DNA of 64,000 bases from Sedimentisphaerales bacterium (GTDB lineage Bacteria > Planctomycetota > Phycisphaerae > Sedimentisphaerales > SM23-30), in contig CAXXFK010000029.1 of assembly GCA_963663965.2 (NCBI GenBank), positions 224,001-288,000 on the forward strand, in the 5' to 3' direction. Below the pieces are notes generated by a model. That model had not been told where the DNA came from, ran no database searches, and saw only the letters and a program-made list of their open reading frames with translations. This document shows positions 1-64,000 of the stretch, in pieces. Within the stretch, counting starts at the first letter, position 1. Each line of letters opens with the position of its first letter. The translations under genes were made by a program, and so were the position numbers.

Positions 1-1
1 C

Positions 2-589
2 CGTCGATTGGTGCGAATTGACGTGAATAACGGAGAACTCACCGTATTAGCCGATCAATATGCCCATAAAAAATTCAATAGTATTAATGACTTGTGGATC
101 GATTCACGGGGAGGTGTTTATTTTACTGATCCCCGATACGGGAACCGTGATGGTATGGAGCAGGATGGAGAACATGTTTATTATCTGAATCCAGACCGTA
201 AAAAAGTCATACGAGTGATCGATGATATGGTGGGTCCCAACGGAATCATGGGAGCACGCGATGGGAAATACTTATTTGTTGCAGATCAAAAAGATGGCAA
301 GACATATAAATATCGTGTGCTTTCCGATGGGAGTCTTACCGATAAGAAAATATTTGTGTCAGTTGGTTCGGATGGAGTGACAATGGATAAAAAAGGCAAT
401 CTTTATCTGACACATGATAAGGTGGTTGAAGTGTTTAATCAGGAGGGTGAGTCAATCGGTTCTATTGAGATACCGGAATCCCCAACCAATCTGTGTTTCG
501 GCGGACCGGGCCGTCAAACTTTATATATCACAGCCCGATCATCAGTATTTCGTATCAAGACCAATATGAATGGTGTCTATAGTAACTAG
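2..589 (+). CDS. SMP-30/gluconolactonase family protein (5'-truncated by window edge)
   Basis: Motifs NDLW..GGVYFTDP, PNGI, GSDGVTMD, PTNLCFGG of this beta-propeller family; frame is open to the window start. Confidence 0.9.
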   Translation, partial: RRLVRIDVNNGELTVLADQYAHKKFNSINDLWIDSRGGVYFTDPRYGNRDGMEQDGEHVYYLNPDRKKVIRVIDDMVGPNGIMGARDGKYLFVADQKDGKTYKYRVLSDGSLTDKKIFVSVGSDGVTMDKKGNLYLTHDKVVEVFNQEGESIGSIEIPESPTNLCFGGPGRQTLYITARSSVFRIKTNMNGVYSN

Positions 590-748
590 AGGGTGGGATG
601 TCATAAGGTTCTATATGGTAATTAGTTAAGTCTTTTTTGGTCTGATCAGGAATTGAGGCCGTCTTCTATTTGCCTATGGTTTGATTTTGATTTATAATAT
701 TAGTTTTGTGAATTTATAAAATAAGTTATCCCAGAGAGTGTACTGGAT

Positions 749-2518
749 TTGGTATCCGTGAAGATAATTGAACAACAAGATATTCGATCCCGTTTCAAAA
801 AGTCAGCCGTAGTAAGAAGTGTTACGGCGCTGGCGACGCTGGGTGTATTGGTATTGGAGTTTGGATTCGAGCAGCTCTATCTGCCCCAGTGGCTGTTTAA
901 TTTTCTGGAGATTCTGGGAGGGCTGGTTTATCTAGGCGCTAATTTGTATAACTGGATGGTTGAAGAACCCCACGAGTTCAATTGGCGAAAACCGCTACTG
1001 GATATCAGTCTGTTAGCGATTATGTTTTTCAGTTTTCTGTTTGTTCCGGCTATCCAATCGAATTTACCCGTTCACTATATCGACTGGCGGATTTATAAGA
1101 TTTACCTTTTTGCCGTCATGCTGTTTTATATGGCGCGCCTGAGTGTGACCGCCGCGGCAAGTGGACGGGCGCCGACACGGGCACTGTTGGCGAGTTTTTT
1201 AGTAATTATCGTTACCGGATCATTGTTGTTGATGTTACCAGCGGCGTCGACGGGGGAGCCTCTGAGTTTCACTGACGCCTTTTTTACTTCCACCAGCGCC
1301 ACCTGTGTGACGGGATTAGTTGTCAAAGATACCGGATTGGATTTTACGCGCTTTGGCCAAATTGTGATCTTGATATTGATTCAGGTTGGTGGATTGGGGA
1401 TCATGATTTTCGGCGCGGTTTTCGCGTTACTGATGGGGAGTCGGCTAACATTACGGGAATCGGTTGCGATCCGGGATATCATGAATGAACAGGCCCATGG
1501 CCAGATCGGGCGAATTACCGTATTCATTTGTATTTCAACGCTTCTCCTGGAAGCCATAGGCGCTTCAGGATTATACGGAATCTGGCAAACCAGTGATGCC
1601 ACGGGCGGCCAGCTTTTCCAAAGTATATTTCATTCGATCAGTGCTTTCTGTAACGCAGGATTTGCCCTGCAGGGGGATAGTCTGTCGAAATACCGGTCTC
1701 ACTGGCAGATCTATCTATTTGTGTGTCCTTTGATTATACTCGGAGGGTTGGGATTTCCCGTATTAAGCAATTTGTGGCAGATTTTACGAGATAGAATTCG
1801 TCGCATGAGGAAAAAACGCAAGGTTGCTCCGGTTCGCTTAAGCTTACATAGTCGTCTGGTGTTGATATCCAGTTTGTTTTTGCTGGTTTTTGGATGGGAA
1901 GTATTCGTGATATTGGAGAAGGTGCGGCCGGTTCCTCCCGATGGCATTGTACCGAACATTACGTATCTTGACAGCCTGTTCAACTCGATTACCGCGCGAA
2001 CGGCCGGATTCAATACCGTAAATATTGCCGATCTGAGTGCGGGGTCCAAGCTGGTATTGATGTTTTTGATGAGTATCGGAGGTTCCCCCAGTTCGACTGC
2101 CGGTGGAATTAAAACGATCGCCTTTGCCGTGATGGTTCTGTCCGTTTTTTCGACGATCTCAGGGCGGCAAAAAGTCCATGTATTTCGACGGGCTATCCCG
2201 GTGATGGTAATCCGGCGCTCAGCAACCATTTTTATGTTATACGGTATGTTAATTTGGGGGATTACCCTGTTATTAACCGTTACGCGCCAGAGTTATAGTT
2301 TCAGTCTGATCGATTTAATATTCGAAACGTGCTCAGCGCTCGGGACGGTTGGTTTGTCAACCGGATTGACTCCGGATCTGCCAATTGCCGGAAAATGGAT
2401 TATCATCATGGCAATGGTGGTCGGACGATTAGGACCGGTTAGTTTATTGGCAGCGTTGACCTTGCATGGAGAACGTGAGGACTATGACTATCCTATGGAA
2501 CCGCTGGTTGTCGGATAA
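749..2518 (+). CDS. ktrB: Trk/Ktr potassium uptake membrane subunit (TrkH/KtrB) with extra N-terminal transmembrane region
   Basis: Four pore-loop motifs (SATCVTGL, SAFCNAGF, TARTAGF, SALGTVGL), GGSPSSTAGGIK, GRLGP; start codon uncertain. Confidence 0.9.
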   Translation: MVSVKIIEQQDIRSRFKKSAVVRSVTALATLGVLVLEFGFEQLYLPQWLFNFLEILGGLVYLGANLYNWMVEEPHEFNWRKPLLDISLLAIMFFSFLFVPAIQSNLPVHYIDWRIYKIYLFAVMLFYMARLSVTAAASGRAPTRALLASFLVIIVTGSLLLMLPAASTGEPLSFTDAFFTSTSATCVTGLVVKDTGLDFTRFGQIVILILIQVGGLGIMIFGAVFALLMGSRLTLRESVAIRDIMNEQAHGQIGRITVFICISTLLLEAIGASGLYGIWQTSDATGGQLFQSIFHSISAFCNAGFALQGDSLSKYRSHWQIYLFVCPLIILGGLGFPVLSNLWQILRDRIRRMRKKRKVAPVRLSLHSRLVLISSLFLLVFGWEVFVILEKVRPVPPDGIVPNITYLDSLFNSITARTAGFNTVNIADLSAGSKLVLMFLMSIGGSPSSTAGGIKTIAFAVMVLSVFSTISGRQKVHVFRRAIPVMVIRRSATIFMLYGMLIWGITLLLTVTRQSYSFSLIDLIFETCSALGTVGLSTGLTPDLPIAGKWIIIMAMVVGRLGPVSLLAALTLHGEREDYDYPMEPLVVG

Positions 2519-2608
2519 TATAGGATCAACTGGAGAAGTTAATACCGTAGCCCAAAGATATTAACAATCTGACAAATAGATTGATATAACTTGACAGGAG
2601 TTCAACTC

Positions 2609-3283
2609 ATGCAGCGATTTGCAGTAATTGGATTAGGACGTTTTGGCGCTCAACTGGCCCGGTCGTTGACCGCTTCAGGCGCGGAAGTTATTGCCATTGA
2701 TAAAGACCGGCGCATTATTGATGAGATCAGTGACAGCGTGACGTATGCTGTCCGTCTTGACAGTACCAATGAAGAAGCGCTCCGGGCGCAGGGAGTCGAT
2801 AAGGTTAATGTTGCAATCGTGGGTATCGGGCAGGATTTCGAATCAAGTATTTTAACGACGGTTATTTTAAAAGGAATGAAAGTGACCCGGATCTGCTGCC
2901 GGGCAGAAAAACAGATACATGGTCGAATATTGCGACGAGTGGGCGCCGATGAAATTATTTTACCTGAGGAAGAAAGCGCACAGCGCTGGTCATTTAAGCT
3001 CATGGCGCCGAGGATAGGTGAAAAGCTGGAATTTGCACCGGGTTTCAGTTTTGCTAGATATAATGCGCCGGCCAGCTTTCATAATAAAACAATACTGGAA
3101 TTGAACCTGCGTAAGAAGTATAATGTCAACTTGATTGGGTTGCACAGGGCGGCCCAGCCGGATGAGGCTGAAATATCCGGTCAGATTATCAATGTGCCCT
3201 TGCCTGAGACGATTATCCATAAAGGGGATGTTTTGTGGCTGGTGGGTTCTGATGACAACCTGGCCTCGATGCCGGATGAATAA
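2609..3283 (+). CDS. ktrA: Trk/Ktr potassium uptake regulatory subunit (RCK_N + RCK_C)
   Basis: FAVIGLGRFG Rossmann motif; AGGAG RBS before ATG 2609; adjacent to ktrB. Confidence 0.9.
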   Translation: MQRFAVIGLGRFGAQLARSLTASGAEVIAIDKDRRIIDEISDSVTYAVRLDSTNEEALRAQGVDKVNVAIVGIGQDFESSILTTVILKGMKVTRICCRAEKQIHGRILRRVGADEIILPEEESAQRWSFKLMAPRIGEKLEFAPGFSFARYNAPASFHNKTILELNLRKKYNVNLIGLHRAAQPDEAEISGQIINVPLPETIIHKGDVLWLVGSDDNLASMPDE

Positions 3284-3374
3284 ATGGGATTTGAAATAAA
3301 GAGATATTCGTTTGTAAGCGAAAATGATTTTATGGTGTACGGTATGAAAAGGCCGTAATTGAAAGGAGTATATT

Positions 3375-4103
3375 ATGATTCGTACTGCTAATCCGACTTT
3401 GAATGATCAGGTTTTTACCCAATTCGATATTGCCGAAAACCGGATGACAATCCAGGGAACGGTTAATCGAACCGGAATTTTGCTGGCTTTATTGATCTTG
3501 AGCGCCAGTTTTACCTGGAAGATGGTGGGTGACCAGGCCAATTTCCAACCGTGGCTGGTGGGAGGTATGATCGGTGGGTTGGTGATGGCTATGCTTACGG
3601 TTTTCAAAAAAGCCTGGGCTCCGGTCACTGCCCCTATATACGCTTTGTTGGAAGGTTTATTTCTGGGCGCTATTTCTGCATTATTCGAAGCCCAATACCA
3701 AGGAATTGTATTCCAGGCAATTACACTGACGTTTGGAACCCTGGCCGGATTATTGATCGCCTATACCTCGCGTCTGATCAAGCCCAGTGAGAATTTCAAA
3801 TTGGGCGTTGTTGCCGCGACGGGCGGGATCTTTTTTGTTTATTTGATTTCGTGGATCATGAATCTGTTTGGCGCGAATATGCCTTTTATCCATAGCAGCG
3901 GTACCATTGGTATCGTGTTCAGCCTGTTTGTGGTTGTGGTAGCGGCGCTCAATCTGGTGCTTGATTTTGATTTCATCGAGCAAGGGGTCGAATATGGAGC
4001 GCCCAAGTATATGGAATGGTATGGCGCCTTTGGCCTGATGGTGACATTGATCTGGCTGTATATCGAGATTTTGCGGTTGCTGGCAAAATTGCGCCGGAGA
4101 TAA
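3375..4103 (+). CDS. Bax inhibitor-1/YccA family membrane protein
   Basis: Multi-TM protein with LVLDFDFIE..GAPKYMEWYGAFGLMVTLIWLYIEILRLL; GAAAGGAG RBS. Confidence 0.9.
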   Translation: MIRTANPTLNDQVFTQFDIAENRMTIQGTVNRTGILLALLILSASFTWKMVGDQANFQPWLVGGMIGGLVMAMLTVFKKAWAPVTAPIYALLEGLFLGAISALFEAQYQGIVFQAITLTFGTLAGLLIAYTSRLIKPSENFKLGVVAATGGIFFVYLISWIMNLFGANMPFIHSSGTIGIVFSLFVVVVAALNLVLDFDFIEQGVEYGAPKYMEWYGAFGLMVTLIWLYIEILRLLAKLRRR

Positions 4104-4144
4104 TGAAGCGAGCGTTAAGAGTAGCTAATTCTGGCGAAACCAGA

Positions 4145-7100
4145 TTAATTGGTATTTAACTTTTTCGCTCCTTTATTAAGAAAGTTCCTTAAACAAGCCA
4201 GTAACGTTCTGGGTGTTTCAAAATAACGTTGCCCCAGACGCAAATGGATTGTTTGGGTATCTGGTATTCGTACTGAGCCTGGAGCATCTTGGAAGAGATT
4301 GCCCACGTGCGCATCTTTTTTAATGTTAAAGATCAAATCGGGGATTTTCTGGACGATACTGCGAATGTGGAGAAAAGAAGCGAGAACGCGAATCTCCGCC
4401 AGATCGAGCAGGTCTTGAACCGCCTGAGGAGGGCGCCCAAATTGATCGTTCAAGTCACTTTCAAGCAGGTCAAGGTCTGTCCGGTTACGACAGGTAGCCA
4501 GGCGTCGATAAGTCTCCATGCGTTGTCGGTCTGAGGCGATATAGGACCGAGGGATATGATTGTCGATATTCAGTTCAAGATGAGTAATGATGGGGATAGG
4601 GACGGATTCCCCTTTAAGGCGGTGTACGGCGTTTTGCAGCAAACGGCAATACAATTCGTAGCCAACGGCATCGATATGGCCGGATTGTTCGATGCCCAGG
4701 ATATTGCCGGCCCCACGGATTTCCAGGTCTCTCAAGGCGATGCGAAAACCGCTGCCCAACTGGGAATATTCTTCAATGGCTTTCAGGCGTTTGACCGCAT
4801 TGGGATTAATCTTACGGGTACGCGGTAAGAGCATGTAGGCATAGGCGCGATTCTTATAGCGGCCGACTCTGCCGCGCAACTGATGTAATTCAGCCAAACC
4901 GAAACGGTCGGCATCATTGATGATGATGGTGTTGGCGGAGGGGATATCCAGGCCGGATTCGATGATGGTCGTACTGACTAGTATATCTGCTTTATGTTTC
5001 ACAAAATCGACCATTCGTTTTTCGAGATCCCGTTTGCTCATCTGGCCGTGAGCAACAATGATCCTGGCGTCGGGGATCAGGCCGGCAATGACATCGGCCA
5101 TGGACTGGATAGACTGAACACGGTTATGCAGAAAAAAAACCTGGCCATCGCGAGCCAGTTCCCGGTTGATAGCCTGGGCAATCAGGATGTCATCGTAGGG
5201 TACGACCTGCGTTACAATACTGCGCCGGTCTAATGGCGGCGTGGTCAGGGATGAGATGTCACGGATTCCCATTAAAGCCATATGCATGGAACGGGGCAGG
5301 GGTGTTGCGGTTAGTGTCAGAATATCTACAGTGGCGCGAAGTTGTTTCAGACGTTCTTTGTGTTCGACTCCGAAACGTTGTTCTTCGTCAATAATAACCA
5401 GGCCAAGATCTTTAAACCGGATATCTTTACTTAAAATACGATGAGTTCCGATCAGGATATCTATCTGCCCAAGGGAGAGTTTTCGGACAATTTCAGAGGC
5501 CTGGGCAGCCGTGCGGAATCGGCTGAGCATTTCGACATGGAAGGGGAAATCTGCCATACGATCATGAAACGTCTGGTAATGCTGAGCCGCCAGAACCGTC
5601 GTCGGGACCAATACCGCTACTTGTTTACCCTGTTCGGCGGCTTTGAAGGCGGCGCGCATTGCCAGTTCGGTTTTGCCGTAACCTACATCTCCGCAAAGCA
5701 GGCGGTCCATGGGACGGCTGTTTTGCATGTCTCGTTTGATTTCTGAGATAACGGCCAATTGATCTGGGGTTTCCTGATAAGGGAAGGCATCTTCGAATTC
5801 TTTGACCCAGGAGGTATCGGGCGGATAGCAGATACCAGGTGTTGCCTGACGTTTGGCCTGGATATCAATCAGGCGAGCCGCCATATCTTCAACCGCTTCA
5901 TTGGTTTTGTTTTTTTGTTTTTCCCAGGACCGGCTACCCAGTTTAGACAGTTTGGTCTGTCCTGGCGTTGATCCAACGTATTTATGAATGAGGTCGATTT
6001 TACTGGCCGGCACATGCATTAACGCGCCATCGGCATATTCCAGAGTGAGGTATTCTTCATTCCGGCCGTCTTTGTTCATGATCTTGAGGCCGCGGAACTG
6101 GCCAATTCCGTGATTGATATGGACAATCAGGTCACCAGGTTCCAGGTCAGTAAAGGATTCAATCGCCTGCACATGACGGATACCTCGAATTCGCCGGCTG
6201 ATCTGCTGCTGGCCGAAGAGTTCATGATGAGTGGTTACTGTAAGATTCAGTTGGGGCAGGGCAAAGCCGCGATGGAGCAAGCCGACGGGCAGAAACAGGT
6301 TATCCGGGACAGCCTGTTCGTTTTCACGCGCGAATGACTGGATGATTTCGATACAGCGTTGACGATGAGCGGGTTGTTCGCAGAAGAAGTAAACTTTATG
6401 ATCTTGCTTACGGCTTAACATAACCAGATCATCAAGCGCTTCAACGGATCGGGCGGCATAATCCTGAACGGAACCAGCATGTAAATTGATCGATCGGATA
6501 CCAGGATCACATTGAAACCGATTGATATAAAGCGTATCAAAGCGATTCAGTTTTTTGAGCACCTCTTCGACGGAATAGGTCATATCCGGATTGGTAAGAC
6601 GGGCTCTAATTAAACGGCCTGTTTCCTGGATTTCGATCGCTTCTTCCAGGATGACCAGCGTTTTGTCTGGCAAGTAATGGGTGAAATCTGTTTGTTCATC
6701 CGGCATGGAACCACGCTGACAGGGAGCCAGTGAAACCGTATCCGTTGAACGGATTGAGCGGCGAGAATCGAGGTCGAAATATCGTAATGATTCAATTTCA
6801 TCGCCGAAGAATTCGATACGTACCGGGTGGCTGAATGCGGGTGGAAAGATATCGACAATACCGCCACGGCAGGCAAATTCACCAACCCGATCAATTTCTT
6901 CCGTACGGTCAAAACCGTGACGATCCAACCAGTCCAGGAGAGAATCCAGTGTCAAGGCGTCATTATTACCGATACGGAGGATTAAAGAATGGCATTCCAT
7001 ATAGGCAGGAGCGGGGACCGGTTGCATCAGGGCGCTGATCGAAGCAACCAGTATCGGCATGCTATTGCCGCAATAGTTTAAGAGCGACTGGCAAATCCGC

Positions 7101-7453
7101 AATCTTTCGCAGGCAATATCTGAGGTTGGATCGATCCGCCCGGAAGTCGATTCGCCGGCCGGTAATAGTTCAACTGAATGTCCGGAACAGGTTTCCAGGT
7201 CATCTTGAGCGTTATCCGCCTCCGGGATATGGGCTGTTACGTATAGGACCGGGCGTAATAGAGTTTCGCTTATGATGGATGCCAATAGCCGCCCAAGGGA
7301 GCCCCAGTTCCCGTAAAATTCATAAAGGAAGGGACGGCCGGGGGTAGAGATGGAACCGGACAGATCCCTGGCAAGGAGCGATATTGCCTGGCCCAGTTCT
7401 GTGCCGTGAGGTTCAAGCAGTAAGTTTTTGATCTGATTAAGAGAGTCGGACAT
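4145..7453 (-). CDS. mfd: Transcription-repair coupling factor
   Basis: UvrB-homology region (GEFACRGGIVDIF), CarD-like domain (VHINHGIG), CGDVGYGKTE, DEEQRFGV, QLRGRVGR, RDLEIRGAGN. Confidence 0.97.
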   Translation of the reverse strand: MSDSLNQIKNLLLEPHGTELGQAISLLARDLSGSISTPGRPFLYEFYGNWGSLGRLLASIISETLLRPVLYVTAHIPEADNAQDDLETCSGHSVELLPAGESTSGRIDPTSDIACERLRICQSLLNYCGNSMPILVASISALMQPVPAPAYMECHSLILRIGNNDALTLDSLLDWLDRHGFDRTEEIDRVGEFACRGGIVDIFPPAFSHPVRIEFFGDEIESLRYFDLDSRRSIRSTDTVSLAPCQRGSMPDEQTDFTHYLPDKTLVILEEAIEIQETGRLIRARLTNPDMTYSVEEVLKKLNRFDTLYINRFQCDPGIRSINLHAGSVQDYAARSVEALDDLVMLSRKQDHKVYFFCEQPAHRQRCIEIIQSFARENEQAVPDNLFLPVGLLHRGFALPQLNLTVTTHHELFGQQQISRRIRGIRHVQAIESFTDLEPGDLIVHINHGIGQFRGLKIMNKDGRNEEYLTLEYADGALMHVPASKIDLIHKYVGSTPGQTKLSKLGSRSWEKQKNKTNEAVEDMAARLIDIQAKRQATPGICYPPDTSWVKEFEDAFPYQETPDQLAVISEIKRDMQNSRPMDRLLCGDVGYGKTELAMRAAFKAAEQGKQVAVLVPTTVLAAQHYQTFHDRMADFPFHVEMLSRFRTAAQASEIVRKLSLGQIDILIGTHRILSKDIRFKDLGLVIIDEEQRFGVEHKERLKQLRATVDILTLTATPLPRSMHMALMGIRDISSLTTPPLDRRSIVTQVVPYDDILIAQAINRELARDGQVFFLHNRVQSIQSMADVIAGLIPDARIIVAHGQMSKRDLEKRMVDFVKHKADILVSTTIIESGLDIPSANTIIINDADRFGLAELHQLRGRVGRYKNRAYAYMLLPRTRKINPNAVKRLKAIEEYSQLGSGFRIALRDLEIRGAGNILGIEQSGHIDAVGYELYCRLLQNAVHRLKGESVPIPIITHLELNIDNHIPRSYIASDRQRMETYRRLATCRNRTDLDLLESDLNDQFGRPPQAVQDLLDLAEIRVLASFLHIRSIVQKIPDLIFNIKKDAHVGNLFQDAPGSVRIPDTQTIHLRLGQRYFETPRTLLACLRNFLNKGAKKLNTN

Positions 7454-7539
7454 GCCATTATCTTAATCAGATATTTATTAATATCAAGAGGATACTGGAG
7501 GTAGTGATTAGCGGCTATATTCTGAGAAGGTAGGGTGGC

Positions 7540-9828
7540 TCAGGTCAGATTTTTATACCAGACGTTCATCGATTCAATCTGACCGGATATATTGGTGTTA
7601 TTAATCAAACGCCCCCCAAAATGGTAGCCGGCCCGGGCAAAGGTGATATTCATACCTGGTGACGCAGCACGTGCGATGGTATAGGCCGTTTTGAAATCAC
7701 GCCGGAGAATGGCATCTTCCATGTATTCCAGTAACTGGATAGCCAGATTATTGCCGCGCATTTCCGGAAGGGTGGCAAAATCAGTCATTTCCGCGTTTTG
7801 AGCCTCAAGATCCATTTCGGCTGAAGACAAGGCCACCATCCGCCCCTGAATTTCGACACAGAAATAGTCAATATGATCATTCATCGTTTCAAGTAGATAA
7901 TCCGGTTCAGAGATGGGGAAGGGATAACTGGGAAATACTTCTTGATAAATATCAGCCATCTGGTTCACATCTCCGGGTCGGCAGGGACGGATAGTCATGT
8001 CATCCATTGGTGTCATTGTTGGCGATGTTGCCGACTTCTCAATGGTGATTCTTAACACTTCGTCAAGGTTTTTCCTGTTATCCAAATGAGCGCGGTCGGG
8101 ATCCAGATATTTAGCCAGGAACAAGGCGTCCTGATCACCATTATAAAAACCGGGCACTTGAGCTTCTTTAAAATAACCGAATTCTTGAAAGATCTCTTGT
8201 TGGTCAGCGGGAGCTTTGGCAAATATCTTACTGTATTCCTGTTGAAGGGCCAGTTCTTCCAGTTGAGGTATCAGGTTTTCGGGTTCTGCGTCTCCGATTT
8301 TCATCAGATAGATACGTTCATTCAGAGGTCCATGCTGAATCAAAGCGCCGTCAAGTGTTTCAATCGTATCGGTAGTCTGATGAATATTGACAGAAGCGAT
8401 TGTTTTATTGTCGGGAAAGAGAAGCGATAGAGGGAAAAAGAGAATACTGGAACAAAGAATGCCATATAACGTGAAGTCGAATCCCCAGTCATCTAAAAAT
8501 TGAGGCAGAGTCAGGATTTTTAACATCAGCAATAATGTCAGGATGCCACCGCCCATCATAGCGGCCAAGGCTCCGGTTGAACTGGAACGTTTCCAGAAAT
8601 AAGCTCCCAGAGTGGGTATGAAAAGGCCGGAAACCATAAAGGCGTAGGCGTAGAGAATGGCATCCAGCACCGCATTGAACTGAGCTGCCAGCAATACCGC
8701 CAAGGCACCAATGATAAAGGTTGCCAGCATGGACAGACGCATCAAATTCCTGGGCGAGATCGTACCCGGCCAGTAACGTTCAATCAGGTCATTGACGAAA
8801 TTGCCGGAAGCGGCCATCAGACAACTATCAGCTGTTGACATGATCGCAGAAAAATAAGACGCAATGACAATACCCGTTACGCCGACAGGGAGAAGGTCAC
8901 GGATCAACATAGGCATGGCCATTTCCGGATCGGCCTGCGGGAAAACTACCCGGGCACACATGCCCAGAAAAACACCAGTGAATGCCATAATTGGATATTC
9001 GAAAAACCCGGCGATATACCAGGCTTTCCTAGCCTGCTGAATGTTTTTGCAGGCATACATGCGCTGGTACAACGTCATCGCGATTAACCAAATGGGGATT
9101 ATCGTGATCATCCAATTGATGAATGTCACAATTGAGATATTTGTTATTGTGAAATATTGACCAGGTAATCCTGAACGAAGGGCCTGCCAGCCGCCAATTT
9201 TATAGAGCGTAAACGGGATTGTGATCAAGATAAGCCCGGCTAATAATATAATCCATTGAATCGTATCGGTATAAATAACGGCTTTGAGGCCACCAAATAC
9301 TGTGTACAGGATTGTGATTGCGGCAATTGTCAGGAGTGCGAATGTCACAGGATTCATTCCAAAAGGATTTGATTGCAGAATAGTGGCTGAGGCTAATTTA
9401 GCGCCGGCAAGCATCTGGGCGCCAGTAAAACCCAGATAGCCTATTCCAGAAATTAATGCTGCCACTAATGCCACCTTGTCATTATATCGGTAACGTAAAA
9501 AATCCGGATAGGTCATGAATTGGTGGTTGCCATCAAGGCTTTTGATGCGAGGGATAATAAAAACGGCACTTAACCAGGCCCCAATCAGGCCGGTAAACAG
9601 CAGCCAACTGCCAGAGAGTCCCATCAGGAATCCAACACCTCCCAGACCGATGGAAAAGCCACCTCCAACATCCGTTGCCACGATAGACAGGCCAACATGA
9701 GTGGCATCGATAGATCGGCTTCCTACATAGTAATCTTCCATTGTTTTGTTGCGGCGGAAATGATAAAAGCCGACTGCCAACACTCCCAGCATATAGATAC
9801 CAAAAATCAAATAGTCGATAATGTGCAT
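7540..9828 (-). CDS. Fusion: sodium:solute symporter (SSS, about aa 1-470) + beta-lysine N-acetyltransferase AblB-like GNAT (about aa 487-762)
   Basis: SSS motifs ([34 protein letters not shown]), then AblB-like sequence ([64 protein letters not shown]) in one uninterrupted frame. Confidence 0.88.
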
Positions 9829-9844
9829 GATAGATAACCTGTTT

Positions 9845-11158
9845 TTATTCTTCAGACTGCCTGCGACGGTAACGTTCGTTTGAGGCGGGAATCAATGAGA
9901 TTGTCTCGTCCGAGTCTGAGAGTAATTTTTCGATTCCCAGCGATTTCCATTCATCGGCGTCGTTTAAAGAAAGTTGCAGGTCGCATTCATCGCAACGCCG
10001 GTTACAGAAGACCGGTTCATAGGAATCCGGCTCTTTGTAGGCGGTAATGACGCCCTCGTAATTTCTTAATACCACTTTGTTGGTAGACCAAGAGATCAGA
10101 TAGTTGGGCATAACGGGAATTTTACCACCCCCGCCAGGGGCATCAATGACATAGGTGGGTACGCAAAATCCACTGGTATGGCCGATGAGGCTTTCGAGGA
10201 TCTCGATTCCTTTGCCGATCGGTGTCCGGAAATGGGACAAACCTTCTGAAAGGTCACATTGATAAAGATAATAAGGGCGGACACGGTTAATGGCCAGTTT
10301 ATGAACCAGCGCTTTCATGATGCGCGGACAGTCGTTAACCCCTGCTAATAAGACCGATTGATTGCCGAGAGGGATTCCGGCATCCGCGAGTTTGGCGAGT
10401 GATTGCCTGGCCGAGAGGCTTAATTCCCGGGGATGATTAAAATGGGTATTGATCCAAAGCGGGTGATATTTTTTTAGGATAGAAACAAGGTTATCTGTGA
10501 TACGATAGGGCAGGACGACAGGAGTCCGGGTGCCAATACGAATGATTTCAACATGGTCAATTGCCCGCAACTCACTCAGAATCCAGTCCAGTCTTTCATC
10601 AGACAGCAGAAAAGGATCGCCGCCACTTAACAGGACGTCGCGAATTCTGGAATTTTGACGGATATACTCAATCCCCTGAGATATCTGAGGCCGGCTGGGA
10701 ATAGAGTCTTCATTGCCGACCCGTCGTTTCCGGGTACAATGCCGACAGTACATCGAACACATATTACTGACTAACAATAAAACACGGTCAGGATAACGAT
10801 GAGTGACACCAGGCACAGGACTATCATGATCTTCGTGTAAAGGATCAGCCATATCAGAACAGGAAGTATGAAGTTCCAATGGAGAAGGAAAAGACTGCAA
10901 AAAAATCGGATCGTTTTTGAGATTGTCAACATCGATCAGTGACAGATAATAGGGAGTGATTGACATGGGAAATTTTGCAGATGTTTTGTGGAACGCCTCT
11001 TTTGTATCCATATCCAATTCAACATCAAGAAGATTTTGGAACATGTCAATATTACGTATACAGTGTTGCATTTGCCAATGCCAGTCTCGCCAATTGGAAC
11101 CGGTGACTGTTCCATCAATGGCATCGATTATACGTTTCTGTTTTGTATTCAATTTCAT
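9845..11158 (-). CDS. ablA: Lysine 2,3-aminomutase (radical SAM/PLP), AblA type
   Basis: [16 protein letters not shown] (CxxxCxxC), [17 protein letters not shown] lysine, RNYEG, C-terminal CxxxCxxC; directly upstream of an ablB domain. Confidence 0.95.
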
Positions 11159-11315
11159 AATGAAAATCCTTTATTTAAATTCAAATCTTAGGGGATTAAT
11201 ACCTTGTAAGAAGTGATGTATTAGCGTGGGCAGCCCAGGAAGATTGGCGATTAAAATAAGATTGATATACCGATCGTAACAAACTTGAAAAGCAACAAAA
11301 AAACATAAGAGCTGA

Positions 11316-11343
11316 ATTATAGCAGAAATAAAAGAAAATGCAA
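11316..11343 (-). promoter_or_regulatory. Putative sigma70 promoter of the ablA operon
   Basis: Minus strand TTGCAT-N16-TATAAT with extended -10 TGCTATAAT, about 160 nt upstream of the ablA ATG. Confidence 0.55.
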
Positions 11344-11811
11344 ATTGACCACCAGACATTATGTATCAAAATATCAGAGTATTGGATATTAATGTAAAAA
11401 AAATTAGACATGATTTGATTTTGAATGGATTTAACGGGTATTAGGGGGTGTTAAAAAAAACAAGATATTCAAAGGAAAAATCATAAAAATGGGTAAAAGT
11501 TTGAAATTTGAGGTATTATTCATTAAACTTCCGATAAGTTAAAGTGCCTGATTGTTGTGAATCGAATCAAAAAATAAATTAACGCTAAAATAATAGACCC
11601 ATATTCAGTGTTAATGTTGATGTTAAATCCAATGGATATGAAAATTCCTGATTGCTCGCAAGATAAGTTTTTACCCAAGTATTACATATATCACAACCCA
11701 GCAGGCATTTTCAATTGTAATCAGTATATATCCATTCGTTGCTGACAAGTATGGATGACTGAAAAAATCTGCCAGTTTAAAAAACTATTGAAATAAGGTT
11801 AAATAACCCTC

Positions 11812-12945
11812 ATGTATCATCGAATCAATACTCTTGTATTTGTTTTCATATTATTTCTTTTCTGGGATCATAGTCTCATTGCTTCTGATGATATGGTGAC
11901 TAAGTCTGAAGGCAAGGAGACGGTTCTGGATCCGAATTTTATTTATAGCGGAGTCGTTGTTCGCGTTAACGATGATGCCGTGACTTCTGCAGAGGTGCTG
12001 AAGTTATTAAGAAAGCAATTGAGTGAAATCGCAGGAGATATTAAGCGCGATAAAGAGGGGCATTTGAATCTGGAGGATTTTGTTCCCAAAGCGTTGGGAT
12101 TGGTGCAAAATGAAACCATGGCACATATTTATAATTTGCTAATTTATCAATTTGCCCGAAAAGATCTGGATAAGGTTGAAGGGATCGATAAGGCGATCGA
12201 AAAAATGCGCGAGGAGAAGCGTAAAGAAATTATTCTGCAATACGGAGGCAGTGAAACCAAGGCGCGCAAGGAATTGGCGTTGCGTGGAAGCACCATTGAG
12301 AAAGAACTGGAAAGTACGGAAAAGGAAATGGTGATCAGCGGTTATCGCGATAAACATTTCACCCCGACACTTAAGGTGACTCGCAGCCAGTTGCTGCAAT
12401 ATTACCGGTTACATTTAAAAGATAAGTTTACACAGGAAGCCACGATTGAATTTGAATTAATTGATATCTGGAAAAGCAAGAATAAGGAAGCAACGAAGGT
12501 GGCAGAGCGTGCGATGGCTGAATTGGAGGAGGGAACTGAGTTTGCCGAGGTGGCCAAAAAATACTCCAATGGTTATTACCGCGATAATGGCGGCCGATGG
12601 CGGCCCATGCATCCGGATTCGGTGCGAGATATTTATAAGCCCGTCGTTGAAGCATTAAAACAAACCGAACAGGGAGCGTTAACCGGCATTATCGAAACGG
12701 ATACTTCAGTATTTATTGGGCGGTTGATCGCTTACACCCCGGCGTCAGTCGCCCCGTTTTCTGAAGTGCAGAATGATATCTTTCTGGCCATCCGTGATCA
12801 GCGGTGGGATACCTACAGCGAAAATCTGGGAAATCGATTGTTGGCCGAAGCTGTTTTAGGGGATATTGATGGATTTATTAAAGCGACAGTATTGCTTGCA
12901 TTTGATGAATATGATCGTCATCTGCTGGCCGCAAAGGAGAATTAA
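11812..12945 (+). CDS. SurA/PpiC-type peptidyl-prolyl isomerase chaperone, exported
   Basis: Signal peptide, VVVRVNDDAVT SurA-N start, FAEVAKKYS..NGG parvulin motif, APFSEVQ. Confidence 0.8.
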   Translation: MYHRINTLVFVFILFLFWDHSLIASDDMVTKSEGKETVLDPNFIYSGVVVRVNDDAVTSAEVLKLLRKQLSEIAGDIKRDKEGHLNLEDFVPKALGLVQNETMAHIYNLLIYQFARKDLDKVEGIDKAIEKMREEKRKEIILQYGGSETKARKELALRGSTIEKELESTEKEMVISGYRDKHFTPTLKVTRSQLLQYYRLHLKDKFTQEATIEFELIDIWKSKNKEATKVAERAMAELEEGTEFAEVAKKYSNGYYRDNGGRWRPMHPDSVRDIYKPVVEALKQTEQGALTGIIETDTSVFIGRLIAYTPASVAPFSEVQNDIFLAIRDQRWDTYSENLGNRLLAEAVLGDIDGFIKATVLLAFDEYDRHLLAAKEN

Positions 12946-13476
12946 ATGCAGCATAATAATCTCTGGGCGCCCTGGAGAATTGAATACTTGCGCGACTTGG
13001 AGAATAGTGAGCGCGATAAAGACAGGCCTGAGCCGGATTGTTTCATCTGTGCCTACCTGAAGGATGCCCCCGCGAAAGACCGGGAAAACCTGGTTTTATG
13101 GCGACGGCCTGGCATGGTTGTTTTAATGAATCGATTTCCTTATACTGGCGGGCATTTACTGATTGCTCCTGATAAGCATGTTGCGGAATTAAGTGACCTT
13201 AATGAGCCATCATTATTAAGTTTTATGACGCTTAGCCGCGATTGTCAAACGATACTTGGGGAGGTATTAAGGCCACATGGATTCAATGTCGGGATCAATT
13301 TTGGCCGATGCAGCGGAGCTGGATTGCCCGGGCATGTTCATTTGCATATTGTACCACGCTGGAATGGCGACACGAATTTCATGAGTGTTTCAGGTAATTC
13401 TCGGGTCATCAGTCAATCCCTGGATGAACTTTATGATGAGTTGATGGCTGCCGGACTAGCTCTCAATCTGCCGTGA
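12946..13476 (+). CDS. HIT family hydrolase (Ap4A phosphorylase-like)
   Basis: LWAPWR..Y, CFIC, NRFPYTGGHLLI, GFNVGIN, HVHLHIVPRW; ATG immediately follows upstream TAA. Confidence 0.92.
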   Translation: MQHNNLWAPWRIEYLRDLENSERDKDRPEPDCFICAYLKDAPAKDRENLVLWRRPGMVVLMNRFPYTGGHLLIAPDKHVAELSDLNEPSLLSFMTLSRDCQTILGEVLRPHGFNVGINFGRCSGAGLPGHVHLHIVPRWNGDTNFMSVSGNSRVISQSLDELYDELMAAGLALNLP

Positions 13477-13599
13477 ATGATCAGAGATAAAACCTCTGGA
13501 AGTGGGATTGATGGGTATACTCGCATAGGTTATTGAAAATCAATAGATTAGGTTCGGGTTGGGATTCGGATACGGAATAAAACTATTTGAATTTCGTGG

Positions 13600-13627
13600 T
13601 AGACAAGCTTATCGAGAATGGTAAAAT
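13600..13627 (+). promoter_or_regulatory. Putative sigma70 promoter of the ClC gene
   Basis: TAGACA-N16-TAAAAT with TG extended -10. Confidence 0.45.
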
Positions 13628-13716
13628 AACTTTTTGTCTGTTATTTGGTGAGTATTAACCGCTCAAAGTCTAGTTTTATCTTTTGCGATTCTAATTAAAA
13701 AAGTGAATATTTTACC

Positions 13717-15528
13717 ATGAATGAAGGTCAATCGACTCGTTTTGGCATTATCCCCATTCTGAAACAATTATTCGGCCGGGAAGAATCTTATCTGGTATCT
13801 GTTGCCGTATTTATCGGTGTGGCTACCGGGCTTGGCTCAGTTGGTTTTACCCGGTTGATCGAATGGGTTCATGATATCTGTTATGGAACAGAATCGCATG
13901 GCGGGTTATACAGCGGGCGATGGATACTTTTATTTATATTGCCGATGGCAGGGGCTTTACTGGTAGGAGCGATCACATTTTTCTTCGCCCGCGAGGCCAA
14001 AGGACATGGTGTCCCCGAAGTAATGGATGCCATTGCGCGCCGGGAAGGGAAAATCCGGTTGCGAGTGGCCATAGCCAAAGCGATTTCATCGGCATTAACC
14101 ATTGGCACCGGCGGTTCTGCCGGAACGGAAGGCCCCATCATTCAGATTGGCGCGGCGATTGGCTCGTTCAGCGGGCAGATTTTAAAAGTCAGTCGATACA
14201 ATATTCCTGTCATGGTGGGGTGTGGCGCCGCGGCTGGAATTTCGGCAATCTTTCATGCCCCGATTGCCGGGGTTTTATTTGCCATGGAGGTGTTTTTAAG
14301 GGAAATTAACTTAAAAAGCTTTTCACCTGTTCTGATCGCCTCAGTAATCAGTTCCGTAACCGTCAGCGCCATTATGGGGACTCATGAGGCGATATTCCCG
14401 TTGCTGCATATGAGTTCGGTCCATTTCAAGTGGTTGGAACTTGGTAATTATGTGGTGTTGGGTCTTGCCTGTGCTGCCATGGGAGTTTTATTTATCCGGG
14501 TATTATATGCGACAGAGGATTTGTTTGATCAAATCAAGATTCACCACATACTGAAGCCGGTTGTTGGCGCGTCAGGTCTGGGGCTGCTTGGTTTGGTCAT
14601 GGTATTCTGGCTGGGAGATTCGACCACCCATCAACCTTCCATTTATGGAAATGGCTACCCAGTGATCGGACATTGTATTGATGCGATGACCCATATTTCG
14701 CATGAATTACCGATGACTATCGGGATGATGCTGTTGCTGGTTATCTTGAAAATGGCATCCACCTGTTGCACGCTGGGTTCCGGTGGATCAGGCGGCGTGT
14801 TTGCACCATCACTTTTTATTGGCGCAGTTTTAGGTTATGCGCTAGGATTGATATTCCAGAGATTGGAAGTGTTTATTAATGTCAATCCATCGGTCTATGC
14901 CCTGGTGGGCATGGCTTCGGTGGTGGCGGCGACGACGCACGCTCCCATGGCGGCGATCGTGATATTATTCGAAATGACCCGTTCCTATCAGATTGTCATG
15001 CCGGCGATGTTTTCCGCGACAATTGCAGTGGTTGTGGCGCGTTGGATGTGCCGGGATTCCATCTATACCCTGAAATTACGTCGTCGCGGAGTGCATTACG
15101 AAACTATTGCGGATGCGGCGATTTTACGCCGTTTAACCGTACGTATGGTTATGAAGATGCATTATATTACCGTTCATGAGAATGAACCCTTGCGGGAAGT
15201 TATCAATAAAGCCATTGGTCAGGAACTGGCTGATTTCATCGTTGTGGATGAAGAAGGCCATTATAAAGGCATGGTATCGGCAGAAGACATGCGCGAGGCT
15301 CTTATGCAGCCTGAGAGTATACCGCTACTGGTAGCGGCCGATTTGATGCGCGAAAATATTCCGGCCGTCATCCCGGATGATTCCCTGGATAAAATTATGG
15401 CGATTTTGACTGAAAATCATGTCGATTCTTTACCCGTAATAAATCCCCGGAATGACAGGGAATTTATCGGTATGATCACCCGATCATCGCTGATGGACCG
15501 GTATCATGAGATATTAACAGGGCATTGA
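13717..15528 (+). CDS. ClC chloride channel/H+ antiporter with C-terminal CBS pair
   Basis: GHGVPE, GSAGTEGP, GGSGGVFAP signatures; two CBS domains at the C-terminus. Confidence 0.92.
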   Translation: MNEGQSTRFGIIPILKQLFGREESYLVSVAVFIGVATGLGSVGFTRLIEWVHDICYGTESHGGLYSGRWILLFILPMAGALLVGAITFFFAREAKGHGVPEVMDAIARREGKIRLRVAIAKAISSALTIGTGGSAGTEGPIIQIGAAIGSFSGQILKVSRYNIPVMVGCGAAAGISAIFHAPIAGVLFAMEVFLREINLKSFSPVLIASVISSVTVSAIMGTHEAIFPLLHMSSVHFKWLELGNYVVLGLACAAMGVLFIRVLYATEDLFDQIKIHHILKPVVGASGLGLLGLVMVFWLGDSTTHQPSIYGNGYPVIGHCIDAMTHISHELPMTIGMMLLLVILKMASTCCTLGSGGSGGVFAPSLFIGAVLGYALGLIFQRLEVFINVNPSVYALVGMASVVAATTHAPMAAIVILFEMTRSYQIVMPAMFSATIAVVVARWMCRDSIYTLKLRRRGVHYETIADAAILRRLTVRMVMKMHYITVHENEPLREVINKAIGQELADFIVVDEEGHYKGMVSAEDMREALMQPESIPLLVAADLMRENIPAVIPDDSLDKIMAILTENHVDSLPVINPRNDREFIGMITRSSLMDRYHEILTGH

Positions 15529-15555
15529 GGTCAATTCAGCATATTAAACTGGGAT

Positions 15556-16932
15556 TCAGTTTACAGTACGATATTTTTTTAGGAAGTATCGGTATTGATG
15601 GTAAGAAAGGCCCAGCAGGCGGGCGGCGCGGGCCTGGTTATTCTGGGTTGCGGAAAGGGCGTCGAGGATCAGGTGTTTTTTGTAGGTTTCGATTTTGTCG
15701 TAGAAACCCGTTAATTCGAAATCTGGTAGCGCCGGGTTGGGCATACCCAGATCCTCAGGGGTAATTTCGTTCGTTGTGTCTCGATAGGCGGCCCGTTCAA
15801 TAATGTTTTTCAACTCACGGATATTACCGGGAAAATGATAACGTTTCAGTACCGACAAGGCCGCCGGGCTGAGGTGTTTGCCGCCGAGTGAAGGGATTTC
15901 CTGCATAAACATATTTAAAAAGTATCTTGCCAGACGTTCGATATCGCCCTCACGATTCCGTAAAGGAGGAATATTGATTTCTTCGAAAGCCAGTCGGTCA
16001 TACAGATCATTGAGAAAGCTGCCTTGCTGCATTTTCTTTTTCAGGTCAACATTGGTAGCGGCAATAATTCGAGAACTGACTTTAATCTCATTGGTACCCC
16101 CGACTCGGGTAAAGGTACCGTATTCAACTACGCGCAGGATCTTCTGCTGGAAAGGGAGAGACATATTGCCGATCTCATCGAGGAAAAGCGTCCCTCCTGA
16201 GGCCAGTTCGAATTTACCATGTACTCTGCTGTCGGCGCCAGTATAGGCGCCTTTTTCATGACCAAATAACTCAGATTCAAGCAATGTATCAGTAAAAGCC
16301 GCACAGTTTACCACAATCATGGGGCGGTCGGAATCACCTGCGGCAGTATGGATGGCGCGAGCAACTAATTCTTTACCTGTTCCCCGTTCACCGGTGATCA
16401 GTACTGGACGGGGAATCGTGGCAATCCGGTCGATTCGATTAAGCACTTCGAGTATCTGAGGCGATTCTCCGACAATCTGATAACGTTGCCGGGCAGCCTG
16501 TTGCAATAACATGTTTTGTTCACGTAAAACCCGATTTCGATCCATTAAATTCAAATGGGGCTGGACTTTATAAAGCAGCGTTTTTACGCGGTCTGCCAAC
16601 CGTCCGGTTCGAACCAGAAAGTCATTTCCGCCGGCTTGGATAGCAAGCGCGGCAAGTTCGACATCTCCTTTTTCAGCAGCAACAACGACCGGCAGTTCCG
16701 GTCGGGTGGATCTGATCTTGGGTAATAAATCAATTCCCCTGACAGTACCATCTCCCAGTTCATAGTCTAAAACAATCAGATCCCACATTAAGCCGGACTG
16801 CAGGCGAGTTAGCAATTTGGCGCCGGAAAAGACTCTTTCAATCTGACACTGGCCGGCAGTTACCTTTTCAAACGTTTCGGCCAATTCTTCCAGGTCGTGA
16901 GAGGGTGTATCAAGGATTAAAAATTGTTTCAT
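15556..16932 (-). CDS. Sigma54-dependent enhancer-binding protein: atypical REC + PspF-like AAA+ + Fis-type HTH
   Basis: GERGTGKE, ESELFGHEKGAYTGA, TLFLDE, RVVEYG, DRLAFE, PGNIRELKN, NQARAARLLGLSYHQ; ATG 16932 preferred over TTG 16953. Confidence 0.9.
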   Translation of the reverse strand: MKQFLILDTPSHDLEELAETFEKVTAGQCQIERVFSGAKLLTRLQSGLMWDLIVLDYELGDGTVRGIDLLPKIRSTRPELPVVVAAEKGDVELAALAIQAGGNDFLVRTGRLADRVKTLLYKVQPHLNLMDRNRVLREQNMLLQQAARQRYQIVGESPQILEVLNRIDRIATIPRPVLITGERGTGKELVARAIHTAAGDSDRPMIVVNCAAFTDTLLESELFGHEKGAYTGADSRVHGKFELASGGTLFLDEIGNMSLPFQQKILRVVEYGTFTRVGGTNEIKVSSRIIAATNVDLKKKMQQGSFLNDLYDRLAFEEINIPPLRNREGDIERLARYFLNMFMQEIPSLGGKHLSPAALSVLKRYHFPGNIRELKNIIERAAYRDTTNEITPEDLGMPNPALPDFELTGFYDKIETYKKHLILDALSATQNNQARAARLLGLSYHQYRYFLKKYRTVN

Positions 16933-16974
16933 GATTTGATTATAGATAAACAACGATTAAATTAAAGTGAAATA

Positions 16975-16989
16975 TAGTGATAATCATTA
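16975..16989. promoter_or_regulatory. Candidate upstream activator sequence (near-palindrome)
   Basis: TAGTGAT-A-ATCATTA (one mismatch from a perfect dyad), about 100 bp upstream of a sigma54 promoter. Confidence 0.45.
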
Positions 16990-17085
16990 GGCATGTGGTG
17001 AAAAGTGTTACTTTTAATTAAGGTTCAATTAGGTATGAAATTTGTAACTGTTTTTAAAATAATGTGATATAAAAATCTGCGTCTA

Positions 17086-17102
17086 TTGGCATCCAATATG
17101 CT
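17086..17102 (+). promoter_or_regulatory. Sigma54 (-24/-12) promoter of the flotillin gene
   Basis: TTGGCATCCAATATGCT = GG-N10-GC, 45 nt before an ATG with AGGAG RBS; divergent from a sigma54 activator gene. Confidence 0.8.
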
Positions 17103-17147
17103 ATATCTCTTTGCAAGTATTTTAAACTTTATTTTAGGAGATATATC

Positions 17148-19313
17148 ATGTTCTTTGAATCGATTGAAAACTGGATGTGGATCAGTGCCGGTGTGATTTT
17201 TTTGATATTCAGTCCGTGGTTATTAGGTGTGAGGTATATTCCGCATAATAAAGTGGGGGTAGTAGAAAAATTATGGTCGTTTTCTGGATCTTTAAGAGAG
17301 GGGCGAATTCTCAGTCTGGCCGGACAGGCTGGTTATCAGGCGGAAATATTACGTGGTGGACTGCACTATATGCTGTTTCCGTGGCAGTATCGTATTCACA
17401 AGGAACCGCTGGTTCAGATACCGGAAGGCAGAATTGGTTATGTTTATGCCAGAGATGGCGGGCCATTACCGCCTACACAAACACTTGGTGTGACAATCGA
17501 CTGTAATCATTTTCAGGATGCCCGAGCCTTTTTATGCAATGGCGGCCAGCGCGGCCGGCAACGAGCGTTTCTTCGTGAAGGCGTTTATGCTTTGAATCTG
17601 GCCCTGTTTGTAGTGATCAGTGAAACCGAAGTTTATAACGGGCCGGGGAATAAAAAAGATCACGCTCAATTTGTTAACTGGCAATCACAATTGAATGCGA
17701 TGGATGGATTTACTCCAATTATTATTGGTCAGGTGCAGGATAACGATGATATTGGCATCGTGGTTGTTCATGATGGGCCGACAATTGAATCTGGTGAGAT
17801 CATCGCTCCAGAGGTGGCCTCATCTGACGAACAGGAAAATCATAATTATTTTCAGGACCCGGAACGGTTTTTGGAGCTGGGAGGACGGCGTGGTAAGCAA
17901 TTGCAGGTGTTGACCGATGGGACCTATTTCATTAACCGTTGGTTTGCCACAGTTGAAATCCGACCCAAGACATTGATCCCGATTGGGTATGTAGGCGTCG
18001 TTGTATCCTACCATGGCATAACCGGCCAGGATTTAACCGGATCCAATTTTCGTTACGGTGAACAGGTTGATCCCGGGCATCGAGGGGTATGGAAAAGGGC
18101 ATTGCCTCCCGGTAAGTATCCGCTAAATCCATACGCACTCAAAGTGGAATTGGTGCCAACGGTCAATTTTGTCCTGCGCTGGGTTACCGGCATGATGGAG
18201 CAGCATGAGTATGATAAAGATTTGAAAAGCATCGAATTGATTACTGCCGATGGTTATGAGCCGATGCTGCCCCTTTCCCTTGTGCTGCATATTGATTACG
18301 AAAAAGCACCGCGAGTTGTCCAGCGATTTGGCGATGTCAAACGATTGATCAGCCAAACTCTGGATCCCATTATTTCAGCCTATTTTCGTGATGTGGCACA
18401 GTCGACCCAGATGCTCGATTTTCTGACGCATCGTGAAGAAATCCAGCAACGGGCGACGGCAGAATTGAGTCGGCGCTTTCAGAACTATGATATTAATTGT
18501 ATTGCGGTCATGATAGGGCGTCCGGAAACGAAGAATCGTAATATGGCCGGTATTGATCCCATTGATGAATTGTTCGATCAATTAAGACAGCGGCGATTGG
18601 CTCATGAACAGATTCAGACCTACAATCAACAGGAAGAGGCCGCTATGAAGTTAAAAGAATTGAACAATGCCAGGGCGACCGCAGAGAAACAGCGCGAGCT
18701 GACCCAGACCCGAATTAATATTGATATTGCAGGGAACAGAGGTGAAGCTGAGTTAGCAGAAGCCCACCGGCTGGCCAAACGGGATATTGCCCGTGCCGCC
18801 GGTGAGGCTCGCGCCAAAGAACTACTGGGTAAAGGAGAGGCCGCCAGAGTCGGAAAGATTGGTCTGGCCGAGGCCGCCGTATCATTACAGAAAGTCAGGG
18901 CGTTAGGGGATCCCCGGTTATTTGCTTTGAATCTTGTCAGCGAAAAACTGTCTCAAAGCGCTCAACCTTTGGTGCCTGAACGTTTGTTAATGATGGGAGG
19001 TGGTACGGATGGTGGTAGTGATAGTAATGGCGCAATGGGACTATTCGGCAAAGTATTGACACTGTTACTTGCTGAACGGGGCGGAATGGAATTTATGAAG
19101 GATACCGATAATCCAGTGATTCAAGAATTAGATGATTATATTCAACATGAGAATGTCCAAGCAACGTCTGTTGAAGGAATATCAGAAAAAAGTCTGGGTC
19201 TTGATGAAGAAACGGGGCAGGGGTTGCAAAGCGAAGATTGTGCGGATGACGTTGAGGGTGAAACGCCCTCAGCGACTAAGGTTATAACTTCTGAACAACC
19301 CAATAGCGACTGA
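17148..19313 (+). CDS. SPFH/flotillin family protein (YqiK-like, long form)
   Basis: N-terminal TM, repeated GRQ/GKQ..L..G.Y units, SPFH domain (LISQTLDPIISAYFRD), Ala/Glu-rich coiled coil, acidic tail. Confidence 0.88.
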   Translation: MFFESIENWMWISAGVIFLIFSPWLLGVRYIPHNKVGVVEKLWSFSGSLREGRILSLAGQAGYQAEILRGGLHYMLFPWQYRIHKEPLVQIPEGRIGYVYARDGGPLPPTQTLGVTIDCNHFQDARAFLCNGGQRGRQRAFLREGVYALNLALFVVISETEVYNGPGNKKDHAQFVNWQSQLNAMDGFTPIIIGQVQDNDDIGIVVVHDGPTIESGEIIAPEVASSDEQENHNYFQDPERFLELGGRRGKQLQVLTDGTYFINRWFATVEIRPKTLIPIGYVGVVVSYHGITGQDLTGSNFRYGEQVDPGHRGVWKRALPPGKYPLNPYALKVELVPTVNFVLRWVTGMMEQHEYDKDLKSIELITADGYEPMLPLSLVLHIDYEKAPRVVQRFGDVKRLISQTLDPIISAYFRDVAQSTQMLDFLTHREEIQQRATAELSRRFQNYDINCIAVMIGRPETKNRNMAGIDPIDELFDQLRQRRLAHEQIQTYNQQEEAAMKLKELNNARATAEKQRELTQTRINIDIAGNRGEAELAEAHRLAKRDIARAAGEARAKELLGKGEAARVGKIGLAEAAVSLQKVRALGDPRLFALNLVSEKLSQSAQPLVPERLLMMGGGTDGGSDSNGAMGLFGKVLTLLLAERGGMEFMKDTDNPVIQELDDYIQHENVQATSVEGISEKSLGLDEETGQGLQSEDCADDVEGETPSATKVITSEQPNSD

Positions 19314-19342
19314 TTTTAACCGGTTAATCATTTGATTGTAAA

Positions 19343-20233
19343 TTATGGAATTAATTTTCGTGTCCGCATCCATGTTTCACAAGCCTGGGGCCAGAGGCAG
19401 GTGCCGGGCGCTTTATCGGCGCGACCCAAACCGTAGCCGTGCCCACCGTTCTGGAAAATGTGCATTTCAGCAGGAATATTATTTTCGACCAGGCCTTGGT
19501 AAAATAGCAGGCTGTTCTGAACGAGAACTACTTTATCATCCGTGGAATGGAACAGGAATGTCGGCGGTGTTTTCGGGGTGATTTGCTTTTCATTTGACAT
19601 CAGTTGGACCAGCTCCGGTTTGGGTTCGGGTCCAAGCAGATTTCGTCTGGAACCGCCATGGGTGATACCATTTTCCATAGAAATCACCGGGTAGCCAAGG
19701 ATCATGTAATCCGGGCGGCTGGAGATTTTGGCGGCCGGATCGTCAGGGGCGATCATCTGGGGTTCAAAATGGGTGCCAACTGAACTGGCTAGATGCCCTC
19801 CCGCAGAAAAACCAATAATGCCAATTTGCTCCGTCTTAATGTGATATTTTTCGGCATTAGAGCGAATGTAACGCATGGCCGCCTGGGCATCGGCCAGAGG
19901 AATGGGGTGATGATACCCTTTGGTGGCATGACGGTAATCCAGAACCCAGGCGCTGACTCCCAGGCTGTTCATCCAGCGGGCGATCTGGTAACCTTCATGA
20001 TCAATAGCCACGTGGCCATAGCCACCGCCGGGGCATATTAACAATGCCGTGCCACACGCTTTATCTTCCGGTAAGGCAAATTCTGTCAGAGTAGGGATGT
20101 CTTTTGCTTCGGTTCCAAGCGCACCTGGAGCGCCATCCGGCCACAATGGGAATGTTTTCATCTCTTCGGCAAAAATCATATTGAATCCGCTTAACATGGA
20201 GAGAATTAAGATGCAATAAAAAAAGTTTCGCAT
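19343..20233 (-). CDS. Secreted alpha/beta hydrolase (carbohydrate esterase-like)
   Basis: Signal peptide, ICPGGGY, GFSAGGHL nucleophile elbow, DDKVV, GGHGYG. Confidence 0.88.
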   Translation of the reverse strand: MRNFFYCILILSMLSGFNMIFAEEMKTFPLWPDGAPGALGTEAKDIPTLTEFALPEDKACGTALLICPGGGYGHVAIDHEGYQIARWMNSLGVSAWVLDYRHATKGYHHPIPLADAQAAMRYIRSNAEKYHIKTEQIGIIGFSAGGHLASSVGTHFEPQMIAPDDPAAKISSRPDYMILGYPVISMENGITHGGSRRNLLGPEPKPELVQLMSNEKQITPKTPPTFLFHSTDDKVVLVQNSLLFYQGLVENNIPAEMHIFQNGGHGYGLGRADKAPGTCLWPQACETWMRTRKLIP

Positions 20234-20285
20234 GGCAGTTTCCTTTTACGAAAAAATTCACATAGACTCGGAGTTCCAATTACGT

Positions 20286-22052
20286 TTATTGCCGTGAGTA
20301 TACTTTGTACACCGCTTCCAGCGGTTCAGGTAGTAGATCATCAGGATAAGCATTTTGCAGACCGGCGGCAACCAGTCCCAGGAACATTTGCTGGGGGCGC
20401 ATGGGACGGCTGGTCATGCAGGGATGGGCCTGAGTGCCAATAAAAAATGGATGATCGGGCAATTCTAAAATCTGCATGATGGGTTCGCCCGGAGCCTTGC
20501 CTGAAAATACCAGGCCGGCTTGCGTGAGGCGTTCAATATACTTGGGGTCCACTTCCAGACGATGACGGAAACGCATTCGAACACTGGTTTGCCGGCCAAA
20601 AAGTTCCCATGCAAAAGTGTTAGGCGTGATTTCAACATCTTTACCGCCCAATCTCATGGTACCACCCAGGCCAGTGATGCCTTTTTGCTGAGGCAGAATA
20701 TCTATTACTTTATTATTGCCATTGGGATCGACTTCGCTGCTGCAGGCACCTGCAATACCACAGACGTTTCGGGCAAATTCGACCACGGCCATCTGAAATC
20801 CAAAGCAGATTCCCAGATAAGGCAAGTTGTTTTCACGGGCGTATTTGATACAGGCAATTTTGCCTTCCGCACCCCGGGCGCCAAATCCACCCGGTACAAT
20901 GATGCCATGGAGACCTTTGAGCTTTTCAGCGGCGTTGTCATTATTCAGATCTGTGGTATCGATCCAGGCAATATCAACATGGGCGCCCAGATTGGTGCCG
21001 CTATGTTCGAGGGCGTGAATAATGCTGGCATAGCTGTCACGAAGAGAAGTATATTTTCCCGTAATACCGATTTTGACGGTGCGGTTAATGCGATCCAGTT
21101 TGTCAACATATTCGCACCATTTATTCCAGGCTTCCCGTTCATGCCTGAGATCGACACGCTCTTCCAGCTTAAGCAGGCGCAGTACTTCAAAATCATATCC
21201 CAGTTCCCGAAGCATATTGGGGATCACATAGATGCTGTGACAGTCATGCATACTGAAAACGCGCTCGAGGGGAACGTTGGTGTACTGTGCTATTTTCTGG
21301 CGGACTTTGGTGACGACCGGACGATTAGCCCGGCACGCGATAATCTGGGGTTGTACGCCCATTTCCATGAGTCGTTTAATACCGAGTTGAGCCGCCTTGG
21401 ATTTCTGTTCGCCCAGGGTTGGAGGTTCCAATACATGGGTCAGGGCCACAAAACAGACGGAATGCGGCCCTTCTTCATAGGCCAGTTCACGCATCGCTTC
21501 GATATAATAGGCGTTTTCCACATCACCAACAGTCCCTCCGATTTCAACAAAAATAATATCGGACTGGGATTTTACCGCCAGTTCACGCAGGCGAAGTTTT
21601 ACTTCGCCGGTGACATGGGGAATCATCTGAACATCGCGACCAAGATAATCTCCATGACGCTCCTTGTTGAGAACGTGGGTATATATCTGGCCGCTGGTCG
21701 TGAAGTTGAAGCGATTCAGATTCATGTCGAGCAGGCGTTCATAGGTTCCCAGGTCCATGTCGCACTCCATTCCATCATCAAGGACAAAGACCTCTCCATG
21801 GCGGAATGGATTGAGTGTTCCGGAATCGATATTGAGGTATCCTTCGAGTTTGATGGGAGAGATGCGCAGGCCCTTATCCTGGAGGAGTTTGGCCAGACTG
21901 GAAGAAAAGATGCCTTTGCCCAGTCCGCTGATAACGGTACCCATAATGACAACATATTTACACCGTCCGCGTATATAACCATCGGGCATGGGGGTATAAA
22001 ATTCCGTGTCATCTGACATATTACTAACGCTATTGATCAGATCTTCGCTCAA
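20286..22052 (-). CDS. pyrG: CTP synthase
   Basis: GTVISGLGKG, HGEVFV, EIGGTVGD, VPGGFG, GICFGFQ, RLG; start may be ATG 22019. Confidence 0.96.
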   Translation of the reverse strand: MSEDLINSVSNMSDDTEFYTPMPDGYIRGRCKYVVIMGTVISGLGKGIFSSSLAKLLQDKGLRISPIKLEGYLNIDSGTLNPFRHGEVFVLDDGMECDMDLGTYERLLDMNLNRFNFTTSGQIYTHVLNKERHGDYLGRDVQMIPHVTGEVKLRLRELAVKSQSDIIFVEIGGTVGDVENAYYIEAMRELAYEEGPHSVCFVALTHVLEPPTLGEQKSKAAQLGIKRLMEMGVQPQIIACRANRPVVTKVRQKIAQYTNVPLERVFSMHDCHSIYVIPNMLRELGYDFEVLRLLKLEERVDLRHEREAWNKWCEYVDKLDRINRTVKIGITGKYTSLRDSYASIIHALEHSGTNLGAHVDIAWIDTTDLNNDNAAEKLKGLHGIIVPGGFGARGAEGKIACIKYARENNLPYLGICFGFQMAVVEFARNVCGIAGACSSEVDPNGNNKVIDILPQQKGITGLGGTMRLGGKDVEITPNTFAWELFGRQTSVRMRFRHRLEVDPKYIERLTQAGLVFSGKAPGEPIMQILELPDHPFFIGTQAHPCMTSRPMRPQQMFLGLVAAGLQNAYPDDLLPEPLEAVYKVYSRQ

Positions 22053-22150
22053 ATCTCTGTGCCTTTCGAAAATATAATAATTTCAATAACTGGTGCTTAT
22101 TTTGTCGGATAAATATCTATGTCAAATCCTGAATTAATTCATAATCCTGT

Positions 22151-22894
22151 TTATGCTGAGGTTGCCTGCCATCGAGTCAGAAAATCCTGATATTGTTCAG
22201 GTGTGTCAATACCAGAGGCTGTATGTTGAACTTTCGCAACAGCAATCGAGATCCCGTTTTCAAGGGCTCGTAGCTGCTCCAGTTTTTCCATTTGTTCCAA
22301 TGGTGCGGGAGGAAGTTTACTGAACATCATTAAAACATCGCGACGATAGGCATAGATTCCAATATGCTTATAATATTGGCGATTAAACGGGGCATTATCC
22401 CGATTAAATGGAATCGGACATCTGGAAAAATATAACGCTTTACCCTGATTATTGATAACAACTTTAACAATATTTAAATTATTGATGTCATCCGGATTGT
22501 CGATTTGGGAAATCAACGTCCCCATCCCGGCATCAGTCTGGTCGCACATAAGCTGGACGAGTGTGTCGATGTTTTCCGGAGGCAATTCGGGCTCATCGCC
22601 CTGAACATTGATAATCAGGTCCGTGGTTATGTTTTCAGCTACTTCAGCCAGCCGGTCAGTTCCGCAAGTATGATCTGATCTGGTCATGATCCAGTCAGCG
22701 CCAAAATTTGAACAGGCATCGGCTATGCGGGGGTCATCAACGGCGATAATAGTCCGGTCGATTCGTCTGGCCTGGATAACCTGTTCATAAACATGCTGGA
22801 TCACAAATTTACCAGTCTGTTTAGCTAGAAGCTTTCCGGGAAACCGAGTAGAAGCATAACGAGCAGGTATGATGGCAGTTACATTCATAAACAT
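22151..22894 (-). CDS. kdsB: 3-deoxy-manno-octulosonate cytidylyltransferase
   Basis: IIPARYASTRFPGK, GTDR, NVQGDEP, ALYFSR, HIGIYAYR, EKLEQLRALE. Confidence 0.96.
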   Translation of the reverse strand: MFMNVTAIIPARYASTRFPGKLLAKQTGKFVIQHVYEQVIQARRIDRTIIAVDDPRIADACSNFGADWIMTRSDHTCGTDRLAEVAENITTDLIINVQGDEPELPPENIDTLVQLMCDQTDAGMGTLISQIDNPDDINNLNIVKVVINNQGKALYFSRCPIPFNRDNAPFNRQYYKHIGIYAYRRDVLMMFSKLPPAPLEQMEKLEQLRALENGISIAVAKVQHTASGIDTPEQYQDFLTRWQATSA

Positions 22895-23237
22895 CTATAA
22901 TTTACAGATTTAAAACAATTATTAACTGCAGGAAAATAATAGCAAAGTAGAGGTATCCTGTCAAAGGTTAATTCATGGACCTATATTTCGTTGTAACTAA
23001 AGCTGCGTGAGAAAAGGTTGTATATCAGACTGGAAATATTTAATGGAATGAACAAATCCGTCAAAATGATAGCATTCCATAATGATCTGTCAATAAAAGG
23101 ATTACGAATCGTTTGTTCAATAATATGTTGTTTTGCGACAACATCGTCTGGACAGGAGATGAAGCCAGAACGGGATTTTGGCTTATAACTTATTTAATTA
23201 TCAAACGTTATAAGTCGATAGTAATTTTAGTAACTAA

Positions 23238-23253
23238 TGGCATTGTGTTTGCA
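23238..23253 (+). promoter_or_regulatory. Sigma54 (-24/-12) promoter of the PilZ gene
   Basis: TGGCATTGTGTTTGCA = GG-N10-GC, close to consensus TGGCAC-N5-TTGCW; implies the ORF starts at 23298. Confidence 0.75.
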
Positions 23254-23297
23254 TGCTAAGAATGACAATTATTTCAAATCATAAATTAAAAATTATT

Positions 23298-23654
23298 ATG
23301 AACGCATTAGAAGATAACCGTGAATATCGCAGATTAAGTATCAAAATGCCTTTCAAATATCAAAGAAAGCTTGAAGGGCGCAGCGCAGTACAACATGGAG
23401 TCACAAAAAATATAAGTACGGGTGGGATGTATTTTGAGACCGCCAAAGATACTTTCCAGCCGGGAGAATTGCTAACTATAGAGCTTGATGTCAGCGAAAA
23501 TGAAGGCTATTTTCCAACTAATAGTTCAATACAGGCTGTCGGTGAAGTCGTACATATAACACCGGTTCCGGATCTATCCAGTAGCGATAATCATGGATAT
23601 TATAAAAATGGTGTTGGGATAAGGTTTTGTGATTCACTCAAGTTGGTTTTCTAA
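23298..23654 (+). CDS. Stand-alone PilZ domain protein (candidate c-di-GMP receptor)
   Basis: NREYRR (RxxxR) and NISTGG (D/NxSxxG), GEVVH, GVGIRF. Confidence 0.85.
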   Translation: MNALEDNREYRRLSIKMPFKYQRKLEGRSAVQHGVTKNISTGGMYFETAKDTFQPGELLTIELDVSENEGYFPTNSSIQAVGEVVHITPVPDLSSSDNHGYYKNGVGIRFCDSLKLVF

Positions 23655-23658
23655 CAAG

Positions 23659-23694
23659 TTTTAAGCAGGTAGAGCAGTTGTTGGCTGCTTAAAA
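23659..23694 (+). terminator. Inverted repeat after the PilZ gene
   Basis: TTTTAAGCAG ... CTGCTTAAAA 10-bp arms just after the stop codon. Confidence 0.4.
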
Positions 23695-23764
23695 TCTAAC
23701 CATCTGATATTACAATAGTTGTGATTTTTCGCCGTCGGGATATTTCGATTCAAGGAAGTTTGAG

Positions 23765-23793
23765 TTGACAGTCAGGGGAATTGGTTATACATT
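23765..23793 (+). promoter_or_regulatory. Putative sigma70 promoter of lpxB
   Basis: TTGACA-N17-TACATT. Confidence 0.55.
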
Positions 23794-23839
23794 CTGAAAT
23801 TCGAATAATAACGTAAGTGTATTTAATTTAATTGCTTAT

Positions 23840-25033
23840 ATGTTCATGCCGGCTTTCAGAAAGTATCAGATGGCAAAAGACCTGACCAAAGATGAATTGT
23901 TGCACAGACGATTCAAAGTTTTTTTCAGCGCGGCTGAAAGGAGCGGGGATAAACATGCATCACGGTTAATTGAACGATTGCGTGAAAAATATGGTAATCT
24001 GGAGTTTGAAGGTTTAGGGGGGGATCAGATGGAATCTGCCGGGTGTTATTTAATGGAGAATTTGATGTCACGTAGCGCCATGTTAACCCATGCGCTCAAG
24101 CAAGTATTCTTTTATTGGAATTTGCGAAGCAAAATACGGCGCCATTTCGATGAGAATCCGCCTGATCTGGTCGTGGTAGTGGATTCGCCAGCCTGGAATT
24201 TTCATGTCGCCCGGGCCGCGAAGGAGCACGGGATACCGGTTTTGTATTATATTGCCCCCCAGCTGTGGGCATGGGGAAGCTGGCGTTTGAATAAATTGAA
24301 GCGTTGTATCGATAAGGTGGCTTGTATTTTGCCTTTTGAAGAAGCATGGTTTACTCAAAGGGGGGTGAATGCCACGTTTGTTGGTCATCCTCTGTTTGAT
24401 CGAAGCTATCATATTGCAGATCGTCCTTTTCGTACAGAAACGGCGGAAAACTATCCAACAGTGGCTTTATTACCAGGCTCCCGAAAACATGAAATTGAGA
24501 CCTTATGGCAGCCTATGCAGCAAATTGCACGAAAGGTTAAAAAGGAATATCCTGAAGCACGCTTTGTATCGGCGGCTCCCAGTCGGGAATTTGTCGAATT
24601 TCTGACCCAACGCGCGGACCGGGATTTAATGATTGATATTCAGCACCGTCATATTGAAGCGACAGTACGTTATGCTGATCTGGCGCTAGTGGCCTCTGGC
24701 ACAGCTACTCTGGAAGTCGCCGCTCAAGGTTGTCCGATGTTGGTTATGTATCATGTACCGGCATTGCAATGGAATCTGGTAGGACGCTGGTTATTAAAGA
24801 CTCCGTTTATCTCGCTGGTGAATATCCTGTCCGGGCGTGAATTGGTTCCGGAGTTGATTCCGTTTGGCGGCCGTATTCAAAAAGCGACCAGAGAAGCATT
24901 GGATATCCTGGGAACTTATGAACGCAGGCATGAATTAAACAAGGATTTATTGGGACTGATCAAACCCCTGGTTGAGAAAGATGCCCCTGAAGAAGTAGCC
25001 GAATTGATTCGAGAATTACTACCTCATTATTAA
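23840..25033 (+). CDS. lpxB: Lipid-A-disaccharide synthase
   Basis: AAERSGD, VDSPAWN, YYIAPQLWAW, ILPFE, FVGHPL, LLPGSR..E, ASGTATLE; start may be 23870. Confidence 0.93.
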   Translation: MFMPAFRKYQMAKDLTKDELLHRRFKVFFSAAERSGDKHASRLIERLREKYGNLEFEGLGGDQMESAGCYLMENLMSRSAMLTHALKQVFFYWNLRSKIRRHFDENPPDLVVVVDSPAWNFHVARAAKEHGIPVLYYIAPQLWAWGSWRLNKLKRCIDKVACILPFEEAWFTQRGVNATFVGHPLFDRSYHIADRPFRTETAENYPTVALLPGSRKHEIETLWQPMQQIARKVKKEYPEARFVSAAPSREFVEFLTQRADRDLMIDIQHRHIEATVRYADLALVASGTATLEVAAQGCPMLVMYHVPALQWNLVGRWLLKTPFISLVNILSGRELVPELIPFGGRIQKATREALDILGTYERRHELNKDLLGLIKPLVEKDAPEEVAELIRELLPHY

Positions 25034-25073
25034 ATATCAAGTATGATACAATGACCGGGGTATCGAGTAGGGT

Positions 25074-27293
25074 GTGGTGCAAAAAAAGATGAATAAAACC
25101 ATTCAAAACAAAACCGATGGGGTCATCCGATTTGGAACGTTTGGTGGCGTATTTACCCCCTGCACCTTGACAATTCTGGGCGTTATCATGTTCTTGAGAT
25201 TCGGCCAGGTGGTTGGGAATGCGGGCATCTGGCACGGATTATTGATTGTTGGCATGGCCAAGCTGGTTACCATTCTGACATCGTTGTCTTTATCGGCAAT
25301 CGCCACCAATAGTCGGGTTAAAGGTGGCGGGGCCTATTATATGATCAGCCGATCGTTAGGGATAGAATTTGGAGGAGCGATTGGGCTGGTATTCTTTTTA
25401 TCTCAAGCCGTATCGGTGGCTATGTATATTATTGGATTTACAGAAGCTCTAACCAGCGTCATACCGGCGTTAAGCAACCATTTCCGGTTATCCGCGTCGG
25501 TAGTCAACCTGGTAGTATTCATTTGCGTTTATATTGGGGCTGGCTGGACAATCAAGATTCAATATGCCATTTTGTTGATTTTGCTGGGCGCTATTGTATC
25601 ATTCATTGGAGGAGCGATCGGTCATTGGAACCAGGCCCATCTTATTGAGAATCTAAATCCAAAATATGGTGACTCTCAGAACTTATGGACAATGTTTGCG
25701 TTATTTTTTCCGGCGGCAACCGGTATTATGGCTGGAGCTAATATGTCGGGTGATCTGGCCGATCCCGGCAAATCGATTCCACGCGGGACAGTCAGCGCCA
25801 TTGTCTTTACGGGCATGATTTACGGGGCGTTTGTGTTATTCTTAGGCGCAAGCGCTGATCGCAATGCTTTACAGACTGAACACATGATCGTATCCCGACT
25901 GGCCTGGCAGCCTGGATTTATTCTGGCCGGAGTTTTCGCAGCCACCTTGTCTTCAGCCCTGGGCAGCCTGATGGGAGCCCCTCGTATTTTGCAGGCACTT
26001 GCCAGAGATCGGGTTTTTGGCATTCTGAACTTTTTTTCAAGGGGCAGTGGCATCAATAATGAACCTCGACGAGCGACGATTCTGTCGTATCTGATTGCAC
26101 AGGCCGGTATCATGCTGGGGGATCTGAATGCCATCGCTCCCATAACAACGATGTTTTTTATGATAACTTATGGGGCGCTCAATTACGCGGCATTTCAGGA
26201 AGGATGTAGTGGGAATCCCAGTTACAGACCTCGGTTCAAGTATAATCACTGGTCACTCTCATTATTAGGGGCATTATGCTGTGTGATAGCCATGTTATTG
26301 ATTGACTGGCTATGGGCTGTCATTGCGCTTTTACTTATGGTTGCGATATATCGTTATCTGGTACGAGAAGAGATGGAGGCAGCCTGGGGTGATTTGCAAA
26401 GCGGCGCGGCTCTCGGTCGTGTGCGCCGAGAATTGCTGAATCTGGAAGAAATGAGTTATCATCCCAAAAACTGGCGCCCTGTCATTATTGCATTTGGCGT
26501 TCATCGTGAAGAACGATTGCATATGGCGGCAATGGCGCGCTGGCTGGCAGGGCCGACGGGAATGTTAATCATCGGTCAGGTCATTACCAGTGAAGACGAC
26601 GATATTCTTGAGCGTCATCGGCAAGCCAGGCGTCAATTACGAAAACGTATCAGTGAAAATGAGTTGGAGGCATTTCCGGCGGTGACTATCGCGCCCAGTT
26701 TAACCAGTGGGCTTTCCGCTTTGACCCAATGCAGCGGGGTAGGCGCCATTCATCCCAATCTGGTCTTGTTCAACTGGACTAATGATGAGGAAAAACAGGC
26801 AGGTTTGTTAACTAATATGAAAATGGTAACTCGTCTTGGGCGCAGCCTGGCCTTATTACGCTATCAGCCACCACCCACGGAGGATATCTGGGCTGTACCA
26901 TCAGGTACAATTGACGTCTGGTGGCTGGGTTTGGGCAATGGAAGTTTGATGTTACTGTTAGGGCATCTTTTACAGCATAATAATGGCTGGCGCGATCACC
27001 GCATCCGCTTGATCCGCATGATTAAAGATGAGGCCGGCCGTGAGGAAACCCGTCAATATCTGGAGCAACTGGCCACGGATGCCAGGATTCCGGCGGAATG
27101 TAAGGTTTTAATTGGGGATGAATTTACAGAAATTCTGGTCAGGGAAAGCAGTGGCTCCGCATTGTGTATCCTGGGATTGCAAAATCCGATTGAAATGCCG
27201 GATGGGGCAATAAAAAAGCTGGCATCGATGACTGACCGGCTTACGAGGTTATTATTCATCCATAGCGCCGGGGATATGTCGCTGGAAGTATGA
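25074..27293 (+). CDS. Cation-chloride cotransporter (SLC12-like, APC superfamily) with cytoplasmic C-terminal domain
   Basis: FGTFGGVF, ILGVIMFLR, GGGAYYMISRSLG.EFGGAIG, FFPAATGIMAGANMSGDL, YRPRF, KNWRP, IDVWW. Confidence 0.88.
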   Translation: MVQKKMNKTIQNKTDGVIRFGTFGGVFTPCTLTILGVIMFLRFGQVVGNAGIWHGLLIVGMAKLVTILTSLSLSAIATNSRVKGGGAYYMISRSLGIEFGGAIGLVFFLSQAVSVAMYIIGFTEALTSVIPALSNHFRLSASVVNLVVFICVYIGAGWTIKIQYAILLILLGAIVSFIGGAIGHWNQAHLIENLNPKYGDSQNLWTMFALFFPAATGIMAGANMSGDLADPGKSIPRGTVSAIVFTGMIYGAFVLFLGASADRNALQTEHMIVSRLAWQPGFILAGVFAATLSSALGSLMGAPRILQALARDRVFGILNFFSRGSGINNEPRRATILSYLIAQAGIMLGDLNAIAPITTMFFMITYGALNYAAFQEGCSGNPSYRPRFKYNHWSLSLLGALCCVIAMLLIDWLWAVIALLLMVAIYRYLVREEMEAAWGDLQSGAALGRVRRELLNLEEMSYHPKNWRPVIIAFGVHREERLHMAAMARWLAGPTGMLIIGQVITSEDDDILERHRQARRQLRKRISENELEAFPAVTIAPSLTSGLSALTQCSGVGAIHPNLVLFNWTNDEEKQAGLLTNMKMVTRLGRSLALLRYQPPPTEDIWAVPSGTIDVWWLGLGNGSLMLLLGHLLQHNNGWRDHRIRLIRMIKDEAGREETRQYLEQLATDARIPAECKVLIGDEFTEILVRESSGSALCILGLQNPIEMPDGAIKKLASMTDRLTRLLFIHSAGDMSLEV

Positions 27294-27295
27294 AA

Positions 27296-27326
27296 AAAGG
27301 CATGAGTCCGATCAGATCATGCCTTT
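27296..27326. terminator. Bidirectional intrinsic terminator
   Basis: AAAGGCATGA-N11-TCATGCCTTT between convergent genes, flanked by A/T runs. Confidence 0.7.
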
Positions 27327-27350
27327 AAAATGGTGTACAAAAGAGGAAAG

Positions 27351-28736
27351 TTATGCCGTAACGGTTGATTTACTTTTGGTGGTTGTTTTACGTGTTTTGG
27401 TTGCGCCACTTTTCTTAACGGGCCTGTCATTCAGTTCATGTTCCATGTTCAGTAAATCCTGCCAGCATGCCTGGCGGATTTCATTCATAGAAGTTAACCC
27501 GGTTGCCGTTTTTTCAAGCGCATCCACAATGAGTGGAGCATATCCCGCTTTTCTAAAACTGGCGCGCAAGGGGGCCTGTCCGGCATTATTTGTGATTAAT
27601 TCAGACATGGATGGATTAATGGTAACCATTTCAAATACACCGGAGCGGCCAATATGGCCATAGGAACTGCAATCTTCGCAACCCACCGGTTCATAAACAC
27701 AATCCGGAGGTACGACTTTAAAATGTTTATAGAGTGAAACTTCATGCCGGGTTAATTCTCGTTTGGTAGAACAACTCATGCATAACTTGCGAACCAGATT
27801 CTGAGAAATCACCATTCGCAAGGTAGAGCCAATAATGAAATTGGGGACAGACAAATAGTGAAGTGAGTCAACCGCTGCCGCGGCATCGCGCGCGTGAACC
27901 GTTGCGATTACCAGTTTGCCGGCCATGGCGGCACGGGTGGCAGTGATTGCCGATTGTTCATCGCGAATTTCGCCAACGAGAATGACATCCGGATCCATAC
28001 GCAGTATCGTACGCAATCCTTCATACATGGTAAGTCCATGATCCTGGTCCACCTGAATCTGACGCAGCCAGGATAAATTGTATTCGATGGGATCTTCTAT
28101 CGACATGCCAACCTTGTTTCGTAGATCGAGCATCGAGGCCAGGGAGTAAAGCGTAGAAGATTTGCCGGCGCCGGTCGCTCCGCTAACAAGCACCAGACCC
28201 GACGGCGCTTCCATGACTTCACGGCATTGTTTATGGTGTTTGTCGCTCAATCCAAGTTGAGTGATATTATGGATCTTGTCCGGAACAGTCATCACTCTCA
28301 GATGAATTGATTCCCCATTGCCGACTGGAGTCAACGCGATGCGGATATCCTTGGGACCCCATTCTTCCGTCCAGCGAAACTGGCTTTCAGTGGGCATGAA
28401 ATTGCGGCCAATAGGGATTTTGGATGCTATTTTGATCTGGTTGATTAAACGCTGCCCAGGTTCTTTTTCCATTTGGTATAATGGATGAATGATCCCATCG
28501 ACACGCAGCCTGACTTCGATCAGTTTGTTCGGCATGACGTCGATATGAACATCGGACGCACGTTTACGGCTCATCTCGCATAACAAACTATGCAACGGTT
28601 CTGGACATTGTGGCAGAATCGGGATTTCGGTCCAGACATCATCGGGAAGATCTTCAAAATCCGTATGATCATATTGCCCTGAGGAGAATGCGTTTATATC
28701 TACGTCCTGGTGAATCATAATAATCATCGCCTCCAA
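27351..28736 (-). CDS. GspE/PilB family secretion ATPase, short N-terminus
   Basis: ASDVHI, RLRVDG, GATGAGKS, SIEDPIEY, ILRMDPDVILVGEIRD, tetracysteine CxxC...CxxC, GRSGVFE; start uncertain. Confidence 0.9.
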   Translation of the reverse strand: MEAMIIMIHQDVDINAFSSGQYDHTDFEDLPDDVWTEIPILPQCPEPLHSLLCEMSRKRASDVHIDVMPNKLIEVRLRVDGIIHPLYQMEKEPGQRLINQIKIASKIPIGRNFMPTESQFRWTEEWGPKDIRIALTPVGNGESIHLRVMTVPDKIHNITQLGLSDKHHKQCREVMEAPSGLVLVSGATGAGKSSTLYSLASMLDLRNKVGMSIEDPIEYNLSWLRQIQVDQDHGLTMYEGLRTILRMDPDVILVGEIRDEQSAITATRAAMAGKLVIATVHARDAAAAVDSLHYLSVPNFIIGSTLRMVISQNLVRKLCMSCSTKRELTRHEVSLYKHFKVVPPDCVYEPVGCEDCSSYGHIGRSGVFEMVTINPSMSELITNNAGQAPLRASFRKAGYAPLIVDALEKTATGLTSMNEIRQACWQDLLNMEHELNDRPVKKSGATKTRKTTTKSKSTVTA

Positions 28737-28928
28737 ATAGTAATCAATAATGCCTGGGAACCGAGCTGAGATTCACATCCGGCATTTAATTCAAAAGTAA
28801 AATATAAGTTTAGAGCAAGCAAATATTTGGATATCAAATTTTTGTTTTTTTAACGTTGCCATCCGAAAGTTGAATTTAATAATCCGCATATTCGAAAAAA
28901 TTTAACACCTGAATCGATGAAAATAAAC

Positions 28929-28953
28929 AAGGCATCGCTCAAGACGATGCCTT
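28929..28953 (-). terminator. Intrinsic terminator after the TPR gene
   Basis: AAGGCATCG-N7-CGATGCCTT hairpin followed by a T-rich tract on the minus strand. Confidence 0.6.
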
Positions 28954-28982
28954 CTGTTTCAATGATGGTACGAACATATCTA

Positions 28983-30683
28983 TTAGAATGGATAGGCCGA
29001 GGGACGTTGAATGCCCGGGATTCGTTGTGACTGAAAAGCCAACGGGCTGTCCGGTTCCAATTCACAAACAGTACGCCAGGCGTACATGGCACGATCTACC
29101 AAAGCCATATTCTGCAAGGCAAGCATGACATTGGATTTTATGTATGCGGATTTATTATCCTGCTGATCCGCTGCCAGACCAATTTGTTCCATGGTAAGCG
29201 CGAATTGGATACGATCACAATACATCAGTGCCAGGCGATAGTGTAATTCAGCGCTTTCTTCATCCAGTACCATGCTATTGGCAAACTGGATATCCGATTC
29301 TGTTTTATTGCCGATTTCACGCATTAACAGGCCGAATTTAATGGCGGCTTTCTGGTAGGAAGGGTTAATCATTAACGCGCGGCGCAGGTGATATTCTGAT
29401 TCTTTAATATCGCCTTTGCCTCGCATCAGGACCGCATAATTATAGTGGAGACTGGCCTGATCGGGCGTTCGCGCGAGTGCCTGGCGATGGCGGTCGAGTT
29501 GTGCTTCGAGCAGATCCTCGGTCATGACAGAAAGATCGGAAGGATCATCACTTGCTAAAAAAGGGTGGGACCTTCTCTGCCGAATTACCATTTTCATCTG
29601 CAGGCGATTCATTTCGGCATAAAGAAGATTGGTATTTGGTTCCAGAGCCGCGGCCAATTCCAGCGTATCATCCGCCTCGGCGGTTTTGCCCGCCATCTGC
29701 TGGGCAACGCCAAGGCCAATATAGGCCGCGATAATCCTGTCGTTGATTTCTATGGCGTAATTGAACATCAGCGCGGCATCGTAGAAGCGATGCATGCGCA
29801 TATGTTGCGTTCCGAGTTTAACCGCCGCTTCCAGATAGCCGGGATGGATTTCCAGGGCACGTTTGTAATTAGCGACCGCGAGTTTGTCTTCGCCCGTCTG
29901 GCTGTACAGATCCGCCAACCGGATAAAAGAATCCGCAAAAGACTGCCCCTCATCATCCAGCACGGCTTTCATTCGTTCAATGGCTTCATCAATCTGGCCA
30001 TTTTTCACCAATGTTTCGATCTCGTCGTTGTGAGAATCAAAATTATCCGGTTCAATGGTCAATGCTTTTTCAAATGCGGAAATGGCATGATCGTATTGAC
30101 GCGTTTGCAGATAAAATTGTCCCAATGTCAGGCAATACCAGACATCTTCCGGATGTTCGCGCTGTAATACCCGCAATAGCTCTATTGCTTTGGTGTATTT
30201 GAGCTGATAGAGTTCAATTGCGGCCAGGCGTTCTCGACTGTGCCTCAGGTAAGGTTTTTGTTCCGAGCCTTTTTTATACCAATTCCGGGCCAGATCGATT
30301 TTGCCTTTTCGCTCATAACAATACCCCAGCGCCAGGCAAACTCTGGCGTCTGAGTGTTCACGATTAATCTGTTCGAGCCTTTCAACCGCTTTATCGAGGT
30401 TTCCGGAAGAACTGTGCATGGCGGCCCATGCCAGGTCAACATCCAGATTATCCGGATTTTTCTCAAGCAGCATAGAAAAGACTTTTTCCGCTTTAGGAAT
30501 AGAGCCACTTTGAGCGTAATGGATTCCGATTCGCATCAAATTGGCAATATGACCAGGATTTGTTTCAATCGCTTCTTCGAGTAATTCGACATCTTCACTC
30601 GAGAGCGGTCTGGACCAGGGTAAAACCATTGACATCATTGGGATGTCGAGCCCACGGCCCAGTAATTCAAGAAGGTAACTCAT
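28983..30683 (-). CDS. Tetratricopeptide repeat protein
   Basis: Many 34-aa TPR units (e.g. AISAFEKALTIEPDN, AVANYKRALEIHPGY). Confidence 0.88.
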   Translation of the reverse strand: MSYLLELLGRGLDIPMMSMVLPWSRPLSSEDVELLEEAIETNPGHIANLMRIGIHYAQSGSIPKAEKVFSMLLEKNPDNLDVDLAWAAMHSSSGNLDKAVERLEQINREHSDARVCLALGYCYERKGKIDLARNWYKKGSEQKPYLRHSRERLAAIELYQLKYTKAIELLRVLQREHPEDVWYCLTLGQFYLQTRQYDHAISAFEKALTIEPDNFDSHNDEIETLVKNGQIDEAIERMKAVLDDEGQSFADSFIRLADLYSQTGEDKLAVANYKRALEIHPGYLEAAVKLGTQHMRMHRFYDAALMFNYAIEINDRIIAAYIGLGVAQQMAGKTAEADDTLELAAALEPNTNLLYAEMNRLQMKMVIRQRRSHPFLASDDPSDLSVMTEDLLEAQLDRHRQALARTPDQASLHYNYAVLMRGKGDIKESEYHLRRALMINPSYQKAAIKFGLLMREIGNKTESDIQFANSMVLDEESAELHYRLALMYCDRIQFALTMEQIGLAADQQDNKSAYIKSNVMLALQNMALVDRAMYAWRTVCELEPDSPLAFQSQRIPGIQRPSAYPF

Positions 30684-31241
30684 ATTGCTGCCATCTCCTG
30701 TTTAACACACACAAGTATCTCGCATACAAAATCTTTAAGACATGAGGCATATCGACCCGGTCTAAAGGGTGCTTAATAGCAAAACCTCATTTACGAGGCT
30801 GAAACAGGGGATTCCAATCCGCCTAAACGGTACATTCCGTAAGGCTTTTCCAGATAGTCACAAATGTCGCTTACCGGACTGAAAAAGGGTTTGGGCTGTA
30901 ACGATTATCCGGTGCATGGATAAAGGGGGGAAATTGATATTTTAGTAACTGTTTGCAATGTCAGAAGTTATCGGACCTGTCATTCTTGAACTGCCTGACA
31001 TGATTCATGAACATGAGACGGATTTTCGGGTAGCTGGAATTGTTTGAAAGTATCCAAAAGACCTCAATGCCAAAATTTCGTTCACTACCGGCAAAGATTT
31101 GCTACAATATGGGCTTGCAGGATGTTTTTAACTATGATTTCAGTCCCTGTGAAATTGAATAACTCTGTGTCAATATCTGCCATTTGAATGGATCTGAATC
31201 ATATTTGTTGGAAATTAATACTTAACGAAGAGTCAGAATTG

Positions 31242-33350
31242 ATGGATGTTACTCGAACGATCATTTTAAATCGGGGCGATGTGTCGCAAAAGCGCCGGGA
31301 AATTCAAGATTATTTTCATGCGACATTTGATATTGATGAAAAATTAATGAAGCATCTGGCTGACGATAACACATTTTATCTGCGCGCCGATCCGCTGCGT
31401 CATCCATTGATATTTTATTTTGGTCATACCGCGGTATTTTATATAAACAAATTGATTTTAGCAGAGTCGCTTAAGGAAAGAATTCATCCTGAATACGAAT
31501 CGATGTTTGCTGTAGGGGTGGATGAAATGTCATGGGATGATCTCAATGAGTCGCACTATGACTGGCCGTCAGTCCGCGAAGTACAGGATTATCGGAATCA
31601 AGTACGGCAAGTTGTCGATACATTAATCCAGACGATGAATCTGGAAATGCCAATTAACTGGAGTAATCCCTGGTGGATAATCATGATGGGTATTGAACAT
31701 GCGCGAATCCATCTGGAGACGTCATCAGTATTAATCAGGCAGTTGCCTCTTGAACGGGTACGACCTGTCGCTGGTTGGCAGATATGTGAAAAAGGTGGGC
31801 CGTCTCCACAGAACAACCTGCTCGAGGTTGAGGCCGGCCAGGCAACATTAGGCAAAAACAGAGAACACAGGCTTTATGGCTGGGATAACGAGTTCGGAAC
31901 GCATGTTGCCGAGGTGAGCAGATTTCTGGCATCGAAGTATCTGGTTTCGAATCAGGAGTATCTGGAATTTGTGGAAGACGGTGGATATAAAACAGAACGC
32001 TGGTGGACTGAAGAAGGATGGAACTGGCGGTTATATAAACAACCGGAGTACCCCCTGTTCTGGAGAAATTATGGCAATCAGTGGCATCTGCGAACGGTTG
32101 CCAGTGAAATTGCAATGCCCTGGAACTGGCCGGTTGAAGTAAACTATCTGGAAGCCAAGGCGTTTTGCAACTGGAAATCTGAAAAGGATGGATTGCCGAT
32201 TCGGTTGCCAACGGAAGATGAGTGGTATCGCCTGCGGGATTTACATGTTTTAAACGACCAACCGGACTGGCTCCAGGCGCCGGGAAATATCAATCTGGAG
32301 CATTATTGTTCTTCGTGCCCGATCGATCAATTCGCCTTTGGAGAATTCTATGATATTATTGGAAACGTCTGGCAATGGACAGAGACGCCGATTTATCCAT
32401 TGGATGGTTTTAAGACCCATCCGGTCTATGATGATTTTTCTACTCCAACATTTGACAATAAACATAATCTGATTAAAGGAGGATCATGGATTTCAACTGG
32501 TAACGAAGCGACTCGTGACAGCCGCTACGCATTTCGTCGGCATTTTTATCAGCATGCCGGATTGCGATATATTCAAAGTGACAAATCCGTTGAAATGATG
32601 CATGTGCCCTATGAATGTGAACCGGAAGTCTGTCAAGCCTGTGAGTTGCATTATGGCAATGAAATATTAGGAGTATCCAATTTCCCTGCCGCCATTGCAC
32701 AAACCTGTGTGGAATTGATGAATGGTCGGCCCAAACGAAGAGCGCTTGATCTGGGGTGTTCGGCTGGCAGAGCGACCTGGGAACTGGCCAAGTCATTTGA
32801 ACAGGTAACGGGTATAGATTTAACGGCGCGGATTATGCGTGTTGGCGATGACATGAAACGTGATGGCCGGATTCGATATCGTATGGCTGAAGAGGGAGAA
32901 TTAGAGAGTTATCACGAGAGAACCCTCGAAGAATTGGGTTATGAAGACTTAATAGATAAAGTGGAATTCTGGCAGAACGATCCATGTAACCTGAAACAGA
33001 AGGCGCTTTTTAATGATTATGACTTGGTTTTGGTTCAGGATTTGCTGATTCGTCTTTATGATCCCGAGAGATTCTTGCGGGAAATTCATTTTCAAATGAC
33101 CGAGCGGGCTTTGCTGGTGATTGTGACTTCCAATCAGTGGGCAACAGAGAGTGTGCCAAAAAATAAATGGCTGGGGGGATATCGAAAAGATGGAGATCCT
33201 TATCGTACGCATGAGGGATTAAAGGATATTCTATCCGACCGCTTCGAATTAATCGATGGCCCCCGTGAATATCCTCGAGTAATCCGAATAAATTCTCAAC
33301 GGTTCACTTATGAAAGATTAGAATTGACAGCCTGGGAAAAGTTGTATTGA
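31242..33350 (+). CDS. ovoA: 5-histidylcysteine sulfoxide synthase / SAM methyltransferase (ovothiol biosynthesis)
   Basis: DinB-like LRHPLIFYFGHT, VGVDEMSWDD, HxxxHxE iron motif (HARIHLE), FGE-sulfatase domain (YGWDNEFG, GNVWQW, HPVYDDFS, RRHFYQHAG), C-terminal ALDLGCSAGR methyltransferase. Confidence 0.93.
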   Translation: MDVTRTIILNRGDVSQKRREIQDYFHATFDIDEKLMKHLADDNTFYLRADPLRHPLIFYFGHTAVFYINKLILAESLKERIHPEYESMFAVGVDEMSWDDLNESHYDWPSVREVQDYRNQVRQVVDTLIQTMNLEMPINWSNPWWIIMMGIEHARIHLETSSVLIRQLPLERVRPVAGWQICEKGGPSPQNNLLEVEAGQATLGKNREHRLYGWDNEFGTHVAEVSRFLASKYLVSNQEYLEFVEDGGYKTERWWTEEGWNWRLYKQPEYPLFWRNYGNQWHLRTVASEIAMPWNWPVEVNYLEAKAFCNWKSEKDGLPIRLPTEDEWYRLRDLHVLNDQPDWLQAPGNINLEHYCSSCPIDQFAFGEFYDIIGNVWQWTETPIYPLDGFKTHPVYDDFSTPTFDNKHNLIKGGSWISTGNEATRDSRYAFRRHFYQHAGLRYIQSDKSVEMMHVPYECEPEVCQACELHYGNEILGVSNFPAAIAQTCVELMNGRPKRRALDLGCSAGRATWELAKSFEQVTGIDLTARIMRVGDDMKRDGRIRYRMAEEGELESYHERTLEELGYEDLIDKVEFWQNDPCNLKQKALFNDYDLVLVQDLLIRLYDPERFLREIHFQMTERALLVIVTSNQWATESVPKNKWLGGYRKDGDPYRTHEGLKDILSDRFELIDGPREYPRVIRINSQRFTYERLELTAWEKLY

Positions 33351-33421
33351 ACCTGTTTCCGGATAAATAACGAACCTGTAAATCAAAAATAAACCACAAA
33401 AACACTGGAGAAACTAAACCC

Positions 33422-34084
33422 ATGAATAATCAACCCAAGGCGGTAATATTTGATCTGGACGGTGTGTTGATCGATACCGGGTCTTATCATGAACAATCCT
33501 TCCGAGATCTGGCAGCGCTTTATGGATTGAATATGTCCGATACGTTTTTTATCGATACCTTCGGTATGCAAAACCGGCAAAGTCTGCCCATTCTGGCAGG
33601 AAGGTCTTTGACAGATTCTGAAACCCAGGAATTGTCCGATTGGAAGGAACAGCGTTATCGTGAGTTAATTGCGGGAAAAATGACCTTGCTGGCGGGAGTG
33701 CGAGATTTATTAAACGATTTAAAAAAGAACGGTTATCGTACGGCAATTGGGACATCGACACCACGTAAAAACGTTGAGTTTATGATGGATAATACTCACG
33801 TTCAGGATTTATTCGATGCGTATACCTGTAGTGAAGAGGTTCAAAAAAGCAAGCCCGCCCCGGATACCTTTTTATCCGCCGCCAGCAAACTGGGAGTACC
33901 TCCTGAACAATGTTTGGTTATTGAAGACGCGATTGTTGGGGTGGAAGCCGGACTCAATGCCGGAATGCGGGTACTGGCGGTTACCACTACGCGCACTCGA
34001 GAAGAACTGGCACGAGCCCATCGCATTATTGACAGTTTGACTGAAATTACTTCCGCAGATATTGAAACGATGATATTTGGTTGA
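33422..34084 (+). CDS. HAD family phosphatase (beta-phosphoglucomutase-like)
   Basis: FDLDGVLID, GTS, KPAPD, VIEDAIVG. Confidence 0.9.
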   Translation: MNNQPKAVIFDLDGVLIDTGSYHEQSFRDLAALYGLNMSDTFFIDTFGMQNRQSLPILAGRSLTDSETQELSDWKEQRYRELIAGKMTLLAGVRDLLNDLKKNGYRTAIGTSTPRKNVEFMMDNTHVQDLFDAYTCSEEVQKSKPAPDTFLSAASKLGVPPEQCLVIEDAIVGVEAGLNAGMRVLAVTTTRTREELARAHRIIDSLTEITSADIETMIFG

Positions 34085-35607
34085 AATTGAATTTAACTGC
34101 CATGTCAAAAGGTCTAAGGACAATTATTGATTGCTATACGGATGAACCGGCCGGTCTGGGAGTGCCGCCATTCCTTGGGACTTATCCACGCCTGGTTGCG
34201 GGATGGTTCAAGGAAGAATCCGTCTATCTGACTATTGACGATGTCCGTTTGGCGTCTATTCCAGTGAAGATCAAGCAACGGACCTTTGATCCTCCGCACA
34301 CCCAAACCCGTAACGACTTGATCAATCACACCCGCCCGCAACAGGAAGCACAAGAAATATTAAAAGCCACCGAGGTATTTTATATTATTTGCGGTGTCCA
34401 GACTCCGGGTAAATATTTGCGGGCTGTTCCTGGTACGCTGGAAGAAATCGCGACATTACTCAAGCCGTATGCTGGACGAAAAATATTAACCGGTCCTGCC
34501 GCTTTGCATGGCTCTCAATTCCGAGGAGGCACAAAAGCTGAACAAGCCCAGGATTTCGATTTCGATGAAATTATCCCTGTACAATACGATCATTATAATG
34601 AATTTCAAGAGTGGATGGTTCGGGGCGCCGGAATCGTGAAGCAGATACCCTGGCAGGTAATTGCAGAACTGGAAACCGGTCGGGGTTGCCCTCGCGATCC
34701 GGGATGTTCGTTTTGTACCGAACCCCTCAAGGGTCAGGTCCGTTGGCGTGCGGCTGATCTGGTTGAGCGGGAGGCAGCTACCCTGATGGAGCAGGGTGTC
34801 CGCTGGATGCGGTTGGGAAAGCAATCATGCATATTCAGTTATATGGGCGGCGATGAAAGCAAAATTGAAGATTTATTGCGACGTATGCGGCGGTTGAATC
34901 CCGAATTGTTGCACATAGATAATGTCAATCCCGCTATGGTAACGGAAGCCCGAACGGAATTGTTCTGTCGTTATCTTACGCCGGGCAGTACGGCTGCCAT
35001 GGGGGCGGAGTCGTTTGATGAAGGTGTGTGTAAACTCAACAATCTTAATAGTGTGCCAGCGACGACACTTCAGGCCGTCAGGATAATTAACAAATATGGC
35101 AGCCAGATGGATCCAATGGGGCGATATATGCTATTGCCGGGAATCAATATTATTTTGGGTCTGGATGGCGAATCTCAAGAAACGCTGAATCGTAATTTTG
35201 AAGCTTTGAAAGCTATGTATGATGAAGGTTTATTAATTCGTAGAATAAATATCCGTCAGGTAGTGCCTTTCCCTGGCACTGCGTTGTATATGCAGGCCGG
35301 CAGTCGATTTTTGAAAAAAAATCGTAGTTTATATGTTGATTGGTCCAAGCAGATTCGTCATGAAATAGATATTCCCATGTTGCGGAGACTTTATCCGACT
35401 GGTACGATTTTGAGAGGATTAATCAGTGAAGGTCATATTGGTCATTTGACATATGGCCGTCAAATCGGCAGCTATCCAATCATCGCCAGTGTCAACGAGC
35501 GTCTCAAACTGGGGCAATGGTTTGATATTGAGGTCATAGATCATAAACCTCGAAGTCTTGTTGGCAAAGTTCTTGAGGATAAAGTTAGGATCGATATAGG
35601 TTCATAA
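34081..35607 (+). CDS. Radical SAM protein of COG1031 type, with C-terminal TRAM-like region
   Basis: IIDCYTDEPAGLGVPPF N-terminus, PGKYL, ETGRGCPRDPGCSFCTEP, LHIDNVNP, LLPGIN, RRINIRQV, GRQIGSYP. Confidence 0.8.
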   Translation: MKLNLTAMSKGLRTIIDCYTDEPAGLGVPPFLGTYPRLVAGWFKEESVYLTIDDVRLASIPVKIKQRTFDPPHTQTRNDLINHTRPQQEAQEILKATEVFYIICGVQTPGKYLRAVPGTLEEIATLLKPYAGRKILTGPAALHGSQFRGGTKAEQAQDFDFDEIIPVQYDHYNEFQEWMVRGAGIVKQIPWQVIAELETGRGCPRDPGCSFCTEPLKGQVRWRAADLVEREAATLMEQGVRWMRLGKQSCIFSYMGGDESKIEDLLRRMRRLNPELLHIDNVNPAMVTEARTELFCRYLTPGSTAAMGAESFDEGVCKLNNLNSVPATTLQAVRIINKYGSQMDPMGRYMLLPGINIILGLDGESQETLNRNFEALKAMYDEGLLIRRINIRQVVPFPGTALYMQAGSRFLKKNRSLYVDWSKQIRHEIDIPMLRRLYPTGTILRGLISEGHIGHLTYGRQIGSYPIIASVNERLKLGQWFDIEVIDHKPRSLVGKVLEDKVRIDIGS

Positions 35608-35791
35608 AGATAAAAGTTACGACTGGTATGCCCAGTGTGTAATTGAGGAATGTTCATCAGGGGGGATAATTGTAAGTGGTTATTATATTTTTAGTTACAA
35701 ATTGTTCAATTTAAAGTTAGACAAATTCAACATGAATTATTATACTGATAAGTCTAAATTTTACTGATTGACGAATATTTGATAATTTAAG

Positions 35792-35926
35792 AATTTGCCT
35801 CTGATAAAGCCTGCCGGGACCCGTGCAAATGTGCGGTGTGAACCTGGTCAGGCCGGGAACGGAGCAGCCATAAGCACTTAGTGCATTGTGCTTGGGTTCC
35901 CCGACAGGTTTTATCAGGGGCAAATT
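35792..35926 (+). ncRNA. ffs: Signal recognition particle RNA (small, 4.5S type)
   Basis: Domain IV GAACCTGGTCAGGCCGGGAACGGAGCAGCCA inside a long hairpin closed by AATTTGCCTCTGATAAAGCCTG / CAGGTTTTATCAGGGGCAAATT; directly upstream of dnaX. Confidence 0.92.
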
Positions 35927-35998
35927 AAATTTATCTGGTGGGTTAAAGGATTCGCGTAATAGAATTGTGAGCCTGACTATAGCATGTGAAAGGAATCT

Positions 35999-37747
35999 AT
36001 GGCTTATACGGTACTGGCCAGGCGATATCGTTCTGAAACCTTCGATGATCTGGTAGGTCAGGAGGCTATTGCTCAGACTCTAAAAAATGCTATCGTTTCG
36101 GACAGAGTTGCTCATGCGTATCTGTTTACCGGCACCCGCGGTGTCGGTAAGACCAGTATGGCGCGCATTCTGGCCAAAGCATTAAACTGTTTGGCGTTTG
36201 ATGCGCCGACGGCAACACCCTGTTGCAAATGTGAAAGTTGTCAGGCGATAAGTGTTGGTACGGATATTGACGTAATCGAGATTGATGGCGCCAGTAATAA
36301 CAGTGTAGATAATATCCGGGAAATGCGTCAGAGCGCGATTTATTCAGCCGCACGGTCTCGATTTAAAATCTATATTATTGACGAAGTGCATATGTTATCA
36401 GCAAGCGCATTTAACGCTTTGCTGAAAACACTGGAAGAACCCCCGCCGCATGTTAAATTTATTTTTGCTACGACCGAAGCCAATAAAATTTTGCCAACTA
36501 TCCTATCGCGGTGTCAGCGATTTGATTTTCGTAATATTCCTGCTGATGACATTGTGCGGCATTTGATGCAAGTGCTTGAACGCGAAGGGGTTAAATCGGA
36601 CGATGCCGTAGTGCGTCGTGTGGCGCGCCTGGCGAATGGATCTATGCGGGATGGTTTAAGTTTGCTGGATCAACTGTTAAGCATGGCTGGTGGAGAATTG
36701 CAAATGGCTATGCTTAACGAATTGCTGGGCACGCCGGGAAATGAGCAGGTGATAAAACTGGCAGATGCTATGGCTGGCGGTGATCTGGCTGCCGTTTTGA
36801 TGGAATTTGATCGCATTGTCACGGGTGGTTTTGTACTGGAGCAAGTGGTTGATGGCTTGCAGATGCATTTTCGCGATTTAATGATTCTCCGTCAATGTGG
36901 TTCAGATACGGAATTGGTGGATATTAGCGAACCTGAGCAGCGTCAGTGTGCGATTGAGCAATCGAAGTTATTTGATGATGCGACACTGGTATATCATATT
37001 ACTATTATGGAGGAGTTGAAACGTCATTTAAAAGCAAGCGGGGCTGGCCGGCCATTAGTGGAAGCGGCATTGGTCCGCCTGACAGTGAGCGAACGATTCA
37101 GTGATGCCAAGAATCTCATTGAATTATTGTGCGCTTTACCTGTCGGGGGTATGTCGCCAGGAAAAACCATTGAAGCCGGTTCGTCCACGATATCATCGCG
37201 TCCGAATTATAACGCTTCGACTGGCACTCCAGGCTGGAAAACGACATCGTCACCAAAAAAAACAGATGAAAGAGCCAAGGAATCTCCCCAGACCGAACCG
37301 CAAAAGATGTCGCCTGAAATCTCTTTAGAATATGGTCTCGAAGAGATGCGGCGTCAATGGCCGGCTTTAATCGAAAAAACCGGGATGTTCAAGCAGTTTT
37401 TAATGAAAGCGATAGTGAAAAGCTGGGATGGAAGTGAATTGGTAATCAGCTATGGCACGGAAGATCTGGCATTAGGAAAAGCGCTGGTATTGATGCCCGA
37501 TCACGTTAATCGGATGGAGAAGGGGTTTAGTGAGCTTTTTAACAAAAATATTAAGGTTCACATCGAAATGCCGGATGCTGATAACGGAAATTCAATGGCA
37601 ACGGTACGGGCCAGTAATCAGGCGGCTGCTCCTGGCGCACGGCCCAGTCGCCAGGATAATGAAAAGGCGATAAGTAATAAAAAAGTACAGCAAGTTATCG
37701 AAGCATTGAATGGGAAAATTGCCAGTATTGAGCGAATAAACGAGTGA
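35999..37747 (+). CDS. dnaX: DNA polymerase III subunit gamma/tau
   Basis: LARRYR, GTRGVGKT, CCKCESC Zn site, EIDGASNN, IIDEVHML, FNALLKTLEEP, SRC. Confidence 0.97.
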   Translation: MAYTVLARRYRSETFDDLVGQEAIAQTLKNAIVSDRVAHAYLFTGTRGVGKTSMARILAKALNCLAFDAPTATPCCKCESCQAISVGTDIDVIEIDGASNNSVDNIREMRQSAIYSAARSRFKIYIIDEVHMLSASAFNALLKTLEEPPPHVKFIFATTEANKILPTILSRCQRFDFRNIPADDIVRHLMQVLEREGVKSDDAVVRRVARLANGSMRDGLSLLDQLLSMAGGELQMAMLNELLGTPGNEQVIKLADAMAGGDLAAVLMEFDRIVTGGFVLEQVVDGLQMHFRDLMILRQCGSDTELVDISEPEQRQCAIEQSKLFDDATLVYHITIMEELKRHLKASGAGRPLVEAALVRLTVSERFSDAKNLIELLCALPVGGMSPGKTIEAGSSTISSRPNYNASTGTPGWKTTSSPKKTDERAKESPQTEPQKMSPEISLEYGLEEMRRQWPALIEKTGMFKQFLMKAIVKSWDGSELVISYGTEDLALGKALVLMPDHVNRMEKGFSELFNKNIKVHIEMPDADNGNSMATVRASNQAAAPGARPSRQDNEKAISNKKVQQVIEALNGKIASIERINE

Positions 37748-37869
37748 TTTGACTCGTTTCCAACTGTGGGAAAAAAGCATGATGTGATTTAAGGGCCAAC
37801 CGTTCCAAGGTTAAGGCGAATGAGTTTTCAAGAATTATTGTGATCATGCATTAACTGGATTCTTAAGCA

Positions 37870-39039
37870 ATGGCGACAGATCCTCATTATCATGTCTTAA
37901 TCATTTTAGAAACCTCACGTGAATATGGCAGGGGATTGTTAAGGGGGATATCCCAATTCAGCCGTGAGCATACTCACTGGATCATTGAAAGGCCTCCTTT
38001 TTTTTATCAGGTAGATAATTCTATTACCGACGATTTCAACCTGGTAGCCAATGGCCGGATCGATGGAATTATTATGCGGGATATAAATATTGATCTGCCT
38101 GAATCCATGAGGCGACTACCCATCGTCTATGCGAGCTATCGAGATGATAAAATTACTGATAAGGGCGTTAGAATCTTCACGGATGATCGCAAGATTGCGG
38201 GGGAGGTTTTCAATCATTTCTATGAAAGGGGCATTCAGAATCTGGCTTTTCTAGGTTATATGGGTATGTTCTGGTCGAAGAGCAGGGAATCTGCTTTTGG
38301 AAAAATCGCTGATACGCATGGATTAACCGTTAGTTGTCTAGAGCTGGAAACGAATTTCCGGGATATCCATGAGATACACAGTACGATAGGCAATTGGCTT
38401 AATACTCTGAATAAACCTGTGGGTTTGATGGTTTGTAATGATGATTGTGGACAGTTGGCACTGACGGCTTGCCGGGAATCTGGTTTGCAGGTACCTCAGG
38501 ATGTTTCAATTGTTGGAATCGACAATGATGAATTCGTATGCGGTTTGTCCCATCCGCCACTTTCCAGCATCGCCTTAAATCTGGAAGTCGCCGGTTATGA
38601 AGCCGCCAGGTGTCTGGATGCGTTGATGGCAGGAAAATCTCTGAATGAGCCGGTAATTTGGATTAAACCTACCTATGTTGTCATTCGACCGTCAAGCGAT
38701 TTGATGGCAGTTAAGGATGCAACGATTATTGAAGCAGTTAAATATGTTTATGATAATATTGATAAGCCCATTCAAGTGAATGACTTACAGCGTGAGTTGG
38801 CAATTGCTCGCCGGGTATTATACAGCAAATTTAAACAAAATCTGGGTTGCAGTGTGCATCAATTTATTAAAAAGGTTCGTGTGGATAAAATTAAGGTTCT
38901 CTTGAGAGAAACTGATCTTACGATTAATCAGATCGCACAAAAAATGGGATTTCCGGGCGCCGATCATTTTGCCAAATATTTTCGTTCCATACAGGGGGAA
39001 AATCCGGCTCAGTACCGTCAAAATCATCGTCGGGATTAA
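37870..39039 (+). CDS. XylR-type regulator (periplasmic-binding-fold sensor + AraC HTH)
   Basis: YGRGLLRGI, VPQDVSIVGIDND, PPLSSI, C-terminal AraC HTH (IAQKMGF..F). Confidence 0.88.
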   Translation: MATDPHYHVLIILETSREYGRGLLRGISQFSREHTHWIIERPPFFYQVDNSITDDFNLVANGRIDGIIMRDINIDLPESMRRLPIVYASYRDDKITDKGVRIFTDDRKIAGEVFNHFYERGIQNLAFLGYMGMFWSKSRESAFGKIADTHGLTVSCLELETNFRDIHEIHSTIGNWLNTLNKPVGLMVCNDDCGQLALTACRESGLQVPQDVSIVGIDNDEFVCGLSHPPLSSIALNLEVAGYEAARCLDALMAGKSLNEPVIWIKPTYVVIRPSSDLMAVKDATIIEAVKYVYDNIDKPIQVNDLQRELAIARRVLYSKFKQNLGCSVHQFIKKVRVDKIKVLLRETDLTINQIAQKMGFPGADHFAKYFRSIQGENPAQYRQNHRRD

Positions 39040-39148
39040 CTCAAAAATGCGATAGTTTGGACAATATGAGCGTTTACTCCAAGTGGAAGTCAGCGATAAT
39101 AGCATATTAATTAATGATCAATGAGTTATATGATTTGGGGAAGATACT

Positions 39149-40411
39149 TTGAATTCACGCGAAAGATTAAATGCTGTATTAAACCGAGAAGAAACGGATC
39201 GTCTTTGTTATGATTTTGGCGCCGGCGGGCAGACGGGGATGGGGGTTTGCGCGGTCCATCGTTTACGCCAGGCCATTTTGGGTGATCTGGATTTTTGTGT
39301 GAAAGTGATAGAACCCTATCAGATGTTAGGTGAAATTGATAGACCGTTACGGGAAGCGCTCGGAGTTGATGTCGTTGGTGTTCATCCGCGTACCAATATG
39401 TTTGGTTATTCTAACGATGGTGAAAAGCGCTTTACCATGTGCGATGGGACTGTGGTCAGGGTGCCAGTGAATTTTAACTATTCCCGGGCGAAAAATGGTG
39501 ATATTCTGATGCATCCCCAGGGTGATATTACTGTGCCGCCCTCGGCCCGGATGACGGTGGATGGCTATTTTTTTGATTCGATTTGCCGGCAGGGGCCAAT
39601 CGACGAGGATGCGTTGAATTTTGAAGATAATTGTGAAGAATTTGGCATGTTATCGGATGAGGATGTGGCTTGGTTTAAAACTCAGGTTGATGATTACTGG
39701 GAAAATACCGATAGTGGGATTTATCTGACGTTTCCCGGACTGGCGTTAGGCGATATCGCTTTAGTGCCCGGGCCGTGGATGAAACATCCCAGGGGCATAC
39801 GCGACGTAGAAGAATGGTATATGTCGACGGTATTACGACGTGATTATGTCTATAAGGTTTTTGAAAGGCAATGTGAAATTGGTTTAAAGAATATCGAGAA
39901 GATGGCGGCCGCCCTGGGGGATCGGGTTCAGGTGGTTTTTGTCAGTGGCACAGATTTTGGAACACAGCGAGGACCATTTATGTCCCCGCAGGCGTATAGA
40001 GATTTATATAAGCCATTCCAGAAAATGATCAATAATAAAATTCATGCTTTGACCAATTGGAAGATTTTTATTCATTCCTGTGGTGGGATTTATCCGTTAC
40101 TGGACGATTTAGCAGAGGCTGGATTCGATATCTTGAATCCGGTCCAGTGTTCTGCCTGCGATATGGAACCGCAACGGCTAAAGGATGAATATGGGGATCG
40201 TTTTATCTTCTGGGGGGGAGGAGTCGATACCCAGAAGACATTACCATTTGGTACCCCACAAGAAGTATATCAGGAAGTCCGTGAGCGTATCAGGATTTTT
40301 AATCAAAATGGCGGCTATGTCTTCAATAGCATCCATAATATCCAAAGTAATGTGCCGACGGAGAACCTGCTGGCAATGTTCCAGGCTGTTCAGGATCATA
40401 TTAAGGGGTAA
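39149..40411 (+). CDS. Uroporphyrinogen decarboxylase / MtaA-CmuA family methyltransferase-like protein
   Basis: MNSRER start, GTDFGTQ, FIHSCG, ILNPVQ, FWGGGVDTQ, HNIQ.NVP.EN. Confidence 0.85.
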   Translation: MNSRERLNAVLNREETDRLCYDFGAGGQTGMGVCAVHRLRQAILGDLDFCVKVIEPYQMLGEIDRPLREALGVDVVGVHPRTNMFGYSNDGEKRFTMCDGTVVRVPVNFNYSRAKNGDILMHPQGDITVPPSARMTVDGYFFDSICRQGPIDEDALNFEDNCEEFGMLSDEDVAWFKTQVDDYWENTDSGIYLTFPGLALGDIALVPGPWMKHPRGIRDVEEWYMSTVLRRDYVYKVFERQCEIGLKNIEKMAAALGDRVQVVFVSGTDFGTQRGPFMSPQAYRDLYKPFQKMINNKIHALTNWKIFIHSCGGIYPLLDDLAEAGFDILNPVQCSACDMEPQRLKDEYGDRFIFWGGGVDTQKTLPFGTPQEVYQEVRERIRIFNQNGGYVFNSIHNIQSNVPTENLLAMFQAVQDHIKG

Positions 40412-40471
40412 GATGAAATTTGATTTTCAATTCCGCTTGACGCTTCAAAAAGATACTAAGGAGTTATATTC

Positions 40472-42094
40472 GTGAAGCCACAAAACTATAATCTAAGGTT
40501 TGTATTTGCCATTAGTCTGGTATCTGCCATGGGAGGATTTTTATTTGGGTACGATTGGGTGGTGGTAGGCGGCGCCAAGGTATTCTACGAACCCTATTTT
40601 CAGATTACTGACATGACTCCATTTATGCGTGGATGGGCACAAAGCAGCGCCTTATTTGGCTGTATGATTGGCGCGATAATTGCCGGCGCGTTGACAGATC
40701 GTTTCGGCCGTAAAAAATTATTGCTGATATCAGGGATATTGTTCACCGTTTCGGCGATAGGGACGGGTCTGGCCTGGGATTTCTTTTTTTATAATGTATT
40801 TCGTATTATTGGTGGTTTCGGTATTGGCCTGGCATCGATTCTATCCCCGATGTATATCGCGGAAATTTCACCAGCAGAAATTCGGGGCCGGTTTGTAACG
40901 ATGAACCAGATGACAATCGTTTTCGGAATTCTGGCGGCTCAGTTGATTAATATGCAAATTGCTAAAATAGATGGGGAAGTCCCTGCTCCGGATCAGATTC
41001 GTCTACAGATCTTGACCGTTGAAGATCGTGAAAGCCTGTTGGGGCAAAATCCGGATCTTTTAGCCCAATACGAATCGGGCAATGGGCTGGTTAAAGAAGC
41101 CGGTTTGGATGCTTTATTAGAGGCGTTTGATTACAGTTACTTAAAATATTATAAACCCGCCACACTGGAAGAAAAAGAGAGGAAAAGCCGGGAGGATAAT
41201 CTGATTATGAGCGCCTATTTAAAGCCGACCTGGAATGGCCGTTGGGGTTGGCGCTGGATGTTCGGGGCAGAAACGGCGCCGGCTTTACTGTTTTTTCTGT
41301 TAATGTTATTTGTGCCGGAAAGCCCGCGTTGGCTGGTGAAATACGGGCGCAACGTAGAAGCCGCCCGTATCTTATGCAAAGTCGGCGGGGATAGTTACGC
41401 CAGTCAGGAAGTGGCGGATATCCAGACTACTCTGGCCGGTGAAGAGATCGCCCGGGTCAATTTCAGGGATTTACTGGATCCAAAAATTAAAAGAATTATC
41501 GCCTTGGGGGTTTTTCTGGCGATATTTCAGCAGTGGTGTGGTATCAACGTGATATTTAATTATGCGCAGGAAGTATTCTCATCCGCCGGTTACGGTGTCA
41601 GCGATATCATGTTCAATATCGTCGTGACAGGAGTCGTTAATGTGCTATTTACTTTTGTGGCGATTTTCACGGTGGATAAAATAGGCCGGAAACCGCTATT
41701 GTTGATTGGGGGGATTGGCCTGGCGATTATTTATCTTTTATTGGGCGGAGGATATTATTTTAAAAGCCAGGGTTTCCACATGTTGCTATTGGTCGTGTCT
41801 GCCATCGCCTGCTATAGCATGACCCTGGCTCCCATTGTCTGGGTGGTGATTTCAGAAATTTTTCCCAACAGGATCCGGGGAGCGGCCATGTCCATAGCTG
41901 TTCTGGCATTATGGATAGGATGTGCGGCTTTAACGTTATTGTTTCCGTATATTAAGGGATCTGTCGGCGCACACGGCGCCTTTTGGTTATATGGATTAAT
42001 CTGTTTTATAGGATTTATCGTTGTTTGGAGAGCTTTGCCTGAGACGAAAGGGAAATCACTTGAACAGATTGAAAGAGAATTGGCAGGTTATTAG
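40472..42094 (+). CDS. MFS sugar porter (AraE/XylE-like)
   Basis: GGFLFGYD, DRFGRK, PMYIAEISP..RG, PESPRWL, QQWCGIN, PETKGKSLE. Confidence 0.93.
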   Translation: MKPQNYNLRFVFAISLVSAMGGFLFGYDWVVVGGAKVFYEPYFQITDMTPFMRGWAQSSALFGCMIGAIIAGALTDRFGRKKLLLISGILFTVSAIGTGLAWDFFFYNVFRIIGGFGIGLASILSPMYIAEISPAEIRGRFVTMNQMTIVFGILAAQLINMQIAKIDGEVPAPDQIRLQILTVEDRESLLGQNPDLLAQYESGNGLVKEAGLDALLEAFDYSYLKYYKPATLEEKERKSREDNLIMSAYLKPTWNGRWGWRWMFGAETAPALLFFLLMLFVPESPRWLVKYGRNVEAARILCKVGGDSYASQEVADIQTTLAGEEIARVNFRDLLDPKIKRIIALGVFLAIFQQWCGINVIFNYAQEVFSSAGYGVSDIMFNIVVTGVVNVLFTFVAIFTVDKIGRKPLLLIGGIGLAIIYLLLGGGYYFKSQGFHMLLLVVSAIACYSMTLAPIVWVVISEIFPNRIRGAAMSIAVLALWIGCAALTLLFPYIKGSVGAHGAFWLYGLICFIGFIVVWRALPETKGKSLEQIERELAGY

Positions 42095-42345
42095 ACGCTA
42101 CTTGAACGTCTGAATAAATTAAAATCCTGCATTGAAAAAAGAGGGCTACTCTCTAAAAATTAATAAGATGTAGATTGATAGGATGAACAAATTCAGTTCG
42201 TAATGTCAAAATTGGATTCATATGCATCATTTTATGGGACGAAGAGGTGTTAAGAATAGCCTGTTTAAAGTTAATATTTTAGGGTTATCCTGATTATGTT
42301 GATTTTTCTCATCAATGGTCGTTAATTTTACGAAACTTCATATAT

Positions 42346-44427
42346 ATGAATAAGTTAGCATCTTTGTATTTGAAAAAAATATTAAGATGTTTCTGCTTTA
42401 TACAATTATTTGAAGGCATACCTTTTTTGCAGATTCAATGTCATTTAGAGCTTAACCCGGTTAATAAGCGGTGTCAATCCATACATAGAATTGATGCACC
42501 TGTTTTGATGGTTATCCTATTGCTATCATTATCTCTTGGCCTGTTCGGATGCCGTTCTAATAATTGTTTTTTATCAAAGGGAAAAAGTGTATGCCGTTTA
42601 GAATCAACAGCAAACGAAACAAATGAGGAGGTTTGTTTTTGGGTAAAGACTATTGAACTGGAGTATTCCTCGACGTCGCCTGATGGTGTTCCTTCAATCG
42701 AAGAATTAAAAAAAAGTCGGATTAATCCATTTAATGGCATCAATACCCTCAAGAATGGAACTGCAAAAGTTATAACGCTCCCTCTGAGTTTGTCAGAAAT
42801 TGGTTTAAATGGTCCTGTATGCCTGGATATCACGATGATCAAACATATTCAGGATGCATTAGTGGAAGCGCTCAATCAAAAAGGATTTGGCGCAATTGCT
42901 GTGATGCCTGCTACCGGGCAGATTGATCCGGTCTTGAAACAGGATTTACGAGGTAGTACGCCAGATTCCCCGCAACCATTGAAATTGACGATATGGGTAG
43001 GCGCACTAAGGACAGTGAATGCGCAGGTAGAAAATGAATCTCAAAACAAAAAAACAGATCGACTGGCAAAGCGTATTTTAGAATTTTCTCCTGTACGGGG
43101 TATGGATCCGAATCAATCGGGTTATCGGGTCGATGCCTTAAAAATTGATGAGATCAGTGATTATCTTTATCGTTTGAACCGGCACCCAGGCCGAAAAGTT
43201 TCAGCATCTGTCAATCCGACCGATACCCCGGGAATGATTGATCTGGAATATCAGGTTACCCAGAATAAGCCCTGGTTATTATATGGACAGACATCGAATA
43301 CGGGGACCGAACATTCGGGATTGTGGCGTAACCGAATGGGATTTATCCATAATCAATTGACCGGGCATGATGATATCCTGAGTCTGGATTATCTGACCAG
43401 TGATTTCAGTGATTTGCATTCATTTTCAATAAACTATGATAGCTTATTACCCGGGACTCTGGATACCCGTTATCAGTTAAATGCAGCCCGTAGCACTTAT
43501 CAGGCCAGTGATCTGGGCGAACGAACAGATTTTGAAGGGACTGATACTCAAATCCGGGGACAATTAAGCTGGACATTCTGGCAACAGGATTCAATATTTC
43601 TGGATAGTTATATTGGATTGGAATGGGCGCGTCATGAAGTCAATAATCGACTGGTAAACGTATCCGGTCTTGAAAGTATCTGGACCGGGCAAACGGGAAT
43701 ATTGTTGGAAAAAGAACAAGGGACAACGAGAACTTACGCAACAGTAGAATTGAGTTGGAGCATGCCGGAATGGTCCGGCGCAGGGCAAACCGGATTGACG
43801 AAATTAGGTCGTATCCGTCCTGATGAACAATGGCTGGCAGGTCATTATTCGGTTCGCCATAGTCTTTATCTGGACTCACTCTTTGATCCAAATACTCATA
43901 ATAATGAAATATCTGGTATCCAAAATAGACAGCGTCATGAACTGTTATTCAATATCAGAGGCCAACTGACCCGGGACCGCCTGATACCCCAGGAAAGAAT
44001 GGCATTAGGCGGTCTGTATTCAGTAAGAGGTTATCCGCAAAGTATGATTAGTGGCGACTCTGTCGTTATCGTCGGGAGCGAATATCGTTATCATCTGGGT
44101 TATGATAAACGAAATTCTTTGACAAGAACGAATGCAAGTCGGCATATGCAATACGACAGAGATTGGTGGCAGTCATTAATGGTGGATAATTGGGATTGTG
44201 CCTTGAAACTGTTTTGTGATGCGGGGAAGAGTTGGAATTCAAGCAAAACCAGCTATGAGAATAATGAGAGTCTGATTGGTGCGGGAGTAGGAATGGATCT
44301 ATGGTTCAACCGACAGATGAATATAAGATGTGATATTGGATGTCCGTTAACAGGGGTGAGAGGGTATAAAGAGCGGGTAGATCCGGGTGATCTGGCAGTT
44401 CATTTTGTGGGAACGATTACGTTTTAG
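42346..44427 (+). CDS. TpsB/ShlB/FhaC/HecB outer-membrane transporter
   Basis: POTRA-like region, SNTG, LTGHDDIL, LGGLYSVRGY (VRGY loop), F.DAG, C-terminal aromatic residue; true start probably further downstream (e.g. 42508). Confidence 0.9.
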   Translation: MNKLASLYLKKILRCFCFIQLFEGIPFLQIQCHLELNPVNKRCQSIHRIDAPVLMVILLLSLSLGLFGCRSNNCFLSKGKSVCRLESTANETNEEVCFWVKTIELEYSSTSPDGVPSIEELKKSRINPFNGINTLKNGTAKVITLPLSLSEIGLNGPVCLDITMIKHIQDALVEALNQKGFGAIAVMPATGQIDPVLKQDLRGSTPDSPQPLKLTIWVGALRTVNAQVENESQNKKTDRLAKRILEFSPVRGMDPNQSGYRVDALKIDEISDYLYRLNRHPGRKVSASVNPTDTPGMIDLEYQVTQNKPWLLYGQTSNTGTEHSGLWRNRMGFIHNQLTGHDDILSLDYLTSDFSDLHSFSINYDSLLPGTLDTRYQLNAARSTYQASDLGERTDFEGTDTQIRGQLSWTFWQQDSIFLDSYIGLEWARHEVNNRLVNVSGLESIWTGQTGILLEKEQGTTRTYATVELSWSMPEWSGAGQTGLTKLGRIRPDEQWLAGHYSVRHSLYLDSLFDPNTHNNEISGIQNRQRHELLFNIRGQLTRDRLIPQERMALGGLYSVRGYPQSMISGDSVVIVGSEYRYHLGYDKRNSLTRTNASRHMQYDRDWWQSLMVDNWDCALKLFCDAGKSWNSSKTSYENNESLIGAGVGMDLWFNRQMNIRCDIGCPLTGVRGYKERVDPGDLAVHFVGTITF

Positions 44428-44441
44428 CAGGATGGCATATT

Positions 44442-47400
44442 ATGACTAGACATTTGAGTGTTATAATGATTTTGATGGTCTCTTTGCTGACGACAGGAAA
44501 GGGTTGGCTGTACGCTAATCCAGTTAAAGATAAAGTCATTAAAGGGAAGGTATCCATCCGCGAGATGGAAAACGAAATGTTGATTTATGCTTCCGATAAA
44601 AGCATCATTCAATATAAGAGCTTTAATATCGATGCCGATGAGACTGTTCGTTTTGTGCAACCGTTTGAAAACGCACGCGTACTCAATCGAATCCAAAGCG
44701 AAGATCCAAGTGTTATTGCCGGCCGGTTGTTATCCAATGGTAACGTTTATATTGTCAATCCGGCCGGAGTTTATTTCAACAATGGTTCCGTTGTTGATGC
44801 GGCAGGGCTTTATGTGGCGGCAGGAGCCATCAGTAATCGAGATTTCATCAACGGGCAGGATCAGTTTACTGAACTTACCGGATCGGTTATTAACGACGGA
44901 AACATTTATGCCGAGACAGTTGCTTTAGTTGGAAATTACATAGAAAACAATGGTTTGATTCGAGCCAATGAGGGTGTGATTGTACTGGCGGCAGGCGATA
45001 ATGTCTATCTTACCCGTCGCAATAGTAATATCATGGTTCAGATCAGCGGAATACTGGAATCCAGAGGTGATTCAGCCGCCCTTGTTAATCGAGGCGAACT
45101 TAATGCCACTAGTGGTCAGGTGTCATTGATATCCGGCGATATGTATGCATTGGCATTGGGGATTCATCAGCAGGGTAAAATCGTGGCTGATCAGGTTACT
45201 GTAGCCGCCGGAGATAAAGGAGTGGTAAAAGTATCAGGACATATTGATGTGGCCAATGAAGAGACCGCAGGAAATATTGAAATAACTGGCGAACGGATTG
45301 CCTTATTCGGCGCCAGTTTAAATGTCAGTGGTGCTATTGGGGGATCAATCAAAATTGGAGGCGATTACCAGGGGCGGGGAGATACAAGGAGATCAGAGGT
45401 GACTCTGGTCGATAATGATACCTCTATACGAGCAGATGGTGGCGGTCAGGTAATCTTGTGGTCTGACAAATTCACTCAATTCGAAGGAAACATCTTTGCC
45501 CGGGGTAATCCTGAAGGAGGAGATGGGGGCTTTGTTGAAATATCTGGATTGGAAAATATGCTTTTCAAAGGATCGGTTGATACGACGGCCGACGCAGGTC
45601 AGGCTGGTTTATTACTCCTGGATCCGTTGAATATAACGATCTCTGATACCGTCAATACGGGTGATGGCTGGTTGACGGATGATAATCAGATTTTGATAAC
45701 TGAGAATTTTGCCAATAGTATTACAATTTGGGAAGATACTCTCCAAGGGATTGTTGGCACGACCAATATCTTATTGGAGGCAAGACAGCACATCACACTG
45801 GAAGATCTGACCGATGATACCTTATCTTTAGCAGCCCAGGGTGGATTTACTGTCACTTTCCATTGTGATCAGAATATGTCAGGCGATAGTGATGGTGATT
45901 TTACCATGAATAGCGGTGATACAATCACAACGAATGGGGGTAATTTAACGATCATAGGTGACGATGTATCCATTGGAACAATTTTAAGTTCAGGTGGCAA
46001 TATTACCGTTCAAGCTGATGAATTAACTTTGAATACGGCGATTAATGCGGGTGCAGGCAGCGTTTTAATTGCCCCGCGTCGTTCCATGCATATGGATATT
46101 GGCGCCGGGACTACCGGCCTGGATATCAGCGATACCGAATTGAGCCGCATAACTACCTCAGGCACTTTAACGCTGGGCGATATCACGAATACGAGTTCCA
46201 TGGATGTGGAAAGCGTTACGGATCATGCTGGCATATCGGGAACAATGCAATTTATCAGTGGTGGCGATATTGAATTCGTCAATGGAGGAGATAGTACGAT
46301 TTCAACTCCTCTGGCGCAGTTTTTCGCGACTAATGGGATTACGAATGCAGCTTCACTTCAATTTGGAAAAAATGTCACATTCAATGCCGACTACGATGAT
46401 GATGGTGGAGGTGATTTTACCAATCAGACGGGGGCGGATACCGTAGATACTTCCGGAGCCAATGCTTCAATTACCATAACAGCCGCGGATATTGCATTGG
46501 CGGGCTCTCTGAATAGTGGAGCCGGAAATGTAACAATTTATCCATCTAATAATCGTAGCATGGGTATCAATACGGGTAATATGAGTTTGACCGATACTGA
46601 ACTGGATAATATTATTTCAACTGGCACAGTAACGCTCGATACTTCTTCAACGTTTGTTATAGCACAAAGTGCGACATTTACGGGTAATTTATCGATAATT
46701 GCCGGTGACAATGTGTCACAATCACAACCTGTTGATATTACGGGTAATTTATCGGTGACCACGGATGTAAATAATAAGTCCATTACATTGGCCAATGCCG
46801 CCAATGCCGTATCGGGCAGTGTAAACCTGACTACTCAGGGGGGAAGCGGGGAATGTTTCCTGGCAGGAAAATGAATCAATTAATATCGGCGGCGGTACAG
46901 TACAGGGGACATTAACATTAAATCCAACAGGAAATGATATTACTGACAGTGGCGCGTTGTCTGTATCGGGAGATTTGACGTTTGCCAATGTAAACGATGT
47001 TACTTTAGACCAATTGACCGGCGCCATAGATCTGGGGGCCTCAACAGTTACCAACGATTTGACATTAGCCACTACCGGAGCCATTAATCAAAGCGGCATT
47101 CTTACGGTTGGGGGTAATGCCAGTTTCACGGCCAGTGGCGCCGGAAATGATATTACTTTGAATTCGTTTGCCAACGACATAGCCGGTACCATCAATTTCA
47201 TTACGGGTGGAACGACAACCTCTGATCTGTTCTTTGATAACGGGGTAACAGATATTGTCCTGGGAGCTTCAACTGTTAAAGGAGGCATGACACTTACCAC
47301 GACCGGACATCTTACCGTAGATGGTGCGGTGACCACGGCCAATACCACGCAAATTACCGCCGATGACCTGACGTTTAATTCGACTTTGAATGCCGGGTAC

Positions 47401-50400
47401 CGCCAATATCACCATCATACCCTCTGACAATGCCGATATTGATGTGGGAACTGCCCTGGCGGGTGGGATGCAGATCGTTGATGCAGAACTCGATAATATT
47501 TCAACCAGTGGTATCGTTCGTTTCGATACCAATGGTGCTATTCAGGTTGATAATGTCAGTTCGGCCATATCCGGCCAGTTGTTTTTTGATGCGGGCACAT
47601 CAGTCGATTTTCTGAATAACGCCTCTACATTCAGCGGAGGATTGAGAGTTCAGGCGGGCGATGTTGAATTTGGCGTGGCGGTCAATGCCGGTGGTAGCGC
47701 ACAAATCAATGCAATCAGCAACTCAGATTTGTATTTACGCGCGGCGCCTGGCGCTGGGATGCACATCAGCGGTCTGGAACTGGAGCGACTAACGGCAACC
47801 AGTTTACTGGCTACAACCAGTGGAACAGGCAATATTTATGTTACGGGTATCAGTGCGGCCAATAGTAATAATATTTCCGGCACCACGACATTGCGGGCGC
47901 AAAATTCCGGATCCGTGAATTTTCAGACCACCGATTCCACATTCAATGCGCTAACCGCACAGGGAGCATCCGGTGTTTTAGTCGATGGTATCACCTTGAC
48001 GACGGATACCGGTGCGTTGAACCTGAACGGTGATTATGATAACGCAGTTGACGCAGGCGATGGTGTTCTATTAAATAACGGTGTCACCCTGAATTCGCAA
48101 GGCTTATTAACCCTGGCATCAACCAATTCCAATGATGCCATTAGTGCCAATAACACGCTTGCCCTGAACGCAGTTGATATCACGATCAATAAGACACTGA
48201 ATGCAGCAGGACAAACCATCTCTATCTCGACAATCGATGGGGGATCGATAGGGGTGGGTGATACTGCCGGTAATATGACCCTGTCTCCTACAGAATTAAG
48301 CCGACATTCAATCAGCCCACTTAAATATTACAACAACGGGTTCTGGTATCGTTGTCGATAATATAACTGCTGCCAATAGCAATAACATATCTGGCACCCT
48401 TACTTTGGAGGCCAGCGGCGATGACCAGAATGTTACTTTTCAAGGAAGCGATTCAACGTTCAATGCCGTTACAGTGAATGCTGATGATGGTATTTTTATT
48501 AATAATGTTCTGTTGGCGACTGATACGGGTGCCATGACCTTGAATTCAAATATGGATGCTGCCGCCGATACTGACGATCAAATCAATTTTATTGGAGCAG
48601 GGGCCGGAATATCAACAGTTGCCGATCTGACGATATCCACGATTGATGTATCCAATAGCCTGACATTATATTCCAATGGATCCATTACCATCACAGATGA
48701 TTTAAATGTACCTGGTGATTTTAATGCGGTAGCAGACTATGATAAAAATGGAACGGGTGATTTTATTACCAATGCGAATGTTGATATCGATACCAGCGGA
48801 GCCAATGGAGATATCAATATCGCGGCGGATGATGTGATCTTGAATGGAACCTCATTGAATGCCGGTGGCGGCAGTATTACCCTGGTGCCACAGACAACCA
48901 CCAATCTGGGTTTAGGCAACGGTGTGGTCGCGGATTTCCATATTTCAGATACTGAACTAGATCTTATGACGGCTGCAGGGCTGACAATCGGTAATGTGGC
49001 GGCAAGCTTTAATAATAGTTCAGCGGAATTTTCCGATTGCGAAATGAACGATGTTACTGTTGGAGCCCTATTGGCCGGCCCTTTGGGGATTGAAATTGCA
49101 GGAATTATGACGATAAATGCCGGCCAGACCCTGTCGACAACGAATCAGGCAATAGTATTAACGGTTGACGATATTGATTTACAGGGAACCGTTAATAGTG
49201 GTGTTGCCGATGTAAGTATTGAAACGGCAGATATTAATGATAGTTTAATATTGGGGGGTACAGGCGGTGATCTAGATATCGATGATACGGAAATCTCCCG
49301 TATCACCTCAGGTGGCTTGAACCTGACTGTTAAGGCTGGTGGTACTATCACAGTACAAAGTGTAGCTGATGCGGCCGCAGAAAATGCCGGCGATATTGTA
49401 TTGGATGCCACTGCTGCGGGAGGATCCATTTTATTTAATGGTGGTAGTTCCCAATTTGATTCTTTAACGGCGACGGCGGATGATAGAATAACCATTGCCG
49501 TTGATTTGACGGTAGACACGGCCAATTTGAGCCTGGATGCGGATGCGGACTCGGCGGTTGATGGAAGTGATAATATTGATTTTACTGCCGGAGGGATTAC
49601 CCTGACATCCACCCTGGGAAGTGTTTCGATGGCTGCATCCAGTGGTAATATTGCAACCGCCGGAGCATTGACAATAAATGCGGCTAATGGAATTACTATT
49701 TCAGATGCGGTGACAGCCTCTGGCGCCGGAGCGTTGACAATCAATGCCGATTCGGATAATAATGGAAGTGGCGCCTTGGCTACCAGTGAAGCGATTACTT
49801 TGGTGGATAGTCTGGTATCCATAACGGCGGCTGATGTAACCATTGGCGCCAATATCGCATCTGGGACCGGAGGGATTTCATTGTTGCCTTCGGATAGCGG
49901 TGGGATGGCCCTGACTCTGGGAGGCGCGGGTGGCTATGCACTGGATAATACGGAACTGGATCGTCTGGTTACGACCGGTACGTTAACTGTGGGAAATAGC
50001 AATACGACCAGTATTGTCACCGGGGGAAATCCGGATAATGTGACCGGGCCAATCATCCTGGCGTCAACCGCAGCCGGGAGTACCATTACCATAGGGGCGG
50101 CATTAACATCTTCCGACAGTTTAACGATGTCGGCGAACAATGGGATAACGATTAATGATGATGTGACCAGTAATGGTGTGATTACGATTGACAGTGATCT
50201 GGATAATGCCGGGGCAGGTACCCTGACGATAGCCAATACCAAAACGTTGGATAGTACGGATAATAGTATTGGAATTACGGCAGCTGATATCAATATGAAC
50301 GCGAGCGGCGCCATTGACGCAGGAGCGGGAGATTTAACCGTCAATCAGTCGCAAGCAGCCGGTACCATTGGGCTGGGCGCTGCCGGGGGAACAACCCTGT

Positions 50401-53400
50401 CTCTTTCAGATACTGAAATAGACAATATCACCGCAGCCAATATGACCTTGAATGCGCCGTCAAACGTAATTTGCGATAATTTATCCGCTGGCATAGGGAA
50501 TAATGTCAATGGAACGTTTAAGGTTGATGCCACTGGCAGTGTGACATTTCAAACGGCGGATTCAACCTTTAAAACATTGGTGGTCGAGGCCGATGATGGC
50601 ATTATTGTCAACAACGTAACGGTCACGACCGATACCGGCTCATTAACCATGGATGGGAATGTCGATGACAGCGCCGATGGTACGGATAAGATTGCTTTCC
50701 AGAATACTGCTAGCCTGGTTTCCGCCGGTTCAATGACCTTGTCTGCGACCAACGATGGAATAACCACGACCGGAGCAACTACCCTGACAGCCAATGATGG
50801 CATTTCACTGAATGATAACCTGACCGCCGGCGGCCAGACAACCATCGATGCGGATAATGATGCCGGCGATGATAATGGGACATTCACACTGGCCAATACC
50901 ATGACAATCAATACGGCCAATAATGCTTTAAACATTACGGCCGATGACATGGCGATCAATGGTAGTATCAATAGTGGCAATGGATTAATTACCTTGTCGG
51001 TGTCGGATGGGGGTACCATTGGACTGGGCGCCACTGGCGGTGATTTAACCATTGATAATAATGAATTGTCTCGCATTACCACGACCGCGACCGGAGGCCT
51101 GACCCTGGGCGGAAGTGACAGCACGTTGACCGTAGATGGTATTACTCAGGCGCAAAGTGACAATATCAATGGTGTGTTGACACTCGATGCGACCAATGAT
51201 AACGCCTCGGTGATTTTCAGTAATACGGCGTCGACCTTTGATCAATTAACGGTAAATGCCGATAATGGAATCACAATCGATACGGATATTACTACCGATT
51301 CCGGCAGTATGGTCTTGGAGGGTGATTCAGATAACGCGGCTGATGCCGGTGATGATATTGATATTGCCGGAAATATTACTTTGACGGTTTCCGGGGGCAA
51401 TCTGATATTGGATGCGACCACTGGAAAAATCGATGCGGCAACCAGTCTGCAACTGGATTCAGATGGCAATATTGTGATCAATGATCACCTGACAACGGGT
51501 ACGACACTGACGATTGATGCCGACAATGGAATCCAGTTGAATGGCAATGTAAGTTCCGGTGGCCAGGTTGATCTGGACGCGGATGATGACGATAATGCCA
51601 CGGGTGTTTTAACCATTGCCGGTGCATTGGATACCAGTGATAATCCGCTCAATATAGTCGCCGATGATTTAACCTTAACGGGAACAATCGACACCACATC
51701 AAAGGATATTTCGATTGAACCGTCAACCGGGATTGAATTGCGTCTTGGAACGGTGGCCGGTACGATGCAAATTACTGATGCAGAAATTGACAAAATAACA
51801 ACGACCGGTGATGTCTATCTGGGCAAACAAGTTGCCACTTCGATCAATATTGATGATTTCAGCCCGGCTAACGTTTCGGGAACTCTGTTTCTGGATACTA
51901 CCGGAAGCCTGACTATCACCGGTGGAAACTTTGATGTGACGACAAATAACAATACTATTGATATAACCGCCGATGATGTCGTATTTACTGGAACAGTGGA
52001 TGCCGGTTCCGGCAGTGTTATTATCCGGACTGATGACAGCGGATCGATTGATCTGGGAACGGCAGGCGCCGGGGGGATGACCCTATTGAATACGGACCTG
52101 GCGAACATGACAACTTCCGGGGGCCTGACCTTGCAGGCCCGTGCCGGTGAAACGCTGGTTGTCGATGGGGTGACTGCCCCGGCAACTGCGAATATCAGTG
52201 GAGTGACAACATTAAATGCCAGTGCGGCAGGCGCCGGAATTTCGTTCGCGAATACCAATAGCGTATTTAATGCGGGCCTGACTGCAACAGCAGCCGATAC
52301 GATTTCATTCGATGCCGGTCGCCAGGTGACTGCGGGTGGCAATCTGACCTTGAATGCCACCAATGATATCGATGCGGCCGGCAGCGTTTCGCTGTATGCC
52401 ACTGGAGATCTGACAATTAATAATTCGTTAACGTCTGGGGGGGATATCGATCTGCGCGCCGATAGCGAAGGGAATGGGACGGGCGATTTTGTTCTGGCGG
52501 CCACTGAGACTATAGACAGCACTGGAAACAATCTGTCAATAAGGGCCGATGACATCGCTCTCAACGGTTCGATTGATGTTGGCGCGGGGGATATCTTGTT
52601 ATTACCATCTTCGGCAAGCGCAATCGGACTAGGCGATACTGCCAGTGGAGAATTCGATATCAGTGATTCGGAATTTGATCGCATGACAACTTCCGGTACC
52701 CTGACTCTTGGGGGAGCAACCGCTGGTAGCATTGTTGTTGATAATTTGACTGCCACTGTTGGAAAAGTTACCGGTCCGGTCGTAATTGTGTCAGGTCAAA
52801 ATAATGGAGTTATTACATTTCAAAATAATCCATCCAGTGTGCTGGATACGCTTACTTTGCAGGCGGTGGATGGTGTATCCGTCAACGATGGTATTTTATC
52901 AGGAAACGATATGGTTATTGATGCAGATACTGACGCGGGGGATGATCTGGGCAGTCTATTTGTCGGTACTGGCTCTGTGATTGACACGAATGACAATAAT
53001 CTGGATATCACGGCAAACGATCTCACTCTGCAAGGAGGGGCGTTAAGTCTTGATGTCGGGACCGGCGACCTAACGATTATCGATTCAGATGACGATGGTA
53101 TCGGACTGGGCGGTACTACTGTTGCGAATGGATTGAATATTGATGATACCGAGTTTGGCCGAATATTATGTGCGAATCTGGAACTGATTACAGGCGGAGC
53201 CATTAAGGTGGATGGTATTAGCGCGGCCGGCAGTCAGAACATTACCTCAATATTGACTCTGGATACAGCGGATAGCATTGAATTTCTGAATAATGGCTCA
53301 ATATTCAACGCCTTGACCCTGGAAGCGGATAATGCGATTGCCATTAATGATGATATTACCACGGACACGGCGACATTGGTAGTGCATGCGGATACGAATA

Positions 53401-56400
53401 CCAATGCCAATGCTGCGGATTATACGATACAGATTGCAAATGGAATTCAGTTGGATTCAGCGACAACGATTGAACTCAATGCGGAAAACGGCAAATCCCA
53501 GGGAACTGGGCAATTGACAATCCAGGCTGATGAAGGGATTACGATACAGGATACCCTGGAAACCGGTGGTGATTTGACTATTGACGCGGATAATGACATT
53601 GACGGAACCGGCAGCCTGGTAGTGGCGGGTGGGGCCACGTTGGATGCCGGTGGCAATAATATCGATATAACGGCTAATTTAATTAATTTTGCCGGCGCAC
53701 TGGCCAATATAACGGACCTGGTTTTACGGGCAACGATCAATGGCGATCTGACCGTCAGCGGCAGTTTTGGCAACAGCGGTTCCGTGGAGTTGGAATCGAT
53801 CAATGGCACAGTGACTGTCAATAATGCCCTGTCATCCAATGGTGCCATAACGATTACGGCTAAAAGCGGTGTCATTCTGAACGATACCGTGACTGCCGAT
53901 GCGGATACCAATAATCCCGGTGGTGATCCAATCACGATTAACGCGGATAGTAACAGCGATGGTACCGGTGATCTGACGCTTGCCACCACCAAACAAATTA
54001 TTACAAATGATAATAACCTGACTGTGACTGCCAATGACTTGGATCTGGCGGGTACTGCATCGATTAACGTCGGAAATGGTCAGATTCGTCTGATTGATTC
54101 AGATGGTTCCGGAATGGCACTTGGGGATACTGTCAATGCCGGTGAGTTCCATGTGGCTGCATCTGAGTTACAAAGGATTACTGCCTCCCAGTTAGAATTG
54201 GAAACTACCGGCGCATCAAATGTAGATAACATCTCTGGAGCGAATAGTAATAATATTGGATTGGTTTTGCTGGATTCTGCCGGTTTGGTGTCATTTATCA
54301 ACAACGCGTCTACTTTCAACGCACTGACAGTGCAGTCTGATGATGGGATAGCCGTTAATCAGAATCTAACCACAGATACCGGCAGTCTGACGCTGGATGG
54401 CGATGCGGATGGCGGCGCTGACACGAGGGATGATATCGCGTTTGCCGCAGGAGTAGTATTGACCTCTCAAAATGAGATTACCCTGGATGCGTCTGCGGGA
54501 GATATGACTGCTGCGGGAGATCTGGATTTACTATCGGAGGGTTCAGTCACAATCAATGACTCCTTAACCGCATTGGGGAATATCACGGTTAATACCGATG
54601 CCGTGTTAGTTGACAATGATGGGACGGGAGATCTGGTCATTGCCGCCGCCGCCACCCTGAGTACGGCAACCAATGACACCTCACTCGATTTGACAGCCAA
54701 TGATCTTGACCTGAATGGAATTATTAATTGTGGCGTTTCGGACTTTACAATCACCGTGTCCGATGGCATGAATTATGGCCTGGGAGATTCCGTTGTTGCC
54801 GGTGGTTTCAATATCGATGGAACCGAGCTGGCGAACATCTATACGGGCAATTTGATTCTGAATACCTCCGGATCAGCTGCTCTTGATAATATCTCTGCCC
54901 TGAGCAGCAATAATATTACCTATATGGTCACATTCAATGTCGCCGGCCATGCGACGCTTACCAGTGATTGTATCTTTAATGCCTTAACGATTTATGCCGA
55001 CGATGGCATTACCCTGGCAGGTAATGTCGTGACGCAGGCCGGGGATATCATTCTGGATGGCGATAAAAATAACGCGGCGGATACCAATGATAAAATCAGC
55101 TTCGCTTCCGGTTCGACCTTACAATCCGCCCGGGTTATGGTCCTGGATTCGACAACCGGCAAGATGGAAGGTTCTGGAAGCCTGACTTTGCAAGCCAATG
55201 GCGCGATGATCCTGGGTTTGGAGAAAGGTATAACCATTAACGATAATCTGACTACGAACGGCCATCTAACCATGAATGCCGACCTGGATGATGATGGGAT
55301 AGGCCGCATTATCAGCGCGCCGGGAGCCAGTTATGATTGTTCCGGGTACGATCTGTCTGTAACGGCCAGTTCGGTGGATTTCAATAGCCCGATCGCCGGG
55401 GTTGATGGCTTGTTCTTGGCAGCGACCACCGGTGACATGACCATTACCGGGAATTTTGTCAATACTGGCGACCTGGGATTAACGGTGACCAAAGGATATG
55501 GCATCATTAATAACAGCATTACCTCAGGAGGGGCTATCAGCATCTCAACCAAGACGGGATTGGAAGTGAATGATGATCTTATAGCCAATGGCCTGATAAC
55601 CATTAATTCTGATAATAGCAGCGCAGGGCTGGGAGATTTGGTCGTTGCACCGGGGGTACAGATATCCAGTAATAACGCGGATGTGTATATTACCACCAAT
55701 GATATCAATGACTTATCCGGAATGATTAATAGCGGTACGGGTGTCGTTCAAATCGATTCCAACGCTTCCGGAATCGGCCTGGGTAGCGCTTCAGTGGGGG
55801 GCGGCTTGAATTTATCGAATGCTGAACTGGCTGAAATTACCACCTCATCATTAAGATTCGTTACCGATGGCGATATAGTTATCGCAGGAGTCAGCGCTGG
55901 CAGCAACCAGAATATCGACCTGTTGATCCTGGATACCACCGGGCAGGTTCGATTCAATGGGGGGGAAAGTGTTTTCAATGCCTTGGATGTCAGGGCTGGA
56001 AATGGAATCAATATAGAAACTGACCTGACAACGGATGAAGGGGAGTTGGCATTCAATAACGATCCAGATCGACTTAGTGGTAGTGGGAATGGTATTCAAT
56101 TTGGAGAGGTCACGATAACTTCGGGAAATGTTCTGGCTTTGGGAGGAGATGGCGATCTGACAGGTACGAATAATCTGGTTTTGATTTCAAACGGGGATAT
56201 GACGATTAAGAGCGACTTTAATGTTAATGGTACGCTTGATATCCAAACCCGGAACAACCAATTGGTAATCGAATCCGGTGCAATCATGGCTACCCACGGC
56301 CAGGATATACAGATTGATACCGGTGATATGGTGTTGGATGGCGCTTTATCAAGCGGTTCAGGAAATATCCTTATCAATCCTACTACTCGAGATACCGTAG

Positions 56401-59051
56401 GGTTGGGAACGGGAACGGGATCCTTATCATTATCCACGGATGAACTTGATTCGATATCGGCCCATCAATTCGAAATCGAAACTGATGGTGCAATTATTCT
56501 TAAGGATATTCCTGAAGCAATGACCGATGGAATCATGACGTTAAAACTTGAGACCTCCGATTCAATTCATTTTGATGATGTCGTTATCAATTCCAATCTG
56601 ATTGCTTCGGCTGGCGGGGGCATTGGCCAGGGGAATGCTATTAAAGTAACAGGGAATAGTGATTTGATCACAGATCAAGATGACCAGGGGATTGTGTTGA
56701 CTAATAACAGCAATGCCTTGCAGGGAACGATATCACTGCAAACAGTTAGCAGTGGCAATAATCTTGCAGTTGTGCAGATAAATAACGGAACTGTCGATAT
56801 CGAGTTGGCTGCCAGTACTGTGGCAGGAGATTTAAGCCTGACCACAGAAGGACAAGTGTCGCAAACGGGTGATTTGAGTGTTGCGGGAAATTTAGAGGCA
56901 GTGACTGCGGGAATTGGCGATATTATTATGGATCAAAACGCCAATAATATTGATGGAACGGTTTCATTTCAGACTGCGGATGGTAATGTTACATTCAATA
57001 ATGGACTTTCGCCAATTGTACTTAACGATGTTAATATTGCTGGTGATATGGCAGTGGAAACAAAAGCATCCATTACGGATTCGGGATCAGTTAATGTGAC
57101 AGGACTGGCCGCGTTTTCGACATATTCAGACAATGATGGCTCCATTATACTGGATAATCAATTGTCGACTTTTGGCTCTATCCGGGTATCGACCATGAAT
57201 GCTAATAGTTCGGCTTCGGCAGTATCGGAGGTTAGCATTTATGAAGGTGATAGCATGGAGGTTGCCGGAATAGAGACTGCCGGCGATGTGACATTAACCG
57301 CAGAAGGAAACATCACGCAGACGGGTAGTATAAACGTAGATGGTTCTGTTGCCTTTAAAACACTTGACGATAATGGGGGGGATATCATTCTGGATGGTGA
57401 TAATGAGATGGGACGTATTCTGGCATTGGTCCGTGATGGTCTGGATGATAACGATGCCGAAGGCGATATTACCATTCATGAAAACCATGAAATCGAAATT
57501 GGACAGCTGAGTACCATGGGGGCGATCACGCTCAAGTCGAATGATATTCGTATAGAAGGGCCGGTATCCGGTTTTGGGCGATTATGGTTCGAACCCATGA
57601 ATCCGGATATAACCTTTGCAATTGGAGAGGCATCCGGTGGCCTCTGGAAGCTGGATAATAATGAAATATCCCAATTGCAGGATGGCTTTTCCGAAATAGT
57701 GATAGGTACCTCTACGATGACCGGTTCTGTAAATATTGACGAGGTTGTTTTTACCGATCCAATTCATATTCAGACCAAAGATATAATTGATGTTAAACAA
57801 ACACTTGGAGGTACTGATAATGCGTCAATTACTTTGACAGCGCCAGAAATCGTTATCAAAGATAATCTTAACACCCAAGGGAGCAATATCACGCTGAATG
57901 GCGCCATCGATGTGTTACATCCAGTCATCTTTTCTACTGGAGGGCAAACGGGGGTGATCAGTCTGAATGGTAATGCTGACTGTGACGATAGCATACAGAT
58001 GTTAGCGAATACGATATCGTTGCACAGTGTTCAGTCAGAAGGTCCTCAGAATTATTCTGCCGAACAAATCAATATTTCCGGAGATTATGACATATTATCG
58101 GATGATGATTTAGGGTTTAATGGATCCGTTATATTGAATGGTAATAGCCATATGACGCTGCAAAAAGGAGATATAACGGTTTCGGAAGAAATTGATGGGC
58201 CTTATGATCTGGATATCGATACAGATGGGGGATCAATTCTGTTTGGTTCAGATATCGGACTATCCAGTTCTCTTGCCAATTTATATGTCGATACTCATTA
58301 TCCCGGTACGATCAGATTTAATTCTACCATTCTCGTTGATGGTGATATTCATTTGAATGTACTGACTGATCATCAGCAATCATTTATCTCGGCTAACATA
58401 TTCAAACAATCTGAAGGAGATTTAATATTTCAGGCGGGCGGTGAGTTTGTGATGGCGCCTAACAGCGCCCTGGTAGTCATGGATGGTTCACTGATTATCA
58501 ATACGGGGACCGGCGCTATCTCTGTTGGTGATTTGACGGCTAAGGGTGATATCTTGTTGACCGCACAGGATGGCGAAGGCGTTATCAATATACTGACGCG
58601 CGAAAAACGTGAAACTTTGATCGTTAAGAAGGATGCATTCAAGGAAATCACTGATCAGGGGTTGTCCGTTGTTGCGGGTGGAAAGATCGAACTCAATGGA
58701 CAGAGTATCTTATTGGGAGAAGGTCTGAAACCCTATCTGGTCACAGGCAATAAAAAAGACAGCCTGGGATTCAAGGGTTTCAAGGTTTATACCATCAAGG
58801 AACTCCCCGAATTGTTTTTACCGGGAGATGATATTGTTGTATATTATGTTCCAGTGAGTGATCCTGCTGAAGCGGATATGGACGAAATTGCAGGAACAGG
58901 GATGTACTGGTATGATCAGGTATATTGGCATGATAGACTTAAAGAAGTTATATTAAGTGATAACTCACCGGCAAACCCAATAAATCTGGTCGATATCAAG
59001 GTGATCGTAGATCGATGGTTTTTAGATGATGAAATCGGTCATGGTTTCTGA
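44442..59051 (+). CDS. Giant TpsA filamentous haemagglutinin-like exoprotein (about 4,870 aa if repaired), interrupted by three +1 frameshifts
   Basis: Signal peptide + TPS domain (SFNI, VLNRI, NGNVYIVNPAGV), GGFVEISG, LLLDP; four consecutive ORFs (44442, 46957, 47390, 48405) share one repeat style and rejoin by single-base deletions near 46838-46851, 47395-47397 and 48298-48302. Confidence 0.85.
46100..57700 (+). repeat. Degenerate protein-level repeats in TpsA
   Basis: About 19 copies of IxLG...(L/F/M)xIxxxELxxIT (e.g. LDISDTELSRIT, FHISDTELDLMT, LTIDNNELSRIT) interleaved with DADxDxxGxG motifs. Confidence 0.75.
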
Positions 59052-60685
59052 GATTTCGACCATGTTTTAACAATAAAATCATAGGTATAAGCCGGATCGT
59101 CAGTATTGATGAAATCCACTCCCGCCCGCGCCAGTTCCTGATAAACTTGCTGGTTCTGAGGGATTGACCAGAATCGGACTGTTCTTCCTTGGGCGTGAAT
59201 CGCTTTGACCAGATTAGCAAGTTTTTCCTTTTCTTCCGCAGGAATAGTATTCTGGCCAGTCCATTTGAAGAGGCTGTTCCAATTGGCATGATGCCCGTCA
59301 AGTTCGGTTTTTCCCAGTTCAGAGTCAATAGAATCCATTCCGGCAATAAAATTAACAAAACGTAGTGGTTGAGAATCTAAAGATTCACGATAACGATCCC
59401 AGACTAGCACTCTTATTGGACCAGGTATGATGATGCCTTCAGGAGTGTAATGTTCAAATAAATCGGGATATTGAGCCAGTTGCCGGTGGAGGACATTGAT
59501 CGTATCTCCATCGGTTTTCAGATCGATATGAAATCGCAATGGTTGGGTACTGTCAGGATAAATTTTTCCATGATTGGCCACAGCGATCTCAGAAAATGGT
59601 TTTAAATACAGAGATCGGAGAGTCCTGTCCTCATGGATTTCCTGCTGGGAATGGGCCACGTAAAGGTCTTTATCTGTTAAGAATATGTCGGCTTCAATGC
59701 TATTGGCGCCGTATGCCAGAGCATCATATAATGGATGGACGCGATGGTAATCATTGTGAGAATGAAAGTAGGGTGGGCCAATCGGACTGGTAGGGGCGAT
59801 AATATCTAATTCCGTTGTGACCGCATAATGGTCTGAAATGTATCGATTATCTATCTTCTGATGTAAAATTGAAGAATCCTTGATAACAAGTTGATTAGAA
59901 GAAAAAACATAATCGATTTTACTGCCAATCAGATTAGTTAATACAGGGTTAAATCCATTAAAAGTAAGTACTTCAGTGGCTTCAGGATGTATTTTTCTAA
60001 AGGTATCAATTAATGGAGTAGCAGGTGCTGATTCTCGAATAATGTTAAAGATCGAATTGTCTTCATTCGCATTGAAATCGCCCATTAACAGATAAGGTTC
60101 CTGTTGGCATAACCTGTTGGCAATCCGTGAAATAATTAATATAATCGCTTTTTCCCGGGATGGTTGAGAGCGATGATCTAAATGGGTATTATAGATATAA
60201 ATACCTCGACCGGTTTTTTTATGAATAAAACGCGCCCAGGTGCAGATTCGTGTACAGGTATTTCCCCAAGTGATTGAATTTGGCGTTTCGGGGGTATCGG
60301 ATAACCAGAAAGTGCCATTTTCATCTGGATCTGGACGAAATGATTTTGAACGATAAAAGATTGGCGAATATTCGCCGCCGTCGGCGCTATCGCCTCTTCC
60401 GACTCCAATCCAGTCAAAATCAGGAAGTCCGCGGGCAATCGTATCAATTTGAAATCGTAATGCCTCTTGCAGACCGATAAAATCAGCGTTGATTTCTTTT
60501 AAATGGTTAACAACCAGTTCCTGGCGATTTTCCCAATTGTTTGGGCCATCCGGAGCTTTCCCATAACGGACATTGAAAGTGACAACTTTGATGGATGTTG
60601 GTGCGTGATTCGTTTCCGCATTCGATTGGCCATAGCCGGTCATTACCTGTATAAGAATAAGGAAACAGAGGAAAGTCGCTTTCAT
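59039..60685 (-). CDS. Secreted EEP (endonuclease/exonuclease/phosphatase) domain fused to a PI-PLC/GDPD-like phosphodiesterase domain
   Basis: TFNVR, GLQE, NTHLD, MGDFN, IDYVF, SDHY, then HSHNDY, GANSIEADI, LYVAH, IDLK, VRFW, GVDFINTD. Confidence 0.85.
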   Translation of the reverse strand: MKATFLCFLILIQVMTGYGQSNAETNHAPTSIKVVTFNVRYGKAPDGPNNWENRQELVVNHLKEINADFIGLQEALRFQIDTIARGLPDFDWIGVGRGDSADGGEYSPIFYRSKSFRPDPDENGTFWLSDTPETPNSITWGNTCTRICTWARFIHKKTGRGIYIYNTHLDHRSQPSREKAIILIISRIANRLCQQEPYLLMGDFNANEDNSIFNIIRESAPATPLIDTFRKIHPEATEVLTFNGFNPVLTNLIGSKIDYVFSSNQLVIKDSSILHQKIDNRYISDHYAVTTELDIIAPTSPIGPPYFHSHNDYHRVHPLYDALAYGANSIEADIFLTDKDLYVAHSQQEIHEDRTLRSLYLKPFSEIAVANHGKIYPDSTQPLRFHIDLKTDGDTINVLHRQLAQYPDLFEHYTPEGIIIPGPIRVLVWDRYRESLDSQPLRFVNFIAGMDSIDSELGKTELDGHHANWNSLFKWTGQNTIPAEEKEKLANLVKAIHAQGRTVRFWSIPQNQQVYQELARAGVDFINTDDPAYTYDFIVKTWSKSQKP

Positions 60686-60736
60686 GATAATATTCCTGAA
60701 AAAATGCTATGTACTTTCTCAAACCTGCGGGTAATT

Positions 60737-60771
60737 AAAAACCCACATGAATTATTGTTAGTCCATGTGGG
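60737..60771 (-). terminator. Probable terminator after rnc
   Basis: CCCACATG-N14-CATGTGGG followed by T5 on the minus strand. Confidence 0.5.
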
Positions 60772-60813
60772 GCGAATTGCAAGATATATTTGAATGGTAT
60801 TTTAAGAAATGTG

Positions 60814-61548
60814 TTACTGGATTGTCGAACTGAATTCTGAATTCGGATTAAGAACTCCTAATTCCGTAAGAGCATTATAAGCTGCCAATTGCTCAGCTTC
60901 TTTTTTGCTTGGTCCCCAGGCGCTGACAAAACGGCGCTGGTTGACTGCCACGCCAATTTCAAAACATTTGCTATGATCAGGACCTTTTTCATCGAGTAAT
61001 TCATAGCATGGAGTTGAATCAAAATGTTTTTGGATGTATTGTTGCAGCATGCTTTTATAGTTATCCTGATGCTCGCTGGCATCTGCGCTGTCAATCTGTT
61101 CTGAAAGGTTATCCAGGATGAATTGTCTGGCTCGTTCCAGACCACTGTCCATATAAATAGCGCCGATAACCGCCTCAAATGCAGCTGATACGCAGGAATT
61201 GGGTAGTTTATTATGGGCGCTCATCCCCTTGCCGACACAGAGAAATTTTTCCAGAGAAAGTTTGCGAGCGACTCGGGCGCAGGTTCGTCGAGATACGATA
61301 TGGCTTTTTATCTTAGTTAATTCACCCTCAAGGTAATCAGGAAAGCGTTCATACAATTCCTGGCAGATTACCATGCCAAGAATGGAGTCACCAAGAAACT
61401 CAAGGCGTTCATTACTTTGTATGCGACAATTAGCTGCTGAAGCATGTAATAGCGCCTGGCGAAGTAGTTCCAGATCATTGAATTGATATGAAAGGGCTTC
61501 CTGACATGAAGCCAGAATCGAATCGGTGGGTTCCATTGTAATAGCCAC
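60814..61548 (-). CDS. rnc: Ribonuclease III
   Basis: NERLEFLGD signature, EGELT, AFEAVIGA, dsRBD (YKSMLQ, GPDH, SKKEAEQ). Confidence 0.96.
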   Translation of the reverse strand: MAITMEPTDSILASCQEALSYQFNDLELLRQALLHASAANCRIQSNERLEFLGDSILGMVICQELYERFPDYLEGELTKIKSHIVSRRTCARVARKLSLEKFLCVGKGMSAHNKLPNSCVSAAFEAVIGAIYMDSGLERARQFILDNLSEQIDSADASEHQDNYKSMLQQYIQKHFDSTPCYELLDEKGPDHSKCFEIGVAVNQRRFVSAWGPSKKEAEQLAAYNALTELGVLNPNSEFSSTIQ

Positions 61549-61992
61549 TCCGTGATGTTTACGGATGGCCCAAGACGTAAAGGGCTTGAGTGCAGAGCCC
61601 GGTAAATTGATTTAAATCTAAGGGAATAAGCCATTTGCGTCTCAGGTCAACACTGAGCACATATAATATTTGCATTTTACTACTGAGAACTTGATTTGTC
61701 AATTAACTAATCATTTTTATGTGTAAGAAAATGATTAACCGGGCATCTCTGAATAAAATCAGATTTAATTGTGTTATCGACATTTATTTTAATCAAATAA
61801 AATGAAATAACTATTTATTAGTGAGGAAAACAAAAAAGTTTTGAAAGAGATGGCGCTTTAAGCGACAATAGATTATAAATAAAAGAATTGTATCGGTACA
61901 CCAGAGTTGTTAATGGTCTACCAGGCTGCTAGCTTATATATCTGTCTTTTTTACAATAACTTAACAACATAAAGCTAAAACTGGAGTTATAA

Positions 61993-63414
61993 ATGGCAGT
62001 GAAACTAAAATTCCTGGGCGGTGCACGGAATGTGACGGGATCGCGTCATGTTTTGGAAATTGATGATGTTCGTATTATGGTTGATTGCGGATTATATCAG
62101 GAACGGGATTTACGAGACCGCAACTGGGATCCCTGTCCTGTCGATCCGGGCTCTATTGATGCTGTTTTATTGACCCATGCCCATCTGGATCATATTGGTT
62201 GGCTGCCCAAATTGGTAAAAGATGGATTTCGCGGTAAGGTGTATTGTACTGCCGCCACTGCGGAATTGTCTGAAATCGTTTTATTTGATTCAGCGCATTT
62301 GCAGAAGGAAGATGCCGAGTTTAAGAAAAAACGTCATAAGCGGGAAGGCCGGGAAGGGAAATTTCCTGTTGAACCATTGTATCTGGCTGAACATGTGGAA
62401 GATGCCATCAAATTATTTGTGCCATGCGATTATGAATCTCCTATACAAATAAAGCAGGGAATTGAGGCTTATTTTTATGATGCCGGCCATATTTTAGGCG
62501 CCGCAATGATAAAAATCCATATTAACCGAAATGGCAAGAAATGTACGGTCCTCTTTTCTGGTGATATTGGGCGCGTCAATCGTCCAATAATAGAAGATCC
62601 CACGTTTTTTGATGAGGCGGATTACGTCGTTATGGAGTCAACTTATGGAGACCGGATCCATGAAGATAAAGATAACAGCCGTGAAATGTTAATGAAAGTC
62701 ATTAATGAAACAGTTGCGGCTGGTGGTAATATCGTTGTTCCCAGTTTTTCGATCGAACGGTCTCAGGATTTGTTGTATTACATTAATGAATTAATACATA
62801 AGGACAAAATCCCGCACCTGCTGGTCTTTCTCGATAGCCCGATGGCAATCAAGGCCACCAAGATCTTTATGGAGCATCCGGAATTGTACGATTCAGAAAT
62901 GCTGGAACATGTCAATAATCATCAATCCCCGTTTGCGTTTACGGGGTTACAGATGACAAGTACCCCGGATCAATCCAAGGCGATTAACCGGATAACAGGG
63001 ACGGTCATGGTAATTGCGGGATCAGGAATGTGTACTGGCGGTAGAATTAAACATCATTTGGTTAACAATATCTCTCGTCCGGAAAGCGCCATTCTTTTTG
63101 CGGGGTATCAAGCTGTCGGTACGCTGGGGCGTCAGATTGTCGATGGCAAAGAGGAAGTGCGTATTTTAGGAAAAACCTATCCGGTTCGGGCAAAGATTTA
63201 CCGAATGCATGGCTTTTCTGGCCATGCCGACCAGGAAGAATTGCTGCACTGGGTGACGCGATTGAAAAAAGCTCCTAAAAAAGTATTCATTGTTCATGGT
63301 GAACCGGAGGCAACTTCGGCATTTTCGCAACTGGTCAAGAAAAAAACAGGTTGGGATACCTTGGCTCCTTCATATAAAGATCAGGTGTTGCTGGATTGCC
63401 GCTGCCAGGAATAA
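61993..63414 (+). CDS. MBL-fold beta-CASP metallo-nuclease
   Basis: VTGS, DCG, THAHLDH, AGHILG, SGD, MESTYG, AGSGMCTGGR, FSGHAD, VHGE. Confidence 0.9.
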   Translation: MAVKLKFLGGARNVTGSRHVLEIDDVRIMVDCGLYQERDLRDRNWDPCPVDPGSIDAVLLTHAHLDHIGWLPKLVKDGFRGKVYCTAATAELSEIVLFDSAHLQKEDAEFKKKRHKREGREGKFPVEPLYLAEHVEDAIKLFVPCDYESPIQIKQGIEAYFYDAGHILGAAMIKIHINRNGKKCTVLFSGDIGRVNRPIIEDPTFFDEADYVVMESTYGDRIHEDKDNSREMLMKVINETVAAGGNIVVPSFSIERSQDLLYYINELIHKDKIPHLLVFLDSPMAIKATKIFMEHPELYDSEMLEHVNNHQSPFAFTGLQMTSTPDQSKAINRITGTVMVIAGSGMCTGGRIKHHLVNNISRPESAILFAGYQAVGTLGRQIVDGKEEVRILGKTYPVRAKIYRMHGFSGHADQEELLHWVTRLKKAPKKVFIVHGEPEATSAFSQLVKKKTGWDTLAPSYKDQVLLDCRCQE

Positions 63415-63469
63415 CGGAAGATAGCAATGCCAGAATAATTCTTATTCTTGCGTAGGGATTTTAAAAATC

Positions 63470-63504
63470 AAAAGGGGACATCCGAATATCTCGGATGCCC
63501 CCTT
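63470..63504. terminator. Intrinsic terminator between convergent genes
   Basis: AAGGGGACATCCGA-loop-TCGGATGCCCCCTT; T-tract follows on the minus strand. Confidence 0.7.
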
Positions 63505-63529
63505 AATTAATACGCTATTCTACCAGACA

Positions 63530-64000
63530 TTATTGACAGGGAATAATCTCACCGGTTACCGGATCTATGCAGGTAGTCCAACTCTCTGATAGAATGGCAA
63601 AGTCATTGATATCATAGCCACCCTCAGCCAGCCAGGCGCCGATCAGCAGAGCCAGATCATCCAGATCGACATCACAGTCATTATCTACGTCGCCCGCCAG
63701 ACCCCAGTATTCACAGGGAGTCAAGGTCATAAACTGCCAGGGCTTGCTGACATAGACAACACCGGGTACTTTGGTATCTGTGGTTTCAACTACCCAGTGA
63801 TAGGTCATATCCGGAGCAAGTGAAGGCATCGGTATGGAGGTATTGGTTCCGGCTTCGATCTTGGTCAATCCACCATAACCCAGTTCACTCATATTGGGAT
63901 CCTGAGTGCCAAAATAGACCGTGTGATTGATTATACCGCCGGGGCTGTTGGGATCAAATTTCCAACTCAGCGGTTCAGCATAATTGGTTGGAATGGTATC
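63530..64000 (-). CDS. C-terminal end of a probable secreted protein with FN3-like segment and dockerin/EF-hand-like tail (5'-truncated by window edge)
   Basis: Frame open to 64000: LSW..HTVYFGTQDPN, YHWVVE, PWQF, GDVDNDCDVDLDDLA..W..DINDFA..W. Confidence 0.75.
   Translation of the reverse strand, partial: DTIPTNYAEPLSWKFDPNSPGGIINHTVYFGTQDPNMSELGYGGLTKIEAGTNTSIPMPSLAPDMTYHWVVETTDTKVPGVVYVSKPWQFMTLTPCEYWGLAGDVDNDCDVDLDDLALLIGAWLAEGGYDINDFAILSESWTTCIDPVTGEIIPCQ

Follow-up and report, generated by a model that had tools for sequence, protein, structure and literature searches.

The locus described here is an AblA/AblB osmolyte locus, predicted from its sequence to yield N-epsilon-acetyl-beta-lysine, where the acetyltransferase AblB is joined to a Na+:solute symporter of the SSS family. 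As far as sequence comparison goes, the fusion is confirmed as a real single gene, with both halves apparently intact, and it is a minority form of a conserved ablA-sss-ablB operon. The overall explanation that fits best, to which we would give even chances, is that of an N-acetyl-beta-lysine operon whose symporter recaptures the product, and in which fusion has been a recurrent and passive event.

The fused gene and its surroundings

The features of the locus, all within a window of 64,000 nucleotides (the whole stretch that was analysed), are collected in Table 1. The sequence-only reading had described ablA followed after 16 bp by one 762-codon open frame, in which a complete SSS transporter continues through a short hydrophilic linker into a full AblB-like domain near nt 8370, with neither a stop nor a Met at the AblB start, and this description has stood in all its parts: (i) the frame has no internal stop, and the gap between ablA and the ATG of the fused gene is 16 nt (9829–9844); (ii) the SSF and TIGR03827 families are both matched, the linker is as quoted there, and D487, the conserved AblB start residue, lies at nt 8370; (iii) and finally, a codon scan found no in-frame ATG, GTG or TTG between codons 441 and 495, and the 60 nt that precede D487 are likewise free of any SD-like word. 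In other words, AblB is not here a separate soluble protein, being joined to the SSS and lacking a start codon of its own.

Table 1. Features of the abl locus in the window
Feature	Position	Strand	Basis
ablA (kamA), lysine 2,3-aminomutase, radical SAM, 437 aa	9845..11158	(-)	TIGR03820; Pfam Radical_SAM + LAM_C
Fused sss-ablB, 762 aa, single open frame	7540..9828	(-)	ORF; contig X1; fused homologues
Na+:solute symporter domain (SSS/SLC5), residues 1-472, with 13 membrane helices predicted	8413..9828	(-)	Pfam SSF, AlphaFold2, Foldseek, PutP alignment
Linker, residues 473-486 (14 aa), hydrophilic, predicted disordered, no start codon	8371..8412	(-)	pLDDT, codon scan
AblB domain (beta-lysine N-epsilon-acetyltransferase), residues 487-762, cytoplasmic by prediction	7540..8370	(-)	TIGR03827; conserved columns
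Candidate sigma70-type promoter, extended -10, ~160 nt upstream of ablA	11316..11344	(-)	Pattern match only

AblA scores 766 bits with its equivalog model, against a cut-off of 525, with both Pfam domains present, and the glutamate and arginine mutase models score under their cut-offs. The AblB domain is matched by TIGR03827 (GNAT_ablB) over residues 495-761, with 336 bits against a cut-off of 205, the match covering model positions 2-266; B. subtilis and M. acetivorans likewise exceed the cut-off of this model. All of the 53 columns conserved in unfused AblB are kept (the mean of kept columns being 0.98 in fused and 0.96 in unfused proteins), as are 148/148 family-conserved columns of the SSS domain, and on these counts the decay of either half into a pseudogene was ruled out. 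No solved structure of a close AblB relative was found.

The source genome has one copy of the fusion gene, and the closest named homologues belong to Sedimentisphaerales and other Planctomycetota. Signals around the operon are few. The candidate promoter has a 10/12 match and is joint-best among 20 sites, where shuffled sequences would lead one to expect 11.1; no convincing terminator was found (four candidates against 4.3 expected). An Rfam search of 7000–12200 gave no riboswitch, only one chance match (E 0.95), and the DUF1646 / Na+ riboswitch was not found upstream of ablA in this interval, Na+ riboswitches being described as able to control ablA (PMC9337991). The mfd gene (4145–7453) starts, on the same strand, 86 bp after the fused gene; at 749–3283 there is a Trk/Ktr-like K+ uptake pair, judged by the look of the translations. 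A dispersed intergenic repeat of ~110 bp lies at 11618–11737, with short inverted ends in its majority sequence; it has 74 blastn matches in the genome, 67 of them 80 bp or longer, spread over 31 of the 42 contigs, it has no Rfam match, and it may be a MITE-like element or else an RNA present in many copies.

Is the fusion genuine?

It could be argued that the window shows two overlapping genes joined by an assembly error, an explanation that we consider extremely improbable. When 960 single-base edits around the junction were examined, nine were such that two separate genes could plausibly result (only edits with a start at codons 468-487 being counted; a looser filter that admits starts deep in the last helices raises the figure to 516/960), so that the letters by themselves are compatible with an error. 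Read mapping over the junction had been suggested as a check: a public contig (run X1) spans 7000–11666 with 0 differences, although its depth is low (~5) and it is not independent evidence, because it possibly comes from the source sample; runs X2 and X3 have no coverage of the junction. However, the AblB start codon and the SD-like word are both absent, as seen above, the window's protein has fused nearest relatives in the AblB tree as well as in the joined one, and no ablA-sss fusions are seen, whereas errors would take no account of membrane topology.

Principally, the fusion is not an assembly slip because there are many fused homologues, all-fused clades and fused nearest relatives. The joint SSF and AblB architecture, proposed as something to be sought in other genomes, is found in at least 31 other full-length proteins, and one partial, among the 120 of 164 matches listed by the protein search, and in alignment A1 all 31 members, window included, match both families. 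One fused homologue carries the NCBI label 'putative beta-lysine N-acetyltransferase'. Some of the singleton fusions among the homologues may themselves be assembly errors.

Fused and split forms across genomes

In the examined loci, 76 sss-ablB pairs are split and 7 are fused. The best 80 of 516 GTDB loci comprise 37 with ablA-sss-ablB as separate genes, 5 full fusions, 1 damaged-looking fusion, 11 with ablB in another order, 6 with ablA only and 20 with neither, ablB being within the locus in 54 of these 80, across 15 named phyla; the best 80 of 435 metagenome loci include 1 fusion. The rates of linkage and fusion in both sets are inflated, since the loci were ordered by their similarity to the fused query. 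A less biased sample is that of 60 related genomes, of which 12 have an SSS orthologue (63-77% identity); in 2 of these the two genes are fused, in 7 they are neighbours yet separate, and in 3 they are unlinked; ablB is present in 12/12 of these carriers vs 17/60 of the related genomes overall. Among 401 genomes sampled from the class, 30 pass the AblB cut-off, the window's frame being the only one long enough for a fusion and the SSS lying directly upstream in 7 of the 30 loci, and among 401 from the phylum 0/18 AblB frames are long enough. There are also 22 genomes with the SSS and no neighbouring ablB, in 16 of which no ablB was found, these being incomplete MAGs.

The sequence-only reading would have been weakened if close relatives all encoded two genes: most relatives do, but the nearest ones are fused. 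Split sss and ablB are also found in cultured strains, namely Chlorobium phaeovibrioides BrKhr17, Marinobacter nauticus DP3N21-5 and Fulvitalea axinellae DSM 100852; in the last of these, a marR-kamA-sss-ablB operon is carried on plasmid pFA9 (NZ_AP025323.1:39377-44207, locus L212).

The symporter half and its topology

The Pfam SSF family is matched over residues 33-427 (E 1e-48, 167 bits vs a cut-off of 22.8), and TIGR00813 falls slightly short on the domain, with 173.5 bits vs 184. In the AlphaFold2 model of the fused protein (mean pLDDT 85, pTM 0.60) there are 13 membrane helices by our count, a separate GNAT domain, and a disordered linker at 475-484 with pLDDT <50; the top Foldseek matches are all SLC5 proteins (SGLT, SiaT, CHT1), and the ESM Atlas gave generic SSS clusters only, at 0.79. 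When the two halves, SSS and AblB, were modelled as a complex from 68-row alignments, the score was 0.00, which speaks neither for nor against it, and a second fold, of a lone unfused SSS folded without an alignment, reached pLDDT 42 and was left out.

The predicted inside loops carry 13 Lys/Arg and the outside loops 5, with helix limits set by hand, so that the N-terminus of the SSS is predicted to lie outside and its C-terminus inside. Topology prediction thus places the GNAT in the cytoplasm, as had been anticipated; a C-terminus inside would allow AblB to be attached there, and the cytoplasmic AblA could not be joined to the N-terminus.

The residues A51, V54, A328, S331 and T332 are present and are invariant in alignment A3; they align to A53, M56, A337, S340 and T341 of PutP, which we take to be its Na2-site positions. 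The Na2 pattern described in section 4.1 of the SSS review is one of two aliphatic residues in core helix 1 and, in core helix 8, one together with two Ser/Thr (PMC7918813). From its family membership, the SSS would be expected to use Na+. Only SSF and GNAT were found in the fused protein, with no STAC, PAS, kinase or other signalling domain.

Origin of the fusion

Of the 76 split pairs, 57 overlap, mostly by 8, 4 or 1 nt, and a Met just before the AblB start is kept in 14/39 fused proteins, whose linkers are of 6-33 aa and unconserved. On the SSS tree (241 rows, 32 of them fused, after merging 282 rows at ≥97% identity) there are at least 20 changes of fused state, and on the joined tree of 114 rows 15-16, the mean of shuffled states being 28; these counts do not separate gains from losses. 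A homologue that looked fused (L053) is short of ~140 residues in its AblB and incomplete in its SSS, and was left out of the fusion counts and trees. Four groups made up solely of fused proteins, with 5, 5, 3 and 2 rows, reach SH-aLRT values of 95-100, and on the IQ-TREE tree 2 changes are required within a fused group of 7 rows. The window protein groups with the fused L002, P0003 and P0005 on the 32-row tree (support 97), and its fused trio has a support of 95 on the 114-row FastTree, which drops to 86, with unfused rows nearby, once the tree includes relatives that have the SSS alone.

That the fusion arose only once was also considered, and one clade was rejected by the AU test (p-AU 4.5e-5, on 32 rows chosen by hand, of which 17 are fused and 15 are split). 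Since split forms are in the majority and a leftover Met persists in 14 of the 39 linkers, the fusion would seem to have been gained repeatedly. Positive selection for tethering is another possible meaning of the 15-20 changes.

The ablA-sss junctions offer a comparison: 0/85 are fused, though 32/85 overlap, and the SSS is absent from 72 long AblA relatives (0/72). The absence of AblA-SSS fusions is what would be expected if membrane topology bars them, as predicted. A Fisher test of 0/85 vs 7/83 fused gives p 0.006, a value that is only indicative, because relatives do not count as independent cases and the ranking works in favour of fused matches. There are also at least 15 AblA-AblB fusion proteins among the matches listed (P0035-P0049), 14 of 706-743 aa and one partial. 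As such AblA-AblB fusions exist, AblB would appear to fuse to whichever gene precedes it.

The process could have been as follows. The overlap of sss and ablB would let small frameshifts fuse them, the product would be tolerated, as AblB lands on the cytoplasmic side with a flexible tether, and some lineages, that of the window included, would have kept the fused form. Fusion would fix a 1:1 ratio and a membrane location, and is probably unneeded for either activity.

Cargo of the symporter and alternative functions

If the proteins act as their families do, AblA would convert L-lysine into beta-lysine, and AblB would acetylate this with acetyl-CoA in the cytoplasm; the gene context suggests that the SSS would then recapture the acetylated product after leakage or release through mechanosensitive channels. 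Three functions had been proposed at the outset, namely the import of beta-lysine or lysine for acetylation, the recapture of leaked osmolyte, and the coupling of Na+ sensing to enzyme activity, and recapture is the best of the three, with a cargo that is read from gene context. That this cargo is N-epsilon-acetyl-beta-lysine stands, in our judgement, at a little less than an even chance, and the reason for preferring it is that all 12 SSS-carrying relatives also carry ablB; another osmolyte as cargo is rather unlikely, and a sensing or export role of the SSS is distinctly so. At 27% identity to E. coli PutP, the sequence itself does not disclose the cargo.

An MscS-family channel gene stands between ablA and sss in 6 loci (L001:6073-6978, L004, L083, L084, L087 and L089), which brings a gene for release and a gene for uptake together in one operon, and 22 loci contain a MarR gene, the loci of the two genome searches partly overlapping. 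Among the GTDB loci without ablB, another small GNAT lies no more than two genes from the SSS in 11/26, and 8 of those 11 also carry an ornithine-racemase-like gene; the carrier would thus track amine acetyltransferases, since other small GNATs adjoin it where ablB is absent. Loci in which a small GNAT and the ornithine-racemase-like PLP enzyme stand beside the SSS (L045, L047, L054, L063, L067, L073, L077 and L080, around 5500-11800) are mostly from Bacteroidota, sometimes with an M20 amidohydrolase, and may represent a pathway, so far undescribed, whose product is a (D-)diamino-acid osmolyte in N-acetylated form. Since lysine and ornithine both occur as osmolytes in N-acetylated form (PMC9049628), these loci suggest that the SSS subfamily is a carrier for N-acetylated diamino acids. 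A divergent KamA of ~490 aa, with 33-38% identity to the window's AblA, is found beside sss-ablB in many Bacteroidota and some other loci (L037, L038, L044, L052, L066, L071, L078, L049 and L070); the three scanned (L037, L049 and L070) are under the AblA cut-off, and their substrate may differ. In many of the proteins P0129-P0193, KamA is joined to an ATP-grasp domain (Ddl-like or PurD-like), some with intein/homing endonuclease domains.

The main rival to product recapture is precursor uptake, which is possible, with clearly lower probability: the SSS would import leaked beta-lysine or L-lysine, and the tethered AblB would trap beta-lysine on entry, in a loose form of channelling. Such an arrangement would agree with the co-occurrence of the transporter and the pathway, with the SSS being always fused to AblB, the user of imported beta-lysine, and kept so in several clades, and with two SSS genomes where a KamA scores over the AblA cut-off and no ablB was found; the Gly in place of PutP W59 is likewise compatible with a longer cargo. 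However, if so, it has to be reconciled with the dominance of split genes, with a linker that is unconserved and disordered, and with the making of beta-lysine inside the cell by AblA; topology already explains AblB rather than AblA as the partner, and in one methanogen added lysine is reported to have little affected osmolyte pools (PMC1224877). The SSS could instead be a general importer of osmoprotectants, OpuE-like and taking up proline or a similar compound, that is merely expressed together with ablAB from a salt-induced promoter; the fusion would then be incidental. PutP is indeed the best named HMM, with 152 bits, the SSS follows proBA at one ablB-less locus (L009), and 16 of the 22 SSS-only genomes are without detected ablB; nevertheless, those 152 bits are far under the PutP cut-off of 515 (TIGR02121), PutP W59 and Q251 are G and A here, and ablB accompanies the SSS in every related carrier, the unlinked ones too, all of which makes this reading unlikely.

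Yet more doubtful, to the point of being very unlikely, is that the SSS domain acts as a Na+/solute sensor which switches the attached AblB in the manner of CbrA. SSS domains fused to cytoplasmic output domains, which they modulate, do exist (PMC7918813), and AblB is predicted on the correct side of the membrane, but there is no STAC or PAS domain, the linker is of 6-33 aa, unconserved and of low pLDDT, and the fusion is polyphyletic and missing from most operons. The Na+ coupling proposed in the sequence-only reading has therefore not been upheld, nor has its membrane-tethered transport-synthesis unit, as most relatives have two overlapping genes, fusion is recurrent and the linker is neither conserved nor ordered; in other words, an obligatory transport-synthesis machine or a Na+ sensor is unsupported, because the fusion is a polyphyletic minority with a variable linker and with a partner that topology explains. 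A more daring version, in our opinion improbable, would have the fusion selected 15-20 times as a coupled unit, either for Na+-driven beta-lysine import with acetylation at the inner gate or for tuning of AblB by the cargo, and the SSS would be the pathway's first dedicated carrier; if the cargo-tuning variant were true, synthesis would stop when osmolyte can be scavenged.

In terms of product recapture with passive fusion, the main gain is the transporter subfamily, that is, one specific and highly conserved SSS group as a candidate osmolyte carrier, which can be assayed because split versions occur in cultured strains. If this carrier takes up the osmolyte, the compound would be shared in saline sediments and digesters. 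In addition, repeated and topology-filtered fusion provides natural fused/split pairs for asking whether tethering to the carrier changes flux.

Comparison with known systems

The chemistry of AblA/AblB is established (PMC12776343, PMC9049628, PMC3543383), and the enzymes of the window resemble the known ones in that both pass NCBIfam equivalog cut-offs; the difference is that AblB is here the C-terminal domain of a 13-helix transporter. In what was chiefly open literature, no report was found that describes the fusion, places an SSS gene in abl operons or names a transporter of N-acetyl-beta-lysine, in agreement with the initial statement that no characterised example was known. A figure legend of PMC11337218 shows putative kamA-ablB fusion proteins, and the text seen with it mentions no pathway transporter; the sections of the SSS review that cover sensor-kinase fusions include no acetyltransferase fusion (PMC7918813). 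The SSS-AblB fusion is thus apparently undescribed, yet a variant of known parts.

With PutP and OpuE the window's SSS shares the fold, the Na2-site residues and the predicted 13-helix topology, and it differs from PutP in its low identity (27%), in not keeping W59 and Q251, and in its place inside an abl operon. OpuE, itself an SSS, recaptures proline in B. subtilis (PMC9437891); by analogy, the recapture of a home-made osmolyte is the role proposed for the SSS of the window. CbrA and CrbS/MxtR, as described in the review, also combine a full SSS with a C-terminal cytoplasmic catalytic domain (PMC7918813), from which the window's protein differs in having a biosynthetic GNAT, no STAC, PAS or kinase, a short variable linker, and a sporadic occurrence of the fusion. 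Lastly, TeaABC, which recovers leaked ectoine, and EhuABCD are alike in the proposed retrieval or scavenging of a compatible solute (PMC1224877), although those are TRAP or ABC systems for ectoine which, as described there, are not fused to a synthesis enzyme.
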